A stretch of 64,000 nt of DNA. Source: an uncultured Candidatus Bathyarchaeia archaeon. Lineage in GTDB: Archaea; Thermoproteota; CALKCG01; B24. A model generated the notes under the pieces. The model was not told the origin of the DNA, made no database searches, and saw nothing but the letters and a program-made list of their open reading frames with translations. The translations under genes were made by a program, and so were the position numbers. The DNA lies in assembly GCA_964568845.1 (NCBI GenBank), contig CAZMSC010000001.1, positions 32,520 to 96,519 of the forward strand, given 5' to 3'. Shown here in pieces: positions 1 through 64,000 of this stretch (positions within the stretch are counted from its first letter, which is position 1; every line of letters begins with the position of its first letter).

Positions 1-38
1 CCATTTGAGGGAGGATTTTTTGAGCTTAATGTAACATT

Positions 39-470
39 CTATCCCGTTACTTCTTTAATGAACTCTTCGTAAATCTTCTGAACCCTTTCAGCGGCAGGAC
101 CTGAACCTTCAATAACGCCTTTCTCAGTGACCCTTATCTTATCCATAACAACTATTACACCTTGATCTTCATACAATTTAACAAGTCTCGGAAAAACTCT
201 TTCAAGCCTTTCGGCTAAGTTTTTGAGGCTTAAAGGCCTTTCAGAAGTGTATACTTGCGCTATAACCCCTCCGTTTATTATAAGCCTATACATGACTGTA
301 TCTTTCTCATCCCTAGCATCCCTAAGCGATAAGTTCAATCTATCTGGGTCGAATCCTGTTAAAATACCTGTGTACCTTTTCCCATCTACAGTGACGACTG
401 TAACAGTCTTATTCAAGAGTGAGGCGACCTCCTCTGCAAATTTACTCCTAGACACTAAACCCATCTTCAA
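39..470 (-). CDS. Sm-like (LSm) RNA-binding protein with C-terminal extension
   Basis: Sm1/Sm2-like segment VTVVTVDGKRYTGILTGFDPDRLNLSLRDA...YRLIINGGVIAQV; complete 143-aa ORF ending in TAG. Confidence 0.6.
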   Translation of the reverse strand: MKMGLVSRSKFAEEVASLLNKTVTVVTVDGKRYTGILTGFDPDRLNLSLRDARDEKDTVMYRLIINGGVIAQVYTSERPLSLKNLAERLERVFPRLVKLYEDQGVIVVMDKIRVTEKGVIEGSGPAAERVQKIYEEFIKEVTG

Positions 471-638
471 ACACCTCTTGAGACATCTATTAGAAACATT
501 TCGTATAAATTAAGAGTTATTCTAGATCTTCAACTCCACAAATTTTTTACTATTTTAAAACCGATTTGAAGCCTTCAATTAGAGGAGGGTTCGGATAAAA
601 TTTAAGGGTGTGAAGTGGTGCAATATTACTAGATATAT

Positions 639-914
639 TTGGGTAGGAGAAGAAGGAGGAAGGTTGTACGGACATTTAGGAGGACTATACCAAAGGTTTA
701 CGTATGTCCACAATGTGGAAGGCGAACTGTAACTGTTCAGATAATAAAAGAGGCAAATATTGCCCATGTGGCATGTGGGACATGTAAGATCTCAGGCGAT
801 GTTGCACTCATAGAGGGGATGACAGCTGTAGACGCATATTGCACATGGTTTGATGAAATTGCACCTGGAAAAAGATTAGAGGAGATTAAACAGGTAAATC
901 CAGGTGAAGGTTAA
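639..914 (+). CDS. elf1: Transcription elongation factor Elf1 homologue (zinc ribbon)
   Basis: Basic N-terminus MGRRRRRK, CPQCG...CGTC zinc ribbon, and AVDAYCTWFDE resembling the Elf1 IDVYSDWID motif; TTG start. Confidence 0.65.
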   Translation: MGRRRRRKVVRTFRRTIPKVYVCPQCGRRTVTVQIIKEANIAHVACGTCKISGDVALIEGMTAVDAYCTWFDEIAPGKRLEEIKQVNPGEG

Positions 915-966
915 GCGCATCCGGCAAATCATGAGAGATTACGGAGATGAGGGGTGAAGGATCACT

Positions 967-1752
967 ATGACTATCAAGTTAGGAAAAGTTGAAAAGTACT
1001 TGATTAAGAGGCTTGAAGAAGATGGCGCCCTACATATGCCGCTCATAGACCCTGAAAATGTATCACCGGAAAAGGCTGCTGAAATAAGTGTTATTGCCGA
1101 AAGAGGGGGATCTGCAGCCATAATGATAGGCGGGTCGACTGTAGCATCTATCGTTAAGTTAAACGAGGTAGTAAAGCTCGTAAGGAAGAGTGTTTCAATA
1201 CCTGTAATACTTTTCCCAAACAATCTTTCAGGTATAAGTCCGTATGCAGATGCCATATGGTTTATGTCTCTTTTAAACTCGCTAAATCCTTATTACATAA
1301 TAGGTGCTCAAGTCTTAGGTGCTTCCGCGGTTAGAGAATATGGTTTAGAGCCTCTCCCTCTCGCATATCTAATTATCGGTGACGGTGGTGCAGCAGGATA
1401 CATAGGGCAGGCTCAGCCAATACCCTACGATAAACCTGAGATAGCGGCTCTATACGCGTTAGCTGCACAGTATCTTGGCATGAGGTTTATATACCTTGAA
1501 GCGGGGTCTGGAGCAAAAAATCCGATACCAGTTGAAATGGTTGCTCTGGTTAGAAAAATTACGAGTATTCCCATCATAGTCGGAGGCGGTTTAAAGCGTC
1601 CAGATTCTGTAGAAGAGAGGGTTTACGCTGGTGCAGATATAATCGTAACTGGAACCGTGATAGAGGAGGCTGTGGATGCTGAAAAATCAATACTCCTATT
1701 CATAGATGCTGTAAAGAAGGGTTTTTCTAGAAGATGTGAGAGGCAGATGTGA
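967..1752 (+). CDS. Geranylgeranylglyceryl phosphate synthase (PcrB/GGGPS family)
   Basis: TIM-barrel GGGPS pattern: HMPLIDPE, IMIGGS, FIYLEAGSGA, PIIVGGGL. Confidence 0.85.
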   Translation: MTIKLGKVEKYLIKRLEEDGALHMPLIDPENVSPEKAAEISVIAERGGSAAIMIGGSTVASIVKLNEVVKLVRKSVSIPVILFPNNLSGISPYADAIWFMSLLNSLNPYYIIGAQVLGASAVREYGLEPLPLAYLIIGDGGAAGYIGQAQPIPYDKPEIAALYALAAQYLGMRFIYLEAGSGAKNPIPVEMVALVRKITSIPIIVGGGLKRPDSVEERVYAGADIIVTGTVIEEAVDAEKSILLFIDAVKKGFSRRCERQM

Positions 1753-4700
1753 ATTGAAACGTCAACCCGTTTTAGAGACATCGGTTGAATATGAAGAATA
1801 CTTCAGAAATATAGAGCTTCAAATCAGAGCTCTTTACGAGATTGCACATGAAGCTAGATCTAAGGGTTTAGACCCGCTTCCACAGCCCGAGCCGAAGCTC
1901 TCAGAGGATCTGGCTGAACGGGTAGAGTTTTTAGTAGGACCTAAAGGGGTGGCAGACCGTATAAGAGAACTAAGTTCTACTATGGATAGAGAGGCTTTAG
2001 CATTCAAAGTATCAGAAGAAATCATCTATAGTGGCTATGGTAGATCGGGGTTGGAGAAAAATGCTGAGCAAGCTTTGAGAACCGCCTTAGCCATAATCAC
2101 TGAAGGTGTAACTGTAGCACCTGTCCAGGGAATCTCAAAGGTTTCTGTGAAAACGAACCTGGATGGTTCTAAATACCTAGCTGTCTACTTTGCAGGCCCC
2201 ATAAGACCCGCCGGGGGGACTGAGCAAGCCCTCATAGTTGTTATAGCAGATTTCATCAGGAAAAAGTTGATGCTGGATAGATGGAAGCCGTCTGAAGAAG
2301 AGGTTTTCAGACTTATAGAAGAAGTTAGAACATATGAGAGGTATGTACGACCCTTCCAATACCAAGTTCCGGATAATGTTTTAGAGAAGATCATTCGAAA
2401 CTTACCCGTTGAGATTACCGGCGTTGAAACAGACCCAGTTGAAGTCACGTCTTACAGAGATCTACCAAGGATTGAAACGAACAGGGTTAGAGGGGGAGCT
2501 CTAATAGTGCTTAATGACGGGCTTGCAGGTAGAGCTAGGAAACTTATGAAGATCATAGAATCTCTTGGTATAGATGACTGGAAGTGGGTAGGTGATGTAT
2601 GGAATTCTAATGAAAATGGGGGAAATACAGAGACGATGGAAACAATGTACCTTGAAGAAATACTCGCCGGCAGACCGGTTTTCGGATTTCCATCTAAATT
2701 TGGAGGGTTTAGAGTTAGATACGGTCGTGCTAGAAACACCGGGTTCGCCGCTTTGGGAGTACATCCCGCAACAATGGTGGTGGTTGACAATTTTCTAGCA
2801 GTAGGTACTCAAATAAAAACAGAGAGGCCTGGGAAAGCAGGCATAGTCGCTTCAGTAGATTCCATAGAACCGCCTATTGTGAGGCTTAGAGACGGCTCTG
2901 TGATAAGAGTTGAAACAGTCGAGGAGGCTTTAAACGTCAAGGATAGAATCGATAAAATACTTTTCTTAGGCGATATTCTCGTAAGCTTCTACGAGTTTCT
3001 TGAAAATAAAGCCAACCTACTCGTGCCCGGCTTTACAGAAGAAGTTTGGAGCCAAATGTTTCTAAGCAGTTTAAAGGAAAAATATGGATTAAGCTATGTT
3101 AAGTTCAGTGAAGCCTCAAAAATACCTGTCGATAGGCTTAAAGCATTTATTGAAGAGCCGTTACATATTAAGCCTACCCCACTTGAGGTTTTAACAATAT
3201 CCCGCTTACTGGGGATACCTATCCATCCGCGTTTCACTTACGCGTGGGGGGAATTGACGCTTTACGAACTTAAACATTTGCGGAAGGCTCTCTCAGAGGC
3301 TGAAATTGAACGCATTAATGGATTCATTAAGAGGATAAGGCTTAAGGCAAATAAAGATGTTAAAGTCATTCTTGAAAAGCTTCTTGTACCTCATAGGGTT
3401 TCAGGCGAATGGATAATTTTAGAGGAGGACGGACAGGTACTATATGAGTGTCTAAAACCCGATGCGCCGTTGAATGATTTGAATAACGACGACGTTTTCA
3501 ACATAATATTTACGATCTCAGGATTTGAAGTTAAACCTAAATTTGTAAGCTTCATAGGTGCTAGAATGGGCAGACCGGAGAAGGCTAACCGAAGACTTAT
3601 GAAGACTTCAGTTCACAGCTTGTTTCCAATAGGTCTTGAGGGTGGATTTAGAAGAAACATAGCGGAAGCCGCTGAGAAGAATTTAGTAGAAGTTGAGCTT
3701 GTTCACCGTAAATGTTCGGCGTGCGGTTTTGAAACCTACAAATCCACTTGTCCTAGTTGTGGAAGCAGAACCGTTATCCAATATGGATGCCCAATCTGTG
3801 GAAGACCGTTAAGTTTAGACGCTGTATGTCCATCTTGTAAAACCCCTTCTTCACCATATAAAATCACACGTATAGACTTAAGAAGTGAGCTTTACGAGGC
3901 TTTAAGAAGGGTAGATTCTCCAAAGTTGAAGATTATTAAGGGAGTTATCAAACTTATGAATGCGACCAGAACCCCGGAGCCTCTTGAAAAGGGTATATTA
4001 AGAGCAAAATACGACTTGACGGTGTTTAAAGACGGCACTATCAGATTCGACATGACAAATGCTCCATTAACTCATTTTAAACCATCCGAAATAAACACTC
4101 CCATACATAAACTCAGAGAACTTGGTTATCATAGGGATTTTGAGGGTAAACCGCTTGAAAGCTTAGATCAGATATGTGAGCTTAAAATCCATGATGTAAT
4201 ACTTCCAAAGACTTGTGGCAAATATCTTGTAAAAGTGGCAAACTTCATAGATGAACTTCTTGAAAGATTCTACGGCTTAAGGCCGTTTTACAACGTTAAA
4301 AACGAGAACGATCTCATAGGACACTTAGTCGTCGGATTGGCTCCTCATACGTCGGTCGGCGTTGTCGGTAGAATCATAGGTTTCAACGATGCAAACGTAT
4401 GCTTCGCTCACCCGTATTGGCATGCGTGTAAGAGGAGAGACTGCGACGGAGATGAAGATTCCATTATGCTTGCTTTAGATTGCCTAATAAACTTTTCAGT
4501 CGAATATCTACCTGCCCAAGTCGGAGGTTTAATGGATGCACCGCTTATGATAACCTATAGGATTAACCCGTTTGAAGTAGACTCTGCCGTTCACAATCTA
4601 GATGTTTCAGATAGATATCCTATGGAGTTCTACAGTCTTTGCTTTAAGGAGGCTGACGCTAGAGAAGCTAAGAATTTGATTGAAATAGTTGAGAAAAGAC

Positions 4701-5209
4701 TGGGTTTAAAGAATCAGTTTGAAGGGTTTAAGTATACGCATCCATCGACAACAATAGCCGGTGGAAACTTAAATACGAGTTATAAAAAACTTAAGACAAT
4801 GAGCCAGAAAATGCTAAGCCAACTTAATCTTGCAGATAAAATATCAGCCGTTGACGCGGCTAAAATTGCTGAAAAGATTCTGACAACACATTTACTCAAG
4901 GATATAACTGGCAATCTTAGAGCATTTACATCCCAGACATTTAGATGTAAAAGTTGTAACACTAAGTATCGTAGAGTGCCTCTGAGTGGTAGGTGTAGGA
5001 AATGCGGTGGAGCGCTAATATTGACAGTTTTTAAGGGAGGGGTTGAAAAATACCTTAAAATGGCTGAAGATATTGTTGAGAAGTATAGACTTGGAGACTA
5101 CTATTATCAGAGGCTTATGCTGATAAAGGATGAAATATGTACACTTATGGTTAGTGGTAAAACTGGTGTGCAAGCAAGTTTAAGCAGATTTATACGAGAC
5201 CAAACATGA
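1736..5209 (+). CDS. polC: DNA polymerase D (Pol II) large subunit DP2
   Basis: 1157-aa ORF with DP2 hallmarks: YFRNIE...ARSKGLDP N-terminus, several CxxC zinc clusters, and HPYWHACKRRDCDGDEDS catalytic region. No intein. Alternative TTG start at 1754, just after the upstream stop. Confidence 0.9.
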   Translation: MRGRCELKRQPVLETSVEYEEYFRNIELQIRALYEIAHEARSKGLDPLPQPEPKLSEDLAERVEFLVGPKGVADRIRELSSTMDREALAFKVSEEIIYSGYGRSGLEKNAEQALRTALAIITEGVTVAPVQGISKVSVKTNLDGSKYLAVYFAGPIRPAGGTEQALIVVIADFIRKKLMLDRWKPSEEEVFRLIEEVRTYERYVRPFQYQVPDNVLEKIIRNLPVEITGVETDPVEVTSYRDLPRIETNRVRGGALIVLNDGLAGRARKLMKIIESLGIDDWKWVGDVWNSNENGGNTETMETMYLEEILAGRPVFGFPSKFGGFRVRYGRARNTGFAALGVHPATMVVVDNFLAVGTQIKTERPGKAGIVASVDSIEPPIVRLRDGSVIRVETVEEALNVKDRIDKILFLGDILVSFYEFLENKANLLVPGFTEEVWSQMFLSSLKEKYGLSYVKFSEASKIPVDRLKAFIEEPLHIKPTPLEVLTISRLLGIPIHPRFTYAWGELTLYELKHLRKALSEAEIERINGFIKRIRLKANKDVKVILEKLLVPHRVSGEWIILEEDGQVLYECLKPDAPLNDLNNDDVFNIIFTISGFEVKPKFVSFIGARMGRPEKANRRLMKTSVHSLFPIGLEGGFRRNIAEAAEKNLVEVELVHRKCSACGFETYKSTCPSCGSRTVIQYGCPICGRPLSLDAVCPSCKTPSSPYKITRIDLRSELYEALRRVDSPKLKIIKGVIKLMNATRTPEPLEKGILRAKYDLTVFKDGTIRFDMTNAPLTHFKPSEINTPIHKLRELGYHRDFEGKPLESLDQICELKIHDVILPKTCGKYLVKVANFIDELLERFYGLRPFYNVKNENDLIGHLVVGLAPHTSVGVVGRIIGFNDANVCFAHPYWHACKRRDCDGDEDSIMLALDCLINFSVEYLPAQVGGLMDAPLMITYRINPFEVDSAVHNLDVSDRYPMEFYSLCFKEADAREAKNLIEIVEKRLGLKNQFEGFKYTHPSTTIAGGNLNTSYKKLKTMSQKMLSQLNLADKISAVDAAKIAEKILTTHLLKDITGNLRAFTSQTFRCKSCNTKYRRVPLSGRCRKCGGALILTVFKGGVEKYLKMAEDIVEKYRLGDYYYQRLMLIKDEICTLMVSGKTGVQASLSRFIRDQT

Positions 5210-5274
5210 GAAGCACTTAAATACTTAATTCCTCTTAAACCATGAGGAGTTGAAGATTGACATTGGTGTTCAAT

Positions 5275-6927
5275 ATGATTAAGATAAGATTTTACGTGCT
5301 ACTGATAGCAACTTTCATATTAATATCTGTCCCGTCTACGCATTCCACCAGCAGTGTAACATATAATAGGGAGGCAACTCTATATTCTACTGGTCTTATC
5401 CTTATAGAAGACCGTATTTCAGGACTTAATGGAAGCGATAGACCATTTACTCTGAGGCTTCCGAGAGGCCTCGCGGAAAATCTGCTGGATTATAGAGCTG
5501 AAACGGCAGACGGTTTAAACTTAAACGTAAGCATCGTTGGGTTCACGGAAAATGAGACTGTAGTAGAAGTGATAGATGTTACTTCTTCATCTCTGACTTT
5601 GTTTTTCTTAGTTAATGGTAGTGCGTTAATCGGACTGGCTGATACATTTACAATATACGTACCCGTCTACCCAGGATTAAGCATGGATATTGCACGGTTA
5701 AACTTCACCCTAAAAATACCAAGAGATGCTATGTTTAAAGACTACCCAAGTGATTTCAATATATCTGCTGGTAAACTCTGGCTTATACGTGAGAATTTAG
5801 AGCCCGATGCTTCTAGAGTAGAACCGATATCTATAACTGGAAGTCCATTGATTGAAGTTGAAGAGTTCAGTAAAACCATTACTGTTTCGGAGCACGGGGA
5901 TGTAGTGGTGGAGGAATTCTACATGATTCTAAACGTAGGCTCATCTACCTCACAAATAGTTTTTAGTCTTCCAGCAGACGCTTTTGAAGTCTATGCGAAA
6001 GACGAATTTGGAAGACTACAATCCTCAACGAATACTGAGGGGGGCACTCTAACATTAACCGTTAAACCTAGGTATGAATTGAGGAAGGGCGACCGATATT
6101 CTCTAACGATAACGTACAAGTTTCCAGCGGGCTTAATGGTGGAACACAGTTTATTCAAGTACTCTCATGGGCTAAGCATGGAATTGGGATCAGCTTTACC
6201 CATAGTTGCTGAATCTATACAGGTGAACCTGAAGCTGCCGAATTACTCTACGATCGTAGATGTTAAGCCTGAAAATTACACGGAGAATAATGGTGTTTTA
6301 AGCTGGATTTTGAAAAGTAGCGATCACACCCCTGTTTTATCTCCGATTAGACAGCCGCCTATTCTCATGTTAAACTATAACTATAACGTCCTCTGGTCTT
6401 CCTTCAAACCCGTTCTCTGGACTTTATGCGGATTAACAACAGTCGCTGTTATATACTACGTATACAGAGCTAGAGTCGCGAAGACAGTTGAAGCCATGCC
6501 TAAAGTCAAAGCGCCAGTTGCCACCAAGGAGATTTCAGAGTTTATTTCAGCCTATGAGGAAAAGCTTAACCTTAGAAGAGAGATGCGTGAGCTTGAAAGC
6601 AACTACTTGACTGGAAACATATCTAGGGCTGAATTCTCAGCGCGTTCTATAAAGGTCAAGAATAGGATAGCCGAACTCGATAGAATGATTGAAAACTTAA
6701 AGCCTACTATTAGACTTGCCGGTTTCCTCGACGAATTGACTAATATAGAAGAGGCCGAGGCCGATTTAAGTATTTGTGATGTAGGTCTAGGCGAGCTTAG
6801 AAATAGATATCGAACTGGCAAAATTTCAAAACACGTGTATGAGAGACTTCTCAACGAATACAATAAACGCATACGTACGAATGAAAATAGGATAAGGAGA
6901 GCCATTGAAGCTATCTCCTCGGGCTAA
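5275..6927 (+). CDS. Ribophorin I (OST1)-like membrane glycoprotein: signal peptide, large lumenal domain, one TM helix, cytosolic coiled coil
   Basis: Signal-like MIKIRFYVLLIATFILISVPSTHS. Blocks ITVSEHGDVVVEEFYMILNVG, LPADAFEVYAKDEFGRLQSS and LTVKPRYELRKGDRYSLTITYKFP parallel ribophorin I blocks [33 protein letters not shown] and [11 protein letters not shown]...GYNLP. Many NxS/T sequons, a TM helix WTLCGLTTVAVIYYVY, then a coiled-coil tail. ATG at 5275 preferred over the track's TTG at 5257. Confidence 0.45.
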   Translation: MIKIRFYVLLIATFILISVPSTHSTSSVTYNREATLYSTGLILIEDRISGLNGSDRPFTLRLPRGLAENLLDYRAETADGLNLNVSIVGFTENETVVEVIDVTSSSLTLFFLVNGSALIGLADTFTIYVPVYPGLSMDIARLNFTLKIPRDAMFKDYPSDFNISAGKLWLIRENLEPDASRVEPISITGSPLIEVEEFSKTITVSEHGDVVVEEFYMILNVGSSTSQIVFSLPADAFEVYAKDEFGRLQSSTNTEGGTLTLTVKPRYELRKGDRYSLTITYKFPAGLMVEHSLFKYSHGLSMELGSALPIVAESIQVNLKLPNYSTIVDVKPENYTENNGVLSWILKSSDHTPVLSPIRQPPILMLNYNYNVLWSSFKPVLWTLCGLTTVAVIYYVYRARVAKTVEAMPKVKAPVATKEISEFISAYEEKLNLRREMRELESNYLTGNISRAEFSARSIKVKNRIAELDRMIENLKPTIRLAGFLDELTNIEEAEADLSICDVGLGELRNRYRTGKISKHVYERLLNEYNKRIRTNENRIRRAIEAISSG

Positions 6928-6969
6928 AAACATTTATATACTTGCCAGCTGTCCTATGTCTCTCGGATT

Positions 6970-7015
6970 AAGAAGGTAAGAAAGAACCTATTAAAGGACT
7001 CTTTCCTACCTTCTT
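6970..7015. repeat. 16-bp imperfect inverted repeat (hairpin) between the ribophorin-like gene and the TRAM gene
   Basis: AAGAAGGTAAGAAAGA (6970-6985) pairs with TCTTTCCTACCTTCTT (7000-7015) with one A/C mismatch and a 14-nt loop. Confidence 0.5.
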
Positions 7016-7045
7016 AAATCCAATAATTTAAAGGGAGGTTGAATT

Positions 7046-7297
7046 ATGGAAAGAAGTAGGAGAAGGCGGCCGGCTACAGGCGGTTTTAGACCAGCTAGAC
7101 CAGTGCCAGTTGCCGTGGGCGGCGAATACGACGTTGAAATAGAGAGCATTGGAAGCAGAGGAGATGGAATAGCTAGAATCGAGGGTTTTGTAATATTTGT
7201 GAAAAACACTAAAGTGGGAGATAAGCTTAAAGTCAGAGTGAATTCTGTCAGTAGAAGATTCGCCATAGCTACACCGGTCGCTCAGGGTGAGGAGTAG
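7046..7297 (+). CDS. TRAM domain protein
   Basis: Arg-rich N-terminus then TRAM-like YDVEIESIGSRGDGIARIEGFVIFVKNTKVGDKLKVRV; GGAGG-like SD upstream. Confidence 0.7.
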   Translation: MERSRRRRPATGGFRPARPVPVAVGGEYDVEIESIGSRGDGIARIEGFVIFVKNTKVGDKLKVRVNSVSRRFAIATPVAQGEE

Positions 7298-7460
7298 AAG
7301 AGGCGTTTAAACTATTTCTAAATCGTTCAATAATGTCCGGTATTTTTCTAAGCTTTATTTTTGCTAAAACTGATTCCTATATTCTCCCATCATAATCAGA
7401 AAAACAATATGATGGAAGAGGGAGAAGTTAAAAATAGTTGATTTTAAGACTATTCAACCG

Positions 7461-8186
7461 TTGGAAAAGAGTACCGATTTTCGACTTGAGGAAGTATATG
7501 ATGTAGTTGAATGTGAAATCGTTAGACGGATTAATAGGTTTCTCGTTGAGATACTTATCGACGGTTCTCCAACCATAGCCTACCTCAACAACACTGGTAG
7601 ACTTTTAGAATTCATGGCTGAAGGTAGAGTGGCCTACTGTTTAAAAGCATATGGTGGAAAAACTAGGCATCGCCTTTTTGCAGTAGATGTTGGAGACGGT
7701 CTAGCCGCGATTGTAGATACCAGGATTCAGATGCGCCTTTTTGAAAAAGCGGCTAGTAAGGGGTTGATACATTGGCTTGGAAAACACAGAATAGTTAAGA
7801 GAAACTGTAGATTGGGCAGATCCTTAATAGACTATCTAATAGAGCTGGATGGTAGGCTTGCATATCTTGAAGTTAAAAGTGCGGTTTTGCGGGATGGTGA
7901 GGGATATGCCTTATACCCAGATTGCCCAACTATTAGGGGGAGGAGGCATATAATGGATATTATAAAGCATGCTGAAGAGGGCGGTTTGGGAATAATAGTG
8001 TTCATAGCTGCGCTGCCAAATATCAACGGTTTTAAGCCGAATCCTAGAGGAGACGGAGAAATACCTAAACTGCTTTTAAAAGCTTACGAGACCGGGTGTG
8101 TTTTAAAGGCGATGAGCGCCTATTACGACCGACGCTCTTCATCATTTTATCTAGATAGCCCAGACATCCCAGTTCTTCTACGATAG
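7461..8186 (+). CDS. sfsA: SfsA family (sugar fermentation stimulation protein A-like) nuclease-fold protein
   Basis: RRINRFLVEILIDG...AYLNNTGRLLEF and YLEVKS motifs typical of SfsA; TTG start. Confidence 0.7.
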   Translation: MEKSTDFRLEEVYDVVECEIVRRINRFLVEILIDGSPTIAYLNNTGRLLEFMAEGRVAYCLKAYGGKTRHRLFAVDVGDGLAAIVDTRIQMRLFEKAASKGLIHWLGKHRIVKRNCRLGRSLIDYLIELDGRLAYLEVKSAVLRDGEGYALYPDCPTIRGRRHIMDIIKHAEEGGLGIIVFIAALPNINGFKPNPRGDGEIPKLLLKAYETGCVLKAMSAYYDRRSSSFYLDSPDIPVLLR

Positions 8187-8196
8187 AGGGATTTAT

Positions 8197-8832
8197 ATGG
8201 CCAGGGTGGATGAGCTGTTTGAAGAAATCAGCCGCTTGAAAAGTAGCCATGTAAAAAAGCTGGTAGATGCGCGTATAGAAGAGTTTAAACAGACTGGTAG
8301 GAAAACTAGTAGAGAAATTTTTAAAGAACTATGTTTTTGCATTCTAACGGCGAATTTCAACGCTGAGAGAAGCATAGAGATTCAGAGGAAGATAGGTGAC
8401 GGTTTTCTAACCCTTCCATTCCCCCAGCTGATGGAAGAGCTTAAAGCACTTGGCCACCGCTATCCCACAGCTAGAGCACAGTACATTGTAGAGGCTAGAA
8501 GATACGCCGATTCTCTGAGAGAGGTCATTTCACATTTCGAAAATGCTAATTCTCTGAGGGAGTGGCTTGTTAAAAACGTAAAGGGAATTGGGTTTAAAGA
8601 GGCAAGTCATTTCCTTAGAAATATCGGCTTCTCCGATTTAGCTATAATAGATTTCCACATAGTCAATATACTATCGAAGTACGGTTTGATAAATAGACCT
8701 AAGACTATGACTAAGAAGAGGTACTTGGAAATAGAATCCATGTTGAGAAAAATAGCCCACAGTTTGAACATTTCACTAGCCGAGCTTGATTTATTCCTCT
8801 GGTATCTTGAAACAGGTAAAGTCTTGAAATAA
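8197..8832 (+). CDS. ogg: N-glycosylase/DNA lyase (archaeal Ogg2-type, HhH-GPD)
   Basis: FCILTANFNAE, VKGIGFKEASHFLRNIG (HhH) and IIDFHI motifs. Confidence 0.7.
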   Translation: MARVDELFEEISRLKSSHVKKLVDARIEEFKQTGRKTSREIFKELCFCILTANFNAERSIEIQRKIGDGFLTLPFPQLMEELKALGHRYPTARAQYIVEARRYADSLREVISHFENANSLREWLVKNVKGIGFKEASHFLRNIGFSDLAIIDFHIVNILSKYGLINRPKTMTKKRYLEIESMLRKIAHSLNISLAELDLFLWYLETGKVLK

Positions 8833-8866
8833 AAAAGGATGAGTGCATAGCGTTGCTTTACAGGGA

Positions 8867-10741
8867 TTACGGTATTTGAAGCCGATGTCTAACTCTTTCC
8901 AAGGCTTTCCCAACATCACCTATACCCAGTTTTTCAAGAACCTCCCTCTTAGGTAGACCGTATTCATCCCATCCAGCCACCTCATAGTAAGTCCGCTTCA
9001 GTTTATCGACATCTTCTTTTTTAACAGTTGCACCTTTATTAGGTCCAGAGGGTAAAGGTTCATAGAATCTAGGCGGGTTATCATCGTCGACGCGTGGATC
9101 CCAGTAGACGTCTGGACCACCCAGTAAGAGCAATGTTCTTTGGATTGCAGCTATCCTAGGAGCTGTTTCAGTGTAGAGCTCGTCGTCGGATATGCTCCAT
9201 CCAGCTACGGCTTTGAAAAACTTGTAAACGTGTTCTTTTCTAAAGTTAAACCAGCATACAACTGCAGAATCTATGAGTATGATCTCCCACTCTTCCGGTC
9301 TACTCTTCTCGTCTAGGTTTGAAACAGACGTGTGGTCTCCACCTTGGAGGTTGCAGACGTACGCCGTAGGTTTTGTGTAATCTAAACCGCTTCTTATACC
9401 GTGTGCTCCAACACCTATCCCTTTAACTTGCACAGCATACGGCATTACGTCAACGTTTTTCATTTTACCTATTTTTAAAGCAGCCCTATAGGTACCTTCA
9501 GCTAGAACATCGCCTATACCTATTCTATGCGCTATCATCTCTTGAACTTTTGCAAAAGCTTCAAAGTCTCCCCATTTAAGTTCAAACCCAAGGTCTTCCT
9601 TCGTCAATATACCTCTTTGATAAAGTTCAGCTGCAAAACCCAGTACATTGCCAACCTGTATGCCGCATAAGCCGAGGTCGTCGGCTTTAGCCGATAGGTA
9701 TACGCTCCCATCTGGCTCAAACACCCCAAGGTTTGTACCTAAGTATGCCTGTAATTCGTAGTCTGGGTTGTCTGTTAAAGTGCCTTTAAACTTGCCGTGT
9801 TTGATCATGGCCAATTTAAGGCACGTTGTTGGACATCCGAAGTCGCCCCAGAACCTCTTAATCCAAACCTTACTCTCGAATGCGCTCGACCCATATCTAG
9901 TTTCATCATGCCACTCCTCCTGCCAATTTCTAATGGGCTCGCTACTCGTATCAACGCCAACGGTATACCCTGCTGAGCCTGTACCCCAATATCTCATCGT
10001 GAACGATTGTGCAAGGCTTTTACAGATATCATCTAAGGCTTTTTTGAAGACTTCGGGCTCTGCAACCTCAGGTAGTGGGCCTGTACCTTTGACAGCTATG
10101 GCTTTAAGCATTTTTGAGCCCATGACCGCTCCATAGCCTCCATATCCGGCGGCGTGTGTGATTTTGGTAGCTACAGCGGCAACTCTCACCTTATTTTCAC
10201 CAGCAGGTCCTATGTATAGGATGCTCGGTTCTTTGCAGACGCCACGCAGTGGATGTTCTTTAGACATTTCGTCTCTAAGCTCCTTTGTAAGTGTTCTCAA
10301 CGTTTCTTTAGCGCCTTGCCCCCATATGTGTGATGCATCTTTAAACTCTACCTCTTCATCTTCGATCCATAGGTAGGCCGGCTTCTCAGCAACACCGTTT
10401 ACGATTATTCCATCATACCCTGCACATTTGAGCTCGACTCCGAACTCTCCCCCCACTGTTGAACCTACTACACCATTACTTTGAGGAGACTTACCGGATA
10501 CGCATACCCTCCCTCCTGGGTAGTAGCCGGTTAAGGGACCTGTGAGTATGAGAAGTACATTGTCTGGACCCAGTGGATCTACTTCTTCCCATTTTTGACC
10601 AAGCCTATCCCATAGAATTTTAACGGCTAAACCACGGCCCCCTATGTATCTACGCATAATGCTTCTGTCTATTTTAACAACTTTCACGTTTTCTGTTGAT
10701 AGATCGACTTCTAAAAGCCTACCCCACCATCCATAAGGCAT
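8867..10741 (-). CDS. aor: Aldehyde:ferredoxin oxidoreductase family (tungstopterin) enzyme
   Basis: MPYGWWGRLLEVDLS N-terminus and AOR-family blocks along about 620 aa. ATG at 10741 overlaps the upstream gene's TAA (TAATG), so it is preferred over the track start at 10759. Confidence 0.85.
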   Translation of the reverse strand: MPYGWWGRLLEVDLSTENVKVVKIDRSIMRRYIGGRGLAVKILWDRLGQKWEEVDPLGPDNVLLILTGPLTGYYPGGRVCVSGKSPQSNGVVGSTVGGEFGVELKCAGYDGIIVNGVAEKPAYLWIEDEEVEFKDASHIWGQGAKETLRTLTKELRDEMSKEHPLRGVCKEPSILYIGPAGENKVRVAAVATKITHAAGYGGYGAVMGSKMLKAIAVKGTGPLPEVAEPEVFKKALDDICKSLAQSFTMRYWGTGSAGYTVGVDTSSEPIRNWQEEWHDETRYGSSAFESKVWIKRFWGDFGCPTTCLKLAMIKHGKFKGTLTDNPDYELQAYLGTNLGVFEPDGSVYLSAKADDLGLCGIQVGNVLGFAAELYQRGILTKEDLGFELKWGDFEAFAKVQEMIAHRIGIGDVLAEGTYRAALKIGKMKNVDVMPYAVQVKGIGVGAHGIRSGLDYTKPTAYVCNLQGGDHTSVSNLDEKSRPEEWEIILIDSAVVCWFNFRKEHVYKFFKAVAGWSISDDELYTETAPRIAAIQRTLLLLGGPDVYWDPRVDDDNPPRFYEPLPSGPNKGATVKKEDVDKLKRTYYEVAGWDEYGLPKREVLEKLGIGDVGKALERVRHRLQIP

Positions 10742-11271
10742 TAAACCCACCCCTCCCATTCTTCACCGTAAACCTTTAAAGCTAAGTCTCTGACTATGTC
10801 TTCAGGCTTTCTAGCATAGACTTTGTAGACTTGAGATGCAAATCTAGGAGCCTTTATAAGTGCATTGTAGCCAGCCTCCATACAGACCTTGACGCACTCG
10901 GGCTCTCCACCGCATAGGTCACAGATCACAGCGTACTTCATTCTTGGGTGAATGAAGGGTACTTTGCCCGGGCACGCATCTATGCATTTGCCACATCCAG
11001 TACACTTATCCACGTCTACTAAAACGGCGCTTGTTTTCTCATCAACAGTCAATGCTTTAAACGGACATGCTGAGACACATGGATAGTCTGGGCATTGAGT
11101 ACATAGATGTGGGATTTCAAGCCCTGGTATAAGCATGAAGACCCGGACTCTTGAAGCTTCAGGCCATATTCTCCCCTCATGTTTTAGAGAGCAGGCTATT
11201 TCACATCTTCTACAGCCGCTGCAGCGTTCATAGTCTCTGAATATCCATATTTTCGCTTTTTCTTCAGCCAA
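10741..11271 (-). CDS. 4Fe-4S dicluster ferredoxin-domain protein, translationally coupled to AOR
   Basis: Several CxxCxxCxxxC clusters (CSGCRRCEIAC, CTQCPDYPC, CTGCGKCIDAC, CDLCGGEPEC). Confidence 0.75.
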   Translation of the reverse strand: MAEEKAKIWIFRDYERCSGCRRCEIACSLKHEGRIWPEASRVRVFMLIPGLEIPHLCTQCPDYPCVSACPFKALTVDEKTSAVLVDVDKCTGCGKCIDACPGKVPFIHPRMKYAVICDLCGGEPECVKVCMEAGYNALIKAPRFASQVYKVYARKPEDIVRDLALKVYGEEWEGWV

Positions 11272-11305
11272 CAGTAAACCACCAATTAAGATTTGGCTTA
11301 ATAGC

Positions 11306-12094
11306 TTATATTTTTTCCGCTGACTCCAACTTACGGGCTATTCTATTGGCTATTAGAGCCGCTACGACTCCGGCTGCTACTCCAGAATCTATGTTTACAA
11401 CTGCTAAGCCTAGCGGACATGCCTGAAGCATCGCCTGTAGCGCGGCCAACCCTCCGCCTCCAAATCCATATCCTTGAGAAGTTGGAACACCTATCACTGG
11501 AACGTCTACGAGGCTGGCTATTATCGATGGAAGGGCCCCTTCCCTACCAGCTATAGCAATTATCACATCGACATCGTTTAACAGCATTTCTTTAAGGGCT
11601 TCAAACGTCCTATGTAACCCGGCAACCCCCACGTCGTAAGCCTTATAAACTTTACAACCCATTTCTTCAGCGACTATACGGGCTTCCTCGGCTACAGGTA
11701 TATCAGCCGTCCCGGCTGTGACTATTCCGACGCGCCCCCCACGTTCATGCTTAGTACTTTCCTTTCTCAAGATGATCATGCGGGCTTTATCGTATATTTC
11801 GACTGTAACTCCTCTATTTGAGAAGAACTCCGTGAACTTATCCATGATTTGCCTGTCGGTTCTACTTACGATTATGCGGTCGGTTTTCTCAATGGCTCTT
11901 AGACAGATCTCTAGGAGGTCTTCTAGATTCTTACCCTCTGCGAGTATTATTTCAGGCACCCCTCTTCTAAGCTCTCTACCGATATCTACACGGGCGAGTT
12001 CATGAATCTTCTCTATCGTAAAGAGTTTGAGGGCTTTTAACGCTTCTTCTAGAGAGATTTCTCCTTTAGATAGTTTCCTTAGAATCTCCTCCAT
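11306..12094 (-). CDS. larB: LarB (nickel-pincer cofactor biosynthesis carboxylase/hydrolase, PurE-like)
   Basis: Helical N-terminal segment LSKGEISLEEALKAL, DIGRELRRGVPEIILAEGK, then a PurE-like C-terminal half GIVTAGTADIPVAEEA... Confidence 0.8.
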   Translation of the reverse strand: MEEILRKLSKGEISLEEALKALKLFTIEKIHELARVDIGRELRRGVPEIILAEGKNLEDLLEICLRAIEKTDRIIVSRTDRQIMDKFTEFFSNRGVTVEIYDKARMIILRKESTKHERGGRVGIVTAGTADIPVAEEARIVAEEMGCKVYKAYDVGVAGLHRTFEALKEMLLNDVDVIIAIAGREGALPSIIASLVDVPVIGVPTSQGYGFGGGGLAALQAMLQACPLGLAVVNIDSGVAAGVVAALIANRIARKLESAEKI

Positions 12095-12345
12095 AATGAT
12101 GCACTTAAAAAGAGATAATATTATCCTTAATATATTTTAATAGGCTTCGCTTCGACGAGAAGTACGTCCCGAGATACCTTTGGCTGTAGCAACGTATTTC
12201 CCTGTTGCCAGCCCCTATGAAGCCCTAGACCCCTTACCGCTTAAACCTTAATGCTCTTCAGAAGATGTAAGTAAAGTTAAATTTCAACTTGCTTAAAAGT
12301 AATGTTTAGATATTCTAACACATTAGTTTTAGCTTAAGTGTATCT

Positions 12346-13581
12346 ATGAGAATCCTATACGTTGACTGCTCTCTAGCTGGGATATCCGGCGATATGATGC
12401 TTTCAGCCCTAATAAACCTTGGAGCTAAAATAGACCTTGAAAAGCTTTCGGAGTCCATTGTAGAGAGCCTTGACGGTGTTGAATGGCTAGAGGTTTCGTA
12501 CGGTATTGAATCTAAGATGGGTTTTCAGGCTGGCTTGCTGAAGGTCGCTTACTCTGATTCTAAAGACCATAGGAGGGGGTGTGAATTAAAAGATGGTTTG
12601 GAAAAGACGCTGGAGCTTATGGACGCTAGCCATAGAGTGAAGGCTTATGCCGTTAAAGTTCTTGAAACACTTCTAAACGCTGAAAGTGTTATACATGGTG
12701 AGTCGGTGGAAGAGGTCCATCTACACGAAGTGGGTTCACCGGATACACTGGTGGATGTTGTGGGGACAGCGTTGGCTTTAGATAACCTCGGTCTCTTTGA
12801 GGACGTTAAAGTATACGGTAGCCCAGTATCAGTGGGTTTTGGGTTTATTAAGACAGAGCATGGACGTCTTACTGTGCCAGCACCGGCAACTCTTGAAATT
12901 TTAAAATCTAAAGGTTATCCTTTTAAAGGTGGACCTGTTGAGGGGGAGCTTGCAACTCCAACTGGCGTTGCGTTACTCGTAAACATCGTAGATGAAGTTA
13001 CACAGATGCCGCCGTTAATTGAGCCTGTTAAAGTCGGATATGGTGCTGGTTTTAAAGAGCTGCCTGAGACTCCTAATGTTTTAAGGCTCATTTACGGTGA
13101 GCAAAGAACGCAGTATATTCAGGAAGACGTGTACGTTTTAGAGACGAATATGGATGATGTTCAAGGAGAAGTTTTAGGTCATGTCATTGAAAAGCTCATT
13201 GAAAACGGGGCGAAAGACGCATGTATTATTCCAGCTACGTGTAAGAAGAGTAGGCCTGGGCAAATTCTTAAGGTGATTTTGGATTGCGAAAACCTCAACC
13301 GTATAGTAGATATCATTTTCAGAGAAACCGGTACGCTGGGGATTAGGTTGGCGAAGACGTCTAGATTCATCGTTCCCAGGGAGTTTAAAACGATAAATGT
13401 TCAGATAAACGGTATGGATTTCCCGGTTAAGGTTAAAGTAGCTAAAGACCTTGAGGGAAGAATTATCAGAGTTAAACCGGAGTATGAAGAGCTTAGAAAG
13501 ATTTCAGACATCACAGGTATACCGATAAGGGAGCTTTCTTCAATTATCGAAGAGAGGGCTAAGACTTACTTGACTTCTTAA
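12346..13581 (+). CDS. larC: LarC (nickel insertion protein, DUF111)
   Basis: MRILYVDCSLAGISGDMMLSALINLGA N-terminus and HLHEVGSPDTLVDVVG motif. Confidence 0.8.
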   Translation: MRILYVDCSLAGISGDMMLSALINLGAKIDLEKLSESIVESLDGVEWLEVSYGIESKMGFQAGLLKVAYSDSKDHRRGCELKDGLEKTLELMDASHRVKAYAVKVLETLLNAESVIHGESVEEVHLHEVGSPDTLVDVVGTALALDNLGLFEDVKVYGSPVSVGFGFIKTEHGRLTVPAPATLEILKSKGYPFKGGPVEGELATPTGVALLVNIVDEVTQMPPLIEPVKVGYGAGFKELPETPNVLRLIYGEQRTQYIQEDVYVLETNMDDVQGEVLGHVIEKLIENGAKDACIIPATCKKSRPGQILKVILDCENLNRIVDIIFRETGTLGIRLAKTSRFIVPREFKTINVQINGMDFPVKVKVAKDLEGRIIRVKPEYEELRKISDITGIPIRELSSIIEERAKTYLTS

Positions 13582-13623
13582 CATTTAAATAACACAGTCA
13601 TCTTCTTTCTCTGAGGTGGTTTA

Positions 13624-14016
13624 TTGGCCTATTGGCACGGTGATCTTCATAAACGTAAACGAACCGGTGGGAAGAGCCATCCATATAGGGGTAAGAGAAA
13701 ATACGAGCGCGGCGGTTATCCCGTTGAAACGCAGATAGGTGATAGAGCTATAAAAGTCGAACGTGTTAGAGGTGGAAATATAAAAGTTAGAGTTATTAGA
13801 GATAATACCGTCAATTTGAGCATACCATCCTCAGGCAAGACGGTTAAATGCAAGATTTTAAGAGTCATTAAAAACCCGTCAAACAAAGACTATGAGAGGA
13901 GAGGTGTGATAACTAAAGGTGCTATAATTGAAACGGAGCATGGCCTAGCTAAGGTAACTAGTAAGCTCGGCTCAGACGGTGTAATAAACGCGGTGCTCAT
14001 AGAATCTAAAACCTAG
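13624..14016 (+). CDS. rps8e: 30S ribosomal protein S8e (eS8)
   Basis: WHGDLHKRKRTGGK...YRGKRKYERGG N-terminus; GAGGTGG SD followed by a TTG start. Confidence 0.85.
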   Translation: MAYWHGDLHKRKRTGGKSHPYRGKRKYERGGYPVETQIGDRAIKVERVRGGNIKVRVIRDNTVNLSIPSSGKTVKCKILRVIKNPSNKDYERRGVITKGAIIETEHGLAKVTSKLGSDGVINAVLIESKT

Positions 14017-14147
14017 ACATAACTCTAAATGAGCCACAACTTCATTCAACATATATGGCTTTCCGCTTAGGTTGAAGCAACCATTATAGGTCTTTTAAAC
14101 CATATGTCGTCGATAAAAAATAATGGAAAAGGTACGCTGATTTGGAT

Positions 14148-14690
14148 TTACCACCACATCTTCCTAAGGGGCATGGCAAGTATCTCTCTAACCTCGAGCT
14201 TTTTCGACTTATCTTTACTGAACATGTCGTTGGTTCTAGTGGCTCTAGCCACTATAGCCGTATCCGATCCTCTATCCGTCCCTGCAACTGCTATTACGTC
14301 TTCTCCAATATTCAAGGCTCCAAGATCGGAGGCGATAAGAATAACCTCTACGCAGACTTTAAACCCTTGACCTAAGGTGTAGAAGCTATTTCTAATGCTG
14401 TCCATTCCACGTGCATGTAGAGGAAGATGCGTCTTATCTAAGGGTTTTCCCCCGAGTTTTACAATTTCTTCTTTAAACTCCAGGTTCATCTCCTCATAGG
14501 ATACCGCTACGACGTTACACAACCCCTTAAGTGCTCTGGCGAATTTAACACCAGTTTCCCCTGACGTACTTGCAACTACAACTGTTTTAATGTCTCCCTC
14601 TTTCAACCTTCTGGAGACGCAGTCTAAAACCGCGTCGGTATTCTCTGGGCCAGGCTCTTTAAAGTAGACGATCTGCTTTACAATGCTCAT
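14148..14690 (-). CDS. Pyruvate kinase alpha/beta (C-terminal) domain-like protein
   Basis: IVYFKEPGPENTDAVL...TVVVASTSGETGVKFARAL is typical of the stand-alone PK_C-like family; ATG at 14690 preferred over TTG at 14714. Confidence 0.6.
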   Translation of the reverse strand: MSIVKQIVYFKEPGPENTDAVLDCVSRRLKEGDIKTVVVASTSGETGVKFARALKGLCNVVAVSYEEMNLEFKEEIVKLGGKPLDKTHLPLHARGMDSIRNSFYTLGQGFKVCVEVILIASDLGALNIGEDVIAVAGTDRGSDTAIVARATRTNDMFSKDKSKKLEVREILAMPLRKMWW

Positions 14691-14730
14691 ACGGATTACT
14701 ATTAAAGCTTTCAAAGCTTAAAAATCTAGC

Positions 14731-15864
14731 CTATCTCCGAGCGTACACACCGTGTTTCTTAGTATAATCGATCATTAGTAGGAAATTGTCAGCGTTGGTG
14801 TTGACCGATATGTTCGCCGAAGCCGATAGAACATACCCACGATTCCCTCCTTCACGTAAACATCTTTCAACTTCCGCCATTACATCTTCGGGTTTACCGA
14901 ATTCGAGAATTCTAGGGTCTACATTGCCGACGAGACATATCTTATCGCCATAATCTTCTTTAACCCGTTTTAAACTCATCCCAGCCGTCACGTCTATACC
15001 CTGATATGCGTTTATCCCAGCGTCTACGACATCTGAAAGTATGGGAGTTATGTTTCCATCCGAGTGGAGAACTGCAAAGGCGCCTCTACGCTTAAAAGCA
15101 TCACATTGTCTTCTAAGGGCGGGTTTTATAAACTCCCTGAACATTTTAGGAGAAAACCAAGGGCCCAGTTTATTACCATAGTCTACACACATTTGTATGG
15201 CATCCGCCCCCTCATCGATAGCCCATTTACCGACCTCCAGAGCGTAGTTGGTGTTGAATTCTATGAGAGTCTTCACAGCGTCAGGACGCTTATACATCCA
15301 GGTTAGCACGCGTCTAAGCAAATTCGGGTTTGAAACTATAGGACCCCATGACCCGTCAGCGTCAAACGATAGGAAGAACTCTCCCTTAACTTTCTTCACA
15401 AGATGCCTTAGGATTTCGAAGATTTTAGAGTCTACTTCAACAGTAGAACTTCTACAGAATTCTATGATGTCATCTGGGTCATAGCTTATCGGCTCGTCCA
15501 TATCCCAGAGTGAGAAGCCGCTCCACTTATACCTTCTTCCATCTATCACCCATACGTGCTCATTGACCTTTTTCAGGATTTCCGGCTTCTTAGTATAGGC
15601 TGAAACAACTCTTACCCAATCGAGCCCCGTTACTCTATGGAGGGCTAGAAGTTCTTCAGCCATGCATTCATTTATCTTATCTAAGTCTAAACCATTCTCC
15701 ATCATAAGAGCGAATACAGCTTCTGGGTTATGCACGAGGATTGAACTGGTTGGTTTTCTAAGTATTCTAGAAGCTATTACTGGTGGGATGTGCATTTCGT
15801 AAAGCGGAACTCTATCTGGCGTTGAAATCTCCATGGCTTTAACTACCCTCTCCCAAGAATTCAT
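14731..15864 (-). CDS. Uroporphyrinogen decarboxylase (URO-D) family protein, MtaA/CmuA-like methyltransferase candidate
   Basis: MNSWERVVKAMEISTPDRVPLYEM N-terminus and a URO-D-like TIM-barrel C-terminal half. The track's longer N-terminal extension (to 16212) overlaps the opposite-strand pfpI gene and is treated as spurious. Confidence 0.65.
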   Translation of the reverse strand: MNSWERVVKAMEISTPDRVPLYEMHIPPVIASRILRKPTSSILVHNPEAVFALMMENGLDLDKINECMAEELLALHRVTGLDWVRVVSAYTKKPEILKKVNEHVWVIDGRRYKWSGFSLWDMDEPISYDPDDIIEFCRSSTVEVDSKIFEILRHLVKKVKGEFFLSFDADGSWGPIVSNPNLLRRVLTWMYKRPDAVKTLIEFNTNYALEVGKWAIDEGADAIQMCVDYGNKLGPWFSPKMFREFIKPALRRQCDAFKRRGAFAVLHSDGNITPILSDVVDAGINAYQGIDVTAGMSLKRVKEDYGDKICLVGNVDPRILEFGKPEDVMAEVERCLREGGNRGYVLSASANISVNTNADNFLLMIDYTKKHGVYARR

Positions 15865-15952
15865 ACAGGTTGATAAATATGCACAGGAGATTAAATAATT
15901 TCCACAACATGGACGGTGAAACTTATATACATACTTAGACAGATTTCTAATC

Positions 15953-16561
15953 ATGCCGAAGTATGTTAGACGTACAGGCCCTAAGCGTAAACTTGAAAAT
16001 CGTAGAGTAGCCATAATAGTCGCCCATGAATTTGAAGACGTAGAGCTTTTATACCCATTTCTGAGGCTCAGTGAAGAGGGGGCTGAGGTTGTGATAGTGC
16101 CTGTTGAAGCCGGTCTGCACCCCAGACCATCAGTTAAGGATAAGCCCATAACTGGACGGTATGGAACCCCAGTGCCTATGGAAGTCTTCGAAGAAGGCGG
16201 CAGATACACCATAAGGAAGATAAGTCAGATAGGCTTGGAAGACTTAGACGCGTTAATAATACCTGGAGGCTTCTCCCCAGATGCTTTAAGAATATTGCCT
16301 GAAGTCTTGGAACTTGTTAGGAAGGCCTACGAGAAGGGTAAGATTATAGCGGCGATATGTCACGGTCCTCAAGTTCTAATATCTGCCGGTTTGGTGAAGG
16401 GAAGGAAGGTGACGAGTTACAAAGCCGTTAAAGATGATCTAATAAACGCCGGGGCTATTTTCGTAGATGAGCCATCTGTCAGAGATGGAAATATCATAAC
16501 AGGCAGGGTCCCAGACGACTTACCGGAGTTCTGCCAGATGATAATTGACGCTTTAACCTAA
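15953..16561 (+). CDS. pfpI: DJ-1/PfpI family intracellular protease/deglycase
   Basis: RVAIIVAHEFEDVELLYP and AAICHGPQVLISAGLVKGRKVTSY (nucleophile elbow Cys-His). Confidence 0.8.
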   Translation: MPKYVRRTGPKRKLENRRVAIIVAHEFEDVELLYPFLRLSEEGAEVVIVPVEAGLHPRPSVKDKPITGRYGTPVPMEVFEEGGRYTIRKISQIGLEDLDALIIPGGFSPDALRILPEVLELVRKAYEKGKIIAAICHGPQVLISAGLVKGRKVTSYKAVKDDLINAGAIFVDEPSVRDGNIITGRVPDDLPEFCQMIIDALT

Positions 16562-16634
16562 GGGAAAACTCTATGCCTTTATCGCAACTTCATCTATAAT
16601 TGAAAACTTTAAGCCTAAACATCTACTTTGACCT

Positions 16635-17516
16635 TTAAATCTTCCTAGAGGAAGCTTTAGACAGTATTGGTTTAATGACTATCGTTAATATTAACGACAC
16701 GGCTACTTGACCAAACACGTCTCTGAACAGCGATATTACTGCTGGTCCAAACCCTTTAATGAACACGTTCACGTAGAAGTATGTTAAAGCCATAACGACG
16801 CCGCCCAGCAGACACAGAAGCACTTGCATGTACATTTTCCGACCCTTACCCAAGCCTGCTATAAACCCTTCAAGTCCATGGGCGGGTATCGATACGAACC
16901 ACCTTGGATAGCCTACGTATATATCTGCTGCTACAGCACCTATTGCTCCTACGAGGACCCCAACTTTTGGCCCATACATCAGAGATGCTATGAATATTAC
17001 GGAATCTCCCACATGTGTATATCCACCGGTCGGCGAGGGGAAGAATTGACCTGTAAAAGCCGTAGCTGAAGCCGTTAAAGCCGAAAATACTGCTATGGAA
17101 GCTGTTTCAACAGTTGAAAATTTCAACGTAGGTGGGGGAAATCCCATCCCATAGATCAACCCTGAACCGTAAGCTAAGATTCCAGTAGATATCAAACCCA
17201 GCATTTCAAGAAAAACCGAGGTTTGAAAATTCATAAAGCTTGTAAATGTCATGGAGGCCATTCCAAAGATCACAGCTAAAGCTGATAATAAAGCTGACCA
17301 GAAGCCGTTGCTGACTGCTGAAGTCAAGGCAAAGAGAAATGATAAAAGACTTAAAGTTAACAGTAAGCTTAAACCGTTTTTCAAATCACCAGGAAGGCTT
17401 AAAGCTTCAAGTATCCCAAACCCGGCTGTGTGAACCATGAAAGTTGCCTCAACAATTCCATATAGGATTATTAAAATTGCACCGGAAATAAGCAGGTAGA
17501 ATCTAAGACTTCTCAT
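16635..17516 (-). CDS. Polytopic membrane protein with ECF-transporter S-component-like C-terminal half
   Basis: Multiple TM helices; GGYTHVGDSVIFIASLMYGPKVGVLVGAIGAVAADIYVGY resembles the ECF S-component signature. Confidence 0.4.
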   Translation of the reverse strand: MRSLRFYLLISGAILIILYGIVEATFMVHTAGFGILEALSLPGDLKNGLSLLLTLSLLSFLFALTSAVSNGFWSALLSALAVIFGMASMTFTSFMNFQTSVFLEMLGLISTGILAYGSGLIYGMGFPPPTLKFSTVETASIAVFSALTASATAFTGQFFPSPTGGYTHVGDSVIFIASLMYGPKVGVLVGAIGAVAADIYVGYPRWFVSIPAHGLEGFIAGLGKGRKMYMQVLLCLLGGVVMALTYFYVNVFIKGFGPAVISLFRDVFGQVAVSLILTIVIKPILSKASSRKI

Positions 17517-17676
17517 CTAGAGCCCACCTTACATATATTCAAGACAAATTTTGAATATATTAAAGTTTTTCCTTGATATTTTTAATTTAAATATCTGAGC
17601 TGAAATACTACAGAGTCTAGCCCTTACGAGGTTCAAGAAGTAGATTCCATTAAATTTATTTAATCCGTGATGGTAA

Positions 17677-17779
17677 CGGGCCCGGCGGGAGTTGAACCCG
17701 CGACCACCGGGTTACTTCAGTAGTGAAGTAATCCTCTACTTTAAAAGCCCGGCACTCTACCATTCTGAGCTACGGGCCC
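17677..17779 (-). tRNA. tRNA-Lys (anticodon UUU) with a 29-nt BHB intron at 37/38 (intron 17713..17741)
   Basis: Reverse complement folds as GGGCCCG/CGGGCCC acceptor, GCUC/GAGU D stem, CCGGG/CCCGG anticodon stem, loop CUUUUAA, and T arm GCGGG-UUCAACU-CCCGC. Intron BHB: central helix CUUU/GAAG, bulges UA|A and UA|A. No encoded CCA. Confidence 0.9.
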
Positions 17780-17892
17780 ACTCGCCATTTAATTACAAAA
17801 AATTCTCCCTTTTAAGGTTTCTCAACGTTGCAGATTTTAAGGGGGTAAGCCGTATAAGTTTGAACATTCACCCTATTATTTTAGGGAGAGTT

Positions 17893-18768
17893 TTGAAGGT
17901 GGGTGTTTTAACTAGAAATGAGTTTTCATGGTGTAGTCTTCAGCTTAAACAGGCTTTAAACAGTAGAGGCTGTGGATTTGAGTGCTTCAGTTTTAACGAT
18001 TTAACTGCCTACGTAGATTTTGAAAACGGTATACGCTTCAAGGGTAAACCCATTAAAGAACTTGATGCTATAATAGTTAGACCTATAGGTAGAGGATCGC
18101 TTGAAGAGATAATTTTCCGTATGGATCTATTAAGAGCTGTGGAGGGTCTGGGAGTATACGTGGTTAATAGGGCTGAAGCCATAGAGAAGGCCGTAGATAA
18201 ATACCTTTCACTCTTCCTATTGAAGAAGGCTGGACTACCAGTTCCGAGAACAATCGTGACTGAGAATCCAAGGGTTAGCTTAGAGGCGTTTAAAAAGTTT
18301 AATTCAAGGGTTGTTTTGAAGCCTATCTTCGGGTCGAGGGGTTTTGGAATAACGAGGGTTAGAAGCCGGCAAACGCTCTACCGTCTGGCAACCGTTCTAA
18401 GCTATTATCGCCATGTCGTCTACATGCAGGAGTATATTCCCCATGCTAGGGAAGACGTTAGAGCCTTCGTGGTTGGAGACGACGTTGTAGCGTCGATGCG
18501 TAGAGTCGGGGCTTCGTGGAGGACGAACATAGCTCAGGGAGGTAAACCGGAGCCCTACAATCTTCCTGAGGAGTTGAGGGAGGCTGTTTTAAAAGCGTGT
18601 AGTGTACTTGGGTGTGAAGTGGCTGGTGTAGACGTTTTAAATCCAAGCGGTGAATTCTGCATAAATGAGGTGAATAGTCAGCCGGACTGGAGAGGGCTAC
18701 AGAGCGTCTCAGAGGTGAATATAGCTGAAGCGATTGTAGACCACGTGGTATCAAAGGTTAAGCGCTAG
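17893..18768 (+). CDS. ATP-grasp RimK/LysX-family alpha-L-glutamate ligase (CofF/MptN-like candidate)
   Basis: ATP-grasp blocks VVLKPIFGSRGFGI, YMQEYI and AGVDVL. The track N-terminus (17692) overlaps the tRNA-Lys gene; TTG 17893 or GTG 17899 after GGGAGAG is preferred. Confidence 0.7.
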   Translation: MKVGVLTRNEFSWCSLQLKQALNSRGCGFECFSFNDLTAYVDFENGIRFKGKPIKELDAIIVRPIGRGSLEEIIFRMDLLRAVEGLGVYVVNRAEAIEKAVDKYLSLFLLKKAGLPVPRTIVTENPRVSLEAFKKFNSRVVLKPIFGSRGFGITRVRSRQTLYRLATVLSYYRHVVYMQEYIPHAREDVRAFVVGDDVVASMRRVGASWRTNIAQGGKPEPYNLPEELREAVLKACSVLGCEVAGVDVLNPSGEFCINEVNSQPDWRGLQSVSEVNIAEAIVDHVVSKVKR

Positions 18769-19520
18769 CGAAACAGATCTCCCTCTATAGGTCTCACAAG
18801 TTCTCTAGCCGAGCCTTCACCTCGGACTGGCTTAAAGCCTCTTATCACGGCTACAGGTATTCTCGAAAGTTTACCCATGACGAGCTCGGCTGCTGCCGCA
18901 AGCTCATCTGCTACGGCTATAGCTGTAACTTTAAGCGTATATCCATATGGATCGTTTAAACCCCTGTAGTCTATAGTGGGCTTCATGCCTGCTACTCCAA
19001 CCGCGAAATTGACTTGTCCAATACGCCAAGCCCTACCAAATGTATCGGATATTATGACCGCTACATCAACCCCCTTAATCTCCCTTATACGGTCTCTAAT
19101 CCTTTTAGCAGAGGCATCTGGGTCGACTGGCAGTAGTGAAACCGTGTCGTCGCCCGGTATGTTGGATTTATCCACTCCGGAGTTTGCGCATACAAATCCA
19201 TGTCTAGTCTCAGTTATTATATGTCCGTTTTTCACTCTGACCATACGCTTCGCCTCTCTGAGTATTAACTCCACAAGTCTAGGGTCCTTTCCCTCGGCTT
19301 CAGCGAGGTTGAGGGCGAAACTTGAGGGCGTAACATCTCTCAAGCGTACCAGCCTATTCTCAGCCTTCGACACTATCTTCTGAGATACTACTACAACGTC
19401 ATCATCCATTACCCCTACACCGCTTCTCTCAGCCGCTTCAACTATAAGCTTAGCTAGGTCATCATTAGGTTTGACTTCAGGAATACCTTCTAAACCGTAG
19501 ATACATATTTTGAGAGCCAT
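18765..19520 (-). CDS. cofE: Coenzyme F420-0:L-glutamate ligase (CofE)
   Basis: LEGIPEVKPNDDLAKLI...DDDVVVVSQKIVSKAENR and later CofE-like blocks. Confidence 0.8.
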   Translation of the reverse strand: MALKICIYGLEGIPEVKPNDDLAKLIVEAAERSGVGVMDDDVVVVSQKIVSKAENRLVRLRDVTPSSFALNLAEAEGKDPRLVELILREAKRMVRVKNGHIITETRHGFVCANSGVDKSNIPGDDTVSLLPVDPDASAKRIRDRIREIKGVDVAVIISDTFGRAWRIGQVNFAVGVAGMKPTIDYRGLNDPYGYTLKVTAIAVADELAAAAELVMGKLSRIPVAVIRGFKPVRGEGSARELVRPIEGDLFR

Positions 19521-19630
19521 TATAACACCTGAGCTATGAACAATTATAGTTTAAAAAGTTATTTCAAAAAGATTAATACGTTTAAAAGGGAGATTGTAAA
19601 CCATCAGTTAGATAGGGGGCTAAAACCGTC

Positions 19631-21187
19631 ATGGAGTTTAAACTTAAGGGAGAAGTTCAAGCGAGTGGGAGCCTGGAGGGTTTAAAAGAAGCCGTAGCCT
19701 CTTGGATTGATGAACTCAACAGGAAAGTTCTACTCAGAGGGGCTAAGTCTCCAAAAGAAGGTGCTAGGATATCCGACTGGAGGATTGAAGGGAGTAGATT
19801 GCTTCTCACAATAGAGTCTGGGAGAGCTGTTAGAGCCCATTCAGCCCTGTTAAGGGTTAGAAACTTCCTAGCGGATAAACTTGGACAGTATAGGTTAGGT
19901 GTAAGAGGCTTAAAAGCCGAGGAAGCTAAGATAATACTCAGCGATTCAACCGTATCTAGTGACGCTTTTAGAGGAGCTTTAGAAGGATTGGCCGAGGTTC
20001 AAACAGTTGAGGGGAAAACCGTAATAGTCTTCAAGGAGGTTAGCAGTAGAGATTTGGAAAAAGGTGTTATAGATAGGGTTCTGAAGAAGATCGAACCCAT
20101 GCTTGCTCCAGTAGGCGTGGCAGTGAAGCCCGAAAAACCGACGTATGTTCCAATGGGATACGTGATCAAAGAATCGGCTAGGAAGGACGTTAAATTCAAC
20201 GGAGATGTTTCAGAGTGGGCTGAAAAACTCAACTGGATTAAAAGATACCCTGGAAGGGGACAGTGGATTTTAACGGCGCCAATAACCGCTTTAATCAACC
20301 TCATAATGGACATGATAGTGGATGATGTTTTAAAGCCCATGGGTTTCAAAGAGTGGATGCTTCCCAAATTGACACCTCTCCAAGTTATGGCTAAAATGCC
20401 CGGCTATTTCGACAACCTCGCAGAAGGTATGCTCTACGTTTTCACACCGGAGCGGGAGGAAGAGGCTTTGAAAGACTTTAAACGTAGGTTTTCGCTCACA
20501 GGTGAACTAGACCTTGAATCTTTAAAGATGGAGCTTAGCGGTCCAAACTATGTCCTAGAGCCAGCCCAATGTACACCCTTTTACCAGTTCTTCTCAGGTG
20601 AAATCGTAAACTTAGACGATCTACCGATTAAGATATTCGATAGAAGCGGTTGGACATGGAGGTGGGAGGGGAAAGCTACTAGAGGACTCGAAAGGACTAT
20701 CGAGTTCTATAGGATAGAGGCTGTTTGGCTATCAAGCCCCGAAGAAGCCGTTGAAATACGCGATGAATTGGCTGAGGAATCTATGGAGCTTGCGGATAAA
20801 AAGCTCGATTTAGAAGTTAGAATTGTTGTAGGTGCGCCATTCTACATGAGCAGTGATGAAGCTTCTAAGACATACGTTGACATATCCAGTAGCGATAAGA
20901 TTCCTACCCTCGACTTGGAGGCATGGCTTCCCTACAGAGGCCCTAGGGAAGGTTCTGAATGGCTTGAAATAGGAGGAGCCTTCTCATGCCACAGAGACAA
21001 ATATGTAAAAAGCTTTAAGATAAAGGAGGCTAAGGGTAGAGACATATGGACTGGATGCTCAGGCTTCGGCGTAACCCGATGGATTACAGCTTTTCTAGCT
21101 CAGAAAGGCTTCAACTTAGATGATTGGCCTAGTGAAGTTAAGCGTAGAATTGGAGAATTACCTAAACCAGTTAAAACAATTACCTGA
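19631..21187 (+). CDS. serS: Seryl-tRNA synthetase, atypical methanogen-type (type 2)
   Basis: 518 aa. Colinear by recall with Methanosarcina barkeri SerRS: GRGQWILTAP, IKIFDRSGWTWRWEG...IEFYRIEAVW, WLPYRGP and WTGCSGFGVTRWITAFLAQKGFNLDDWPSEVKRRIGELPKP. Confidence 0.8.
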   Translation: MEFKLKGEVQASGSLEGLKEAVASWIDELNRKVLLRGAKSPKEGARISDWRIEGSRLLLTIESGRAVRAHSALLRVRNFLADKLGQYRLGVRGLKAEEAKIILSDSTVSSDAFRGALEGLAEVQTVEGKTVIVFKEVSSRDLEKGVIDRVLKKIEPMLAPVGVAVKPEKPTYVPMGYVIKESARKDVKFNGDVSEWAEKLNWIKRYPGRGQWILTAPITALINLIMDMIVDDVLKPMGFKEWMLPKLTPLQVMAKMPGYFDNLAEGMLYVFTPEREEEALKDFKRRFSLTGELDLESLKMELSGPNYVLEPAQCTPFYQFFSGEIVNLDDLPIKIFDRSGWTWRWEGKATRGLERTIEFYRIEAVWLSSPEEAVEIRDELAEESMELADKKLDLEVRIVVGAPFYMSSDEASKTYVDISSSDKIPTLDLEAWLPYRGPREGSEWLEIGGAFSCHRDKYVKSFKIKEAKGRDIWTGCSGFGVTRWITAFLAQKGFNLDDWPSEVKRRIGELPKPVKTIT

Positions 21188-21211
21188 CTTGAATACTGTT
21201 TCTCCGTTACA

Positions 21212-21694
21212 CTATTGTATGGTTACTCCGAACTCTTCCTTCAAAACCCGTAAAACGAGCATTGTCACCGTGTTTTTAACACCAGGTATAGCGCCGACTT
21301 GATCTATCACCCTGGTAAGCTCCCCCTTATCTCCAACTTTAACATCTATCAGAGCTGAGAATTCACCCGTTACGTCATAAATGCCGCACACCCCGTTTAT
21401 TTCACTGAGTTTCTTCAAAATGCTTTCATACAGCGATGGATCTGCCTGTAATCCTATGAAGGCTCTAATCGGCAATCCGACTTTCTCCGGGTCGAGTATC
21501 GTGTAAAAGCCTTTTATAACGCCTTCCTCAATTAGTTTTTTCACCCTTAGATGGATAGTACCTTCGCTCACACCGAGCTGTTTAGCTATTTTTACAAAGC
21601 TTATCCTAGCGTCTTTCTGAAGGAAATTTAAGATCTTCTTGTCTAAAGTGTCAAGATTCATAATTTTCTCGATAACATTTTTCAAAGTCCTCAC
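21212..21694 (-). CDS. Lrp/AsnC family transcriptional regulator
   Basis: LDKKILNFLQKDARISFVKIAKQLGVSEGTIHLRVKKL HTH plus a C-terminal RAM-like domain. Confidence 0.85.
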   Translation of the reverse strand: MRTLKNVIEKIMNLDTLDKKILNFLQKDARISFVKIAKQLGVSEGTIHLRVKKLIEEGVIKGFYTILDPEKVGLPIRAFIGLQADPSLYESILKKLSEINGVCGIYDVTGEFSALIDVKVGDKGELTRVIDQVGAIPGVKNTVTMLVLRVLKEEFGVTIQ

Positions 21695-21710
21695 ATATAT
21701 ACCTTAACAG

Positions 21711-22391
21711 TTGAGGGGTTTAGAAGACTGGGTTAAACGCGAGGTTTTGAAAACGCTACTAAGGATTAAGCGGTCTGAAGAGTGGAGTTTGACTAAACTT
21801 AGCGAAGAAGCCAATATGCCAGTTGAAGTCGTCAAAAACGTCTTGATGGAGGTGGCAGATTTTGTCACCGTGAAAGACGATGCCATCAGCATAGCCGGAT
21901 GCGGCAAGGTTCAAATCGCCGTACTCTGTCTCAATTTAGGCGCAGACCCATCATACATTTCTAGGCATTTAGACTGGAGAGAGTTTGAAGGGTTTACAGC
22001 GACAATTGTGGATGCATATGGATATGCCGTCTATAAGAATTACAGGTTTAAAAGTGTGAATAGACGTTGGGAGATAGATGTACTGGCCATAAAAAAGCCG
22101 GTTTTACTATGTTTAAACTGTAAGCATTTCCTCAAGCAACGCTGGGCTTCTCTGAGGAAGGCGGCTTTGGAAGAACTTGAAAGGGCTGAAGCTTTAAAGC
22201 AGGCTCTTCCAAGGTTAAAATTGGAGTCTAAACCATCTGAAGGGTGGAAGATTCTGCCAGCATTAGTAACGCTGATCGCACCAAAGTCTAAAGTTTACGA
22301 TAAAATTCCAATAGTTAGGATAACAGAGCTTGGAAATTTCCTCGAAGAGTTAGCCTTATACACCGATTCGTTAAGGTTTTTACAGGTTTAA
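21711..22391 (+). CDS. wHTH plus restriction-endonuclease-like (Mrr_cat-type) domain protein
   Basis: FEGFTATIVDAYGYAVYKNYRF...RRWEIDVLAIKKPVLLCLNCKH fits a PD-(D/E)xK core; TTG start, so the exact start is uncertain. Confidence 0.4.
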   Translation: MRGLEDWVKREVLKTLLRIKRSEEWSLTKLSEEANMPVEVVKNVLMEVADFVTVKDDAISIAGCGKVQIAVLCLNLGADPSYISRHLDWREFEGFTATIVDAYGYAVYKNYRFKSVNRRWEIDVLAIKKPVLLCLNCKHFLKQRWASLRKAALEELERAEALKQALPRLKLESKPSEGWKILPALVTLIAPKSKVYDKIPIVRITELGNFLEELALYTDSLRFLQV

Positions 22392-22437
22392 ACATAGGGC
22401 GTTCTACATTTGGCGATAGTGATTTCCCTCGCGTTTA

Positions 22438-22467
22438 ACCCCTTATTTTTTATTTTTACATTATTGG
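22438..22467 (+). promoter_or_regulatory. Promoter-like module CCCC-TTATTTTT-N-ATTATTGG (copy A), preceded by GATTTCCCTCGC box at 22421
   Basis: TTATTTTT begins at 22443 and the conserved ATTATTGG ends about 23 nt downstream, which is TATA-to-TSS spacing. Paralogous copies lie at 26754-26783 and 27456-27487. Confidence 0.35.
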
Positions 22468-22731
22468 CTTAAGTCTATCCCCTTCACACGCCTGCTCACC
22501 CTCGAGTATGTGTAGCTTGGGCTGTAGCAGTGGAACCCCCTGTTGTAGCACCATATTATCCTAAGCCCGTTGCCAGTCAACCTTTTATGCTTGTGTAGTC
22601 ATAGCAGACTAAGGCTGAAGGAACTATGGAAAAACCGCTAAAGGAAGGTATACCAAAAGAGGAGAGGAAGATCGTATAACTCGTGCTCCTCTGTTAAGAT
22701 GTGGCCGTGATAGGCTGAGGGTAAGACTTAA

Positions 22732-23037
22732 ATGTTTTTCATTTTTCATCTATTTATTAAATTAATTTTTATTTTTATTCCTACTGCACCGAGACCGTCA
22801 GATGTAGATTTTAAGCCGTCTGGTGTAGGAGTTAGCATCCGCCCTTGTTATAGGGTTGTTTTGAAGAAAGGTCTTAACGGATGGATCCTTGCAAAGTGTG
22901 TTGATGTTAAAGGTGCCGTCTCACAGGGGAGAAACTTGGAGGAGGCAGTTAGAAAGGCTATATCAGCCATATTAGAGGATATCTACGGCGAGGAGAGAAT
23001 TTTCAATACTCGTACGGGAAGAAATATGAATGCCTAG
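22732..23037 (+). pseudogene. HicB-like (UPF0150) antitoxin-fold protein lacking a credible native start
   Basis: YRVVLKKGLNGWILAKCVDVKGAVSQGRNLEEAVRKAISAILE matches the HicB N-terminal fold pattern. No ATG/GTG/TTG lies near it; the only in-frame start gives a low-complexity F/I-rich leader. Confidence 0.4.
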
Positions 23038-23070
23038 ACTTCCTGAGCAGAATATAGAAAAGTGGAGGTG

Positions 23071-23868
23071 TTACCATATGGTGTATCCGCCGTCGACTAC
23101 TAGATCATGGCCTGTGATGTAGTTTGCGGCATCTGAGGCTAGGAAGAGTGTGGCTCCGACTATGTCTATGGGTCTTGCAAAGCGTCCTAGGGGGATTAGG
23201 GATTTCCAATACTCGGCATACTCAGGTTTATTCTTAAGCAGGTTCTCGACTAGAGGGGTTAAGGTGTACCCTGGGCTGATGCTGTTAACGTTCACATTAT
23301 ATTTAGCCCATTCAGCAGCCAAGCTTTTAGTGAGCATTATAACTCCCGCCTTTGAAACGTTATAATGGGTTTGAGGTTGAGGTCTATTTACGATTCTGCC
23401 CGACATTGAGGCTATATTTATGATCTTGCCGTACCTCTGCTTTATCATGTGGCGGCCTACTGCTTGGCACATGAGGAAGACGCTCTTCAGGTTCACCGTG
23501 ATCATTCTATCCCAATATTCTTCACTCATTTCTTCAGCGGGACACCATTGAGCTATACCGTGGCAGTTTACGAGTATGTCTATGCGGCCGAAGGAGTCGA
23601 GAACCCTATTGACTGCGGATTCAACCTGCTTCGCATCGCAGAGGTCTGCGGGGACGGCTAGAATTCTCACTGGGAAGATTTTTTCCAGTTTTTCCTTGAG
23701 AACTTCTATGCCCTCAGCATTTACATCAACGAGGGCTACATCCGCGCAGAATTCGGCGAAGCCGAATGCCATAGCGCTACCTATCCCCCCTCCAGCACCA
23801 GTTATAATGGCCTTTTTCCCCTCCAATGTAAACATCTTCCTTATAGATTCAAATGCACTAGATGTCAT
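23071..23868 (-). CDS. Short-chain dehydrogenase/reductase (SDR) family oxidoreductase
   Basis: TGAGGGIG cofactor motif, NIASMSG, and YNVSKAG (YxxxK). Confidence 0.85.
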   Translation of the reverse strand: MTSSAFESIRKMFTLEGKKAIITGAGGGIGSAMAFGFAEFCADVALVDVNAEGIEVLKEKLEKIFPVRILAVPADLCDAKQVESAVNRVLDSFGRIDILVNCHGIAQWCPAEEMSEEYWDRMITVNLKSVFLMCQAVGRHMIKQRYGKIINIASMSGRIVNRPQPQTHYNVSKAGVIMLTKSLAAEWAKYNVNVNSISPGYTLTPLVENLLKNKPEYAEYWKSLIPLGRFARPIDIVGATLFLASDAANYITGHDLVVDGGYTIW

Positions 23869-24305
23869 ATCAACCCTCGGGAATCAATTTCATAAGAGCA
23901 TAAATTTAATAATTTTCACAATAACTGCACACGTGCTAAATGTATCTCCTCAGGGTGAGTTCTCTAATCCTCTCAAGGAGTTTTACAGCTTCTTCTTCAC
24001 GAACAGCTTCATCTTTCTTCAAACGCCTTATTGTCGAGGTTTGCTTCATAGAAGTGTTCGTGAAAGACCTGTGTCTTATCGAGTAAGTCTCTAAACAATG
24101 CTTTATATTTCTCCTCAGCTTAGCCCTTATCTCATCTACATCGTACGCTGAATCCCCATAAATCCCCCAGGCTCAAGTGGAAGGAAGGCTGAAATAACAC
24201 CCCACTCAATATCAGTTAACTCAAGAAACTCCATAAACAAAAAATGAGCAACAGAAGACTTAAATTTGAAGACACCTCAACAATTTTTGGTTCCAAAAAG
24301 TAGAG

Positions 24306-26306
24306 TTGGGAGGGTTTTTGAAGACGCTTTCTCCATTAGAAGAGCAAACATTGTTGAACTATTTGCTCCCCCTACCGAAACACATCGAAGTTAGGGGTAT
24401 GACAAGAATACCCTTAAAAATGCTGGTGTTGCATCTGCCGAAAAATAAAACATTGATTGGTGAGCAGGTTGCTGAGGAATTTTGTGAATTGTTCGGTAAA
24501 GTCGGGGCCCCCTTAACAGTAAAATGGTCGCTTGCTTGGAATTACACCGCTATTTTAGCGTTGGAGAGCGTTGAGATAGATGAAAGTTGGTGTTATGATA
24601 GGAGCGAGGTCCGCCAACATAACTTGGAGCAGGTGCCTACTGGAGAGCAAGCGTACGGCATCGTCACAAGAGAAAGAGAACGATGGGAAGGTGCTGCAAT
24701 GTATGCCTTTAGCGACGCTGGGCTTTATTACGCTGCGAAAACTTTGAAGCAACTAATCGCACCACACATTAGCGGAAACGGGGAGGAGGCAGCGGTTCTC
24801 ATTCCTAAGATACTTATCGTAGATTATCCTGATCTGCCAGAGCGAGGATTATGGGGTAACTACGCCATTAACTACATACCCTGGCTTGCGGAACGCAAAC
24901 TAAATCTCCTCGAAATTCATTGCTCCCTAACAGTGGATGAAAACGGTAATGGACATGCCGCCCTCGACCCTAAAGTTATCACATTAGCGAAGCGGCATGC
25001 GATTAAACTTGTACCAATAATCAGGCATCTTGACCAGCTTGAACTCACAGGGATTTTCAAACGCTATCCAAATATCGTGGCAAAGGGCGACCCTGAAAAG
25101 TGGCCTAAATGGAACGGTATAAAACCAATATGTTTTGCGCAGGAGGAGGCGCAAAAGGTGCTTGCTGACTGGATGATGGACTTAGCAAAGATAGAGGATG
25201 TTAACGCTGTAACGGTTTGGCTTAGCGAGTCACCAGTACAGTGCGAGTGCGATATTTGCCGGAAGAATAATCAGTTTGTTATGGAGACGCGCGCTTGCCT
25301 TCGCGCTTGGCAGAAGGTACGGAAGATAAAACCGCAACTTGAATTGCGCATCTTACTCACGCAGGGAAGCTATCCATATAACGAGCTTGTGCTTCGCGAA
25401 GTGCCTGGGGACGTTCACGTTATTTATTATCACGGCGGTTTAACTTATAGCAGTTCACACAAACCAATGATCTATCCATTACTCGAGGGCTTCGTGAAGC
25501 AAGGAAATTGGCTCGGAGTCTGCCCGCAATTGACATCCTCGTGGAGAACCGTAAGTCCATTTAGCGGAGCACACTTCATCCACGAGCGAATAGAGGAGTT
25601 CATCAATAAAGGCTTAAAGTGCCTTTACGGATATGCCACGCCATCCGTTAAATGCTGGGAGTTCAACTTGAATGCTTCCGCTGAATGGTCATGGAATTTA
25701 AATGGCAGAACAACCCGCGAATTCGCTATCGCCTGGGCAACACGAGAAGAGTTCAAAAAGCCAGATTTAGTTGCTGAGTGGTCAGAGACTATTGGCCCAG
25801 TCAGTTGGGATGTTTATGCCTGCGGTGTTCCATATCCCTGGTTCTTTGGTGGAATCGGTAGGCTGCTAAGAGAGCGAAGGGTTATCAAGCCCGGTGAGGG
25901 GTCGCTCGCTGAAATACCAACGGATGAGCACTTACAAAACGACATTGCGAGAGCAGAGAGGGCCCTAAAAATAGCAAAGCAGATCAATGATGAGCGATTG
26001 ATTGCCGAAAGCATGGTTATCTTAGGTTATCTAAAAATTCTTTCGACGCTTCCTGAAATTTCATCAGCGGTGGCGAGGATAGATGGAGGCGAAGAATTAA
26101 CGAGCAACGAGAAAGAGCGTATCACAAAGTTGATTGAGCAAGTGAAGGAAGGCGCGCAGTTAATCAAACAGTCACTTTGGGATTGGATAAAGAAATGCGA
26201 TCCCTCATTCGCCACTCATCCACCGCAGCGTTTCATTGACACTGTCAATGTTGTTGAGCAAAACGCTAACGAAATTATAGAAGCAGTTGAGGCAATGCTT
26301 TTATGA
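24306..26306 (+). CDS. Glycoside hydrolase family 20-like (beta-N-acetylhexosaminidase-like) protein with extended C-terminal helical region
   Basis: GH20 N-domain/catalytic junction pattern: AFSDAGLYYAAKTLKQLI ... ILIVDYPDLPERGLWGN, followed by a TIM-barrel-like region. TTG start is uncertain. Confidence 0.5.
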   Translation: MGGFLKTLSPLEEQTLLNYLLPLPKHIEVRGMTRIPLKMLVLHLPKNKTLIGEQVAEEFCELFGKVGAPLTVKWSLAWNYTAILALESVEIDESWCYDRSEVRQHNLEQVPTGEQAYGIVTRERERWEGAAMYAFSDAGLYYAAKTLKQLIAPHISGNGEEAAVLIPKILIVDYPDLPERGLWGNYAINYIPWLAERKLNLLEIHCSLTVDENGNGHAALDPKVITLAKRHAIKLVPIIRHLDQLELTGIFKRYPNIVAKGDPEKWPKWNGIKPICFAQEEAQKVLADWMMDLAKIEDVNAVTVWLSESPVQCECDICRKNNQFVMETRACLRAWQKVRKIKPQLELRILLTQGSYPYNELVLREVPGDVHVIYYHGGLTYSSSHKPMIYPLLEGFVKQGNWLGVCPQLTSSWRTVSPFSGAHFIHERIEEFINKGLKCLYGYATPSVKCWEFNLNASAEWSWNLNGRTTREFAIAWATREEFKKPDLVAEWSETIGPVSWDVYACGVPYPWFFGGIGRLLRERRVIKPGEGSLAEIPTDEHLQNDIARAERALKIAKQINDERLIAESMVILGYLKILSTLPEISSAVARIDGGEELTSNEKERITKLIEQVKEGAQLIKQSLWDWIKKCDPSFATHPPQRFIDTVNVVEQNANEIIEAVEAMLL

Positions 26307-26365
26307 CTCATCAATAAACGTTGAAAAGAACTCTATTTGAGTTTCTATCGAGGCGGCCCCCTATT

Positions 26366-26597
26366 GGATCGAACCGAAAACTCCTCGACTTCGAGAACCT
26401 GCTTCATGTGAACTATCATGCACAGTCGACAACATATCCGAGGCGAGTTTCCCCTTAATATGAAACGTAAGGGCATCAAAAACACTCTGGTCTACGTCCA
26501 GATTGAACAGGCAATTTTTAAGGGAAGTATCATCTGTAAGTCGGCGGGAAATGCAGAGGAGGCTAAAGCTGAAGTATGCCAGGTTATTGTAATTTAG
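26366..26597 (+). pseudogene. Tyrosine recombinase (integrase) C-terminal remnant, frame-disrupted
   Basis: 26460-26597 reads MKRKGIKNTLVYVQIEQAIFKGSIICKSAGNAEEAKAEV.... This fits the G-H-x-x-I-x-x-T-x-x-Y box II region plus the archaeal integrase tail (xxCKxAxxxEEA). The upstream piece is in another frame and the FEYV...FRKRK end is missing. Confidence 0.4.
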
Positions 26598-26753
26598 AGT
26601 TTCTGTATTACGTCTTTCGCTTTTAATAAGATTATTGTGGATATACTCATGTTTCACGCTAAGCTTCTATGAAAGCCTTCACAGTAGGATACGCTCTAGA
26701 AATCTTAACAACATTAGTAAGCTTCATACCATTCCCACGCACATTCTAAACAT

Positions 26754-26783
26754 CCCCACTTATTTTTCCCTAGTATTTATTGG
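26754..26783 (+). promoter_or_regulatory. Promoter-like module CCCCACTTATTTTT-N-ATTTATTGG (copy E)
   Basis: Same architecture and spacing as the copies at 22438 and 27456; lies upstream of the 26829 ORF. Confidence 0.3.
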
Positions 26784-26828
26784 AGATGTCGTCTTTTTCG
26801 ATGGTCGTTCAGTCCAGCACGGGTATGT

Positions 26829-27365
26829 GTGAAGACTTCACAGATGGTAATAGCAATTGCAAGTGAAATTTCATCGGAGCTTGGCAAGAAGAGGGGGTTA
26901 AACCATCCCGATTTGGCTAGAAATGTAGGTTTTCTTACGGCTTTCGGTCGTTTAAAACGAATTAAAGAGCAGATACCTTCCACGTTTTACGTAGACCTTG
27001 ACTGGCTTTTAGAGGCTTTGAAGTCGAATTCAAACACGCTAATTCAATATATAGGTAGTCTTCCCGAAGTCGAATCAAAGATAACAGCTATGAGGGGGTT
27101 CGGCTCTAAAGCTACCCAGTATAGTGAAAAAGCCAAGCAGTACATTCAGTAGTTCAACCTCACTTCTAATAATATCCCCATATTGATCCAATTCATGATG
27201 AAGTTGAACAGCATGAAATACAGCGGCTCTAAAGAGGAGCATGCCTTGAAAATACTTAAAGAATACAAGACCATGTATAGCAGGGGGTTAACTGAGGAGG
27301 CACGTATAGGACTGCATAATTGCTTTGAAAAGCTGGCTCAAGATTGGGTTGAAGGCAAATTGTAA
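26829..27365 (+). pseudogene. Hypothetical protein interrupted by one in-frame TAG (27150-27152); track ORFs 26829..27152 and 27183..27365 share a frame
   Basis: Both ORFs start at coordinates divisible by 3, and only the TAG separates ...AKQYIQ from FNLTSNNIPILIQFMMKL... Confidence 0.4.
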
Positions 27366-27440
27366 AGACATTAACTCAGGCCTCTTAAAGAATCATGTCA
27401 AATCTGATGCTAGTATGCTATTTAAATATTAACAGCTAGG

Positions 27441-27487
27441 GATTTCCCTCGCAAAACCCCTTATTTTTCTTCTCTAAGCATTATCGG
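27441..27487 (+). promoter_or_regulatory. GATTTCCCTCGC box plus promoter-like module CCCC-TTATTTTT-N-ATTATCGG (copy B)
   Basis: GATTTCCCTCGC-AA-AACCCCTTATTTTT matches 22421-22451 in two identical blocks of 12 and 13-14 nt. Confidence 0.35.
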
Positions 27488-27703
27488 TTCTTTTTTGAGC
27501 CACGGACGAAGCCGCGAAGGAGATGAGGGGGTTGCCAGACGCTGACAGCCTTTGCTAAGCATGTCAGCTGATTATGGGGTAGTAGCTTTGGTAATGAAGG
27601 TTGCCGCCACTTCATCACCAATGAAAGTTTTGTACTCAATGAGGCTCTGGACAAGAGTAGAATTTATCTTCCCTATTCTCATTTTTCTATTTAGAGGTTT
27701 AGT

Positions 27704-28039
27704 ATGGGTTTATACTTCAAAGGAAAACCGATGACGGAGGATGCGATGCTGGTTAATATACTTGAGATAGACTCAGGAGAGCTTGGGAAACCTTTCGATG
27801 AAAGACCATACACTTGTGAAAATATCGAGGATAGACTTTGGCTTTGGGTAAACAAAAAGACGGGCAAAGCTGTTATCGCAGGCGACGAGGGTAACGGTTG
27901 GTGTATTCCCCTGATAGTTGGGAATTCAGTCGAAGAGGCCTTCAAGGAGTACATTAAACATCCGGAAAAGACGAGATCAAAGTTCGCCGACCTTCTTGAA
28001 GCGCTTGAAGCCATAATTTATTTCGACTATAAACCCTAA
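27704..28039 (+). CDS. Hypothetical protein (111 aa)
   Basis: ORF with GAGGT SD-like sequence a few nt upstream of the ATG; no recognised motif. Confidence 0.4.
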   Translation: MGLYFKGKPMTEDAMLVNILEIDSGELGKPFDERPYTCENIEDRLWLWVNKKTGKAVIAGDEGNGWCIPLIVGNSVEEAFKEYIKHPEKTRSKFADLLEALEAIIYFDYKP

Positions 28040-28392
28040 AATATTTCCATTTGAGGTTATGTAAACTAAGTCCATGAAGGCAAACGGGATTTAGCCCAAT
28101 TTTTGGTACGCTCAGTAGATAAAGAGAGATAAATGGAAGATCCTTAACAAAAGTTTAGTTAATAGCTTCAGCAACTATGGAAGAGGGGTATGGAACAGAT
28201 CCGAATAGACCAAACCATCTCTTAGCTTATGCTTTAAATAAGCTACCTGAAAGTAGGCTTTGAAATTTAAAAATGTTGAAAACTTTGATGAAATCAAAAC
28301 CTCGAATAGCTCTTTAAAGTAAGAGCTACGTAGCCTTATAGCCTCTTTGACTTTCTTTTTCTGTACCTTATTCTTTCCTTCTATTAGAGTGA

Positions 28393-28825
28393 TTATAGTG
28401 CTTTCTTGAAAAAGAGATCGTATCCCCAAGGCTTTTCGTGCTTTTCAACGACTTTATAGCCCAATTTCATGTAGAAGTTTATCGCCCAATTGGCATTGAT
28501 ATCTACATAGGGGATCACAAGGTATTTTAATCCAAACCTCCTCGCTTCAGCTTCGATGTGAGTTACAAGGGATGTTCCAATGCCTTTTCTTTGGTGTTCG
28601 GGAAGTACATAAACGAAGCGAATATTCCCTGAATGTTCGTTTAGAAGCTGTAAGGCGGCTACGCCAATGATTTTACCCTCTAGCTCATAGCCATGAAAGA
28701 TCATCTCGTTAAACTTTTTCAAAAAACTCTTCGTAGGTGAAAACAGGCTCCTTGAAATACTCCGAGGAAATAATCTTCCGGTAGGCTTCAGCATTACTTT
28801 TATTTATGACATAAAGAGCCGCCAT
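28393..28825 (-). pseudogene. GNAT family N-acetyltransferase with a +1 frameshift in a T6-G-A5 run
   Basis: ATG at 28825 gives MAALYVINKSNAEAYRKIISSEYFKEPVFTYEEFFEKV*. The next frame continues FNEMIFHGYELEGKIIGVAAL...QRKGIGTSLV (acetyl-CoA motif A). The shift lies at about 28711-28727. Confidence 0.6.
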
Positions 28826-29053
28826 AACATCTTTACGTCCAATTTGTGGATGAAGACCTTTCCCGACTTCATTTCTTCCCCCCATCCGCCAACACTTTTA
28901 CGTTAAAGAGCCGCCATCTATTTCTCACCATACCAAATATAAGCCTTTCCGCCAAAACATAGCTAAGTCAAAACATGGAAAACAATATTGAGACCTGTCC
29001 ATGTTATACTTTTTAATCATTAAGTGCTTGTAGATCTAGTGCTCTGGGTGGCT

Positions 29054-29743
29054 ATGTTGTCACTGCGGGAAATAGTCGATAGCTATATGCAGAAGGTTTC
29101 GGGTTTGAGGGAGCATTGCGATAGATGTCTTAGGACAGAGAGGTGGGGAGGAAGCGTTGTTCTAATGGTTGTGGATGCAGCCTTCACTTCTATAGGCTTA
29201 AACTACTTCACGGCTGTTGTTCCAAAGGTTGAAGAGTTCAACAAGAAGTTCGTTGAGAACGGGAGGGTGAGAAAGCTGAAGGATCTTGTGAATGCCGATA
29301 TCGAAGAGTTGAGGAGTGTTTGGAAGAATAGGAGGTCTTGGGTTATCGCTAGGGAAATAGCTTCTTATCTCTCAACAGTGAGCGATGACGATAGAGAGGC
29401 TCTCAGAACTTGGGCTAGAAATGCTAGGCTTGAAAATTGGAAAGAAGACCCTATTGGAAGGATTAAAGGCGTCGGCTTGACTACTTTTCAATATCTACGG
29501 ATGATGGGTGGAATCGATACCGTAATGCCGGATAAAATCGTTAAAAGGGTTGTAAATGAGATCTTAGTTAAAGCTGGCTTAGAGCCTGTAAACGATGATA
29601 TGGAGTTTATTAGGAAAGCTGAAGAAGTCGCTTTAACCTGCGGGTATAGACCTATAGAGCTCTGCTGGATGACGTGGCTAATTCAACCCGAAGGAAAGAT
29701 GATAAGAATGGAAAAGTATTCAAGCCTACTTTCAAAAATCTAA
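29054..29743 (+). CDS. Hypothetical protein with helix-hairpin-helix-like segment
   Basis: IKGVGLTTFQYLRMMGGIDTVMPDKIVKRVV resembles an HhH motif; ATG 29054 preferred over GTG 29024. Confidence 0.4.
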   Translation: MLSLREIVDSYMQKVSGLREHCDRCLRTERWGGSVVLMVVDAAFTSIGLNYFTAVVPKVEEFNKKFVENGRVRKLKDLVNADIEELRSVWKNRRSWVIAREIASYLSTVSDDDREALRTWARNARLENWKEDPIGRIKGVGLTTFQYLRMMGGIDTVMPDKIVKRVVNEILVKAGLEPVNDDMEFIRKAEEVALTCGYRPIELCWMTWLIQPEGKMIRMEKYSSLLSKI

Positions 29744-30100
29744 GTTTAAACATTATGACTGCCCGAGAAGACAGTTAAGCTAATGGAGGGTTAAGTGGAT
29801 ATAGCTGAAGTCTTTCAAGGAGCATAGGAGGGCTAAAGTTCGATCTAAATCTGCACTGCTTGAGAGATTTATGAGCCTTATGAACCGAAGATGGCAGGGT
29901 CATCTTCAAACTGACTGATGGATTTTAAAATTTTTACATATAGTATATTAAGGAAGAAGAAAGCCTTCGGAGTAGGTTAGATGAATAAAATGAGGCCGTT
30001 TCATGGAAAACCTATGGAAAATCTCCATAGGGATATAATGGTAAAACTAGGGGAGGGGGGTTAACATCCATAGTAACAGCCATACAAAAATCCATAGTAA

Positions 30101-30295
30101 ACACCCATAGAGTTGAAGTATTACAAGACCAAGGATATCATACACGTCAAAGAGAAGACGCTGTTCCGATATGAGAACGACGGGTTCTAGTGTAAAACGG
30201 CATCGACGATAGAGGAGGCTTCAAAGTTCATAGAGGTGGGCTTCGAATACGTAACCACGTTCAACGGAATAATGATGTTCAGAAAGCGGAAGTGA
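30101..30295 (+). pseudogene. Archaeal integrase-type C-terminal tail remnant with in-frame TAG
   Basis: ...LFRYENDGF*CKTASTIEEASKFIEVGFEYVTTFNGIMMFRKRK* contains the characteristic xCKxAxTxEEAxxxIExGFEYV...FRKRK tail. TAG lies at 30188-30190 and no catalytic domain is found upstream. Confidence 0.45.
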
Positions 30296-30300
30296 AAAAC

Positions 30301-30741
30301 TTAAACGTAGGACGTTTTACGTTCTGGATAAGTTTTACCGAAGAATTCCTCAACCCTCTTAACCAATTCTTCATCTATGGATTTTTCAGATTCAAATATC
30401 GGCGTTCTACGTTTCACCGCGTACTTCCCCAACCCCAGCATAAGTATATACTTCAACTCATCTTGGGGGAATAATGCTTGAAAGCCGAAGGGCTCACTCT
30501 CCTTTAAAACCTTCATGAATATTTCAAAGTTTAGATCCCGCATCTCCGTCCCCACGGTTATGTAGCTGTAGGGGTTTACAGGCTTAGATTTAAGCTTCCA
30601 AAGCATCTCATCTTTATGTGCTATGTAAAAATCCAGCCTTCCTCCGGTGTCGAGACCAGCCAACACCCTCCAGCCCTGTTTATCTTTATCATAGACGTCT
30701 TTTATACGCTTAATTATTTGGCTTCCAGATTCCACCGACAT
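30301..30741 (-). CDS. Hypothetical protein (146 aa)
   Basis: Complete ORF with ATG start; no recognised motif. Confidence 0.4.
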   Translation of the reverse strand: MSVESGSQIIKRIKDVYDKDKQGWRVLAGLDTGGRLDFYIAHKDEMLWKLKSKPVNPYSYITVGTEMRDLNFEIFMKVLKESEPFGFQALFPQDELKYILMLGLGKYAVKRRTPIFESEKSIDEELVKRVEEFFGKTYPERKTSYV

Positions 30742-30881
30742 TTCTACATTAGAAGGCTACACTGAGGTAAATAAACGTTAACTGAGGCCGCCATCTACCA
30801 GCCCTATGTCAACCAATATTTTTCTCCACCGCTGGTAAAGAGTTATTTTCAAGCTTAGAGAAATATTCCTCTAAGAATACC

Positions 30882-31295
30882 ATGAGCGGTTTAACTGTAG
30901 AGAGAGAAGTATGGTTCATAGGATATGCTGGTAGGAGACCTGGAGACTTTCTAAACTCACTTAAGAACAACCATATAGAGTTGCTAGTAGACGTTAGAAG
31001 GTTTCCAAGCTCTAAAGTGGAAGCTTTTAGGAAAGACGTATTGATGGAGCTTCTTAAACGTGAGAACATAGCCTATTTATGGCTGGGCGACCTATTGGGA
31101 GGATACAGGAGCGGAGGGTTTGAAGAATACATGAAGACTGAAGATTTTGAAAGGGGGCTGGACATACTAGTTAAAGAAGCCTCTAAGAGGAGGACCTGTG
31201 TGATGTGTCTTGAACGTAAACAGAGATACTGCCACAGACGTTTCATAGCTGAAGTTTTAGAGAAAAAGGGGTTCAAAGTGGTGGAGATACAATGA
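30882..31295 (+). CDS. DUF488 family protein
   Basis: VWFIGYAGRRPGDFLNSLKNNHIELLVDVRRFPSSK and the C-terminal CLERKQRYCHRRFIAE are typical of DUF488. Confidence 0.7.
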   Translation: MSGLTVEREVWFIGYAGRRPGDFLNSLKNNHIELLVDVRRFPSSKVEAFRKDVLMELLKRENIAYLWLGDLLGGYRSGGFEEYMKTEDFERGLDILVKEASKRRTCVMCLERKQRYCHRRFIAEVLEKKGFKVVEIQ

Positions 31296-31465
31296 TGGAC
31301 GAAACCCTTAATTATAAGCAGTAAAGTAAACTTAATCGGCGAATGAAGAAAGGATGAATTTACAGAGCGTAGAGCTATGAAGTCAGACGGGCGGACTGAC
31401 GCCGTTGTCAGCAGTGTTTACACAGAGAGGCGCCATTCCGAAGAGAGGAAAAAAGATGGCGTTTT

Positions 31466-32293
31466 TTAGAGTTCTTCTATCAACTGTTCGTAGAATGATA
31501 GGTGTTTGTTGGAGTCGGCATTAATAAACAGTCTTCCAGAGCCCTTTTCACTAAGATCTCCTATGAACATGTAGAAGCGTCCTTTTAGCCTTTCAGATTC
31601 TACTCTAATGCTCGGCCTTATCTCCTCGAAGCTGAAGCTTGCTAAAATCGACGGAACATAGCCAAGTACGACTATTCTACCGTTCTTCATGAAGGCTCCA
31701 GCGCCTTTACCGCATCCACCTTTCACGTATATTGTTCCACCGCTCATATGAACCCCTGGAAAACCGCCAACGTCACCCTCAACTATTATCAAACCATTTT
31801 TCATTCTATAACCTACATTCCAACCAGCTCTACCGTGAACTACCATAGACCCACCCCTCATGCCAACATCCTCACCTCTATAAGCCCCTCCTAGAAAATC
31901 TCCGGCATCGCCATAGACTTCTATAGATCCACCTTTCATCTTAACCCCCAGCCATGGCCCCGCCAAACCCTCTACCACAATTCTACCACCCTTCATAGCT
32001 TCTCCAAAAGCTATGCCAGCCGCTCCTTTAACCCGTATCACTCCACGGCTCATCCTTCTGCCCACTCTCTTAACTTTGGAGAAGTCTCCGATGAGTTCAA
32101 GAGTAGTTTCTTCAGCTTCACCGGCTTCCTTCACTTTAAACAGTTCTCCGAAACGTTTTCTCCTACTGCCTTCATAGACTTCAACGTTTAAGACTTCAGA
32201 TAACCGCTTTTCCTCAAAAAGCTCAGGCTTTATAGCGTCCGCCACCACTGGAAGCCTGAACTCGTAAATCGGAGTTATCTGGTAGACCTTCAA
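31466..32293 (-). CDS. fwdC: Formylmethanofuran dehydrogenase subunit C (FwdC/FmdC)
   Basis: Glycine-rich beta-helix repeats (VKGAAGIAFGEAMKGGRIVVEG, VYGDAGDFLGG, VHGRAGWNVGYRMKNGLIIVEGDVG). TTG start at 32293 follows GGGAGGTG and lies 1 nt after the fwdA stop; the track's longer start overlaps fwdA. Confidence 0.8.
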   Translation of the reverse strand: MKVYQITPIYEFRLPVVADAIKPELFEEKRLSEVLNVEVYEGSRRKRFGELFKVKEAGEAEETTLELIGDFSKVKRVGRRMSRGVIRVKGAAGIAFGEAMKGGRIVVEGLAGPWLGVKMKGGSIEVYGDAGDFLGGAYRGEDVGMRGGSMVVHGRAGWNVGYRMKNGLIIVEGDVGGFPGVHMSGGTIYVKGGCGKGAGAFMKNGRIVVLGYVPSILASFSFEEIRPSIRVESERLKGRFYMFIGDLSEKGSGRLFINADSNKHLSFYEQLIEEL

Positions 32294-32294
32294 G

Positions 32295-33998
32295 TCAAAC
32301 ACCTCCCTTGACCTGTAGTGGGCGAGAGTTAACGAGGAGGCTTTCATCAATAAGGTAGCTGTCAAATTCAACGGTATAGTAGTCTCTGAACTTTCCACGT
32401 ATATCTGAAATCACAGCGTCTTCAAGGTCTTGGGAGATCGATGGGTTAATCCAGAAAATAGAACCCTCAGTACTTTTAACTACTTCACCGTTTACACAAA
32501 CGACTTCTCCGCCCTTTATCGTATACGCTGCTCTTCTAAAGGCTCTTCTAACAAGCTTGTAATCTCTAGATAAATCGATATTACGCGGGTTAAAGCCGTA
32601 TATCGCTATATCTGCATCGGCTCCAACACCGAGATGACCCTTCGACTTCAAACCTAAAACATTGGCGGTTCCAGCTCTAGTGACTATAGCTATCTCGTAA
32701 AGGCTATACTCTCTGTCAATACTATCCAGCATCGTCCTCTTTAAAGCTCTAGCATTGACCTTTTTCATAGTAGCCTCTCTAGCCTTACGGCTTATAAGCC
32801 AGCCTACAACCCTTGGATATTCTGTGAATGGCCCCGCATTCGGATGGTCTGTTGTGAGGAATACCCTCCATGGGTCTTTAATCATCAACGCCAGCTCGAG
32901 CCCTGTGATCCATTGAATCGCATGTACGTAGTTCCGCTTCTTATACCTGAAGGGTACAATGCCGGCGGAAGTTTCACACTCTACATCCGCATTGACCCAT
33001 TTATAGTCCGTTAATAGGTGGAGTTGAAATTGAAACGGCCCATCCGCAGTCATAGTCGTAGCGTTTGAGAAGATAACCTGACCTATATCTATGACTACGT
33101 GTGGATGCTTATTCACATAGTCTGCTACTTCAGGTGCTCCTGAAGTCAATTCGATCCAGCTTTCACCAGCGTAGGAGTTGAACTGGCAGTGGGTTAGGTA
33201 TATGATTGGCTTATACCCATCGTATAGGTCTCTGACGCAATCCATAGTGTCTATGAGCGTCTTATAGTTTCCAGGCTGTCCAAGCCTATTGGCGTGCACA
33301 TGTATCGGATGGGGGATGTTTAACATTTGGTTGACTTTACATAATCCCCTCAAGATCTCCCTAGGCGTTAGGTTGAAGTTCGGTATATTGTCGTCTAAAC
33401 CTCTAACATTTCCTCCCCATCCCCAAGACTCTAAACCACCTGGGTTCACAATCTTAAGGGCATATCCTTTCAAAGCCTTCAAAAGCCAAGCCGAGTAGGC
33501 TACGCATTCCTTAAGCATATTCTTCTCGATATACTCCATTACAAACCAGCAATCTCCCACAAGCGGGAAAGAAGCCTTGTCTATTATCGGGATGTCATTG
33601 AGCTCTTCAATAGTGTGTCTCTGTTTAAGCATGGGAGTGGCGGGTTCTATCACCGTTGTATAGCCCATTCTGGCGTAACGATAACCGATTACAAAGGTTG
33701 AGGGAACGGTGCGTCCTACGCCAGACCTTAAACCAGGCTTACGTGGCTCATAATCTCTGTAATGGTCCTCCGGTCTTAAAGCCCTACCTGAATTCACCTT
33801 TGAACCTGCTATGTGACTGTGAATGTCTACTCCTCCAGGCATTACAACCATACCCGTTGCATCTATGACCTTGACGTCTGCACCTTTAACTTCTTCCACT
33901 ATCTTGCCGTTTTCCACAGCGATGTCCATAACCTCGCCATTTACACCGTTCATCGGATCGAAAACAAAGCCGTTTTTTATCAGAATTTTCCCAGACAT
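32295..33998 (-). CDS. fwdA: Formylmethanofuran dehydrogenase subunit A (FwdA/FmdA, amidohydrolase)
   Basis: ILIKNGFVFDPMNGVNGEVMDIAVENGKIVEE...VIDATGMVVMPGGVDIHSHIAG closely parallels methanogen FwdA N-termini. Confidence 0.85.
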   Translation of the reverse strand: MSGKILIKNGFVFDPMNGVNGEVMDIAVENGKIVEEVKGADVKVIDATGMVVMPGGVDIHSHIAGSKVNSGRALRPEDHYRDYEPRKPGLRSGVGRTVPSTFVIGYRYARMGYTTVIEPATPMLKQRHTIEELNDIPIIDKASFPLVGDCWFVMEYIEKNMLKECVAYSAWLLKALKGYALKIVNPGGLESWGWGGNVRGLDDNIPNFNLTPREILRGLCKVNQMLNIPHPIHVHANRLGQPGNYKTLIDTMDCVRDLYDGYKPIIYLTHCQFNSYAGESWIELTSGAPEVADYVNKHPHVVIDIGQVIFSNATTMTADGPFQFQLHLLTDYKWVNADVECETSAGIVPFRYKKRNYVHAIQWITGLELALMIKDPWRVFLTTDHPNAGPFTEYPRVVGWLISRKAREATMKKVNARALKRTMLDSIDREYSLYEIAIVTRAGTANVLGLKSKGHLGVGADADIAIYGFNPRNIDLSRDYKLVRRAFRRAAYTIKGGEVVCVNGEVVKSTEGSIFWINPSISQDLEDAVISDIRGKFRDYYTVEFDSYLIDESLLVNSRPLQVKGGV

Positions 33999-35282
33999 CT
34001 ACTTCAACCTCCTAAGTATTTGATTTAAGACGTCAACATCCGATAGTATACCGGGAGGAGGGTCTACTACTTTCCTTAACTGTAGGGGAACCCCATCCAT
34101 CCTATAAGCTGTCCCACCCGCTTCAATCCCAACGTAGGCAACTGGTATTGCAACGTCTGCCATTTTAACGGTCGGCGTCACTGCAGGGTCTAAAACTATA
34201 AGCTTTACGTTTTTAAGCTTTTCAACGATATGATGCGGTAAATGACTACACGGGTCTGCACCCACGACGAACACCAGGTCGCAGTCACCTCTAGCTATGA
34301 CGTCTATAGCCGACGTTTCCCCAGGGTTATACCTTGGATATCCCATTGAGAAGTCTACGCAAAACGGATAGCCAGTCTGCCATGTGAAAACCTCGTTGGC
34401 ACCAGTCACGTTAAAGTGCCCCCTCATAGGGATCATTATAAACTTGGTCTTCTTGTTTAAGTCTCTGACGAGGGCTATAGCAGACTCGATATTATGCTCT
34501 TTCCCATAACTCATTGTAAGGCCTAAACCGAAGAATAAAGCTCCAAACTTCGCATTAACCATCATGTCTGCCAACTCTTCAAGCTTTGCCGCTGAAACGC
34601 CACCGACCTCTTCAACCTCTAGATCCAAATCGTTTACCAACGCCCTTAAAGCTGTTAGAATCTCAAAGTCGCTATTCGGCTTAACCTGTATGAATACGTC
34701 CGCCATCGCAGCCGTAGGTGTTCGCCTAACATCTACAACTACCATTCGCCTATTCTTCCTCCCAGCCACAAACCTACCGTTGGATAGTGGACCATAACGT
34801 AACATGTGTCTAGGATGCGCCTCTACTGGATTGCAGCCCCAGTATATTATTAGGTCTGCCCTATGTCTAACCTGCCCCAGCGTCGCCGACGGTATCCCCA
34901 TATCTTGCAGGCCAAGGATTGTCGGCCCATGACATACGACGGATATGTTATCTGCAAGTCCACCTGATAGATCAGCCATTTCTAAGCAGAGCTTTATGGC
35001 TTCGCAACTGGTGCATCCGAACCCGTAGAAGACAGGGTAGCTGGAATTTTTAACCATTTCCACAGCCTTTTCGATGGCTTTATCCAAGTCTGTCTCCACG
35101 TACTCACCGTTTACTCTGACCAGCGGCTTTAGAAGCCTATGCTCACCTAAACTTAAGAATTTACCGCGTCCAAGTGCGCACGCATTTCTAACGTTAATTA
35201 TCTTGTTGGAATCGACTTCAACTTCTAGATCGTCGCAACAGCACCCGCAAAATGGACATAACACGTTTTTAATAACCTCCAA
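33999..35282 (-). CDS. fwdB: Formylmethanofuran dehydrogenase subunit B (FwdB/FmdB, molybdo/tungstopterin subunit)
   Basis: N-terminal CPFCGCCCDDLEV cluster motif and a molybdopterin-oxidoreductase-like body; no in-frame TGA, so it is the Cys form. Confidence 0.8.
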   Translation of the reverse strand: MEVIKNVLCPFCGCCCDDLEVEVDSNKIINVRNACALGRGKFLSLGEHRLLKPLVRVNGEYVETDLDKAIEKAVEMVKNSSYPVFYGFGCTSCEAIKLCLEMADLSGGLADNISVVCHGPTILGLQDMGIPSATLGQVRHRADLIIYWGCNPVEAHPRHMLRYGPLSNGRFVAGRKNRRMVVVDVRRTPTAAMADVFIQVKPNSDFEILTALRALVNDLDLEVEEVGGVSAAKLEELADMMVNAKFGALFFGLGLTMSYGKEHNIESAIALVRDLNKKTKFIMIPMRGHFNVTGANEVFTWQTGYPFCVDFSMGYPRYNPGETSAIDVIARGDCDLVFVVGADPCSHLPHHIVEKLKNVKLIVLDPAVTPTVKMADVAIPVAYVGIEAGGTAYRMDGVPLQLRKVVDPPPGILSDVDVLNQILRRLK

Positions 35283-35285
35283 CGT

Positions 35286-35660
35286 TTAACCCTCCTTTTG
35301 AGGCTGCCCAGTTACCTTGACGGGTTCAACCTCTACTTCTAATCCTTTGAAGCTCGGCATTCCAGTTCCATGTGTTTCAGGGTTTGTCAGACTGTTAGCC
35401 CAAGGACCGTATGCCATAAATATCACTCCCGGATGGGGAGCGTACTTAGATTTCACAGCCTTAACTATGATGCTTCCATACTGGGAGCTTATCCTTACGT
35501 TTTCACCCTCGCTTACGTTCAGCGTATTCATGTCTTTGGGGTCGATTTGGCATACCATTGTAGCGTCTATGTAGCGTTTTGAAAACTTACTCGCCTCCTT
35601 TCCCAAACCCTGTTCGAGGCTTCTACCGGATATAAGTATCATTTTGACCAGATCAACCAC
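35286..35660 (-). CDS. fwdD: Formylmethanofuran dehydrogenase subunit D (FwdD/FmdD)
   Basis: LISGRSLEQG...GENVRISSQYGSIIVKAV...GVIFMAYGPWAN (molybdopterin dinucleotide-binding beta-barrel). Alternative ATG start at 35642. Confidence 0.75.
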   Translation of the reverse strand: MVDLVKMILISGRSLEQGLGKEASKFSKRYIDATMVCQIDPKDMNTLNVSEGENVRISSQYGSIIVKAVKSKYAPHPGVIFMAYGPWANSLTNPETHGTGMPSFKGLEVEVEPVKVTGQPQKEG

Positions 35661-35781
35661 CGCCCTAGTTTTTTAAACAAAAGCTCTTAAAGAAAAATCA
35701 TATGTCTAACTGGTTTAAAAATTGTCTCCTACTCAGTAAGACTTATTCAATATAGCTTGAAACTATTATATAGGTGTCTTT

Positions 35782-37065
35782 TTGGAGAAAACGTCTCGTA
35801 TAGCTGGCTTTTACAAGTTGAACTTGGAAGATAGGTTGCGAGTAGTAGCTGAGTTTGCAGGTTTAACCGAGGAGGAATGCGCCCTACTTAGAAACACTGG
35901 AAGCTTAGAGCTCAGTTTAGCTGATAGGATGATTGAAAATGTCGTAGGCGTGATGCATATACCGTTAGGTATAGCTTTAAACTTCCTCATAAATGGGAGA
36001 GATTACATGGTTCCTATGGCTATAGAGGAGCCGAGCGTCGTAGCAGCGGCAAGTAATGCCGCGAAAATAGCTAGAGTCAAGGGAGGCTTCCAAGCGTCTA
36101 CAACACCACCCATAATGATCGGGCAAATACAGCTTGTTAAGGTTCCAGACCCATATGGAGCCAAGTACACAATCCTAACACATAAGGATGATATTTTAAG
36201 TAAGGCAAACGAACAGGACCCAGTATTGGTTAAGCTGGGTGGCGGGGCGAAGGATTTAGAGGTTAGAGTTGTGAGGTCTGATTTGGGACCTATGGTCATC
36301 ACCCATCTTCTCGTAGACGTTAGAGACGCTATGGGTGCAAACGCCGTTAACACCATGGCTGAAGCCGTCGCACCGTTAATAGAGAAGCTTACTGGAGGAA
36401 GAGTATATCTACGTATAGTTTCAAACCTAGCCGTCTATAGGCTTGCAAGAGCGAAGGCAGTGTTCGATAAGGAGGCTTTAGGCGGTGAGGAGGCCGTTGA
36501 GGGAATACTGTATGCATACCACTTCGCTAAGTCAGATCCGTTCAGATGCGCAACGCACAATAAGGGAATTATGAACGGTATAATCGCAGTAGCACTTGCT
36601 ACAGGCAATGATACTAGAGCATTGGAGGCTGGTGCCCATGCCTACGCCGCTAGAACTGGCGAGTATCAACCATTAACTACTTGGGAAGTTAATAGCGACG
36701 GCGATTTAGTGGGTACAATAGAGCTGCCTCTAGCCGTCGGAATAGTGGGTGGAGCCACAAGATCCAACCCGTTGGCAAAAGTCTGTTTGAAGATTCTGAG
36801 TGTAAAGTCTGCCTGCGAACTGGCGGAGGTCATGGCTTCAGTAGGGTTGGCTCAAAATCTCGCAGCATTAAAAGCATTGGCGACTGAGGGCATTCAAAGG
36901 GGGCATATGAAGCTTCACGCCAGAAACATAGCTATAATGGCTGGTGCTACGGGTGAGCTGATAGATGAGGTGGCGGAAAGGATGGTAGAGGAGCGCGTTA
37001 TAAGAATAGATAAAGCTAAGGAGATCTTGCAGAGGCTTCTTGCAGAGAGGAGGAAAGAAATGTAA
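35782..37065 (+). CDS. hmgA: 3-hydroxy-3-methylglutaryl-CoA reductase (class I, archaeal)
   Basis: [36 protein letters not shown] and GGATR motifs; TTG start. Confidence 0.9.
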
Positions 37066-37109
37066 AATGTTTTTAAGATTCCATTTATTTTTTAAATAGT
37101 GGTGTAGTT

Positions 37110-37259
37110 TTGTCTACTTGCTCCTCTTGTGTAAAGGTTTTGGAGAAGGAGTTTAAATGTAGATTCTGTGGAAGGATCTTCTGTGAAGAGTGCTTCTGTA
37201 AGAACATGGCATACGAACGGAGACATAAGGCAATTTCTGGAGCTACAAGCGACGTTTAG
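37110..37259 (+). CDS. Small Cys-rich zinc-finger protein (49 aa); below the track's size cutoff
   Basis: TTG-initiated ORF LSTCSSCVKVLEKEFKCRFCGRIFCEECFCKN... with CxxC x3; coding status unproven. Confidence 0.3.
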   Translation: MSTCSSCVKVLEKEFKCRFCGRIFCEECFCKNMAYERRHKAISGATSDV

Positions 37260-37391
37260 AAGTTGCGGAAGAAGAGTTAAATATGCTGGTTAAATGAACG
37301 ATTTACCTATTTTAGCTTTAGCATCTCCATAAAATGTAAAGGTTAATAAGATTGAAAGGAGGATACTTTTCCTGCTTAGGGGGGTATGGAA

Positions 37392-39615
37392 ATGCCTAGG
37401 TATAAGACGACGGCTGAAATCCTCAAGATAATTAAGGATAAGGAGCTTATTCGAAAGGCTTAAGGCTTAAGCCTTAGGCCCGAAAGATATAGGTATTATA
37501 GCTCACGTAGATCACGGTAAAACTACGATGTCTGATAGTCTTTTAGCAGCCTGTGGACTGCTTTCACCATCTGTAGCTGGTCAGGCTTTAGCATTAGACT
37601 ATATGGAAGAAGAGCAGCAGAGACAGATGACTATTAAAGCCGCCAACGTGAGCCTTTACTATGAATATGAAAATAGGCCGTACGTCATAAACCTGATAGA
37701 TACACCCGGGCACATAGACTTTACTGGAAAGGTAACCAGGTCTTTAAGGGCGATAGATGGAGCTGTTGTCGTTGTAGACGCTGTTGAAGGTGTGATGACG
37801 CAGACGGAGACTGTGACGAGGCAGGCTTTAGAGGAGAGGGTTAGACCAATACTATATATCAATAAGATAGATAGGTTGATTAATGAGCTTAAACTCACCC
37901 CGCAGAAGATACAGGAAACCATTATTAAAATAGTCAAGGATTTTAACGGTTTAATCGAAATGTACGCTGAGCCGGAGTATAGAAATGCTTGGAAGGCTAG
38001 CCTTGTAGATAATAGCGTAGCATTGGGCTCTGCCAAATACAGGTGGGGCTTTACACTTAAGATCGCTCAGAGAAAAGGCGTGAAGTTTTCCGATGTTGTG
38101 ACAGCTTATAGGGATGGCACTGTAGAGGATTTGGCGAAGACCGTTCCACTTCATGAGGCGATATTGGAAATGGTTGTTGAACACCTCCCCCCACCTCACA
38201 TCGCTCAGAAGTATAGGATACCTAAGATTTGGCGGGGCGATTTATCTTCTGATGTAGGTAAGGCTATGCTTGAGTGCGATGATGATGGACCTGTTGTCAT
38301 GTGTGTTTCCAACATAACAGTTGACCCGCAGGCGGGTATAGTGGCTACTGGCAGACTTTTCTCAGGAACCATAAACTCCGGCGACAGCGTCTACATGATA
38401 GGCGCTAGATCCAGTAGTAGAGTTCAACAGGTGTGTATATACATGGGGCCTAATAGGGAGATAGTTGGCAGTCTGTCGGCCGGAAACATACCGGCTCTAC
38501 TGGGTCTTAGCAAGGCTAGGGCTGGTGAAACGATATCGTCTGTTCAAGACATAGTACCTTTTGAAGCCGTCAAGTATGTAACCGAGCCCGTTGTAACAAT
38601 AGCCATAGAGCCTAAGTACAGTAGAGATTTACCTAAACTCGTCGACGTGTTGAATAGACTTACGATAGAGGACCCAAACTATGTAACTAAGATAGACCAA
38701 GAAAGCGGCGAGTATCTACTTTCAGGCATTGGGCAGGTACACCTTGAAATAGCTTTAACGTTGATAGGGAAGACCGGGTTGGAGGTTGTAACATCCCCAC
38801 CGACAGTCATATACAGGGAGAGCATTAGAAGACCGGCAGGCCCATTCATGGGGAAGTCGCCCAATAAACACAACAGGGTCTTCATAAGCGTTGAACCTTT
38901 AGACCCCCAAATAGTAGAGCTTATAACCTCAGGTCAGCTTAACGATTCCCTAGACCGAAGGACCATAGCCAATATTCTCAGAGAGCATGAGTGGTCTGCT
39001 GAAGAAGCTAGAAACGTTTGGAGCATAGACCCTCACGGATGTATCCTCGTGGATAGAACAAAGGGCATCCAATACCTCAACGAGGTTAAGGACTACATAG
39101 TTTCAGGTTTTCTATCAGCTATGGATGATGGGCCGCTTACGAGAGAGTATGTCAGAGGTGTGAAGGTTAACCTTGAAAACGCCGAGCTACACTCAGACCC
39201 AGCTCATAGAGGCCCTGCTCAGATAATACCTATGGTTCGTAGGGCGATTTACGCGTGTCTTCTATCTGCAGATCCAATTCTATTAGAGCCTATAATGAAG
39301 CTTGTAAGCAAGGCTCCAACTGAAATGGTCGGCGCATTAACCAAGGTTATTACGTCTAGAAGAGGGCGTGTTCTAACGATAGATCAGAGAGAGTACGTTG
39401 TTCAAGTTGAGGGGGAGCTCCCCGCCGCTGAAACGTTCGACCTGGCAGATGTCATAAGGTCTTCGACATCTGGTAAGGCTTTTTGGAGCCTACCGTTTTC
39501 AAGATGGGCTCCAGTACCATCATCTATGCTATCTCAGCTCATAAGCGAAATAAGGAAGCGTAAAGGGCTATCTCCAGAACCTCCAAGGGCTGAAGACTTC
39601 ATGGACAGGGATTAA
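37392..39615 (+). CDS. fusA: Translation elongation factor 2 (aEF-2), coding sequence split: join(37392..37455,37487..39615)
   Basis: Exon 1 encodes MPRYKTTAEILKIIKDKELIR(N). Exon 2 encodes IGIIAHVDHGKTT...DTPGH...NKID...AHRGPAQI (diphthamide His region). The joined length is 2193 nt, giving 730 aa plus stop. The N-terminus is colinear with Sulfolobus EF-2 (MPRYKT...RVRNIGIIAHVDHGKTT). Confidence 0.85.
37456..37486 (+). other. 31-nt bulge-helix-bulge (BHB) intron candidate inside the aEF-2 coding sequence
   Basis: Central 4-bp helix U37450-G37453 / C37481-A37484. 3-nt bulges at A37454-A37456 and A37485-A37487. Inner 10-bp hairpin G37457-C37466 / G37471-C37480 with UUAA loop. The intron carries an in-frame UAA at 37461-37463. 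Confidence 0.7.
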
Positions 39616-39659
39616 AACTTCACTTTTATTCCAGACTGATCTAAACAGATGGAAACATT

Positions 39660-40760
39660 CTAAGCGAAGTCTGAGTGTTTTCGTAACATATCTACTTCGG
39701 TTATATTCTCCTCAATGGCTATTAGGTAGATGGAGCTTTCCAGGAAGAAGAGGGTTCTAAGCTCAAAGATGGATTCTAGAGGGTTTTTAGGAAGGTAGCT
39801 GCTTCTAAGCCCTTTAATCTTATACATTACTCTACCTGGGATTATGATCACTGAGTTGCTGTTTTCCGCCAGGGGACTTTCACCATAGGATGTTATCGAG
39901 ACGACCCTGGCGCCTTTAGCCTTAGCCTTTTCAGCCATAAGGGATGGTATGTGGCTACCGGATCCAGATATTATTAGAACCATATCTCTCGGCCCGACGG
40001 ATACGCTACCCTTATCCTTCCAAAAGTAGCATTCACGGTCTTCATCCAGCTTACAGCAGTGTCTAAGCCTTGTTACGAAGAAGGAGCCGACTATTCCGGA
40101 GAAGCCTTCTCCAACAACTACTGTTTTACCTGTTAGAGGGTTTAAAGGAGACCTAGGCTTGGGTAAAGAGTGGTATAGGAATTGGAAGTCTCTCTGAGAC
40201 GGCGTATAGCTTCTTAAACCTTCAGTCAGCCTTCTAAACCATCCGTATGCATTGCCTTCGATAAACGAGCCTGCGAAGCTCAGTGAGAATAGCATTGTTC
40301 TAAGCTCGTAGAGTGTTCCAATAGGTGTTAATGGCGCGTACTGTACGCCGATCAACTGCCTTATGTAGTAGTCTTCAGCATGGTAGCTTAAAACCTCCTT
40401 ACCAGGTATCTCTATTACGAGGTCTGATAGCTCTGCTAGAGGACTTTTGACGTTTGAGGTTAAGGATACTATTCTAGCGTTAGCCTCACGGGCTATTCTA
40501 GCCGTTTCAAGCGTGTAGGTTGTTACACCGCTTCCTGAGAAGGCTACGAGGGTATCTTCACTCTTAAGTATATATGGAATATCGTCGGGCCCGTAGACCT
40601 GTTCAAACCCTAGGTTTCTTAGGAATCTTGTGAAAACCTCAGCGTTACCGCCAGACCTCCCGACTCCAACACATATGACTCTACGGGAGCTTTTTAAAGC
40701 CTCTTTAAAGTCTTCCAGTTTACTTTCACTTGGAAACTTGAAATTTTCAACGAGCCTCAC
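39660..40760 (-). CDS. Tandem SIS-domain protein (two 6-phospho-3-hexuloisomerase-like halves)
   Basis: N-half VICVGVGRSGGNAEVFTRFLRNLGF...LVAFSGSGVT. C-half VVVGEGFSGIVGSFFVTRLRH...LIISGSGSH...RVVSITS. GTG start. Confidence 0.65.
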   Translation of the reverse strand: MRLVENFKFPSESKLEDFKEALKSSRRVICVGVGRSGGNAEVFTRFLRNLGFEQVYGPDDIPYILKSEDTLVAFSGSGVTTYTLETARIAREANARIVSLTSNVKSPLAELSDLVIEIPGKEVLSYHAEDYYIRQLIGVQYAPLTPIGTLYELRTMLFSLSFAGSFIEGNAYGWFRRLTEGLRSYTPSQRDFQFLYHSLPKPRSPLNPLTGKTVVVGEGFSGIVGSFFVTRLRHCCKLDEDRECYFWKDKGSVSVGPRDMVLIISGSGSHIPSLMAEKAKAKGARVVSITSYGESPLAENSNSVIIIPGRVMYKIKGLRSSYLPKNPLESIFELRTLFFLESSIYLIAIEENITEVDMLRKHSDFA

Positions 40761-40957
40761 CAGCCTACTGTATGTATATGAGACTTCTTCGCCGGACTCC
40801 GTTGCGATTCAAGGTCACCTTCCGGATACTAATCGACTCATCGATTAGTATAACCTTTTCCTTTTTAAACGGCGTTCTCCACTCCAACTTTCACCCTCCA
40901 GTGTGGAATATCTTAAACAGTAAAGCATTTACCCAGGTTTCAGCTCTTCTATCTATC

Positions 40958-42007
40958 ATGCGTTATGCGGATAGAGTTAAACGTATTAGAGACATCTTAG
41001 CCAGTGAAGAAGCGGACCTTTTCATGGTAAAAGACCCTAAAAACGTCCTGTATTTAACTGGTTTTGAAGGTGGGAGACTTTTCATAACGCAGGATGATGA
41101 TCCTCTTCTAATAGTTTCTGCTTTAAGTTTTGAAGAGGCTGAAGATTCCGCCTATGGCGTTCGGATTCAAAAGGTACCCGTAAGCGAATCTATGAAAGAT
41201 TTCAGCTTGAAGGTTTTAAACAGTTTTAAACCCCACATACTACTTTACGACGATTTATCGGTTTCAGACTATTTAAGCTTAGGAAACTCAGGCTTTAAGC
41301 TTAAAGACGGCTCGAACCACATTTCTCATCTTAGAAGGAGGAAGGACGAGAAGGAGGTTGAGTGTATGGTTAAAGCGGCTGAGCTGACTGGAGAACTTAT
41401 GGAGGTTTTAATTGAGCAAGCTAAACCTGGGGTTAGGGAAAACGACCTTGCAAGGGAGGCCGATATATTTGTAAGAGCGCGCGGACTTGAGTACGCATTT
41501 CCAATAATAGTTGTCTCGGGTTTTAGATCGTCAAACCCACATGGTAAGCCATCTTTAAAGGCGATTTCGGAAGGCGAGCCTGTGACGATAGATTTAGGGG
41601 TGAAATACGGAGGGTACTGCGTAGACATGACTAGGAGCTTCATAGTCGGTCGGAATCCAGAGTATGAATCTATTCTCGAATATGTAGCCAGTACTCAGGA
41701 GAAGGCTTTGAATTACGTGAAGGCTGGGGTTCAGTGTAGAGACATAGACAAAGTTGCGAGAGACTTCCTCGATAGTAGAGGTTATGGTGAACTCTTCATA
41801 CACAGCCTTGGCCACGGCGTCGGTTTAGACATACATGAGACGCCGTCTTTAAACCCGTTCAGCAAAGACGCACTGATGGAGAATGAAGTGGTGACGATAG
41901 AACCCGGCATCTACATCAGGAAAAAGTTTGGGTGTAGAGTTGAGGATACGGTTTTAGTGCTTAAAGATGGATGTAAAATATTGACATACCACGATCGAGA
42001 TCAATAA
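40958..42007 (+). CDS. pepQ: M24-family Xaa-Pro dipeptidase/aminopeptidase
   Basis: Creatinase-like N-domain then HSLGHGVGLDIHETP and VVTIEPGIY. ATG 40958 (MRYADRVKRIRDIL) preferred over the track's extended start. Confidence 0.8.
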   Translation: MRYADRVKRIRDILASEEADLFMVKDPKNVLYLTGFEGGRLFITQDDDPLLIVSALSFEEAEDSAYGVRIQKVPVSESMKDFSLKVLNSFKPHILLYDDLSVSDYLSLGNSGFKLKDGSNHISHLRRRKDEKEVECMVKAAELTGELMEVLIEQAKPGVRENDLAREADIFVRARGLEYAFPIIVVSGFRSSNPHGKPSLKAISEGEPVTIDLGVKYGGYCVDMTRSFIVGRNPEYESILEYVASTQEKALNYVKAGVQCRDIDKVARDFLDSRGYGELFIHSLGHGVGLDIHETPSLNPFSKDALMENEVVTIEPGIYIRKKFGCRVEDTVLVLKDGCKILTYHDRDQ

Positions 42008-42092
42008 ACCAGCTACGTCACCTCTATTCGATAGGTGGAAATAGAATACTTTACATAAATATTCATATAGCCTATAATATTTTGATGATACG

Positions 42093-42674
42093 ATGATGGC
42101 GGAAGTGTTTAGAGCATCCATATCGCTATTCATAATAATGAGCCCTTTTTCAAGTATACCGATTTTCCTCGCCGTGACGCGGAATGTTAGGAATAAGTTG
42201 AAGCCCGCCTCTCAAGCGATCATAGTCGCATCCGTAACACTGTTCACTTTTCTATTCCTCGGCCAGGAGATCATGGACATTTTCAATATTAGCCTATCAG
42301 CTTTAAAAATCGCCGGAGGCGTCGTCCTAACCATTTTGGGAATAGAGCTTGTACTTGGTACATCATTTATTAAAGCTGAAGAGGGAGATTACTCACCTGC
42401 TATTTCACTTATCGGTACGCCTTTATTAACCGGACCCGGTGTTATAGTTTCAACCATGATTTTTACTGAGGAGTATGGATATATAGTAACAGTGATTTCG
42501 GCGGTAATCTCCCTTACAGCTAGCTGGCTTATCCTTCTATGTTCTGAGTATATTGATAGGTTTATTGGAGATTTTTGGCGTGAAACTATTTCAAGGATAA
42601 CAGGCTTCCTATTGGTAGCTATCGCCGTCGAATTTATTGTATCTGGAGTGAAGCTTACGTTGATAAGTCCCTAA
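42093..42674 (+). CDS. MarC family (UPF0056) integral membrane protein
   Basis: FIIMSPFSSIPIFLAVT N-terminal signature; about 6 TM helices. Confidence 0.75.
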   Translation: MMAEVFRASISLFIIMSPFSSIPIFLAVTRNVRNKLKPASQAIIVASVTLFTFLFLGQEIMDIFNISLSALKIAGGVVLTILGIELVLGTSFIKAEEGDYSPAISLIGTPLLTGPGVIVSTMIFTEEYGYIVTVISAVISLTASWLILLCSEYIDRFIGDFWRETISRITGFLLVAIAVEFIVSGVKLTLISP

Positions 42675-42728
42675 ATTAAACTTCATATTTTTAGGTAATG
42701 GTAGATTTTAACATGAGCACTAAACCAT

Positions 42729-42929
42729 GTAGTCTTTGATAAACATATATAGCCATGAGGATTCATCAGCCTAGGCTTCCCTCGAGCTCATCGGAGTTCT
42801 CATCAACTCCTTGAAGAGCTTTTAAGATAGAGGAGGCCTTTATCCGAAGACACAAATTCACAGTTGTGTTTAGCCGCCTATCTATTTTCAATCCGAGAAG
42901 GACGGATTCGCATATCTATCAAAGACTAC
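42729..42929. repeat. 201-bp hairpin-rich intergenic element bounded by perfect 13-bp inverted repeats
   Basis: GTAGTCTTTGATA (42729-42741) and TATCAAAGACTAC (42917-42929). Internal hairpins at 42793-42810, 42850-42869 and 42890-42908. Confidence 0.5.
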
Positions 42930-43132
42930 GTAACTTAGAACCCTTGGGTTCTAAGTTAGAACCCTATGGTTGACCAGTATCCCTATCTTAGCGGAGTATG
43001 CTATGCTTACGCTTCAATTGATGGAGTTGTAGCTGTCGAGATGGTTGCCGGGCATACTAGCATGGATGGGGTGTACACTTGTAATATGTAGGACAACATT
43101 ATGTTCCTCAAGGCCTAAACGAAGACTCTTTT

Positions 43133-43363
43133 ATGACATACATTACAGTGTCTACTAAGGTTAAGAGGAGCCTTGTGGAGAAAGCTAAAAAATATGGAGT
43201 GAATCTCAGCGAGGTTATGAGGAGGGCTCTAGAGAAGGAAGTGCGGAAGAGGGAGGTTGAATGGGCCTTATCGGTGATGGAGGAAATCTCACGTAAAGCG
43301 AAGCTTGATCGTGAGTCAAAGGAGCTTATTAGAGAGTACAGAGATAGGGGGAAGAGTTCATGA
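43133..43363 (+). CDS. vapB: VapB-type (ribbon-helix-helix-like) antitoxin
   Basis: 76-aa ORF MTYITVSTKVKRSLVEKAKKYGVNLSEVMRRALEKEV; its stop overlaps the start of the downstream PIN gene. Confidence 0.6.
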   Translation: MTYITVSTKVKRSLVEKAKKYGVNLSEVMRRALEKEVRKREVEWALSVMEEISRKAKLDRESKELIREYRDRGKSS

Positions 43364-43647
43364 AAGTAGTCTTAGATGCAAGTGCTGTAGGGAAGTGGTA
43401 CCTGATTGAAGAGGAATCCGAGGATATGAGAAAGCTTAGAGATGAGATTCTTATAGGTGAAGTGGAAGCTCACGTACCAGAACTAATATTCATAGAGCTG
43501 GCAAATCTTCTCAGATATGCAAGAGGTTTAAGCCCTGAAGATGTAGTTGAAGGTGTGAGAGCTGCCACGAGTATTGGATTAATTATGCATAGGTTCGATG
43601 AGCTTCTGGAGAAAACCGTCCTTAAGCTGGACTCACATATTTCTTGA
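43360..43647 (+). pseudogene. vapC: PIN-domain (VapC-like) toxin, C-terminally truncated
   Basis: MKVVLDASAV...PELIFIELANLL is PIN-like. The ORF ends at 95 aa with TGA where the conserved (F)YDA segment is expected, and the downstream frame is degenerate. Confidence 0.55.
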
Positions 43648-43818
43648 TATGGAAAACCAATCATAGAGATGAAATTAAGATTGTCTTCCTAATGACGACT
43701 TGACACGCTTACTCTTAACACTTCTCCACCCACCATCGATAAACTCCAAAATCACCCCAAACTCATTATTCGTAAATATCCGACCCCTCACTACCCATAT
43801 TACTTCAGCCTAAAGGCT

Positions 43819-44607
43819 TTAGACAACCTTGAATTCTGAACCCGTCTGGATTGAGCAGGAGCAACTTCTATCTAAAGGTATGTTTCTAATTGTTTCTCCA
43901 AGTATCCTCATGACCGTTTCCCTCTTCACAAGAGCTATGTCCGAGACTTCTCTACTCGTTATCCTGTTCTGCATACCAGCAGCCATGTTTGACACTATGC
44001 ATAGAGAGGCGTAGCATAATCCCAGCTCTCTTGCTAAAGCTGCTTCAGGGCAACCAGTCATACCTACAACATCCGCCCCTAAAAGCCTGAACATCCTTAT
44101 TTCAGCAGCCGTTTCAAACCTAGGACCCTCCGTACAGACGTATGTGGATCTATCCCATACAGTTTCACCCAGCCTACGCGCCGACTCTACCAGAAGACCT
44201 CTAAGCTCTTCACAGTATGGTTTTGTAAAGTCTACGTGAGTAACTGGTTGAACGTCATAAAACGTATAATGTCTACGCTTGGTGAAATCTATCAGATTAT
44301 TTGGAACCGTAAGATCACCGGACTTCATAATAGGATTTATAGCGCCTACAGTATTAACAGCAAGCAACCTTTCAACTCCGAGCTTCTTCAGAGACCATAT
44401 ATTAGCCCTATACTCCACCATATGTGGGGGATTTTCATGTTTAACACCATGCCTTAAAACAGCTAAAGTCTCAACACCGCTAATAAAAGCTCTAGAGACA
44501 ATGACCTTCTTAAAATTAAACGGCGTTTCAATTTCAATCGTTTCAAAGGGCTGTAAAGCCTTCTCAAAACCAGACCCCAGAATCACGGCATGACGTATAT
44601 TCCTCAA
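43819..44607 (-). CDS. mtnP: S-methyl-5'-thioadenosine phosphorylase / purine nucleoside phosphorylase
   Basis: AVILGSGF, FISGVETLAVLRHG, NTVGAINP and VVGMTGCPEAALAREL motifs; TTG start overlaps the upstream stop (TTGA). Confidence 0.85.
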   Translation of the reverse strand: MRNIRHAVILGSGFEKALQPFETIEIETPFNFKKVIVSRAFISGVETLAVLRHGVKHENPPHMVEYRANIWSLKKLGVERLLAVNTVGAINPIMKSGDLTVPNNLIDFTKRRHYTFYDVQPVTHVDFTKPYCEELRGLLVESARRLGETVWDRSTYVCTEGPRFETAAEIRMFRLLGADVVGMTGCPEAALARELGLCYASLCIVSNMAAGMQNRITSREVSDIALVKRETVMRILGETIRNIPLDRSCSCSIQTGSEFKVV

Positions 44608-45785
44608 GCCTCTTCAGCCCTCCAAATCTTCATAAACCTATCCCTAGATTTATGAGCTATAAGCGTTGAAGTTACTATGAGAACGGTTGCCAGTATCACC
44701 CAGAAGAAGAAGGCTATAGCCGCTGGGTGGAATATGGATGTTGGAGGAGCTTTTATCAGAGGCACCGAGTTAGCTATCGTCCCAAATATCATAGCTACTG
44801 AAACGATGCCTACAATATCTCCTAGGAATTTTAAGCTCCTGTTTATGTAGTCGTATATCGCCTTACTGATGAGCAGTGTTAAGAAGCCTGCTAGAAAGAA
44901 GCCTAAGACACCTTCGATAAAGCTTGCGACTATTATATTAGAGAAGTTTATGAGGCTTTGAATGTCCGTAAGTTTCTCCACGGGGACGTTTGCAATAACA
45001 GAAGAGGAGCCTTGTGAAAAACCTAACCCACACATTATGAAACATACCACGTATCCGAAAACCCTTATGAGTATGGAGGGCTTCGATGAAACCTCCGAGA
45101 CTATGTAACCTATGGACTTATCTACGCCGAAACCCTTAATGAATAGGGTTAAACCCACAACCATGAGGATCACGGTTAACGTGTAAGGTATGAGCGGGAT
45201 TTCAGGGTAGAAGAGGGCTAACATGTACAAGATTGAAAGCGATAAAACTATTAAACCCGGAATCCCTAGAGTCCACTTAGTATACCTGGGGTCTTGAATA
45301 AGCATACTTAAATACCTGGTCAATATATACCAGCTGGTTTCAATAGACTCACTATGCTTAACCGCAAACCTTCTAACCGAAATTATCGGAACCTGAGACT
45401 GTATTATCGGCGAAATCTCCTGATCTGTATATCCATCGGAGACCAATATAGCCGCATCGGCCGGATATACTCTGAGAGTCTCCCTCAGAGATTCAGATAT
45501 CCGTCTATCCGCTTCAATCCCACCATTCTTAAAACCAGTTAAAACGGCCACTTCATAGTCACTAGACTTATCTTTAGATTTCAAACTATCCATTATACGT
45601 ACGGCTTCAAACATAGCATTTGCATCAGCCTCTTCAGGATCATTCATTATAAGCTTTAAAGCAGCTTCAAGAACCTTCTCCTTTCCAACAACTGGAGATT
45701 TTACACCCGTTTTAATACCTAAATCATCATCTCTATCTATACATAAAACAAGAATTTTCATAGATTTCCTCTCAACTTCCGTCAT
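44604..45785 (-). CDS. DUF373 family membrane protein
   Basis: MKILVLCIDRDDDLG soluble N-domain followed by multiple TM helices. Confidence 0.55.
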   Translation of the reverse strand: MTEVERKSMKILVLCIDRDDDLGIKTGVKSPVVGKEKVLEAALKLIMNDPEEADANAMFEAVRIMDSLKSKDKSSDYEVAVLTGFKNGGIEADRRISESLRETLRVYPADAAILVSDGYTDQEISPIIQSQVPIISVRRFAVKHSESIETSWYILTRYLSMLIQDPRYTKWTLGIPGLIVLSLSILYMLALFYPEIPLIPYTLTVILMVVGLTLFIKGFGVDKSIGYIVSEVSSKPSILIRVFGYVVCFIMCGLGFSQGSSSVIANVPVEKLTDIQSLINFSNIIVASFIEGVLGFFLAGFLTLLISKAIYDYINRSLKFLGDIVGIVSVAMIFGTIANSVPLIKAPPTSIFHPAAIAFFFWVILATVLIVTSTLIAHKSRDRFMKIWRAEEA

Positions 45786-46630
45786 TAAATTACCCCCATA
45801 TCTTCAGCTTCAGCCAAAATTTTAAGCTCTTCAGACGTAATTCGTTCACCTTTTCTAAGTTTATCTAGAACAATTTCAGCATTTTTAATTAAGATAGATT
45901 TAGCTTCATCTTCAACCCTCTTTTTCTCTTCAGCCTCTAAAGTTTTAAGCTCTTCAACTATCGCCTTCTCCTCAGCTCTCAATTCATTTAACTCCTTAAC
46001 CTTCTGAAGAAGATCCCTATGGTAATTGTCAGCCTCCTCCCTTAACGATTTAATCCTTTCATCAAGTTGAATAATAGCTTTTTTGATATTCTCTCTTTTA
46101 CTATTTACCTCTTCAAGATTACTTCTAATCGATTTTATTTTAATCTTAATCGCTTCTCTAGCTGCTTTAAGCTCCATCAAATTCCCCTTAAGCTTTAAAA
46201 CCTCCTCCTGCTGCTTTACCTCCCTCTCCAACCTAGCAATCTCACCCGCGATCTTTTTTTCAACCTGCAGATCTGTTGGAGTTGTCTGAAGCTTCCACTC
46301 CAACTCGGAGATGCGTCTTCTAAGCTCCTTCAACGGAACACTAGAACCGCTAATTCCAGCTTTAACTTCACCTATAAGCTGTCTAGTTTCCCTAAGCTTA
46401 GAATATTCAGAACTCAATTCCCCCTTTAAACTGGATATTTCTAAGCTTAAACGCTTATACTCTGATCTAAGCGTTTTGATTTCCGCAATAGCTTCCCTAA
46501 TTTCAGCGTTTAGTTTATTACGTTTCTCTTTAACCCGTCTAACATCTTCCAACAGGCTTCTACACCTACTAGAAGCTTCTTTCAACTTAGAAATTAGAAG
46601 ACCCCGTTTTTTATCCAACTCCGATTTCAT
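45785..46630 (-). CDS. Archaeal coiled-coil protein (COG1340-like)
   Basis: 281 aa of heptad-rich K/E/L sequence with no globular motif; start 38 nt downstream of the cdvB stop on the same strand. Confidence 0.5.
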   Translation of the reverse strand: MKSELDKKRGLLISKLKEASSRCRSLLEDVRRVKEKRNKLNAEIREAIAEIKTLRSEYKRLSLEISSLKGELSSEYSKLRETRQLIGEVKAGISGSSVPLKELRRRISELEWKLQTTPTDLQVEKKIAGEIARLEREVKQQEEVLKLKGNLMELKAAREAIKIKIKSIRSNLEEVNSKRENIKKAIIQLDERIKSLREEADNYHRDLLQKVKELNELRAEEKAIVEELKTLEAEEKKRVEDEAKSILIKNAEIVLDKLRKGERITSEELKILAEAEDMGVI

Positions 46631-46667
46631 CTAGTAAAAAAATATGGGAGGCTTTAAACTTAAAGGT

Positions 46668-47279
46668 TTAGCGAGAGGCGGTAGTTGTAGACGTGTCTGG
46701 TGTCGGAAGCTCCGGAAGTTCTGGAAGCTTCTCCTTAAGCCTATGCTCAGCCACAGCCGCGGCCTCCTCAAGCACCTTCTTAGCCTCTTCATTAGCAGCT
46801 TCCATATCAATGCTCATACCAGTGGCTTCACCGACTTCAACAACCATCTTGCCGATTTCATCACTTATTGCACCTATCTCATAGCTAACTTCAGGTATAA
46901 CCCCAGCCAAGTCTTTCTGAATAGCTTTAAGTATACCGGCTACTGGGACTATAGCGGCTGCTGTTTCACCCAGCTGATGAACTGTCTCCAACCTCAACAG
47001 AGCTTTCTCAAGTGCTAGTTGCGCTCCCAGAACCACTTTAGCCATTTTACGTGCCTCTGCGCATTCGTTAGCGTAAAGTGCTGCTCTAGCAGCATCACTC
47101 TTCATATGGGCGTTAACGCACTTTTCGAAGAGGTCTCTTTCATGACGCTCCATTCTCATAGCTGCTCCTTCAATCCTCGAATACTGCACTTTAAGTCTAT
47201 GGATAGCCATTGTAAGCCTTTGCTTTAGAGGAGTTCTTTCGAATATTCTACCGCCTTTATCCCACTTCTTAATAGACAT
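46668..47279 (-). CDS. cdvB: ESCRT-III / Snf7-family protein (CdvB)
   Basis: Helical hairpin pattern LKQRLTMAIHRLKVQYSRIEGAAMRMERHERDLFEKCV...ARKMAKVVLGAQLALEKALLRLETV and an acidic/proline C-terminal tail. ATG 47279 preferred over the track start. Confidence 0.7.
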   Translation of the reverse strand: MSIKKWDKGGRIFERTPLKQRLTMAIHRLKVQYSRIEGAAMRMERHERDLFEKCVNAHMKSDAARAALYANECAEARKMAKVVLGAQLALEKALLRLETVHQLGETAAAIVPVAGILKAIQKDLAGVIPEVSYEIGAISDEIGKMVVEVGEATGMSIDMEAANEEAKKVLEEAAAVAEHRLKEKLPELPELPTPDTSTTTASR

Positions 47280-47484
47280 TCTAAACGCCTCGTAAATACA
47301 CCGAGACGAGCATTCTTTAATGAATTGTTTAAAGGAAACTGTAGAATAAACATTTGAAAACACATGAAGTTTAATCGTTTCAATATATTTCCACAAGAGT
47401 TGTTGTGGAAATATATAATACTTCTAGCATTACGTAAGTATTATCAGCTTTATTTTTAAGGTAGCTTTTTCAAAGAAATCTTGT

Positions 47485-48297
47485 ATGCGGAAAGTCATAA
47501 CACTTTTAACAGATTTCGGATCATCAGATCCATACCCAGCCCTTATGAAGGGGGTCATATTAAACATAAACCCTGAAGCGACCATTGTTGACATCTCCCA
47601 CTCTATAGATAAGTTCAACGTTAAAATGGGAGCGTTCATATTAGCATATGCCGTCGATTATTTTCCAGAGAAAAGCATTCACATAGCCGTAGTGGATCCA
47701 GGCGTTGGAACAGCTAGAAAACCGTTAATTGTAGAGTGTTTTAAAGGCTACCTAGTAGGTCCTGATAATGGCCTTTTAATACCAGCTGCTGAAAAACTCG
47801 GTATAAAGGAAGTATATGAGATAGATTTAAGTAAAATTTCAACCAGTTATACTTCCCAGACTTTTCACGGTAGAGATGTCTTCGCCCCCGTAGCCGCTAG
47901 GATATCTAAAGGTGAAAGCCTAGATTTACTCGGAAAGCCTTACAGCAACTACGTTAAACTTACCCTACCAAAACCAAAGGTGACAGGTGGATACATTTTG
48001 GGTGAAGTTCTATATGTAGACGGCTTCGGAAACGTAGTAACAAACATAGACGATTCAGCCATTAAAGCGCTGGATATTAAAATTGGAGACTTTCTACTTA
48101 TCGAGACCGTTGACGGCAGTTTCAAAGTTAAACTCGCAAAAGCCTATGGAGATGTTGAACCGGGATCCCCGTTAGCAATAATCGATAGTTTTGGAAGGCT
48201 TGAGTTGGCTGTAAATTTAGGTGACGGAAGTAGGTTTTTCAAATTGAAAGTAGGTAACACCATGAAGATAAGTACAGTAAACAATATATCAAGCTGA
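47485..48297 (+). CDS. SAM hydrolase / SAM hydroxide adenosyltransferase (DUF62, chlorinase/fluorinase family)
   Basis: ITLLTDFGSSDPYPALMKGVILNINPEATIVDISHSI and FHGRDVFAPVAA motifs. Confidence 0.8.
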   Translation: MRKVITLLTDFGSSDPYPALMKGVILNINPEATIVDISHSIDKFNVKMGAFILAYAVDYFPEKSIHIAVVDPGVGTARKPLIVECFKGYLVGPDNGLLIPAAEKLGIKEVYEIDLSKISTSYTSQTFHGRDVFAPVAARISKGESLDLLGKPYSNYVKLTLPKPKVTGGYILGEVLYVDGFGNVVTNIDDSAIKALDIKIGDFLLIETVDGSFKVKLAKAYGDVEPGSPLAIIDSFGRLELAVNLGDGSRFFKLKVGNTMKISTVNNISS

Positions 48298-48321
48298 GTA
48301 GAATAATTTTACTTAAAATCC

Positions 48322-49110
48322 ATGAGCTTGGTAAGACGGCTACTTAAATTACTGGGGATCTACCGGCTTTACCTATGGTGGTTGAGGAGGGAAGTTAAAG
48401 ATGGAAATATTCCAAGCCATGTCGGGATAATTCTCGACGGCAATAGACGGTGGGCTTACAAGCACGGCTATTCTCCATGGCTGGGGCATAGATTTGGAGC
48501 TGAGAAGGTTGAAGAAGTCCTTAAATGGTGTCTCAATCTCGGAGTCAAAACAGTTACACTCTACGCGTTTTCAACTGAAAACTTTAAGAGGCCTTCACGT
48601 GAAGTTGAAGAACTGTTTAGGCTTTTTGAGGAGAAGCTTAAACAACTTCTCTCAATCCGTGAAATACACGATTACCATGTTAGAGTCAAGATTATAGGCT
48701 CATTAGAATTGTTACCTGAAGAGCTCAGAAGACTCATCGAAGAGATCGAGGCTAAAACAGCCAACTATGGAGAACGTTGGCTTAACATAGCCCTGGCATA
48801 CGGTGGAAGGAGGGAGATAGTAGATGCCGTTAGGAAAATAGCTAAATTCGTAAAAGAGGGCTCCCTGACCCCTGATGAGATAGATGAAGAACTTTTACAG
48901 AAATTCCTATACACGGCCCACCTACCGAACCCGGAGCCCGACTTGATAATAAGGACAAGCGGCGAGGAAAGGTTAAGCGGTTTCCTACTATGGCAAAGCG
49001 CATACAGTGAGCTGTGTTTTCTAGAGGTTTACTGGCCTGAGTTCCGTGAAATAGACCTGCTCAGGGCAATTAGAGTATACCAGAATAGGCAGAGAAGGTT
49101 TGGAGGATAG
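48322..49110 (+). CDS. uppS: cis-prenyltransferase (undecaprenyl diphosphate synthase family)
   Basis: HVGIILDGNRRWA, TLYAFSTENFKR and IRTSGEERLSGFLLWQSAYSE. Confidence 0.9.
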   Translation: MSLVRRLLKLLGIYRLYLWWLRREVKDGNIPSHVGIILDGNRRWAYKHGYSPWLGHRFGAEKVEEVLKWCLNLGVKTVTLYAFSTENFKRPSREVEELFRLFEEKLKQLLSIREIHDYHVRVKIIGSLELLPEELRRLIEEIEAKTANYGERWLNIALAYGGRREIVDAVRKIAKFVKEGSLTPDEIDEELLQKFLYTAHLPNPEPDLIIRTSGEERLSGFLLWQSAYSELCFLEVYWPEFREIDLLRAIRVYQNRQRRFGG

Positions 49111-49173
49111 AATATGTAGGCGGATTTAAACTTAAGAAGGAGAAGACCTCTAAGTGAAAAATTGGTGTAGATT

Positions 49174-49860
49174 TTGGCGGAGCTTAACGAGGAAATTTTA
49201 AAGCTTATAAATATGATATCTGACGAAACGCTAAGAATACTTGTACTAGACCTTTTAAAAAACCCAAGTCTTAAGCTTACGGAGGGGGAGCCTAAACTCA
49301 CAGCATTTGAAGATAGTTTAGGCTCCGTAGGCTTCCATCACTCATATAAGGGTGGATTGTTAGAGCATATGATTTCATGTAGCAGAATAGGCTTAGCGAT
49401 TTGCCGGGTAGTTGAAGAAGTATATGGTTCTAAAGTGAACAGCGACTTTGTTCTAGCGGCAACCCTTATCCACGACGTATACAAGACAGCCTTTTACGAT
49501 GAAAACTCGCCAACAGGTTTAAGCCAATTGGGTGAGAGAATAGACCATCATACGCTCATAGTTTCAGAGCTTATAAAACGCGGTTTTCCACTGGAAGTAA
49601 TCCACGCAGTTTTAGCAATTCATGGACAATACGGCCCCATGACTCCGAAAACCGTTGAAGCATTAATAGCCTACTTAGCAGATCAAGCCGACTCAACACT
49701 ATGCGATAGAGTCTTAAAAGCCGCTAAAAACTTAGTTAAAATCACAACGGGAGAGGAGCCTAAAACATTAACGGCAAGGGAGGCGTTTTCAATAATACTT
49801 GCTAAGCAGAAGGGTGGATGGGATTCGCTTAAGGAACTACTGTATAAGAACATTGGCTAA
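49174..49860 (+). CDS. HD-domain metal-dependent phosphohydrolase
   Basis: HHSYKGGLLEH...LIHDVYK (H...HD) pattern; TTG start. Confidence 0.6.
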   Translation: MAELNEEILKLINMISDETLRILVLDLLKNPSLKLTEGEPKLTAFEDSLGSVGFHHSYKGGLLEHMISCSRIGLAICRVVEEVYGSKVNSDFVLAATLIHDVYKTAFYDENSPTGLSQLGERIDHHTLIVSELIKRGFPLEVIHAVLAIHGQYGPMTPKTVEALIAYLADQADSTLCDRVLKAAKNLVKITTGEEPKTLTAREAFSIILAKQKGGWDSLKELLYKNIG

Positions 49861-49959
49861 TGATAGAACACAACCTTTCAAAAAATCGAAGTTAAAGTTT
49901 GAGGTTGGAAGTAAAAGAGAAGACCTAATGGAAACTATACGATAAGTCTTAAACTAAAG

Positions 49960-49969
49960 TTTATATATA
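49960..49969 (+). promoter_or_regulatory. TATA box (TTTATATATA) for the 5S rRNA gene
   Basis: Centre lies about 27 nt upstream of the predicted 5S 5' end at 49992. Confidence 0.5.
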
Positions 49970-49991
49970 GATTTTACCAACCTTATAACCC

Positions 49992-50112
49992 GGTTGCCGG
50001 CCATAGGGTGTGGGTCCGACCCGTTCCCATTCCGAACACGGAAGTCAAACCACACCACGTCTCCCTCTTCCCTAGTGGGAGACCCTAGGAGAGGGGGGAG
50101 ATGCTGGCAACC
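49992..50112 (+). rRNA. rrf: 5S ribosomal RNA (stand-alone, not linked to 16S/23S in this window)
   Basis: GGUUGCCGGCCAUAG...CCCGUUCCCAUUCCGAACACGGAAGUCAAAC loop-C/helix III signature. The 5' GGUUGCC pairs with the 3' GGCAACC. Confidence 0.9.
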
Positions 50113-50166
50113 ATTACAGTGAACGTTTATATCTTAATGCGTTTATTGATAATTTAGGAATAGCCC

Positions 50167-51285
50167 ATGAATTCAGAGTCAGTATTGCAACAAATCTTAT
50201 CTTCTGAAGGAGATAGACTGGGATTTATATTTCAAGCCATATTCATAGCATTGTTCCTATTCAGCATATTTTATGGGCAGAAGTTCCAGATTTGGATGAT
50301 GCTTAAGAACGTTGAAGTCGGACTTAATAGGATTAAGAGAATGAGAGATAATGCTAGACAAGCAATATTAGATTTATTGAGACGATTTAACAACGACCCT
50401 GGTTTGGAGAGCGCAATCGATAGGTTGCTTGAATACTTTTGGATCCCTCCTACATCTATAGATCCATTTGGCATTGTCGGCAAAATCGACCATCTTCTCA
50501 ACATAAGAGAGAGGAGATTTAGATGGGAACTTAAAAGCATAGCGCCAAATGTTGACGATAGTAGGCTTAGAAACATTGAAAACCTTATTGAAATAGGCAT
50601 CTCTCTAGATCAGATATATCGTGTGATGAGACACTACTATCTTCTAGGTAAGAAGACTATGAGCCTCTTCTTAATATATCAAGCAGAAGCCCTCATGCCG
50701 ACAGTTCTTCAGGAGGCTGAGGCGCTAACGGATGCCATCAAGGCTTTCAGCACGGGTCAACCTATAGGTGATGGTGTTGGAAGCCTTGTAGCCGCACGAT
50801 TTATGTATGGTGCTGAGAAAAAACCCATATCGGAAGACACGGTCATGGCTGAGGTCGAATTTGAAGGGAGGAAGCTCATAGTCGTTAAAGCACTCGGACC
50901 TGGGGGAAACGTCGGTAAACCAGGTGAAGCTGTTGAAAAAATCTTAGACGGTGGAAGGATAGCCGCCATAGTAATGGTGGATGCCGCTCTAAAACTTGAA
51001 GGTGAAGAGGTCGGTGAAGTCGCAGAGGGGGTGGGTGCGGCTATTGGAGGAATAGGTGTTGACAAGTTTAAAATAGAGGAAGCTGCTAAAAAGTTCAACG
51101 TTCCACTTTACGCCATAGTTGTGAAAGAATCTATGTCTGACGCTTTATCTACGATGAAATGGGATATATATGTCGGCGTTGAAAAGGCAATTAACAGAAT
51201 TAAACGGCTTATAAGAGAGAAGACGAATGTTGGAGATACGTTAATACTGGTAGGTGTAGGTAACACGATAGGCATAGGTCAATAA
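50167..51285 (+). CDS. Membrane-anchored hypothetical protein (possibly DUF1512 family)
   Basis: N-terminal TM helix FIFQAIFIALFLFSIFYG and a 372-aa archaeal-type ORF; family assignment is from memory only. Confidence 0.35.
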   Translation: MNSESVLQQILSSEGDRLGFIFQAIFIALFLFSIFYGQKFQIWMMLKNVEVGLNRIKRMRDNARQAILDLLRRFNNDPGLESAIDRLLEYFWIPPTSIDPFGIVGKIDHLLNIRERRFRWELKSIAPNVDDSRLRNIENLIEIGISLDQIYRVMRHYYLLGKKTMSLFLIYQAEALMPTVLQEAEALTDAIKAFSTGQPIGDGVGSLVAARFMYGAEKKPISEDTVMAEVEFEGRKLIVVKALGPGGNVGKPGEAVEKILDGGRIAAIVMVDAALKLEGEEVGEVAEGVGAAIGGIGVDKFKIEEAAKKFNVPLYAIVVKESMSDALSTMKWDIYVGVEKAINRIKRLIREKTNVGDTLILVGVGNTIGIGQ

Positions 51286-51301
51286 TACTGGGAGGGTTGC
51301 T

Positions 51302-51694
51302 ATGCCTGCGAAAAACAGCATAGGTTTTCTTATCGTTTTCCTCTTAATGGCTGCTCTAATTACGTGCAGCATATTCTTCCTCTTCCTGGCTGTTAAAGCT
51401 TATTCTCAAGGCTTTGAAGAGACAGCCCTATACTACTCTATGGCTGGGCTAATGGGTTTAATAATGTCAACATATACCTTGTCGAGAGTTATTCGAAGAA
51501 GGCCTTTGATCTCAACGACTTTAAACTACGAAGTTCAAACATTTCTACGGTGTTTAAAGTGTGGATTTTCAAATACTAGAGGCTTCGCCAACGGAGATTA
51601 CGTGTTGGGCTTTGGTGATAAATGTCCCCACTGTTCAACACCTATGGTCATACTTGCGATATATAGAACAACTTCTAAAAGGGAGAAACGGTGA
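51302..51694 (+). CDS. Membrane protein with C-terminal zinc ribbon
   Basis: Two TM helices then CLKCG...CPHC. Confidence 0.45.
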   Translation: MPAKNSIGFLIVFLLMAALITCSIFFLFLAVKAYSQGFEETALYYSMAGLMGLIMSTYTLSRVIRRRPLISTTLNYEVQTFLRCLKCGFSNTRGFANGDYVLGFGDKCPHCSTPMVILAIYRTTSKREKR

Positions 51695-51734
51695 GCTGTC
51701 CACGGCTATAAGCCTGTGGACTTCATACTTCAAT

Positions 51735-52634
51735 TTAAAGTGGAAAACCTGTAAGCTCTATAACGCCGTCTTCTACAACCAACACTGTTTCTTCAGCTTG
51801 AGCTACAAAGCCCCCGCTGACCTCTAGAAGAGGCCTATAGTTTTTTATTACGTTAAAGTTTTTCAATTTAGACCACGCATTTTGAACATTATACTCAAAG
51901 TTCATAGCGTAAATCCACCTCTCGGTAAAAGGCAACCCTCTAAACTTACTCCATAGTGTTTTTAAAAGAATATTCGCCTCAGTATTTCCAACCTTCTTGT
52001 AGGATAGGCATCTGTAAATTGTCGGCTTGCCAGACTCTATAACTGTTCCATCAGCCCAACGCTCTGTTATAAACGGCTCGACCGCATAGACGCCGTAGAG
52101 TTTAAACTTTCCACCCTGTAATGGGACGTTCGGTATTGAAACGCCAGTGTGTAGATTATACCTGGCGACCTCATGGCCGGATAGGTTTTTTATCGTTTTT
52201 AAGCCATACACGTCAGCTACTCTAGAGACAGCCTCACCTATATCATATACGCTGACGGATGCCCTTATACACTTTAATGCTTTCCTCAACGCCTCTTCAG
52301 CCGCTTCCTTGAGAAGCATATACTTCTCATCTAAAGCCACTGTGATGGCAGTATCAACTATATAACCGTCTACATGCACACCTAAATCCACCTTAACTAT
52401 AGACTGTTTCGGAATCTTTAACGGATCCATAGGCACAGCAGTATAGTGTGCCGCAACATCATTTATGCAAATGTTACACGGAAAGGCAGGCTCTCCACCC
52501 TGGCTCTTTATAAAACCCTCGATTTTCTCACATAAATCTAACACATTAGCCCCGCTTTTAACAATAGACGCGGCGAAGGCCCTCGCCTTTTTGGCGATCT
52601 CTCCAGCCTTAAAGTAAGGTTCGAAAACATCCAT
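51735..52634 (-). CDS. map: Methionine aminopeptidase, type 2 (archaeal)
   Basis: AFPCNICINDVAAHYT, VKVDLGVHVDGYIVDTA, SGHEVARYNLH and a C-terminal winged insert. ATG 52634 is used because the track's extension overlaps tRNA-Arg. Confidence 0.85.
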   Translation of the reverse strand: MDVFEPYFKAGEIAKKARAFAASIVKSGANVLDLCEKIEGFIKSQGGEPAFPCNICINDVAAHYTAVPMDPLKIPKQSIVKVDLGVHVDGYIVDTAITVALDEKYMLLKEAAEEALRKALKCIRASVSVYDIGEAVSRVADVYGLKTIKNLSGHEVARYNLHTGVSIPNVPLQGGKFKLYGVYAVEPFITERWADGTVIESGKPTIYRCLSYKKVGNTEANILLKTLWSKFRGLPFTERWIYAMNFEYNVQNAWSKLKNFNVIKNYRPLLEVSGGFVAQAEETVLVVEDGVIELTGFPL

Positions 52635-52645
52635 ATAGACACCTA

Positions 52646-52734
52646 TGGGCCCGCCGGGACTCGAACCCGGGACTTCCCGCTTTCTACGCATTTCTCCGCA
52701 GGCGGGTGTCCTATCCGTGCTAGACGACGGGCCC
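52646..52734 (-). tRNA. tRNA-Arg (anticodon GCG) with a 14-nt intron at 37/38 (intron 52682..52695)
   Basis: Reverse complement folds as GGGCCCG/CGGGCCC acceptor, anticodon stem CCCGC/GCGGG, loop CUGCGGA, and T arm CCGGG-UUCGAGU-CCCGG. Intron BHB: central helix CUGC/GUAG, bulges GG|A and AA|A. Confidence 0.9.
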
Positions 52735-53063
52735 TATAGGTATCTTTCAACATCTACGTAAAAACTCTTTCTTTTAAAGACCTTCTCTAAAATGGTTTAA
52801 ATTTAAATAAGCTAATATCGATCCTTCTTAGAAAGCTTAGGCTTTACGTATATACTGAGGAGACTTAAGATTTTAAGTGGTTGAAAACGCTCCGAGGGTG
52901 GAAAAGATGTCTAAGATATGGCTGAGCCGTATTTTTAACTAACATTAAAAATAGGACTGAAGTTTTATGTAAATTTAAGCTCCGGCATGTTTGACCAAAC
53001 ATATAAGTGTTGTCCTAAACTTTAAGTAGAACTAAAGCCCAATCTAATTGGGTGTGAAATTTC

Positions 53064-53408
53064 ATGTCGTTTTACAGATATGTAGATTATCTGCTTAAAG
53101 AGAGGAAAAATCTTGAGGAAAAACTTAAGACTTTAGATAAAGCGGAGGTTATAAGATTTGGTAGACAGCTTATAGCAACTTATCAGCAGAGCCTTCAAGG
53201 CTTCGACGAGTGGTTTACGAATTATGGAATTATGGAGAAGATGGAGCCTGAGTTGGTAAGGGAAATAGTTGCAAACCTTATGAATATAGGTTTTGAGCTT
53301 CTCAGATACGATAGAGACGTAACCATGATGTGGCTTGAGAGAGAGCAGAAAGAGATGAGGAGAAGGAAGGAAGAGGAAGAGAAAAAGAAACAAACTTCAA
53401 TCATATGA
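53064..53408 (+). CDS. Hypothetical protein with charged C-terminal tail
   Basis: 114-aa ORF; no recognised motif. Confidence 0.35.
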   Translation: MSFYRYVDYLLKERKNLEEKLKTLDKAEVIRFGRQLIATYQQSLQGFDEWFTNYGIMEKMEPELVREIVANLMNIGFELLRYDRDVTMMWLEREQKEMRRRKEEEEKKKQTSII

Positions 53409-53426
53409 TTAAAAACGAAAACGGAA

Positions 53427-54062
53427 TTAACGTATGGAGCCGCGCGTTAACTTAGCGCCACAGTTTGGACAATACATGTAGTTTATGGTTATAGGATGCC
53501 CACAGAATGGACATTTGTAAACGGTATAAACCCCTTCTACACGTGTAGGCTGAGCTACGCTGACGGCTAGAGACCTCTTAAACATATTGTAGATAGATAG
53601 TGCACCAGCTATTATGGGTAAAACTACACCTATCGGTACGATCCAGTATGATTGAGAGAGGTTTGAAGCCTGAGGGAAGGATACGTAAACGCTATCTATA
53701 GTGCTAAAGATTGTAGGCGCAGCCAAACCTATTGTAACGGCAATTGTGATCGAACGCACGTCTACTTCTCTCCGCTTAGACTCTTTCAGCAATATGGCTC
53801 CGCTTACAAGAACCATGAGGGCGGCTATAGATCTGACGGGGAATATTTCAATCCATCCTTGAAAAACCTCTCCGTTCATATTTGAGTAGGCGTAGCCTAC
53901 TAGGGGAAACTCTAAAACTGTAAACGTTTCTTCCACCGAAGAACCGCGAACATAATAGTTTGTTACACCTATTACCATAGTCCAGGGTATTAAAAGCGAT
54001 ATAAACATTAACGCTCCAGCTATCGTAATGGCTCTATTGCTCGGTTGCCCTTTAAACCCCAC
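53427..54062 (-). CDS. Membrane protein with C-terminal zinc ribbon
   Basis: Several TM helices then YKCPFCGHPITINYMYCPNCGAKL. Confidence 0.5.
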   Translation of the reverse strand: MGFKGQPSNRAITIAGALMFISLLIPWTMVIGVTNYYVRGSSVEETFTVLEFPLVGYAYSNMNGEVFQGWIEIFPVRSIAALMVLVSGAILLKESKRREVDVRSITIAVTIGLAAPTIFSTIDSVYVSFPQASNLSQSYWIVPIGVVLPIIAGALSIYNMFKRSLAVSVAQPTRVEGVYTVYKCPFCGHPITINYMYCPNCGAKLTRGSIR

Positions 54063-54219
54063 AGGAAATCAGCTCCAGTAAAAATCAACTCTGAAATGAT
54101 AGATAAAGGTATCTATTATTTATAAACTGAGGCATCCATAAATCCATTTAAGAGGTTTAACTGTTAGAAAAGATGAAAATAGAAAGTAAATATAAATAAG
54201 CGCACGTCTTTGACATGTA

Positions 54220-54819
54220 GTGATGTTTGAGAGCGTTTTAGAACGCTGTACTTTAACAGCCAGTAAAACCGCCCTCATAATAGTGGACATGCAGAAAGAC
54301 TTCATACATAGCAACGGTAAACTCTACGTGCTAGGTTCTGAGAAAATAATAGCCCCCTTAAGGGCTCTTTTAAACAGGTGTAGGGAGAAAGGGTTAACCA
54401 TAGTCTTTACACAAGATTGGCACCCTGAGGACGCAGTAGAATTCAGAATATGGCCGAAACACTGTATTGCAGAGACCCAGGGTGCGGAGATAATAGATGA
54501 ACTGAAACCAAACCCAGGTGAATTCATAGTTAAGAAGGAAACTTATGATGCTTTCTTTAATACGAACCTTGAAAGTATCCTCAATAGGGCTGGTGTTGAA
54601 AACGTCATAGTAACGGGAGTAGTGGCGAATATATGCGTACTTCACACGGCTGGAGGTGCCGCTTTAAGGGGATTTAAAGTAGTTCTACCAGTGGATTGCA
54701 TAGCTGCCTTGAACGATTTCGACCTTAAACTTACCATAAGACAAGTTTCATTCTTATATAAGGGGGTAATAACATCGAGTGAACTCATATCGTTCAATTC
54801 CTCCAAACCTCCTAGCTAA
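54220..54819 (+). CDS. Isochorismatase-family cysteine hydrolase (nicotinamidase-like)
   Basis: ALIIVDMQKDF, VFTQDWHP and VVTGVVANICV (catalytic Cys). Confidence 0.8.
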   Translation: MMFESVLERCTLTASKTALIIVDMQKDFIHSNGKLYVLGSEKIIAPLRALLNRCREKGLTIVFTQDWHPEDAVEFRIWPKHCIAETQGAEIIDELKPNPGEFIVKKETYDAFFNTNLESILNRAGVENVIVTGVVANICVLHTAGGAALRGFKVVLPVDCIAALNDFDLKLTIRQVSFLYKGVITSSELISFNSSKPPS

Positions 54820-55994
54820 ATTGATCTAGCATACGCATTTTCAAAATCCTCCGTCGAGTAAAACCCTATGAGGTGTAGGTTTCCAACGTGGACTCTCTTA
54901 AGATACCTCTTAGCTACTCTGTAGCATTCTACAACCTGTTCTATAGGAGTAACTGGTAGATCTCTCATCATATAGTTGGGGTGGAAAACTAGGAGAGAAT
55001 ACGGGATTTCAGGGTTTAGATCCGCTAGAAACTTAGCTATTCCCTCTACCTCTTTCGAGTCTACGTAGCCAGGTACGAGAAGCGTAGTAGCGGTTAAAAC
55101 AGGTAAATCTGGGCGATCCATGTAAAAACGGTTATAAAGTGTCTCAAAATTTTCAAAAGCTCTTCTATTTGAAACACCACTTAAAGCAACGCTTAGAGAA
55201 TCGGAGAATGCTTTAATATCAAACTTTATATTCCCACCCGTTTTAAGAGATAGTTCACCTGTTTCATTAACTAGAGTTTTATTACCACAACCATTCCATT
55301 CGAAGCATATCCTCAAAATCCTTCCAGTGGGAAGATTCTCGATGACGCGTTTTGAAGCATTTATAGCAAACGGTAGTTGTGGTTCTGGTGAACCTCCAAA
55401 GAAGCACCAACACGATATGCGTGTGTTCGATAGAGTTGCATAGATAAGCTCTTTAACAGTTACAATTCGTGCTTCTTCAAATCTCTTATGCGAACTGTTC
55501 TGACAGAATAAACAGTTGAAGTTACACCCGTAGAAGAAGATGGCAAGGTTATAATAGTCATATTCCGGACCCCTAGTATACGCGTACTTTGGATAGCCCG
55601 CACCTGTTCCAGCCGGGCAAAACCATGCACTGCAACAGTTTGTCACATGCGGATCGAGGTAGTAATATAACAGCGCTTTATCAGCATCCACGTACGATTT
55701 TAAACGCCCATTTTCAACCCATCTCAAACCGCAGAAGCCGACCTCACCGTTGCTCATAGAGCATTCATTTGAACATATGTTGCATTTAATGCCGTTTTGC
55801 GTCTTACATGGTTGTGATGGCAACTTATACTGTTCCCTAGCCTTTTTATGCGCATCTAAAACGACTTTTAAGCTTTCCCTAGAATTTTCACGTATACAGT
55901 TTACACAAACTCCTAAGTAGTTTGATATTAGTGGCGATTCCGACCCGCATATTTTACACTTCCCTGCGCGTTTGAATTTGAAGATAAGAGACAT
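54816..55994 (-). CDS. Radical SAM protein (PflA-like activase, COG1180 type)
   Basis: N-terminal CxxC zinc ribbon, KCNICSNEC...GFCGLR, and the radical-SAM cluster GCNFNCLFCQN. Confidence 0.8.
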   Translation of the reverse strand: MSLIFKFKRAGKCKICGSESPLISNYLGVCVNCIRENSRESLKVVLDAHKKAREQYKLPSQPCKTQNGIKCNICSNECSMSNGEVGFCGLRWVENGRLKSYVDADKALLYYYLDPHVTNCCSAWFCPAGTGAGYPKYAYTRGPEYDYYNLAIFFYGCNFNCLFCQNSSHKRFEEARIVTVKELIYATLSNTRISCWCFFGGSPEPQLPFAINASKRVIENLPTGRILRICFEWNGCGNKTLVNETGELSLKTGGNIKFDIKAFSDSLSVALSGVSNRRAFENFETLYNRFYMDRPDLPVLTATTLLVPGYVDSKEVEGIAKFLADLNPEIPYSLLVFHPNYMMRDLPVTPIEQVVECYRVAKRYLKRVHVGNLHLIGFYSTEDFENAYARSI

Positions 55995-56123
55995 TTGAAA
56001 AAGTTACGGAGAAACGTAAACTTAAACGTATTTCTAAAATGTCGATGGTGGATTATGGAGGCGTTAACTAGAAAATAGTAAAACTGTTAAAATCGATATT
56101 GTATCAAATATTCTATCGTATAG

Positions 56124-57641
56124 ATGGATTCTGGGGCGTTGAAAAATATAGTGCGGATGATTGCAACACATGGTTTACAAATAGAGCCAAAGGCTTTGGA
56201 AAAGCTCAGCGAATTTGACCAAGATACATTATATACAGCTGTAGATAAGATTCTGGACAAGGTCATGGAGAGGGGGGGTTACATCATAACTCTTAACGAC
56301 GTTGAAGAACATTTTGAGAAAAGGAGGGAGAAAGTAGAAGTCTCCGTAGCCGTTAAGCAGGTTTTGGCTAGAGAGTTGGAGCCTAAGCTTGAGGTTTTAT
56401 TCGACCCCACGGATAAAATCCACGGTGGAGACAGTGTAGAGAACTTCTACAAGTATTTTAAAAGTAGATTTAAGAAACTCGAGAAAATACTACGCAGGAG
56501 GATGGACGTTAGAGGCAGTACAACCATATCCGACGTATTGAAAGCCAGTCTGAAAAGCCACGTAAAGTTTATAGGAATGGTGACTGAAAAAGTCAAACGG
56601 AAAGGTTTCAAAATTCAACTTGAAGACCTCGAATCTTCAATAACCGTTATAATCCCTGAAAATTCAGATAGAAAATTGATTGAAAAGGCGCTTATTGTTT
56701 TACAGGATCAAGTCATATGCATATCGGGTATTAAAGTGGCAGAAGACGTCGTTTTAGCAGACGACGTCATATTTCCAGATGTACCGGATCATAAAGCTAA
56801 GAGAAGCGATGAAGAAGTCTATGCCGTTCTAACGTCAGATATGCACGTTGGAAGTAAACTCTTCATGGAAAAATGCTTTGAAAAATTTCTAAGATGGTTA
56901 AATGGCTTAGAAGGGTCTGAACCGTTTAGAGAGTTAGCTGGTAAAGTCAAGTATCTTTTGGTATGTGGAGATTTAGTTGACGGTGTGGGAGTCTATCCGG
57001 GGCAAGATAGAGAACTTGCCGTAGATTCCTTAACGCAGCAGTACAAAATCGTCGCAGACTATTTCGCTAAAATCCCAGAGTATATAGAGACTGTTGTCAT
57101 ACCTGGAAACCACGATGCTTCTAGACAGGCACTTCCTCAACCCGCGATCTTCAGGAAGTATTCAGAGCAACTTTATAGTTTAAACAATGTTAGGGTTCTT
57201 GGAAATCCATGCCGTATATCGATACATGGTGTAGACGTACTTATGTATCATGGTAGAAGTCTAGATGACGTAATAGCCTGTGTACCCGGGTTGACTTTCC
57301 GAGAGCCGGAGAAAGCCATGGAGATTCTGCTTAAAGCTAGACATTTAGCGCCTATTTATGGATTGAGAACGGCGATAGCGCCTGAAGCGGAAGACTATCT
57401 AGTAGTCGAGATGGAGCCAACTGTTTTCCACTCGGGACATATTCATGTAGCCAAACATAGATTTTACAGGAATAGTTTAATCGTGAACTCCGGTGCCTGG
57501 CAGGATCAAACGGAGTATCAGAAGAGAAATGGTTTGAAGCCACTACCCGGTGTCATTCCAATAGTAAATTTGAAAACCCTCCAAACAATCTACATCGATT
57601 TTAGAGGAAGTGGTCTTGAAGCAAGGGCGGAAGCCCTCTAG
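56124..57641 (+). CDS. DNA polymerase D (Pol II) small subunit DP1 (3'-5' exonuclease)
   Basis: OB-fold region plus calcineurin-like phosphoesterase motifs LTSDMHVGS, VCGDLVDG, IPGNHD and FHSGHIH. Confidence 0.85.
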   Translation: MDSGALKNIVRMIATHGLQIEPKALEKLSEFDQDTLYTAVDKILDKVMERGGYIITLNDVEEHFEKRREKVEVSVAVKQVLARELEPKLEVLFDPTDKIHGGDSVENFYKYFKSRFKKLEKILRRRMDVRGSTTISDVLKASLKSHVKFIGMVTEKVKRKGFKIQLEDLESSITVIIPENSDRKLIEKALIVLQDQVICISGIKVAEDVVLADDVIFPDVPDHKAKRSDEEVYAVLTSDMHVGSKLFMEKCFEKFLRWLNGLEGSEPFRELAGKVKYLLVCGDLVDGVGVYPGQDRELAVDSLTQQYKIVADYFAKIPEYIETVVIPGNHDASRQALPQPAIFRKYSEQLYSLNNVRVLGNPCRISIHGVDVLMYHGRSLDDVIACVPGLTFREPEKAMEILLKARHLAPIYGLRTAIAPEAEDYLVVEMEPTVFHSGHIHVAKHRFYRNSLIVNSGAWQDQTEYQKRNGLKPLPGVIPIVNLKTLQTIYIDFRGSGLEARAEAL

Positions 57642-58164
57642 CTATAAGCTTCGCAACCCTTAAAGGCTCGGGTAGTTTTCCCAAACACGTAATCTCCCTT
57701 AACAATTGAGAGGCTTCGTTTAAAGTTAAACCTTGGACAGCTACGATAAGCTTTATAGAATCCAGAGAAAGCTCTACTGGAGCACTTTTATTAATTATCT
57801 GTAGCCGTTCCTGCCAGTCTGAAAATCTTGTTCTTAAAGCCCTCTCGACACGTTGAATATCCGGCTTACGGTCGAGTATGCACACGACTGGACATGAGGT
57901 TTCTTCATATATTCTATGGGCATCTATCAGATTGAAACCCGCATACGGCACTCCATGGAGAAGAATCAAGTCTAATATACCTGCTTTCGATACAAACGTT
58001 AGAGCCTTATCAGTAGCGTCTAGACCGTCGACTTTAACCGTATCTATGAAAACATCTTCCAGTAAAAAGCCATCCATAACAACGCCTATGAGAATGGCGT
58101 TATCTAACAGACGCTTTCCAATGGTGAAACATCCATCCTCTATCGCTAAAACCCTTCTATACAA
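57601..58164 (-). CDS. DUF99 (UPF0215, endonuclease V-like fold) protein
   Basis: AIEDGCF...IGVVMDG...VDGLDATD...LLHGVPYAGFNLID...PVVCI pattern. The 3' end overlaps the DP1 3' end convergently by 41 nt. Confidence 0.65.
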   Translation of the reverse strand: MYRRVLAIEDGCFTIGKRLLDNAILIGVVMDGFLLEDVFIDTVKVDGLDATDKALTFVSKAGILDLILLHGVPYAGFNLIDAHRIYEETSCPVVCILDRKPDIQRVERALRTRFSDWQERLQIINKSAPVELSLDSIKLIVAVQGLTLNEASQLLREITCLGKLPEPLRVAKLIARGLPPLLQDHFL

Positions 58165-58226
58165 TTTTCATTGAAAACTCTTACTGATCTAATAGATATT
58201 TTTTTACCATTCTTTAAAGTTGACCG

Positions 58227-59456
58227 TTACATTAACGATTTAGGAGAATATTCTAAGATAAAGGTCAACCTTGGATCTCCGGTCAAGAAGGCCTTCACTG
58301 TTTTCAAAGGTATGTTAAGCTTTATTTGCTTAGAACGGCCATGCCGCCCAAGGCTTACAACTTTAGCATTTACTATCCCTAACGCATCAAGCTCAGCTAG
58401 CAACCCACTTGCCCTTCTCTGCGTTAAAGGTTCTAAACCTATTTCAGAACAAAGTTCCGTGTAAATCTCATATATGGTACCCGTCATCATGCGATTCCCT
58501 AATTCGCGCTTTTTCAAAAGGAAAATGCTCGATAGGAGAAGTTTGGAGTGGAGTGGAAGCGTTTTTAAGACTTCGAGAACTCTATCCTCTTCTATCTTGC
58601 CTTGAGCCGTTCTAACGTGATCCTCAAGAACACTATTCGCGCCATCTCTTTCAGCTATCTCAGCTGAGACCCTTAAAAGATCCAAAGCCCTTCTAGCATC
58701 TCCATGTTCAGATGCAGCTAGAGCCGCGCAAAGCCTTAAAGCGGCTTCGGTATAGGTTTTTGGTTTAAATGCAAGTTTAGCTCTATCTTCTAGTATATCG
58801 TAAAGTTCATCAGCAGTATAGGGTCTGAAGACAAGCTCTTCTTCACTTAAACAACTTAAAACTCTGGGGTCTAAGTAGTCTTTAAACTGAAGATCGTTGG
58901 ATATACCTATTACCACAAGCTTGCCATACTCTGATTCTTCGTTTATCCTAGTAAGTTTGTAGAGTAATTCATCCCCATAGTTTTTGACTAGAATATCAAC
59001 TTCATCGAGGACTATTATGAGAATGGCCCCCAGCATCTTCAACCCATTCTTAAACCGTTTAAAGACTTCACTTGTTGAAAGACCAGTGAAGGGAACGCTA
59101 ACTCCAATGCTCTCACATAAATGTGTCAAAATTCTGTAATCTGAACCATCAGTCCTACAGTTTATATAGCAAATTTTTAACGGGTTATCAACTTCAACAC
59201 TCTTCATTGAAAGATGTTTAAGGACATATCTGGCTACAGCAGTTTTACCAGTGCCAGGTTTTCCATAAATAAATATGTTTGAGCATCTATTTCCCTTAAG
59301 CGTCGGTGCAAGGATCATCCCAAGCCTCGTTATTTGATCTTCCCTATGGGGGAGAAAATCGGGGACATAGTCATGTCTAAGGCACTCCCTATTCTTAAAG
59401 ATTGAAGACCCCTCAATATACCTATCGAAGATATTAGAGAGAGGGGATTTCTCCAG
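58227..59456 (-). CDS. cdc6: Orc1/Cdc6 replication initiator; start codon non-canonical or uncertain
   Basis: Walker A GKPGTGKT, Walker B IIVLDEVD, sensor and C-terminal wHTH. The conserved N-terminal block IFKNRECLRHDYVPDFLPHREDQITRL lies upstream of the track's ATG (59318), in frame back to a TAA. There is no ATG/GTG/TTG in that stretch, only a CTG at 59456-59454 preceded by AGGTGG. Confidence 0.8.
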   Translation of the reverse strand: MEKSPLSNIFDRYIEGSSIFKNRECLRHDYVPDFLPHREDQITRLGMILAPTLKGNRCSNIFIYGKPGTGKTAVARYVLKHLSMKSVEVDNPLKICYINCRTDGSDYRILTHLCESIGVSVPFTGLSTSEVFKRFKNGLKMLGAILIIVLDEVDILVKNYGDELLYKLTRINEESEYGKLVVIGISNDLQFKDYLDPRVLSCLSEEELVFRPYTADELYDILEDRAKLAFKPKTYTEAALRLCAALAASEHGDARRALDLLRVSAEIAERDGANSVLEDHVRTAQGKIEEDRVLEVLKTLPLHSKLLLSSIFLLKKRELGNRMMTGTIYEIYTELCSEIGLEPLTQRRASGLLAELDALGIVNAKVVSLGRHGRSKQIKLNIPLKTVKAFLTGDPRLTFILEYSPKSLM

Positions 59457-59544
59457 ACTTCCACCTAAGTTTTTAATGAATGAAACTTATGATAAAAACT
59501 TATTAGTAGAAGAAAATGTACCTTCAAGTTTCTTTAATTAAACA

Positions 59545-59573
59545 CTCCCTCACCCTAAGATTTCTCCTCCAGC
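59545..59573 (-). repeat. ORB-like element with G-string (minus orientation)
   Basis: Reverse complement GCTGGAGGAGAAATCTTAGGGTGAGGGAG shares GAAATCT-AGGG with the ORB at 59728. Confidence 0.4.
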
Positions 59574-59727
59574 TTCCTTCACCACATGAGAAAAGTTGTG
59601 AATATTATGTAAACTTATCTGTTAAAATAATTAAACTAGAAGATTTATATAAACAAGTCCCCCATTTAGATGGGGGAGAATTTCTTCAGAATTTCATTAT
59701 CTACAGAAGAATTTCTAACGTCACTCA

Positions 59728-59750
59728 TTTTCCAGTTGAAATCTAGGGGT
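59728..59750 (+). repeat. Origin recognition box (ORB) with G-string
   Basis: TTTTCCAGTTGAAATCTAGGGGT fits the archaeal ORB pattern TCCA-N3-GAAA-N-GGGG. Confidence 0.65.
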
Positions 59751-59883
59751 CTGGAAGCTACCTTACAAATAGTCTAACACATTTCACAATTTCTTTCTCA
59801 AGTTAACTCCAAGAGAAAATGAACCTTTTCTTGTTAAAAATTATCTAATTTCTCTCTTTAAACGTTCACTTTTACTGTGAATA

Positions 59884-59908
59884 GGGAACCCCCCAATTTC
59901 TACTGGAG
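59884..59908 (-). repeat. Origin recognition box (ORB) with G-string, inverted relative to 59728
   Basis: Reverse complement CTCCAGTAGAAATTGGGGGGTTCCC; 15 of 20 core positions are identical to the ORB at 59728. Confidence 0.65.
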
Positions 59909-60083
59909 TTTTTGAAGAAAAATTCTAAAAGTTTCTTTTATTAAAGTCCTTCTTCTGTGAACCTGTAAATGAATAAAATTTGAAAATTTTGCTCTTTTTC
60001 TAAAAATAATGGTTATTTTTAGCTTTTCTTTTCACAGATTCTCCAGTAACTTTTTTACTTTCATTCTGCGAATCTATTAACAG

Positions 60084-60494
60084 ATGCCTAAGTCTAAGCT
60101 AAAGTTTGAGGCTGAAGATGAGTCTGGTGGAAAATTGACAATAACTCTGGAAGGAGCCATATCTAGGAGTAAGATTCTTCAGATACTGGATCTCGTAGAG
60201 CTTATGGGCGGGCTCTCCAATAATAAACAATATAGCAATGAATCCGAATCTTCTACTAAACTCGAAAGGATTAAGAAAATAATAATGGATAAACTTGCAG
60301 TAGGCTGGTTTTCATCTAGAGATGTCCAAGCTGAATATGAATCCCTATACAATGAACAGATAAGACTAAGCACAGTTTCCACTTACCTTCAGAGGCTCCA
60401 CAGTAGCGGCTTTCTCTTAAGATCTGGCTCTAGGGCCATGTGGACTTATAAGCTTAATAGGATGAATTTATCCCGTATTTCAGATTCCACCTAG
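60084..60494 (+). CDS. Hypothetical winged-helix (wHTH) protein
   Basis: C-terminal FSSRDVQAEYESLYNEQIRLSTVSTYLQRLHSSGFLLRSG is wHTH-like. Confidence 0.4.
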   Translation: MPKSKLKFEAEDESGGKLTITLEGAISRSKILQILDLVELMGGLSNNKQYSNESESSTKLERIKKIIMDKLAVGWFSSRDVQAEYESLYNEQIRLSTVSTYLQRLHSSGFLLRSGSRAMWTYKLNRMNLSRISDST

Positions 60495-61111
60495 ACTAAA
60501 TTCTGTTCCAAGGCTTTCCCTACTTCCATGCTGAGAAGGCTCGTTATCAAATCGATCTTAGTTATTATACCAAGAATCTTACCGTTTTCAACAACTAAAA
60601 CGGCTGGGGCTCCCCTTAAAAATATTTGAAGAACCTCATGGATAGACGTGTTGGGAGCTATTTCTGGGAAAGGCCCCTCCATAATATCTCGAACGGTCAT
60701 CTTGAAAAACTTCTTAAAGTCTTTCTCCCTAACCATGCGATGGATGATAGTTGACTCTTGAATTGCCCCAATGGATGTGTTATAGTCGTCTACAACTGGA
60801 AGCTGGGAGATGTCGTACTTCTTCATGAGTTTAACAACTACTTCAACAGGCTGTTTAGCGTTAACACAGATCACTGGTCTATGCATTATGTGACTTGCTA
60901 CCTGTCCTTCTTTAATTGTCGATCCCTCTATAACACGTATTATCCTTCTGATTGTCGATAGACGTGGATCTACATCGCTTCTTTCAATCCTAGAAATCAG
61001 CGACTGACTTAACCCTGCTCTCTTAGCAAGCTCCTTCTGAGTTAGTCCAACGGCTTTCCTAAGCCGTCTAATAGTTTCTCCAGAGGGAATACTATGAGAC
61101 ATGGAAATCAC
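60491..61111 (-). CDS. XRE-type HTH plus CBS-pair transcriptional regulator
   Basis: IRRLRKAVGLTQKELAKRAGLSQSLISRIE followed by two CBS motifs. Confidence 0.8.
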   Translation of the reverse strand: MISMSHSIPSGETIRRLRKAVGLTQKELAKRAGLSQSLISRIERSDVDPRLSTIRRIIRVIEGSTIKEGQVASHIMHRPVICVNAKQPVEVVVKLMKKYDISQLPVVDDYNTSIGAIQESTIIHRMVREKDFKKFFKMTVRDIMEGPFPEIAPNTSIHEVLQIFLRGAPAVLVVENGKILGIITKIDLITSLLSMEVGKALEQNLV

Positions 61112-61252
61112 AAATAGAGTGTCAATATTATGTCTATTGGAAGAGTAAAATAAAACTTATCTTTATAGAAAATTCAAACAACTATCTTAGTTAGAGATAA
61201 AAAACGATGAAAAAATAGTGAGTGGCTGGAAACCTGCAAAGAAAATGGGATA

Positions 61253-62218
61253 CTACCACCATGGTTTAACTTCAGGAGGTTCAACTGCTAGTAGAGGTTT
61301 AAGATATGTTATTGCTTGCTTCACTCCAGAGTCTCTACTCATGCATGGATCTTCATGTTCAACTGAGAGAACATAGTTGTAGCCGATTTCAAGAAGAGCA
61401 GTTATTATACGTCGCCACGGCATCTCCCCCCATCCAACAGTTCTAAATCTGAATCCTCTTGCAACCTTATTCCATGGTCCTACTGACAAGACTCCAGATG
61501 CTGAAGCACTATGGGCGACTCTCTCAGAGTCTTTCGCATGGCAGTGGAATATTCTATCTTTTAACTCGTAGATGAATTGAACAGGGTCCATTCCCTGCCA
61601 CATCAGATGGCTTGGATCGTAGTTGAACCCAGCTGATGGGTGATTTTCTGAAACTTCTAGGAGTTTTTTAGCTGTCTCCAAGTTGTAATTCATTTCCTGC
61701 GGATGGGTTTCATAAGCTATTTTAACGCCTTGATCTTTAGCTTGATCTAATATTGGAAGCCACCTATCCTTAAATAGGCTCCAATAGTTCTCCCAAATCT
61801 TTTCATTTGCAGGTGGAAACACGTACCACTTCGCCCAGTCTGGGCATCCAGTGAACGCGTTAACAACAGGTACATCTAGAGCCGCCGCAGCCTCTATCGT
61901 CGTTCTCAGTCTAGCCACTCCATATTTGACTTTTTCATCAGGAGATCCTTTAAACCAGTCATCTGTACTTTCATCTAAAGGTCCCAGTATAAGTTGCCCT
62001 TCAAGGTGATTACTTAAAGCAGAGATCGTTAATCCGTGTTTCTCAACCTTTCTCTTATATTCAGACGCCCCACCTTTCAATATTTTCTCAATGTCTATGT
62101 GGGCGCTTCCCTTCCAAGTAGCTATTTCAACTGCTTCATAACCTAGTTCTGAAACAAACTTCAAGACGTCATCTAGCGGCTTATCGTTGTATAGCACGGT
62201 GAAAATTCCAATTTTCAT
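61253..62218 (-). CDS. Sugar phosphate isomerase/epimerase (xylose isomerase-like TIM barrel)
   Basis: GYEAVEI, IAYETHP and HCHAKD metal-site pattern. Confidence 0.75.
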   Translation of the reverse strand: MKIGIFTVLYNDKPLDDVLKFVSELGYEAVEIATWKGSAHIDIEKILKGGASEYKRKVEKHGLTISALSNHLEGQLILGPLDESTDDWFKGSPDEKVKYGVARLRTTIEAAAALDVPVVNAFTGCPDWAKWYVFPPANEKIWENYWSLFKDRWLPILDQAKDQGVKIAYETHPQEMNYNLETAKKLLEVSENHPSAGFNYDPSHLMWQGMDPVQFIYELKDRIFHCHAKDSERVAHSASASGVLSVGPWNKVARGFRFRTVGWGEMPWRRIITALLEIGYNYVLSVEHEDPCMSRDSGVKQAITYLKPLLAVEPPEVKPWW

Positions 62219-62406
62219 AGTTTTCCCCGTTAATCTTTTATTTCAGTATGAAATTTTAAATTTATCCTTTTAACAGAGAAACTCAGCGGAAGGTCCATGT
62301 TTAAAAACATGGATCAAATGATACCTACTCTGCAACTCCAGTCGTAGAGGGTGTCAACTGCTAAAATTTAAATTAATTTAAGCTATAGTTTCTAATGGTG
62401 TGATGT

Positions 62407-63606
62407 ATGAGTGAAGAAGTGGGATTTGTCACAATGGCTAAGGTTGAACGGAAAGTTGAAGAAATTAAAAGCATAGGAATTGGTATACTCGGTTATGCTT
62501 TTATGGGTAAGGCACACGCACACGCATGGAAATCCATACCGACGTACTTCTGGCCTCCACCAGCACTCCCTAGGCTCGTAGCAGTATGCGGCAGAGCTAA
62601 AGAAGCTGTTTCTGAAGCTGCTAGAAGATTTGGGTTCGAACAGTACTATACGGATTGGAACTTACTCATTAAAAACCCGGATATTGAAATTTTCGACAAC
62701 TGCGGACCCAATAACATGCATGCTGAACCATGTATAGCTGCTGCTGAAGCTGGTAAACATGTAATATCTGAAAAACCGCTTGGCAGAAATGCTGAGGAGT
62801 CCAGGAGAATGCTTGAAGCTGTTAGAAAAGCTGGTGTTAAGCATATGTGTGCCTACAATTATCGATTCGTACCGGCTGTCAGGCTTGCTAAGAAACTTAT
62901 AGAGGATGGTTTACTGGGTAGGATTTACCACTTCAGAGCACGTTATCTTCAAGAGTGGATCATGGATCCAAACTTCCCGTTGGTGTGGCGGTTGAGAAAA
63001 GATATAGCAGGTTCCGGTCCCTTAGGAGATCTAGGCTCACATATAATAGATTTGGCTAGATTTCTGGTGGGTGATATCAAAGCCGTAGCTGCCGTTACGC
63101 GAACATTTATAAAAGAAAGGCCTCTACCTGAGGATCCAAGTAAAAAGGGGCTTGTAACGGTTGAAGACGCTTTCGCATCTGTAGTTGAATTCAATAATGG
63201 CGCTATTGGAACACTTGAAGCCACTAGATTTGCAGGCGGCCGTAAAAATTATAACAGTTTTGAGATAAACGGCGAAAAAGCCTCCGTAGAATTTAACCTC
63301 GAACGTTTGAATGAGTTAAGGGTATACTGGAGAGAAGAACCAGTTAAAGATATAATGGGTTGGCATGAAGTTCTTGTAACGGAGAGCTATCATCCATTCT
63401 ACAGGTACTACTGGCCCCATGGACATATAGGTGGATGGGAGGATACGTTCAAGAATGAACTATACCATTTTCTAGACTGTGTAATTAATGATAAGCCAGT
63501 AGGCCCATATGCCGCTACGTTTGAAGATGGTTGGAAAGTAGACGTAATATGTGACGCTATACTTGAATCTGCTGAAACAGGTAAACGTATCCCCATCTAC
63601 TATTAA
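62407..63606 (+). CDS. Gfo/Idh/MocA family NAD(P)-dependent oxidoreductase
   Basis: IGIGILGYAFMGKAHAHAW Rossmann N-terminus, EKPL motif, and a C-terminal alpha/beta domain. Confidence 0.85.
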   Translation: MSEEVGFVTMAKVERKVEEIKSIGIGILGYAFMGKAHAHAWKSIPTYFWPPPALPRLVAVCGRAKEAVSEAARRFGFEQYYTDWNLLIKNPDIEIFDNCGPNNMHAEPCIAAAEAGKHVISEKPLGRNAEESRRMLEAVRKAGVKHMCAYNYRFVPAVRLAKKLIEDGLLGRIYHFRARYLQEWIMDPNFPLVWRLRKDIAGSGPLGDLGSHIIDLARFLVGDIKAVAAVTRTFIKERPLPEDPSKKGLVTVEDAFASVVEFNNGAIGTLEATRFAGGRKNYNSFEINGEKASVEFNLERLNELRVYWREEPVKDIMGWHEVLVTESYHPFYRYYWPHGHIGGWEDTFKNELYHFLDCVINDKPVGPYAATFEDGWKVDVICDAILESAETGKRIPIYY

Positions 63607-63665
63607 ATTCTTTGACTATACAAGGTAGTTTAAGATTTTAAGTCAGTTCCTCTATTATTTTTTCT

Positions 63666-64000
63666 GTGGAAATCAGAAAAGTCCAATTCAGCTCAGGCTC
63701 TCTTTTCATATCACTTCCCAAACCTTGGGCTTCACGTCACGGTTTAGAGAAAGGCTCTCCCCTTTTCTTAGAGGAGAGGGAAGATGGGGCTTTGGTTCTC
63801 TACCCTGTTGAGAGGATTAAAAACGCGTCTAAAAGTGTTCTCATCGAATTTTCTCCAGACGTTGAGAAGAAGATCACAAGCCGTTACTGGCTTGGATACG
63901 ATTCGATTATCATAAAATCTCCAAGCGGTAGGATAGCCCTAGCAGATAGAGAGAGGATTAAAAGCTTAGTGAGAAGACTTATAGGTTTAGAGATAGTTGA
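63666..64000 (+). CDS. AbrB/SpoVT-domain regulator (archaeal PhoU-like family), 3'-partial at window edge
   Basis: GTG-initiated VEIRKVQFSSGSLFISLPKPWASRHGLEKGSPLFLEEREDGALVLYP is an AbrB swapped-hairpin motif. The frame is open to the window end and absent from the track because it has no stop. Confidence 0.5.
   Translation, partial: MEIRKVQFSSGSLFISLPKPWASRHGLEKGSPLFLEEREDGALVLYPVERIKNASKSVLIEFSPDVEKKITSRYWLGYDSIIIKSPSGRIALADRERIKSLVRRLIGLEIV

Follow-up and report, generated by a model that had tools for sequence, protein, structure and literature searches.

A 31-nt bulge-helix-bulge insert breaks the EF-2 gene of a Bathyarchaeia archaeon 64 bases past its start codon

Introduction

How can an archaeon make EF-2, an essential and universal GTPase, from a gene whose reading frame is broken by a 31-nt insert 64 bases past the start codon? 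This question is raised by a 64,000-nt stretch of Bathyarchaeia DNA (the whole analysed stretch is termed the window), in which the insert has the form of an archaeal bulge-helix-bulge (BHB) intron. We propose that the insert is such an intron, removed from the mRNA by tRNA-type splicing, and we give this reading a probability of about 0.9. For more than 20 years, cbf5 has been the sole archaeal protein-coding sequence reported to contain a BHB intron (PMC7714728; PMC12397907); the original prediction made from this sequence had named it as essentially the only case, in agreement with Schwarz et al. 2020 (PMC7714728). In the literature on BHB introns in connection with EF-2, Bathyarchaeota or protein-coding genes we found no prior report of the EF-2 case, and an intron is likewise not mentioned in the chief comparative study of archaeal EF-2.

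Results and discussion

Gene layout and predicted splice product

The EF-2 coding sequence is distributed over two frames (Table 1). Exon 1 opens a 23-codon ORF (37392-37463) and shows homology to the N-terminal end of uninterrupted archaeal EF-2 (aEF-2), as judged from intron-less orthologues and solved structures. The frame of exon 2 is shut upstream by a TAA at 37468-37470, and the long ORF has its first ATG at 37528. Excision of the predicted intron, which is located seven codons ahead of the P-loop, yields a CDS of 2193 nt encoding 730 aa and reading ...ELIRNIGIIAHVDHGKTT..., with the peptide ELIRNIGIIAHVDHGK spanning the predicted exon-exon junction. This product aligns with a solved aEF-2 (8hl1) without a gap through the junction (E 3e-68), and its GTP_EFTU match starts at profile position 3, compared with position 20 for the annotated ORF. 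Upstream of the gene, the conserved block listed in Table 1 is unchanged in the syntenic locus L127/L128 (see below) despite an overall locus identity of ~82%, and may be the promoter from which EF-2 is transcribed; the G-run at 37379-37384, 7 nt ahead of the ATG at 37392, is likely the Shine-Dalgarno sequence.

Table 1 Features of the interrupted EF-2 locus and of the intron-containing tRNA genes in the window.
Feature	Position	Strand	Remarks
tRNA-Lys(UUU)	17677..17779	-	29-nt canonical 37/38 BHB intron 17713-17741
Conserved upstream block AAATGTAAAGGTTAATAAGATTGAAA	37332..37357	+	contains TATA-like TTAATAA 37343-37349
Exon 1	37392..37455	+	21 codons MPRYKTTAEILKIIKDKELIR and base 1 of the Asn22 codon
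Outer helix h, 5' strand	37446..37449	+	partner 37488-37492
Central helix H, 5' strand	37450..37453	+	UUCG, exonic, 4 bp
5' bulge AAA	37454..37456	+	predicted cut 37455/37456
BHB intron (predicted)	37456..37486	+	31 nt; phase 1 of the Asn22 codon
Inner hairpin h'	37457..37480	+	10 bp (37457-66 with 37471-80), UUAA loop
UAA stop, exon-1 frame	37461..37463	+	intron nt 6-8
Central helix H, 3' strand	37481..37484	+	CGAA, intronic
3' bulge AGA	37485..37487	+	predicted cut 37486/37487
Exon 2	37487..39615	+	last two bases of Asn22, then IGIIAHVDHGKTT..., to the stop codon
Annotated 695-aa ORF	37528..39615	+	3' part of exon 2
tRNA-Arg(GCG)	52646..52734	-	14-nt canonical 37/38 BHB intron 52682-52695

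In the hBHBh' motif, helix h lies on the exonic side and helix h' on the intronic side, each with at least 2 bp (PMC7714728). The RNA around the insert falls within this definition, with two opposite 3-nt bulges, a 4-bp helix between them, an h of two contiguous pairs (A37449-U37488 and U37448-A37489; two more form if U37490 bulges) and an h' of 10 pairs. At 37 °C, ViennaRNA gave a minimum free energy (MFE) of -21.4 kcal/mol versus -20.3 kcal/mol for the BHB-constrained fold, the outer register of the MFE structure being slightly different; the constrained fold was 0-1.1 kcal/mol from the MFE in all 18 distinct inserts.

On re-derivation, every coordinate, ORF, stop, helix and bulge of the original prediction proved correct, as did the 31-nt excision giving a 730-aa EF-2 and the in-frame UAA that limits the coding capacity of unspliced mRNA to a 23-aa peptide. 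The fold had been presented as a textbook hBHBh' motif; the geometry is present as described, but it is weak evidence by itself and not above chance, given that 54 compact BHB-like motifs occur in the window and 31-61 in Markov simulations (loose motifs, 158 in the window, are likewise at the simulated level). Because such geometry is common by chance, the case rests on the relatives: what rises above chance is that the motif occupies the very position at which an excision repairs the protein, and that it is conserved and covaries in related genomes. Six compact motifs in the window would join ORFs, and only the one in EF-2 is supported; the other five fall within uninterrupted genes or overlap the promoter region of tRNA-Lys. 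Two further genes were rejected as split: an M24 peptidase gene, called as two ORFs in locus L001, is one intact ORF in the window, and the Orc1/Cdc6 gene misses a canonical start codon but has a continuous frame. No further copies of the intron hairpin were found within the window.

Two tRNA genes in the window, for Lys(UUU) and Arg(GCG), contain introns with the same geometry, as the original prediction had claimed and Rfam confirmed; when cut by the same rule, they give the correct loops CUUUUAA and CUGCGGA, respectively. These tRNAs and a 5S rRNA are the only Rfam matches in the window at the gathering threshold, while ARAGORN as run returned no tRNAs. A scan of 40 window ORFs revealed neither endA nor rtcB; from the two intron-containing tRNAs, we infer that the host possesses EndA and RtcB and uses BHB splicing.

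Same-site inserts in relatives

An insert at the same codon (site A) was found in 23 loci from independent assemblies, representing 18 distinct sequences, with lengths of 27, 29, 30, 31, 32, 33, 35, 36 and 37 nt; each of the three classes modulo 3 is represented. In a database of 5.8 billion proteins, the nearest homologues, at 73-95% identity, are without exception annotated as truncated 695-aa proteins, and all 10 N-terminally truncated Bathyarchaeia EF-2 genes that we fetched were interrupted, as were closer relatives. A single BHB cut rule restores ...IRN(I/M/T)GI(I/V)AHVDHGKTT in every site-A locus. The 5' bulge is AAA in every relative, and an in-frame stop occupies intron nt 6-8 in every one of the 18 distinct site-A inserts. 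In a different lineage, a 42-nt BHB intron is found at His28|Val29 (site B); the two 3-nt bulges and the 4-bp helix are present in both site-B loci as well as in all 18 distinct site-A relatives. The intron is old within Bathyarchaeia.

The original prediction had proposed an alignment of orthologous EF-2 loci, and in this alignment the helices covary. Paired cells amount to 90.6%, versus 79.6% in shuffles (none of 500 was as high) and 21-47% with a slid partner strand. Among 16 distinct relatives, the central helix H is paired in 100% of the cells, its second pair being U-A in 8 and C-G in 8. For the outer pair next to the bulge, A-U is found in 11 and G-C in 4, and in the inner helix h' double changes affect 4 of the first 6 pairs, such that the sequence differs and pairing is kept. 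Covariation is thus seen in all three helices. RNAalifold, run on an independent MAFFT alignment, recovered H, the 3-nt 5' bulge and h', with compensatory pairs at 8 of 12. The outer helix h consists of one pair in most relatives and of none in L125. Many members of the family are thus relaxed HBh' variants, which, owing to this weak outer helix, would need an EndA of broad specificity, expected to be of the (alpha-beta)2 or epsilon2 type.

Intron-less allele

The syntenic EF-2 locus L127/L128 has no insert and reads CTTATTCGAA|ATATAGG, which is exactly the predicted junction and pins the cut position to within 1 nt. In the EF-2 coding sequence, it shares 85.8% identity with the window and 92.7% with exon 2 of L004. 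An uninterrupted EF-2 in a sister genome had been named beforehand as an observation that would speak against the intron, and taken literally L127/L128 is such a gene. However, the locus is nested inside the intron-bearing clade in a neighbor-joining tree of EF-2 (a rough guide only), for which reason a precise intron loss is the best reading, and one by which the boundaries are confirmed rather than the intron refuted. Such a loss has occurred at least once.

Alternative explanations

It is very improbable that the two pieces are never joined, exon 1 being a separate small ORF, the hairpin a regulatory or terminator-like element, and EF-2 starting either from Ile23 (AUA/AUU, a non-AUG codon) or from Met37528. 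The latter start corresponds to the 695-aa ORF that gene callers and NCBI/JGI label EF-2, but its product is devoid of the P-loop. The P-loop codons do lie 3' of the insert; no ATG, GTG or TTG, however, occurs between the stop at 37468-37470 and 37528. Moreover, exon 1 codes for the conserved N-terminus of aEF-2, and base covariation between exon and intron would be left unexplained.

Even less probable is translational recoding, in which a programmed frameshift, stop-codon readthrough or a bypass like that of T4 gene 60 would carry the ribosome from one frame to the other. A stable hairpin directly follows the stop codon, comparable to the gene 60 gap, and in some relatives (e.g. L003, L004 and L119) the exon-2 frame is open upstream into exon 1. 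In the window, by contrast, a stop at intron nt 6-8 ends the exon-1 frame and that of exon 2 opens only past nt 15, so the two are not joinable by a single frameshift. The frames likewise do not overlap in 8 other distinct inserts, and the shift required would be 0, +1 or +2, depending on the insert; programmed frameshifting was rejected on these grounds. Simple readthrough meets an in-frame stop in the 27-, 30-, 33- and 36-nt inserts, and with lengths in all classes modulo 3 no single rule fits the family. We also rejected a gene 60-type bypass, since the gap varies from 27 to 37 nt and landing on the matching CGA at 37481 leads to a TAG (37490-37492) two codons on. Recoding accounts neither for the two conserved 3-nt bulges flanking a covarying 4-bp helix nor for the precise deletion in L127.

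We consider it equally improbable that the gene is a pseudogene, broken by a small palindromic insertion and replaced in function by another EF-2 copy. Two EF-2 paralogues have been reported in a few Bathyarchaeota (PMC6143161), but our genome scan found one EF-2 locus per MAG, and the gene is intact apart from the insert, with the diphthamide-loop motif HSDPAHRGPAQ retained. Interrupted EF-2 genes share 65-95% amino-acid identity over many lineages, the insert and both exons being kept in register. In addition, P0130 and P0001 (the closest relative) belong to one protein cluster at 90% identity, whereas the EF-2 coding sequence of P0130 is only 85.8% identical to that of the window, which argues for purifying selection.

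An assembly or sequencing artefact is the least credible of these possibilities, as the insert occurs with lineage-specific sequences in more than 20 independent assemblies (JGI, NCBI, ENA and Logan) and we found no evidence in favour of an artefact. A group I or group II intron was rejected because its catalytic core alone measures hundreds of nt, versus 31 nt for the insert, and Rfam gave no such match.

Proposed splicing mechanism

Under the BHB intron reading, the pre-mRNA would fold as an hBHBh' motif around both splice sites, the tRNA-splicing endonuclease EndA would cut past nucleotide 2 of each 3-nt bulge, and an RtcB-type ligase would join the exons, the intron probably being circularised. 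Only the spliced mRNA would encode an intact P-loop GTPase, and translation of the unspliced form would terminate after 23 codons at the conserved intron stop. The exact spliced protein is absent from a 15-billion-protein collection, so that no transcript-derived copy was found.

The suggestion, made in the original prediction, that EF-2 synthesis is coupled to the tRNA-splicing machinery is speculation. In an extended form that we regard as doubtful, the intron might act as a checkpoint: the activity of EndA and RtcB would gate synthesis of the translocase, the intron stop would free ribosomes so that the BHB refolds, and the introns would be mobile. The role of the stop might then be to release ribosomes from unspliced mRNA translated co-transcriptionally. 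As for mobility, BHB introns might now be, or recently have been, mobile among protein-coding sites of Bathyarchaeia, a notion based on the occupation of two sites within 7 codons of the EF-2 P-loop and on at least one precise loss. If this were true, the clade would be a natural system for studying gain and loss of mRNA introns in archaea.

Comparison with known systems

A BHB intron in cbf5 pre-mRNA was reportedly described by Watanabe et al. in 2002 and by Yoshinari et al. in 2006. Its occurrence in Crenarchaeota was treated by Yokobori et al. 2009 (PMC2738675). Both the cbf5 and the EF-2 introns are short BHB elements inside a coding sequence, have to be removed for a functional protein to be made, show a patchy distribution with inferred lineage-specific loss and mislead gene prediction; processing by the tRNA-splicing endonuclease and a ligase is presumed for both. 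Unlike cbf5, which encodes a pseudouridine synthase in Desulfurococcales and Sulfolobales, the host gene is here a translational GTPase of Bathyarchaeia, the intron is located 64 nt from the start codon just ahead of the P-loop, all members have a stop at a fixed position, and the gene contains a second insertion site. Splicing of cbf5 was shown experimentally, whereas the EF-2 intron is known here from DNA sequence. We rejected the possibility of an orthologous cbf5-family intron: the mechanism class is the same, the gene and the lineage are different.

Canonical archaeal tRNA introns (hBHBh', 37/38) have a geometry and a cut rule identical to those of the EF-2 intron. The EF-2 exons, in contrast, are mRNA, and recognition would have to rest on the BHB alone since the outer helix is weak and made of coding sequence. 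The HVO_1309 mRNA of Haloferax volcanii contains a BHB intron in its 5' UTR (Schwarz et al. 2020, PMC7714728); like that predicted for EF-2, it is a splicing-endonuclease substrate within an mRNA, but it lies in the untranslated leader and leaves the coding sequence uninterrupted. Inteins in GTPase and ATPase motifs resemble the EF-2 intron as intervening sequences in the most conserved part of a gene, and the EF-2 of Calditenuis has an intein within the P-loop itself; an intein, however, is translated and removed from the protein, while the stop in the 31-nt insert blocks translation through it. In eukaryotes, HAC1/XBP1 splicing is a stress-regulated switch in which IRE1 cuts at twin 7-nt loops and a tRNA ligase or RtcB joins the ends. 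It shares with the EF-2 proposal non-spliceosomal cutting at paired structured sites and a tRNA-type ligase that restores or changes the frame, and differs in its endonuclease (IRE1), its recognition motif and its regulation by stress.

With the EF-2 intron, the number of archaeal protein gene families known to require BHB splicing would rise from one to two. BHB introns of mRNA would then not be a one-gene curiosity, as they would affect an essential universal GTPase at two sites in a broad uncultivated clade, and the 18 distinct variants with one precise loss provide a comparative series for intron gain and loss. The proposal also leads to a testable hypothesis, namely that the capacity for translation hinges on the machinery of tRNA splicing. 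Because EF-2 serves as a phylogenetic and completeness marker, the annotation error has practical consequences: public databases list these EF-2 genes as proteins of 669-718 aa that are missing the P-loop.

A probable intron in the EF-2 gene

In the window sequence, the start and the body of EF-2 lie in different reading frames. A 23-codon ORF encoding MPRYKTTAEILKIIKDKELIRKA and ending in a stop codon is located upstream of the long EF-2 ORF, in another frame. The first ATG, GTG or TTG of the long ORF is an internal Met, 5' of which the P-loop codons (IGIIAHVDHGKTT) continue in the same frame until this is closed by a TAA. The bulge-helix-bulge (BHB) motif between the two pieces has the order h-H-B-h' on the 5' strand and h'-H-B-h on the 3' strand (outer helix h, central helix H, bulge B, inner hairpin h'), the same as in pre-tRNAs, and its hairpin does not recur as a repeated element in the window. 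Removal of 37456-37486 yields a coding sequence of 2193 nt (730 codons). The ORF, stop, helix and bulge coordinates of the original prediction were thus borne out by the sequence, as was its claim that excising 31 nt gives a continuous 730-aa EF-2.

Across the junction, the spliced protein aligns without gaps to archaeal EF-2 of solved structure; the best match, 8hl1 (E 3e-68), reads vRNIGIIAHVDHGKTT at this point. Its Pfam GTP_EFTU match begins at profile position 3, versus position 20 for the annotated 695-aa ORF, indicating that the latter lacks the G1/P-loop. The diphthamide-loop motif HSDPAHRGPAQ is kept.

Two tRNA genes of the window carry introns, both at position 37/38, and cleavage after the second nucleotide of each 3-nt bulge produces correct 7-nt anticodon loops in both, as had been predicted. 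ARAGORN, as run, reported no tRNA in the window and Rfam reported two, both intron-bearing; the ARAGORN setting misses intron-containing tRNAs.

Coordinates of features in the window
Feature	Position	Strand	Source
23-codon ORF	37392-37463	+	window sequence
Stop codon within the intron	37461-37463	+	window sequence
TAA closing the long-ORF frame	37468-37470	+	window sequence
Internal Met of the long ORF	37528	+	window sequence
Central helix H	UUCG 37450-53 with CGAA 37481-84	+	window sequence
Bulges	AAA 37454-56, AGA 37485-87	+	window sequence
Inner hairpin, 10 bp	37457-66 paired with 37471-80	+	window sequence
tRNA Lys-UUU	17677-17779; 29-nt intron 17713-17741	-	Rfam
tRNA Arg-GCG	52646-52734; 14-nt intron 52682-52695	-	Rfam
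Orc1/Cdc6 gene	58227-59487	-	

Inserts at the same codon in relatives

The source organism is a member of the Bathyarchaeia. Among 5.8 billion proteins searched, the eleven nearest clusters (73-95% identity) were all 695 aa long and short at the same internal Met, many more matches at 62-71% identity were likewise N-terminally short, and full-length EF-2 of 728-730 aa was encountered only at 68% identity or lower. DNA was taken from species-representative genomes, metagenomes, and contigs coding for ten of the truncated proteins. All ten of these genes were interrupted, nine in the Asn22 codon as in the window (site A) and one (locus L120) at a second site. The 23 site-A loci comprise 18 distinct inserts of 27, 29, 30, 31, 32, 33, 35, 36 or 37 nt, which share one position (exon 1 ends ...CGA A, exon 2 starts AY), and a single cut rule restores ...(I/V)RN(I/M/T)GI(I/V)AHVDHGKTT in every one. 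Because the lengths fall into all three classes modulo 3, and those inserts whose length is divisible by three (27, 30, 33 and 36 nt) contain a stop in frame, the set as a whole is explained only by excision from the RNA.

All 18 distinct site-A introns have a stop codon at intron nt 6-8 (CGA A/AG NNN TRR, the slash marking the junction), so that unspliced mRNA can give only a 23-residue peptide, which upholds the earlier claim. This stop sits in the 5' strand of h', whose partner strand changes with pairing kept. Such constancy of position resembles the outcome of selection for ending translation of unspliced mRNA early. In archaea, ribosomes translate transcripts while these are being made, and here the intron begins after just 64 nt of coding sequence; as a speculation, the stop may free ribosomes from unspliced RNA.

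Covariation, chance level and folding energy

We anchored the 5' columns on the exon-1 coding end and the 3' columns on the exon-2 start, making the register independent of the proposed structure, and computed pairing statistics from 16 distinct sequences aligned with their loops trimmed. Standard pairs filled 90.6% of cells versus 79.6% in shuffles, none of 500 of which reached the observed value, and pairing fell to 21-47% when the 3' partner was slid by 1-3 columns. Central helix H is 100% paired, its second pair being C-G in 8 sequences and U-A in 8; the first 6 pairs of h' show changes on both sides in 4, and the outer pair beside the 3' bulge is A-U in 11 and G-C in 4. The H covariation links a synonymous exon position with an intron base, and the outer pair is formed by position 1 of the Ile/Val20 codon and the synonymous position 3 of the Asn22 codon. 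Given an independent, untrimmed MAFFT alignment, RNAalifold recovered both H and h' and left the 3-nt 5' bulge unpaired; 8 of its 12 pairs are compensatory. Orthologous loci therefore show the insert conserved at one codon with compensatory changes in its helices, the pattern looked for in the original prediction.

BHB geometry by itself is not above chance: a scan of both strands for compact motifs (intron of at most 60 nt, bulges of 3 nt, H of 4 bp and, with G-U allowed, 7 or more pairs in h') found 54 in the window versus 31-61 in ten first-order Markov simulations. The minimum free energy of the intron region at 37 °C is -21.4 kcal/mol, in another outer register, versus -20.3 for the BHB-constrained fold, which lies within 0-1.1 kcal/mol of the minimum in 18/18 sequences. 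Hence, the case must rest on position, reading frame and comparison.

An intron-less allele and a second site

The cluster at 90% identity that holds the closest relatives has a single 730-aa member, P0130. Two genomic contigs of 15.5-15.8 kb (L127 and L128) encode this protein, with the gene order of the window (molybdopterin oxidoreductase, HMG-CoA reductase, EF-2, SIS, M24 peptidase, MarC), and its coding sequence is 85.8% identical to that of the window and 92.7% to exon 2 of the intron-bearing locus L004. Alignments with intron-bearing loci break exactly at nt 63-65, where the DNA reads CTTATTCGAA/ATATAGG, i.e. the predicted junction, with a 1-nt ambiguity due to flanking A residues. In a rough neighbor-joining tree of EF-2, P0130 is nested in the intron-bearing clade as sister to L004, most simply suggesting precise secondary loss. 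The original prediction had counted an uninterrupted EF-2 in a sister genome against an intron; L127 and L128 are literally such a case, yet they confirm the intron boundaries.

Two loci of a Bathyarchaeia lineage without the site-A intron, L005 (nt 252-293) and L120 (nt 938-979), carry a second BHB intron of 42 nt between His28 and Val29, within the P-loop motif. It is unrelated to the site-A intron (H is GCCC with GGGC or GGGU, h' has 11 pairs), and the two loci group inside a site-A clade in the same rough tree. Scattered among the intron-bearing lineages are Bathyarchaeia without an intron (L007, L012, L020 and others), a distribution that implies several gains or losses.

Separately, EF-2 of Candidatus Calditenuis (L023 nt 51-4100; also L082, L083 and L097) contains a ~614-aa intein inside the P-loop (AHVDHGK/CISGDSIV...ANGVVVHN/TTTTDSLL) within a single 1352-aa ORF. 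With both BHB sites, three kinds of intervening sequence thus occur in the same ~15 codons of archaeal EF-2.

Mechanism and alternative explanations

The observation is confirmed, and its interpretation is supported by strong comparative evidence: we put at about 90% the probability that the tRNA-splicing pathway removes the insert as a BHB intron. In this best-supported reading, the host endonuclease and ligase would splice the EF-2 pre-mRNA. The machinery must exist because the two window tRNAs need it; no splicing enzyme was found among the 40 window ORFs scanned. The weakness of the outer helix (1-2 pairs) suggests that EndA is of a broad-specificity type, like that of other TACK archaea, judging from published work on (alpha-beta)2 and epsilon2 enzymes (PMC5829648, PMC6379350).

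If exon 2 started at a non-AUG codon, or if the gene were a pseudogene, the conserved exon-1 coding sequence, the exon-intron covariation and the precise loss would go unexplained. Translational bypass with matched codons would land in a path leading into TAG. Ribosomal frameshifting to join the two exon frames cannot work in the window, where the exon-2 frame is open only past intron nt 15 and the exon-1 frame is already shut at nt 6-8; moreover, the shift needed varies between relatives. An artefact is excluded by the presence of inserts in more than 20 independent assemblies.

Relation to known introns and to annotation

Full-text literature searching turned up no description of BHB introns in EF-2 or in protein genes of Bathyarchaeota. 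The original prediction regarded cbf5 as essentially the only reported protein-gene case, in agreement with Schwarz et al. 2020, who, beyond their own 5'-UTR case, name cbf5 as the only further BHB intron reported in archaeal mRNA (PMC7714728). A 2025 EndA structure paper cites the cbf5 papers alone (PMC12397907), Yokobori et al. 2009 note predicted but unconfirmed cases in further genes of Sulfolobus and SIRV1 (PMC2738675), and no intron is mentioned in the detailed archaeal EF-2 survey by Narrowe et al. 2018 (PMC6143161). In class of mechanism the intron matches that of cbf5; new are its host gene, its lineage and its detailed features.

Public Bathyarchaeia EF-2 records (e.g. KYH37041.1 and MEM… entries) are 669-718 aa long, without the N-terminus and usually without the P-loop, and some deposited proteins begin within the intron, e.g. 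VKGGSSPPEDIGII... The mis-annotation is systematic, in a gene that serves as a phylogenetic and completeness marker.

Other observations

The first ATG of the Orc1/Cdc6 gene (59318) lies within the conserved N-terminal region, and the open frame upstream of it, which reaches ~59487, has no ATG, GTG or TTG. Such a layout suggests that translation begins at a non-canonical codon, perhaps a CTG preceded by a Shine-Dalgarno-like AGGTGG; an intron was considered here and rejected, no BHB motif being involved. The M24 peptidase was likewise considered as a split gene: L001, a JGI contig with an EF-2 ORF identical to that of the window, has two overlapping ORFs (nt 6245-7496), and the window has one intact 411-codon ORF (40772-42007); the split is an assembly or strain difference and no intron. 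Two window ORFs, with the regions given as 5257-6927 (+) and 46668-47396 (-), match Pfam Ribophorin_I (45.8 bits, cut-off 25) and Snf7/ESCRT-III (34 bits); both are components of membranes and division with a eukaryote-like character, here in a genome of the Bathyarchaeia. In locus L122, the EF-2 gene with its intron has a dph6-like diphthamide synthase gene (Diphthami_syn_2, nt 61-771) immediately upstream, encoded on the other strand.
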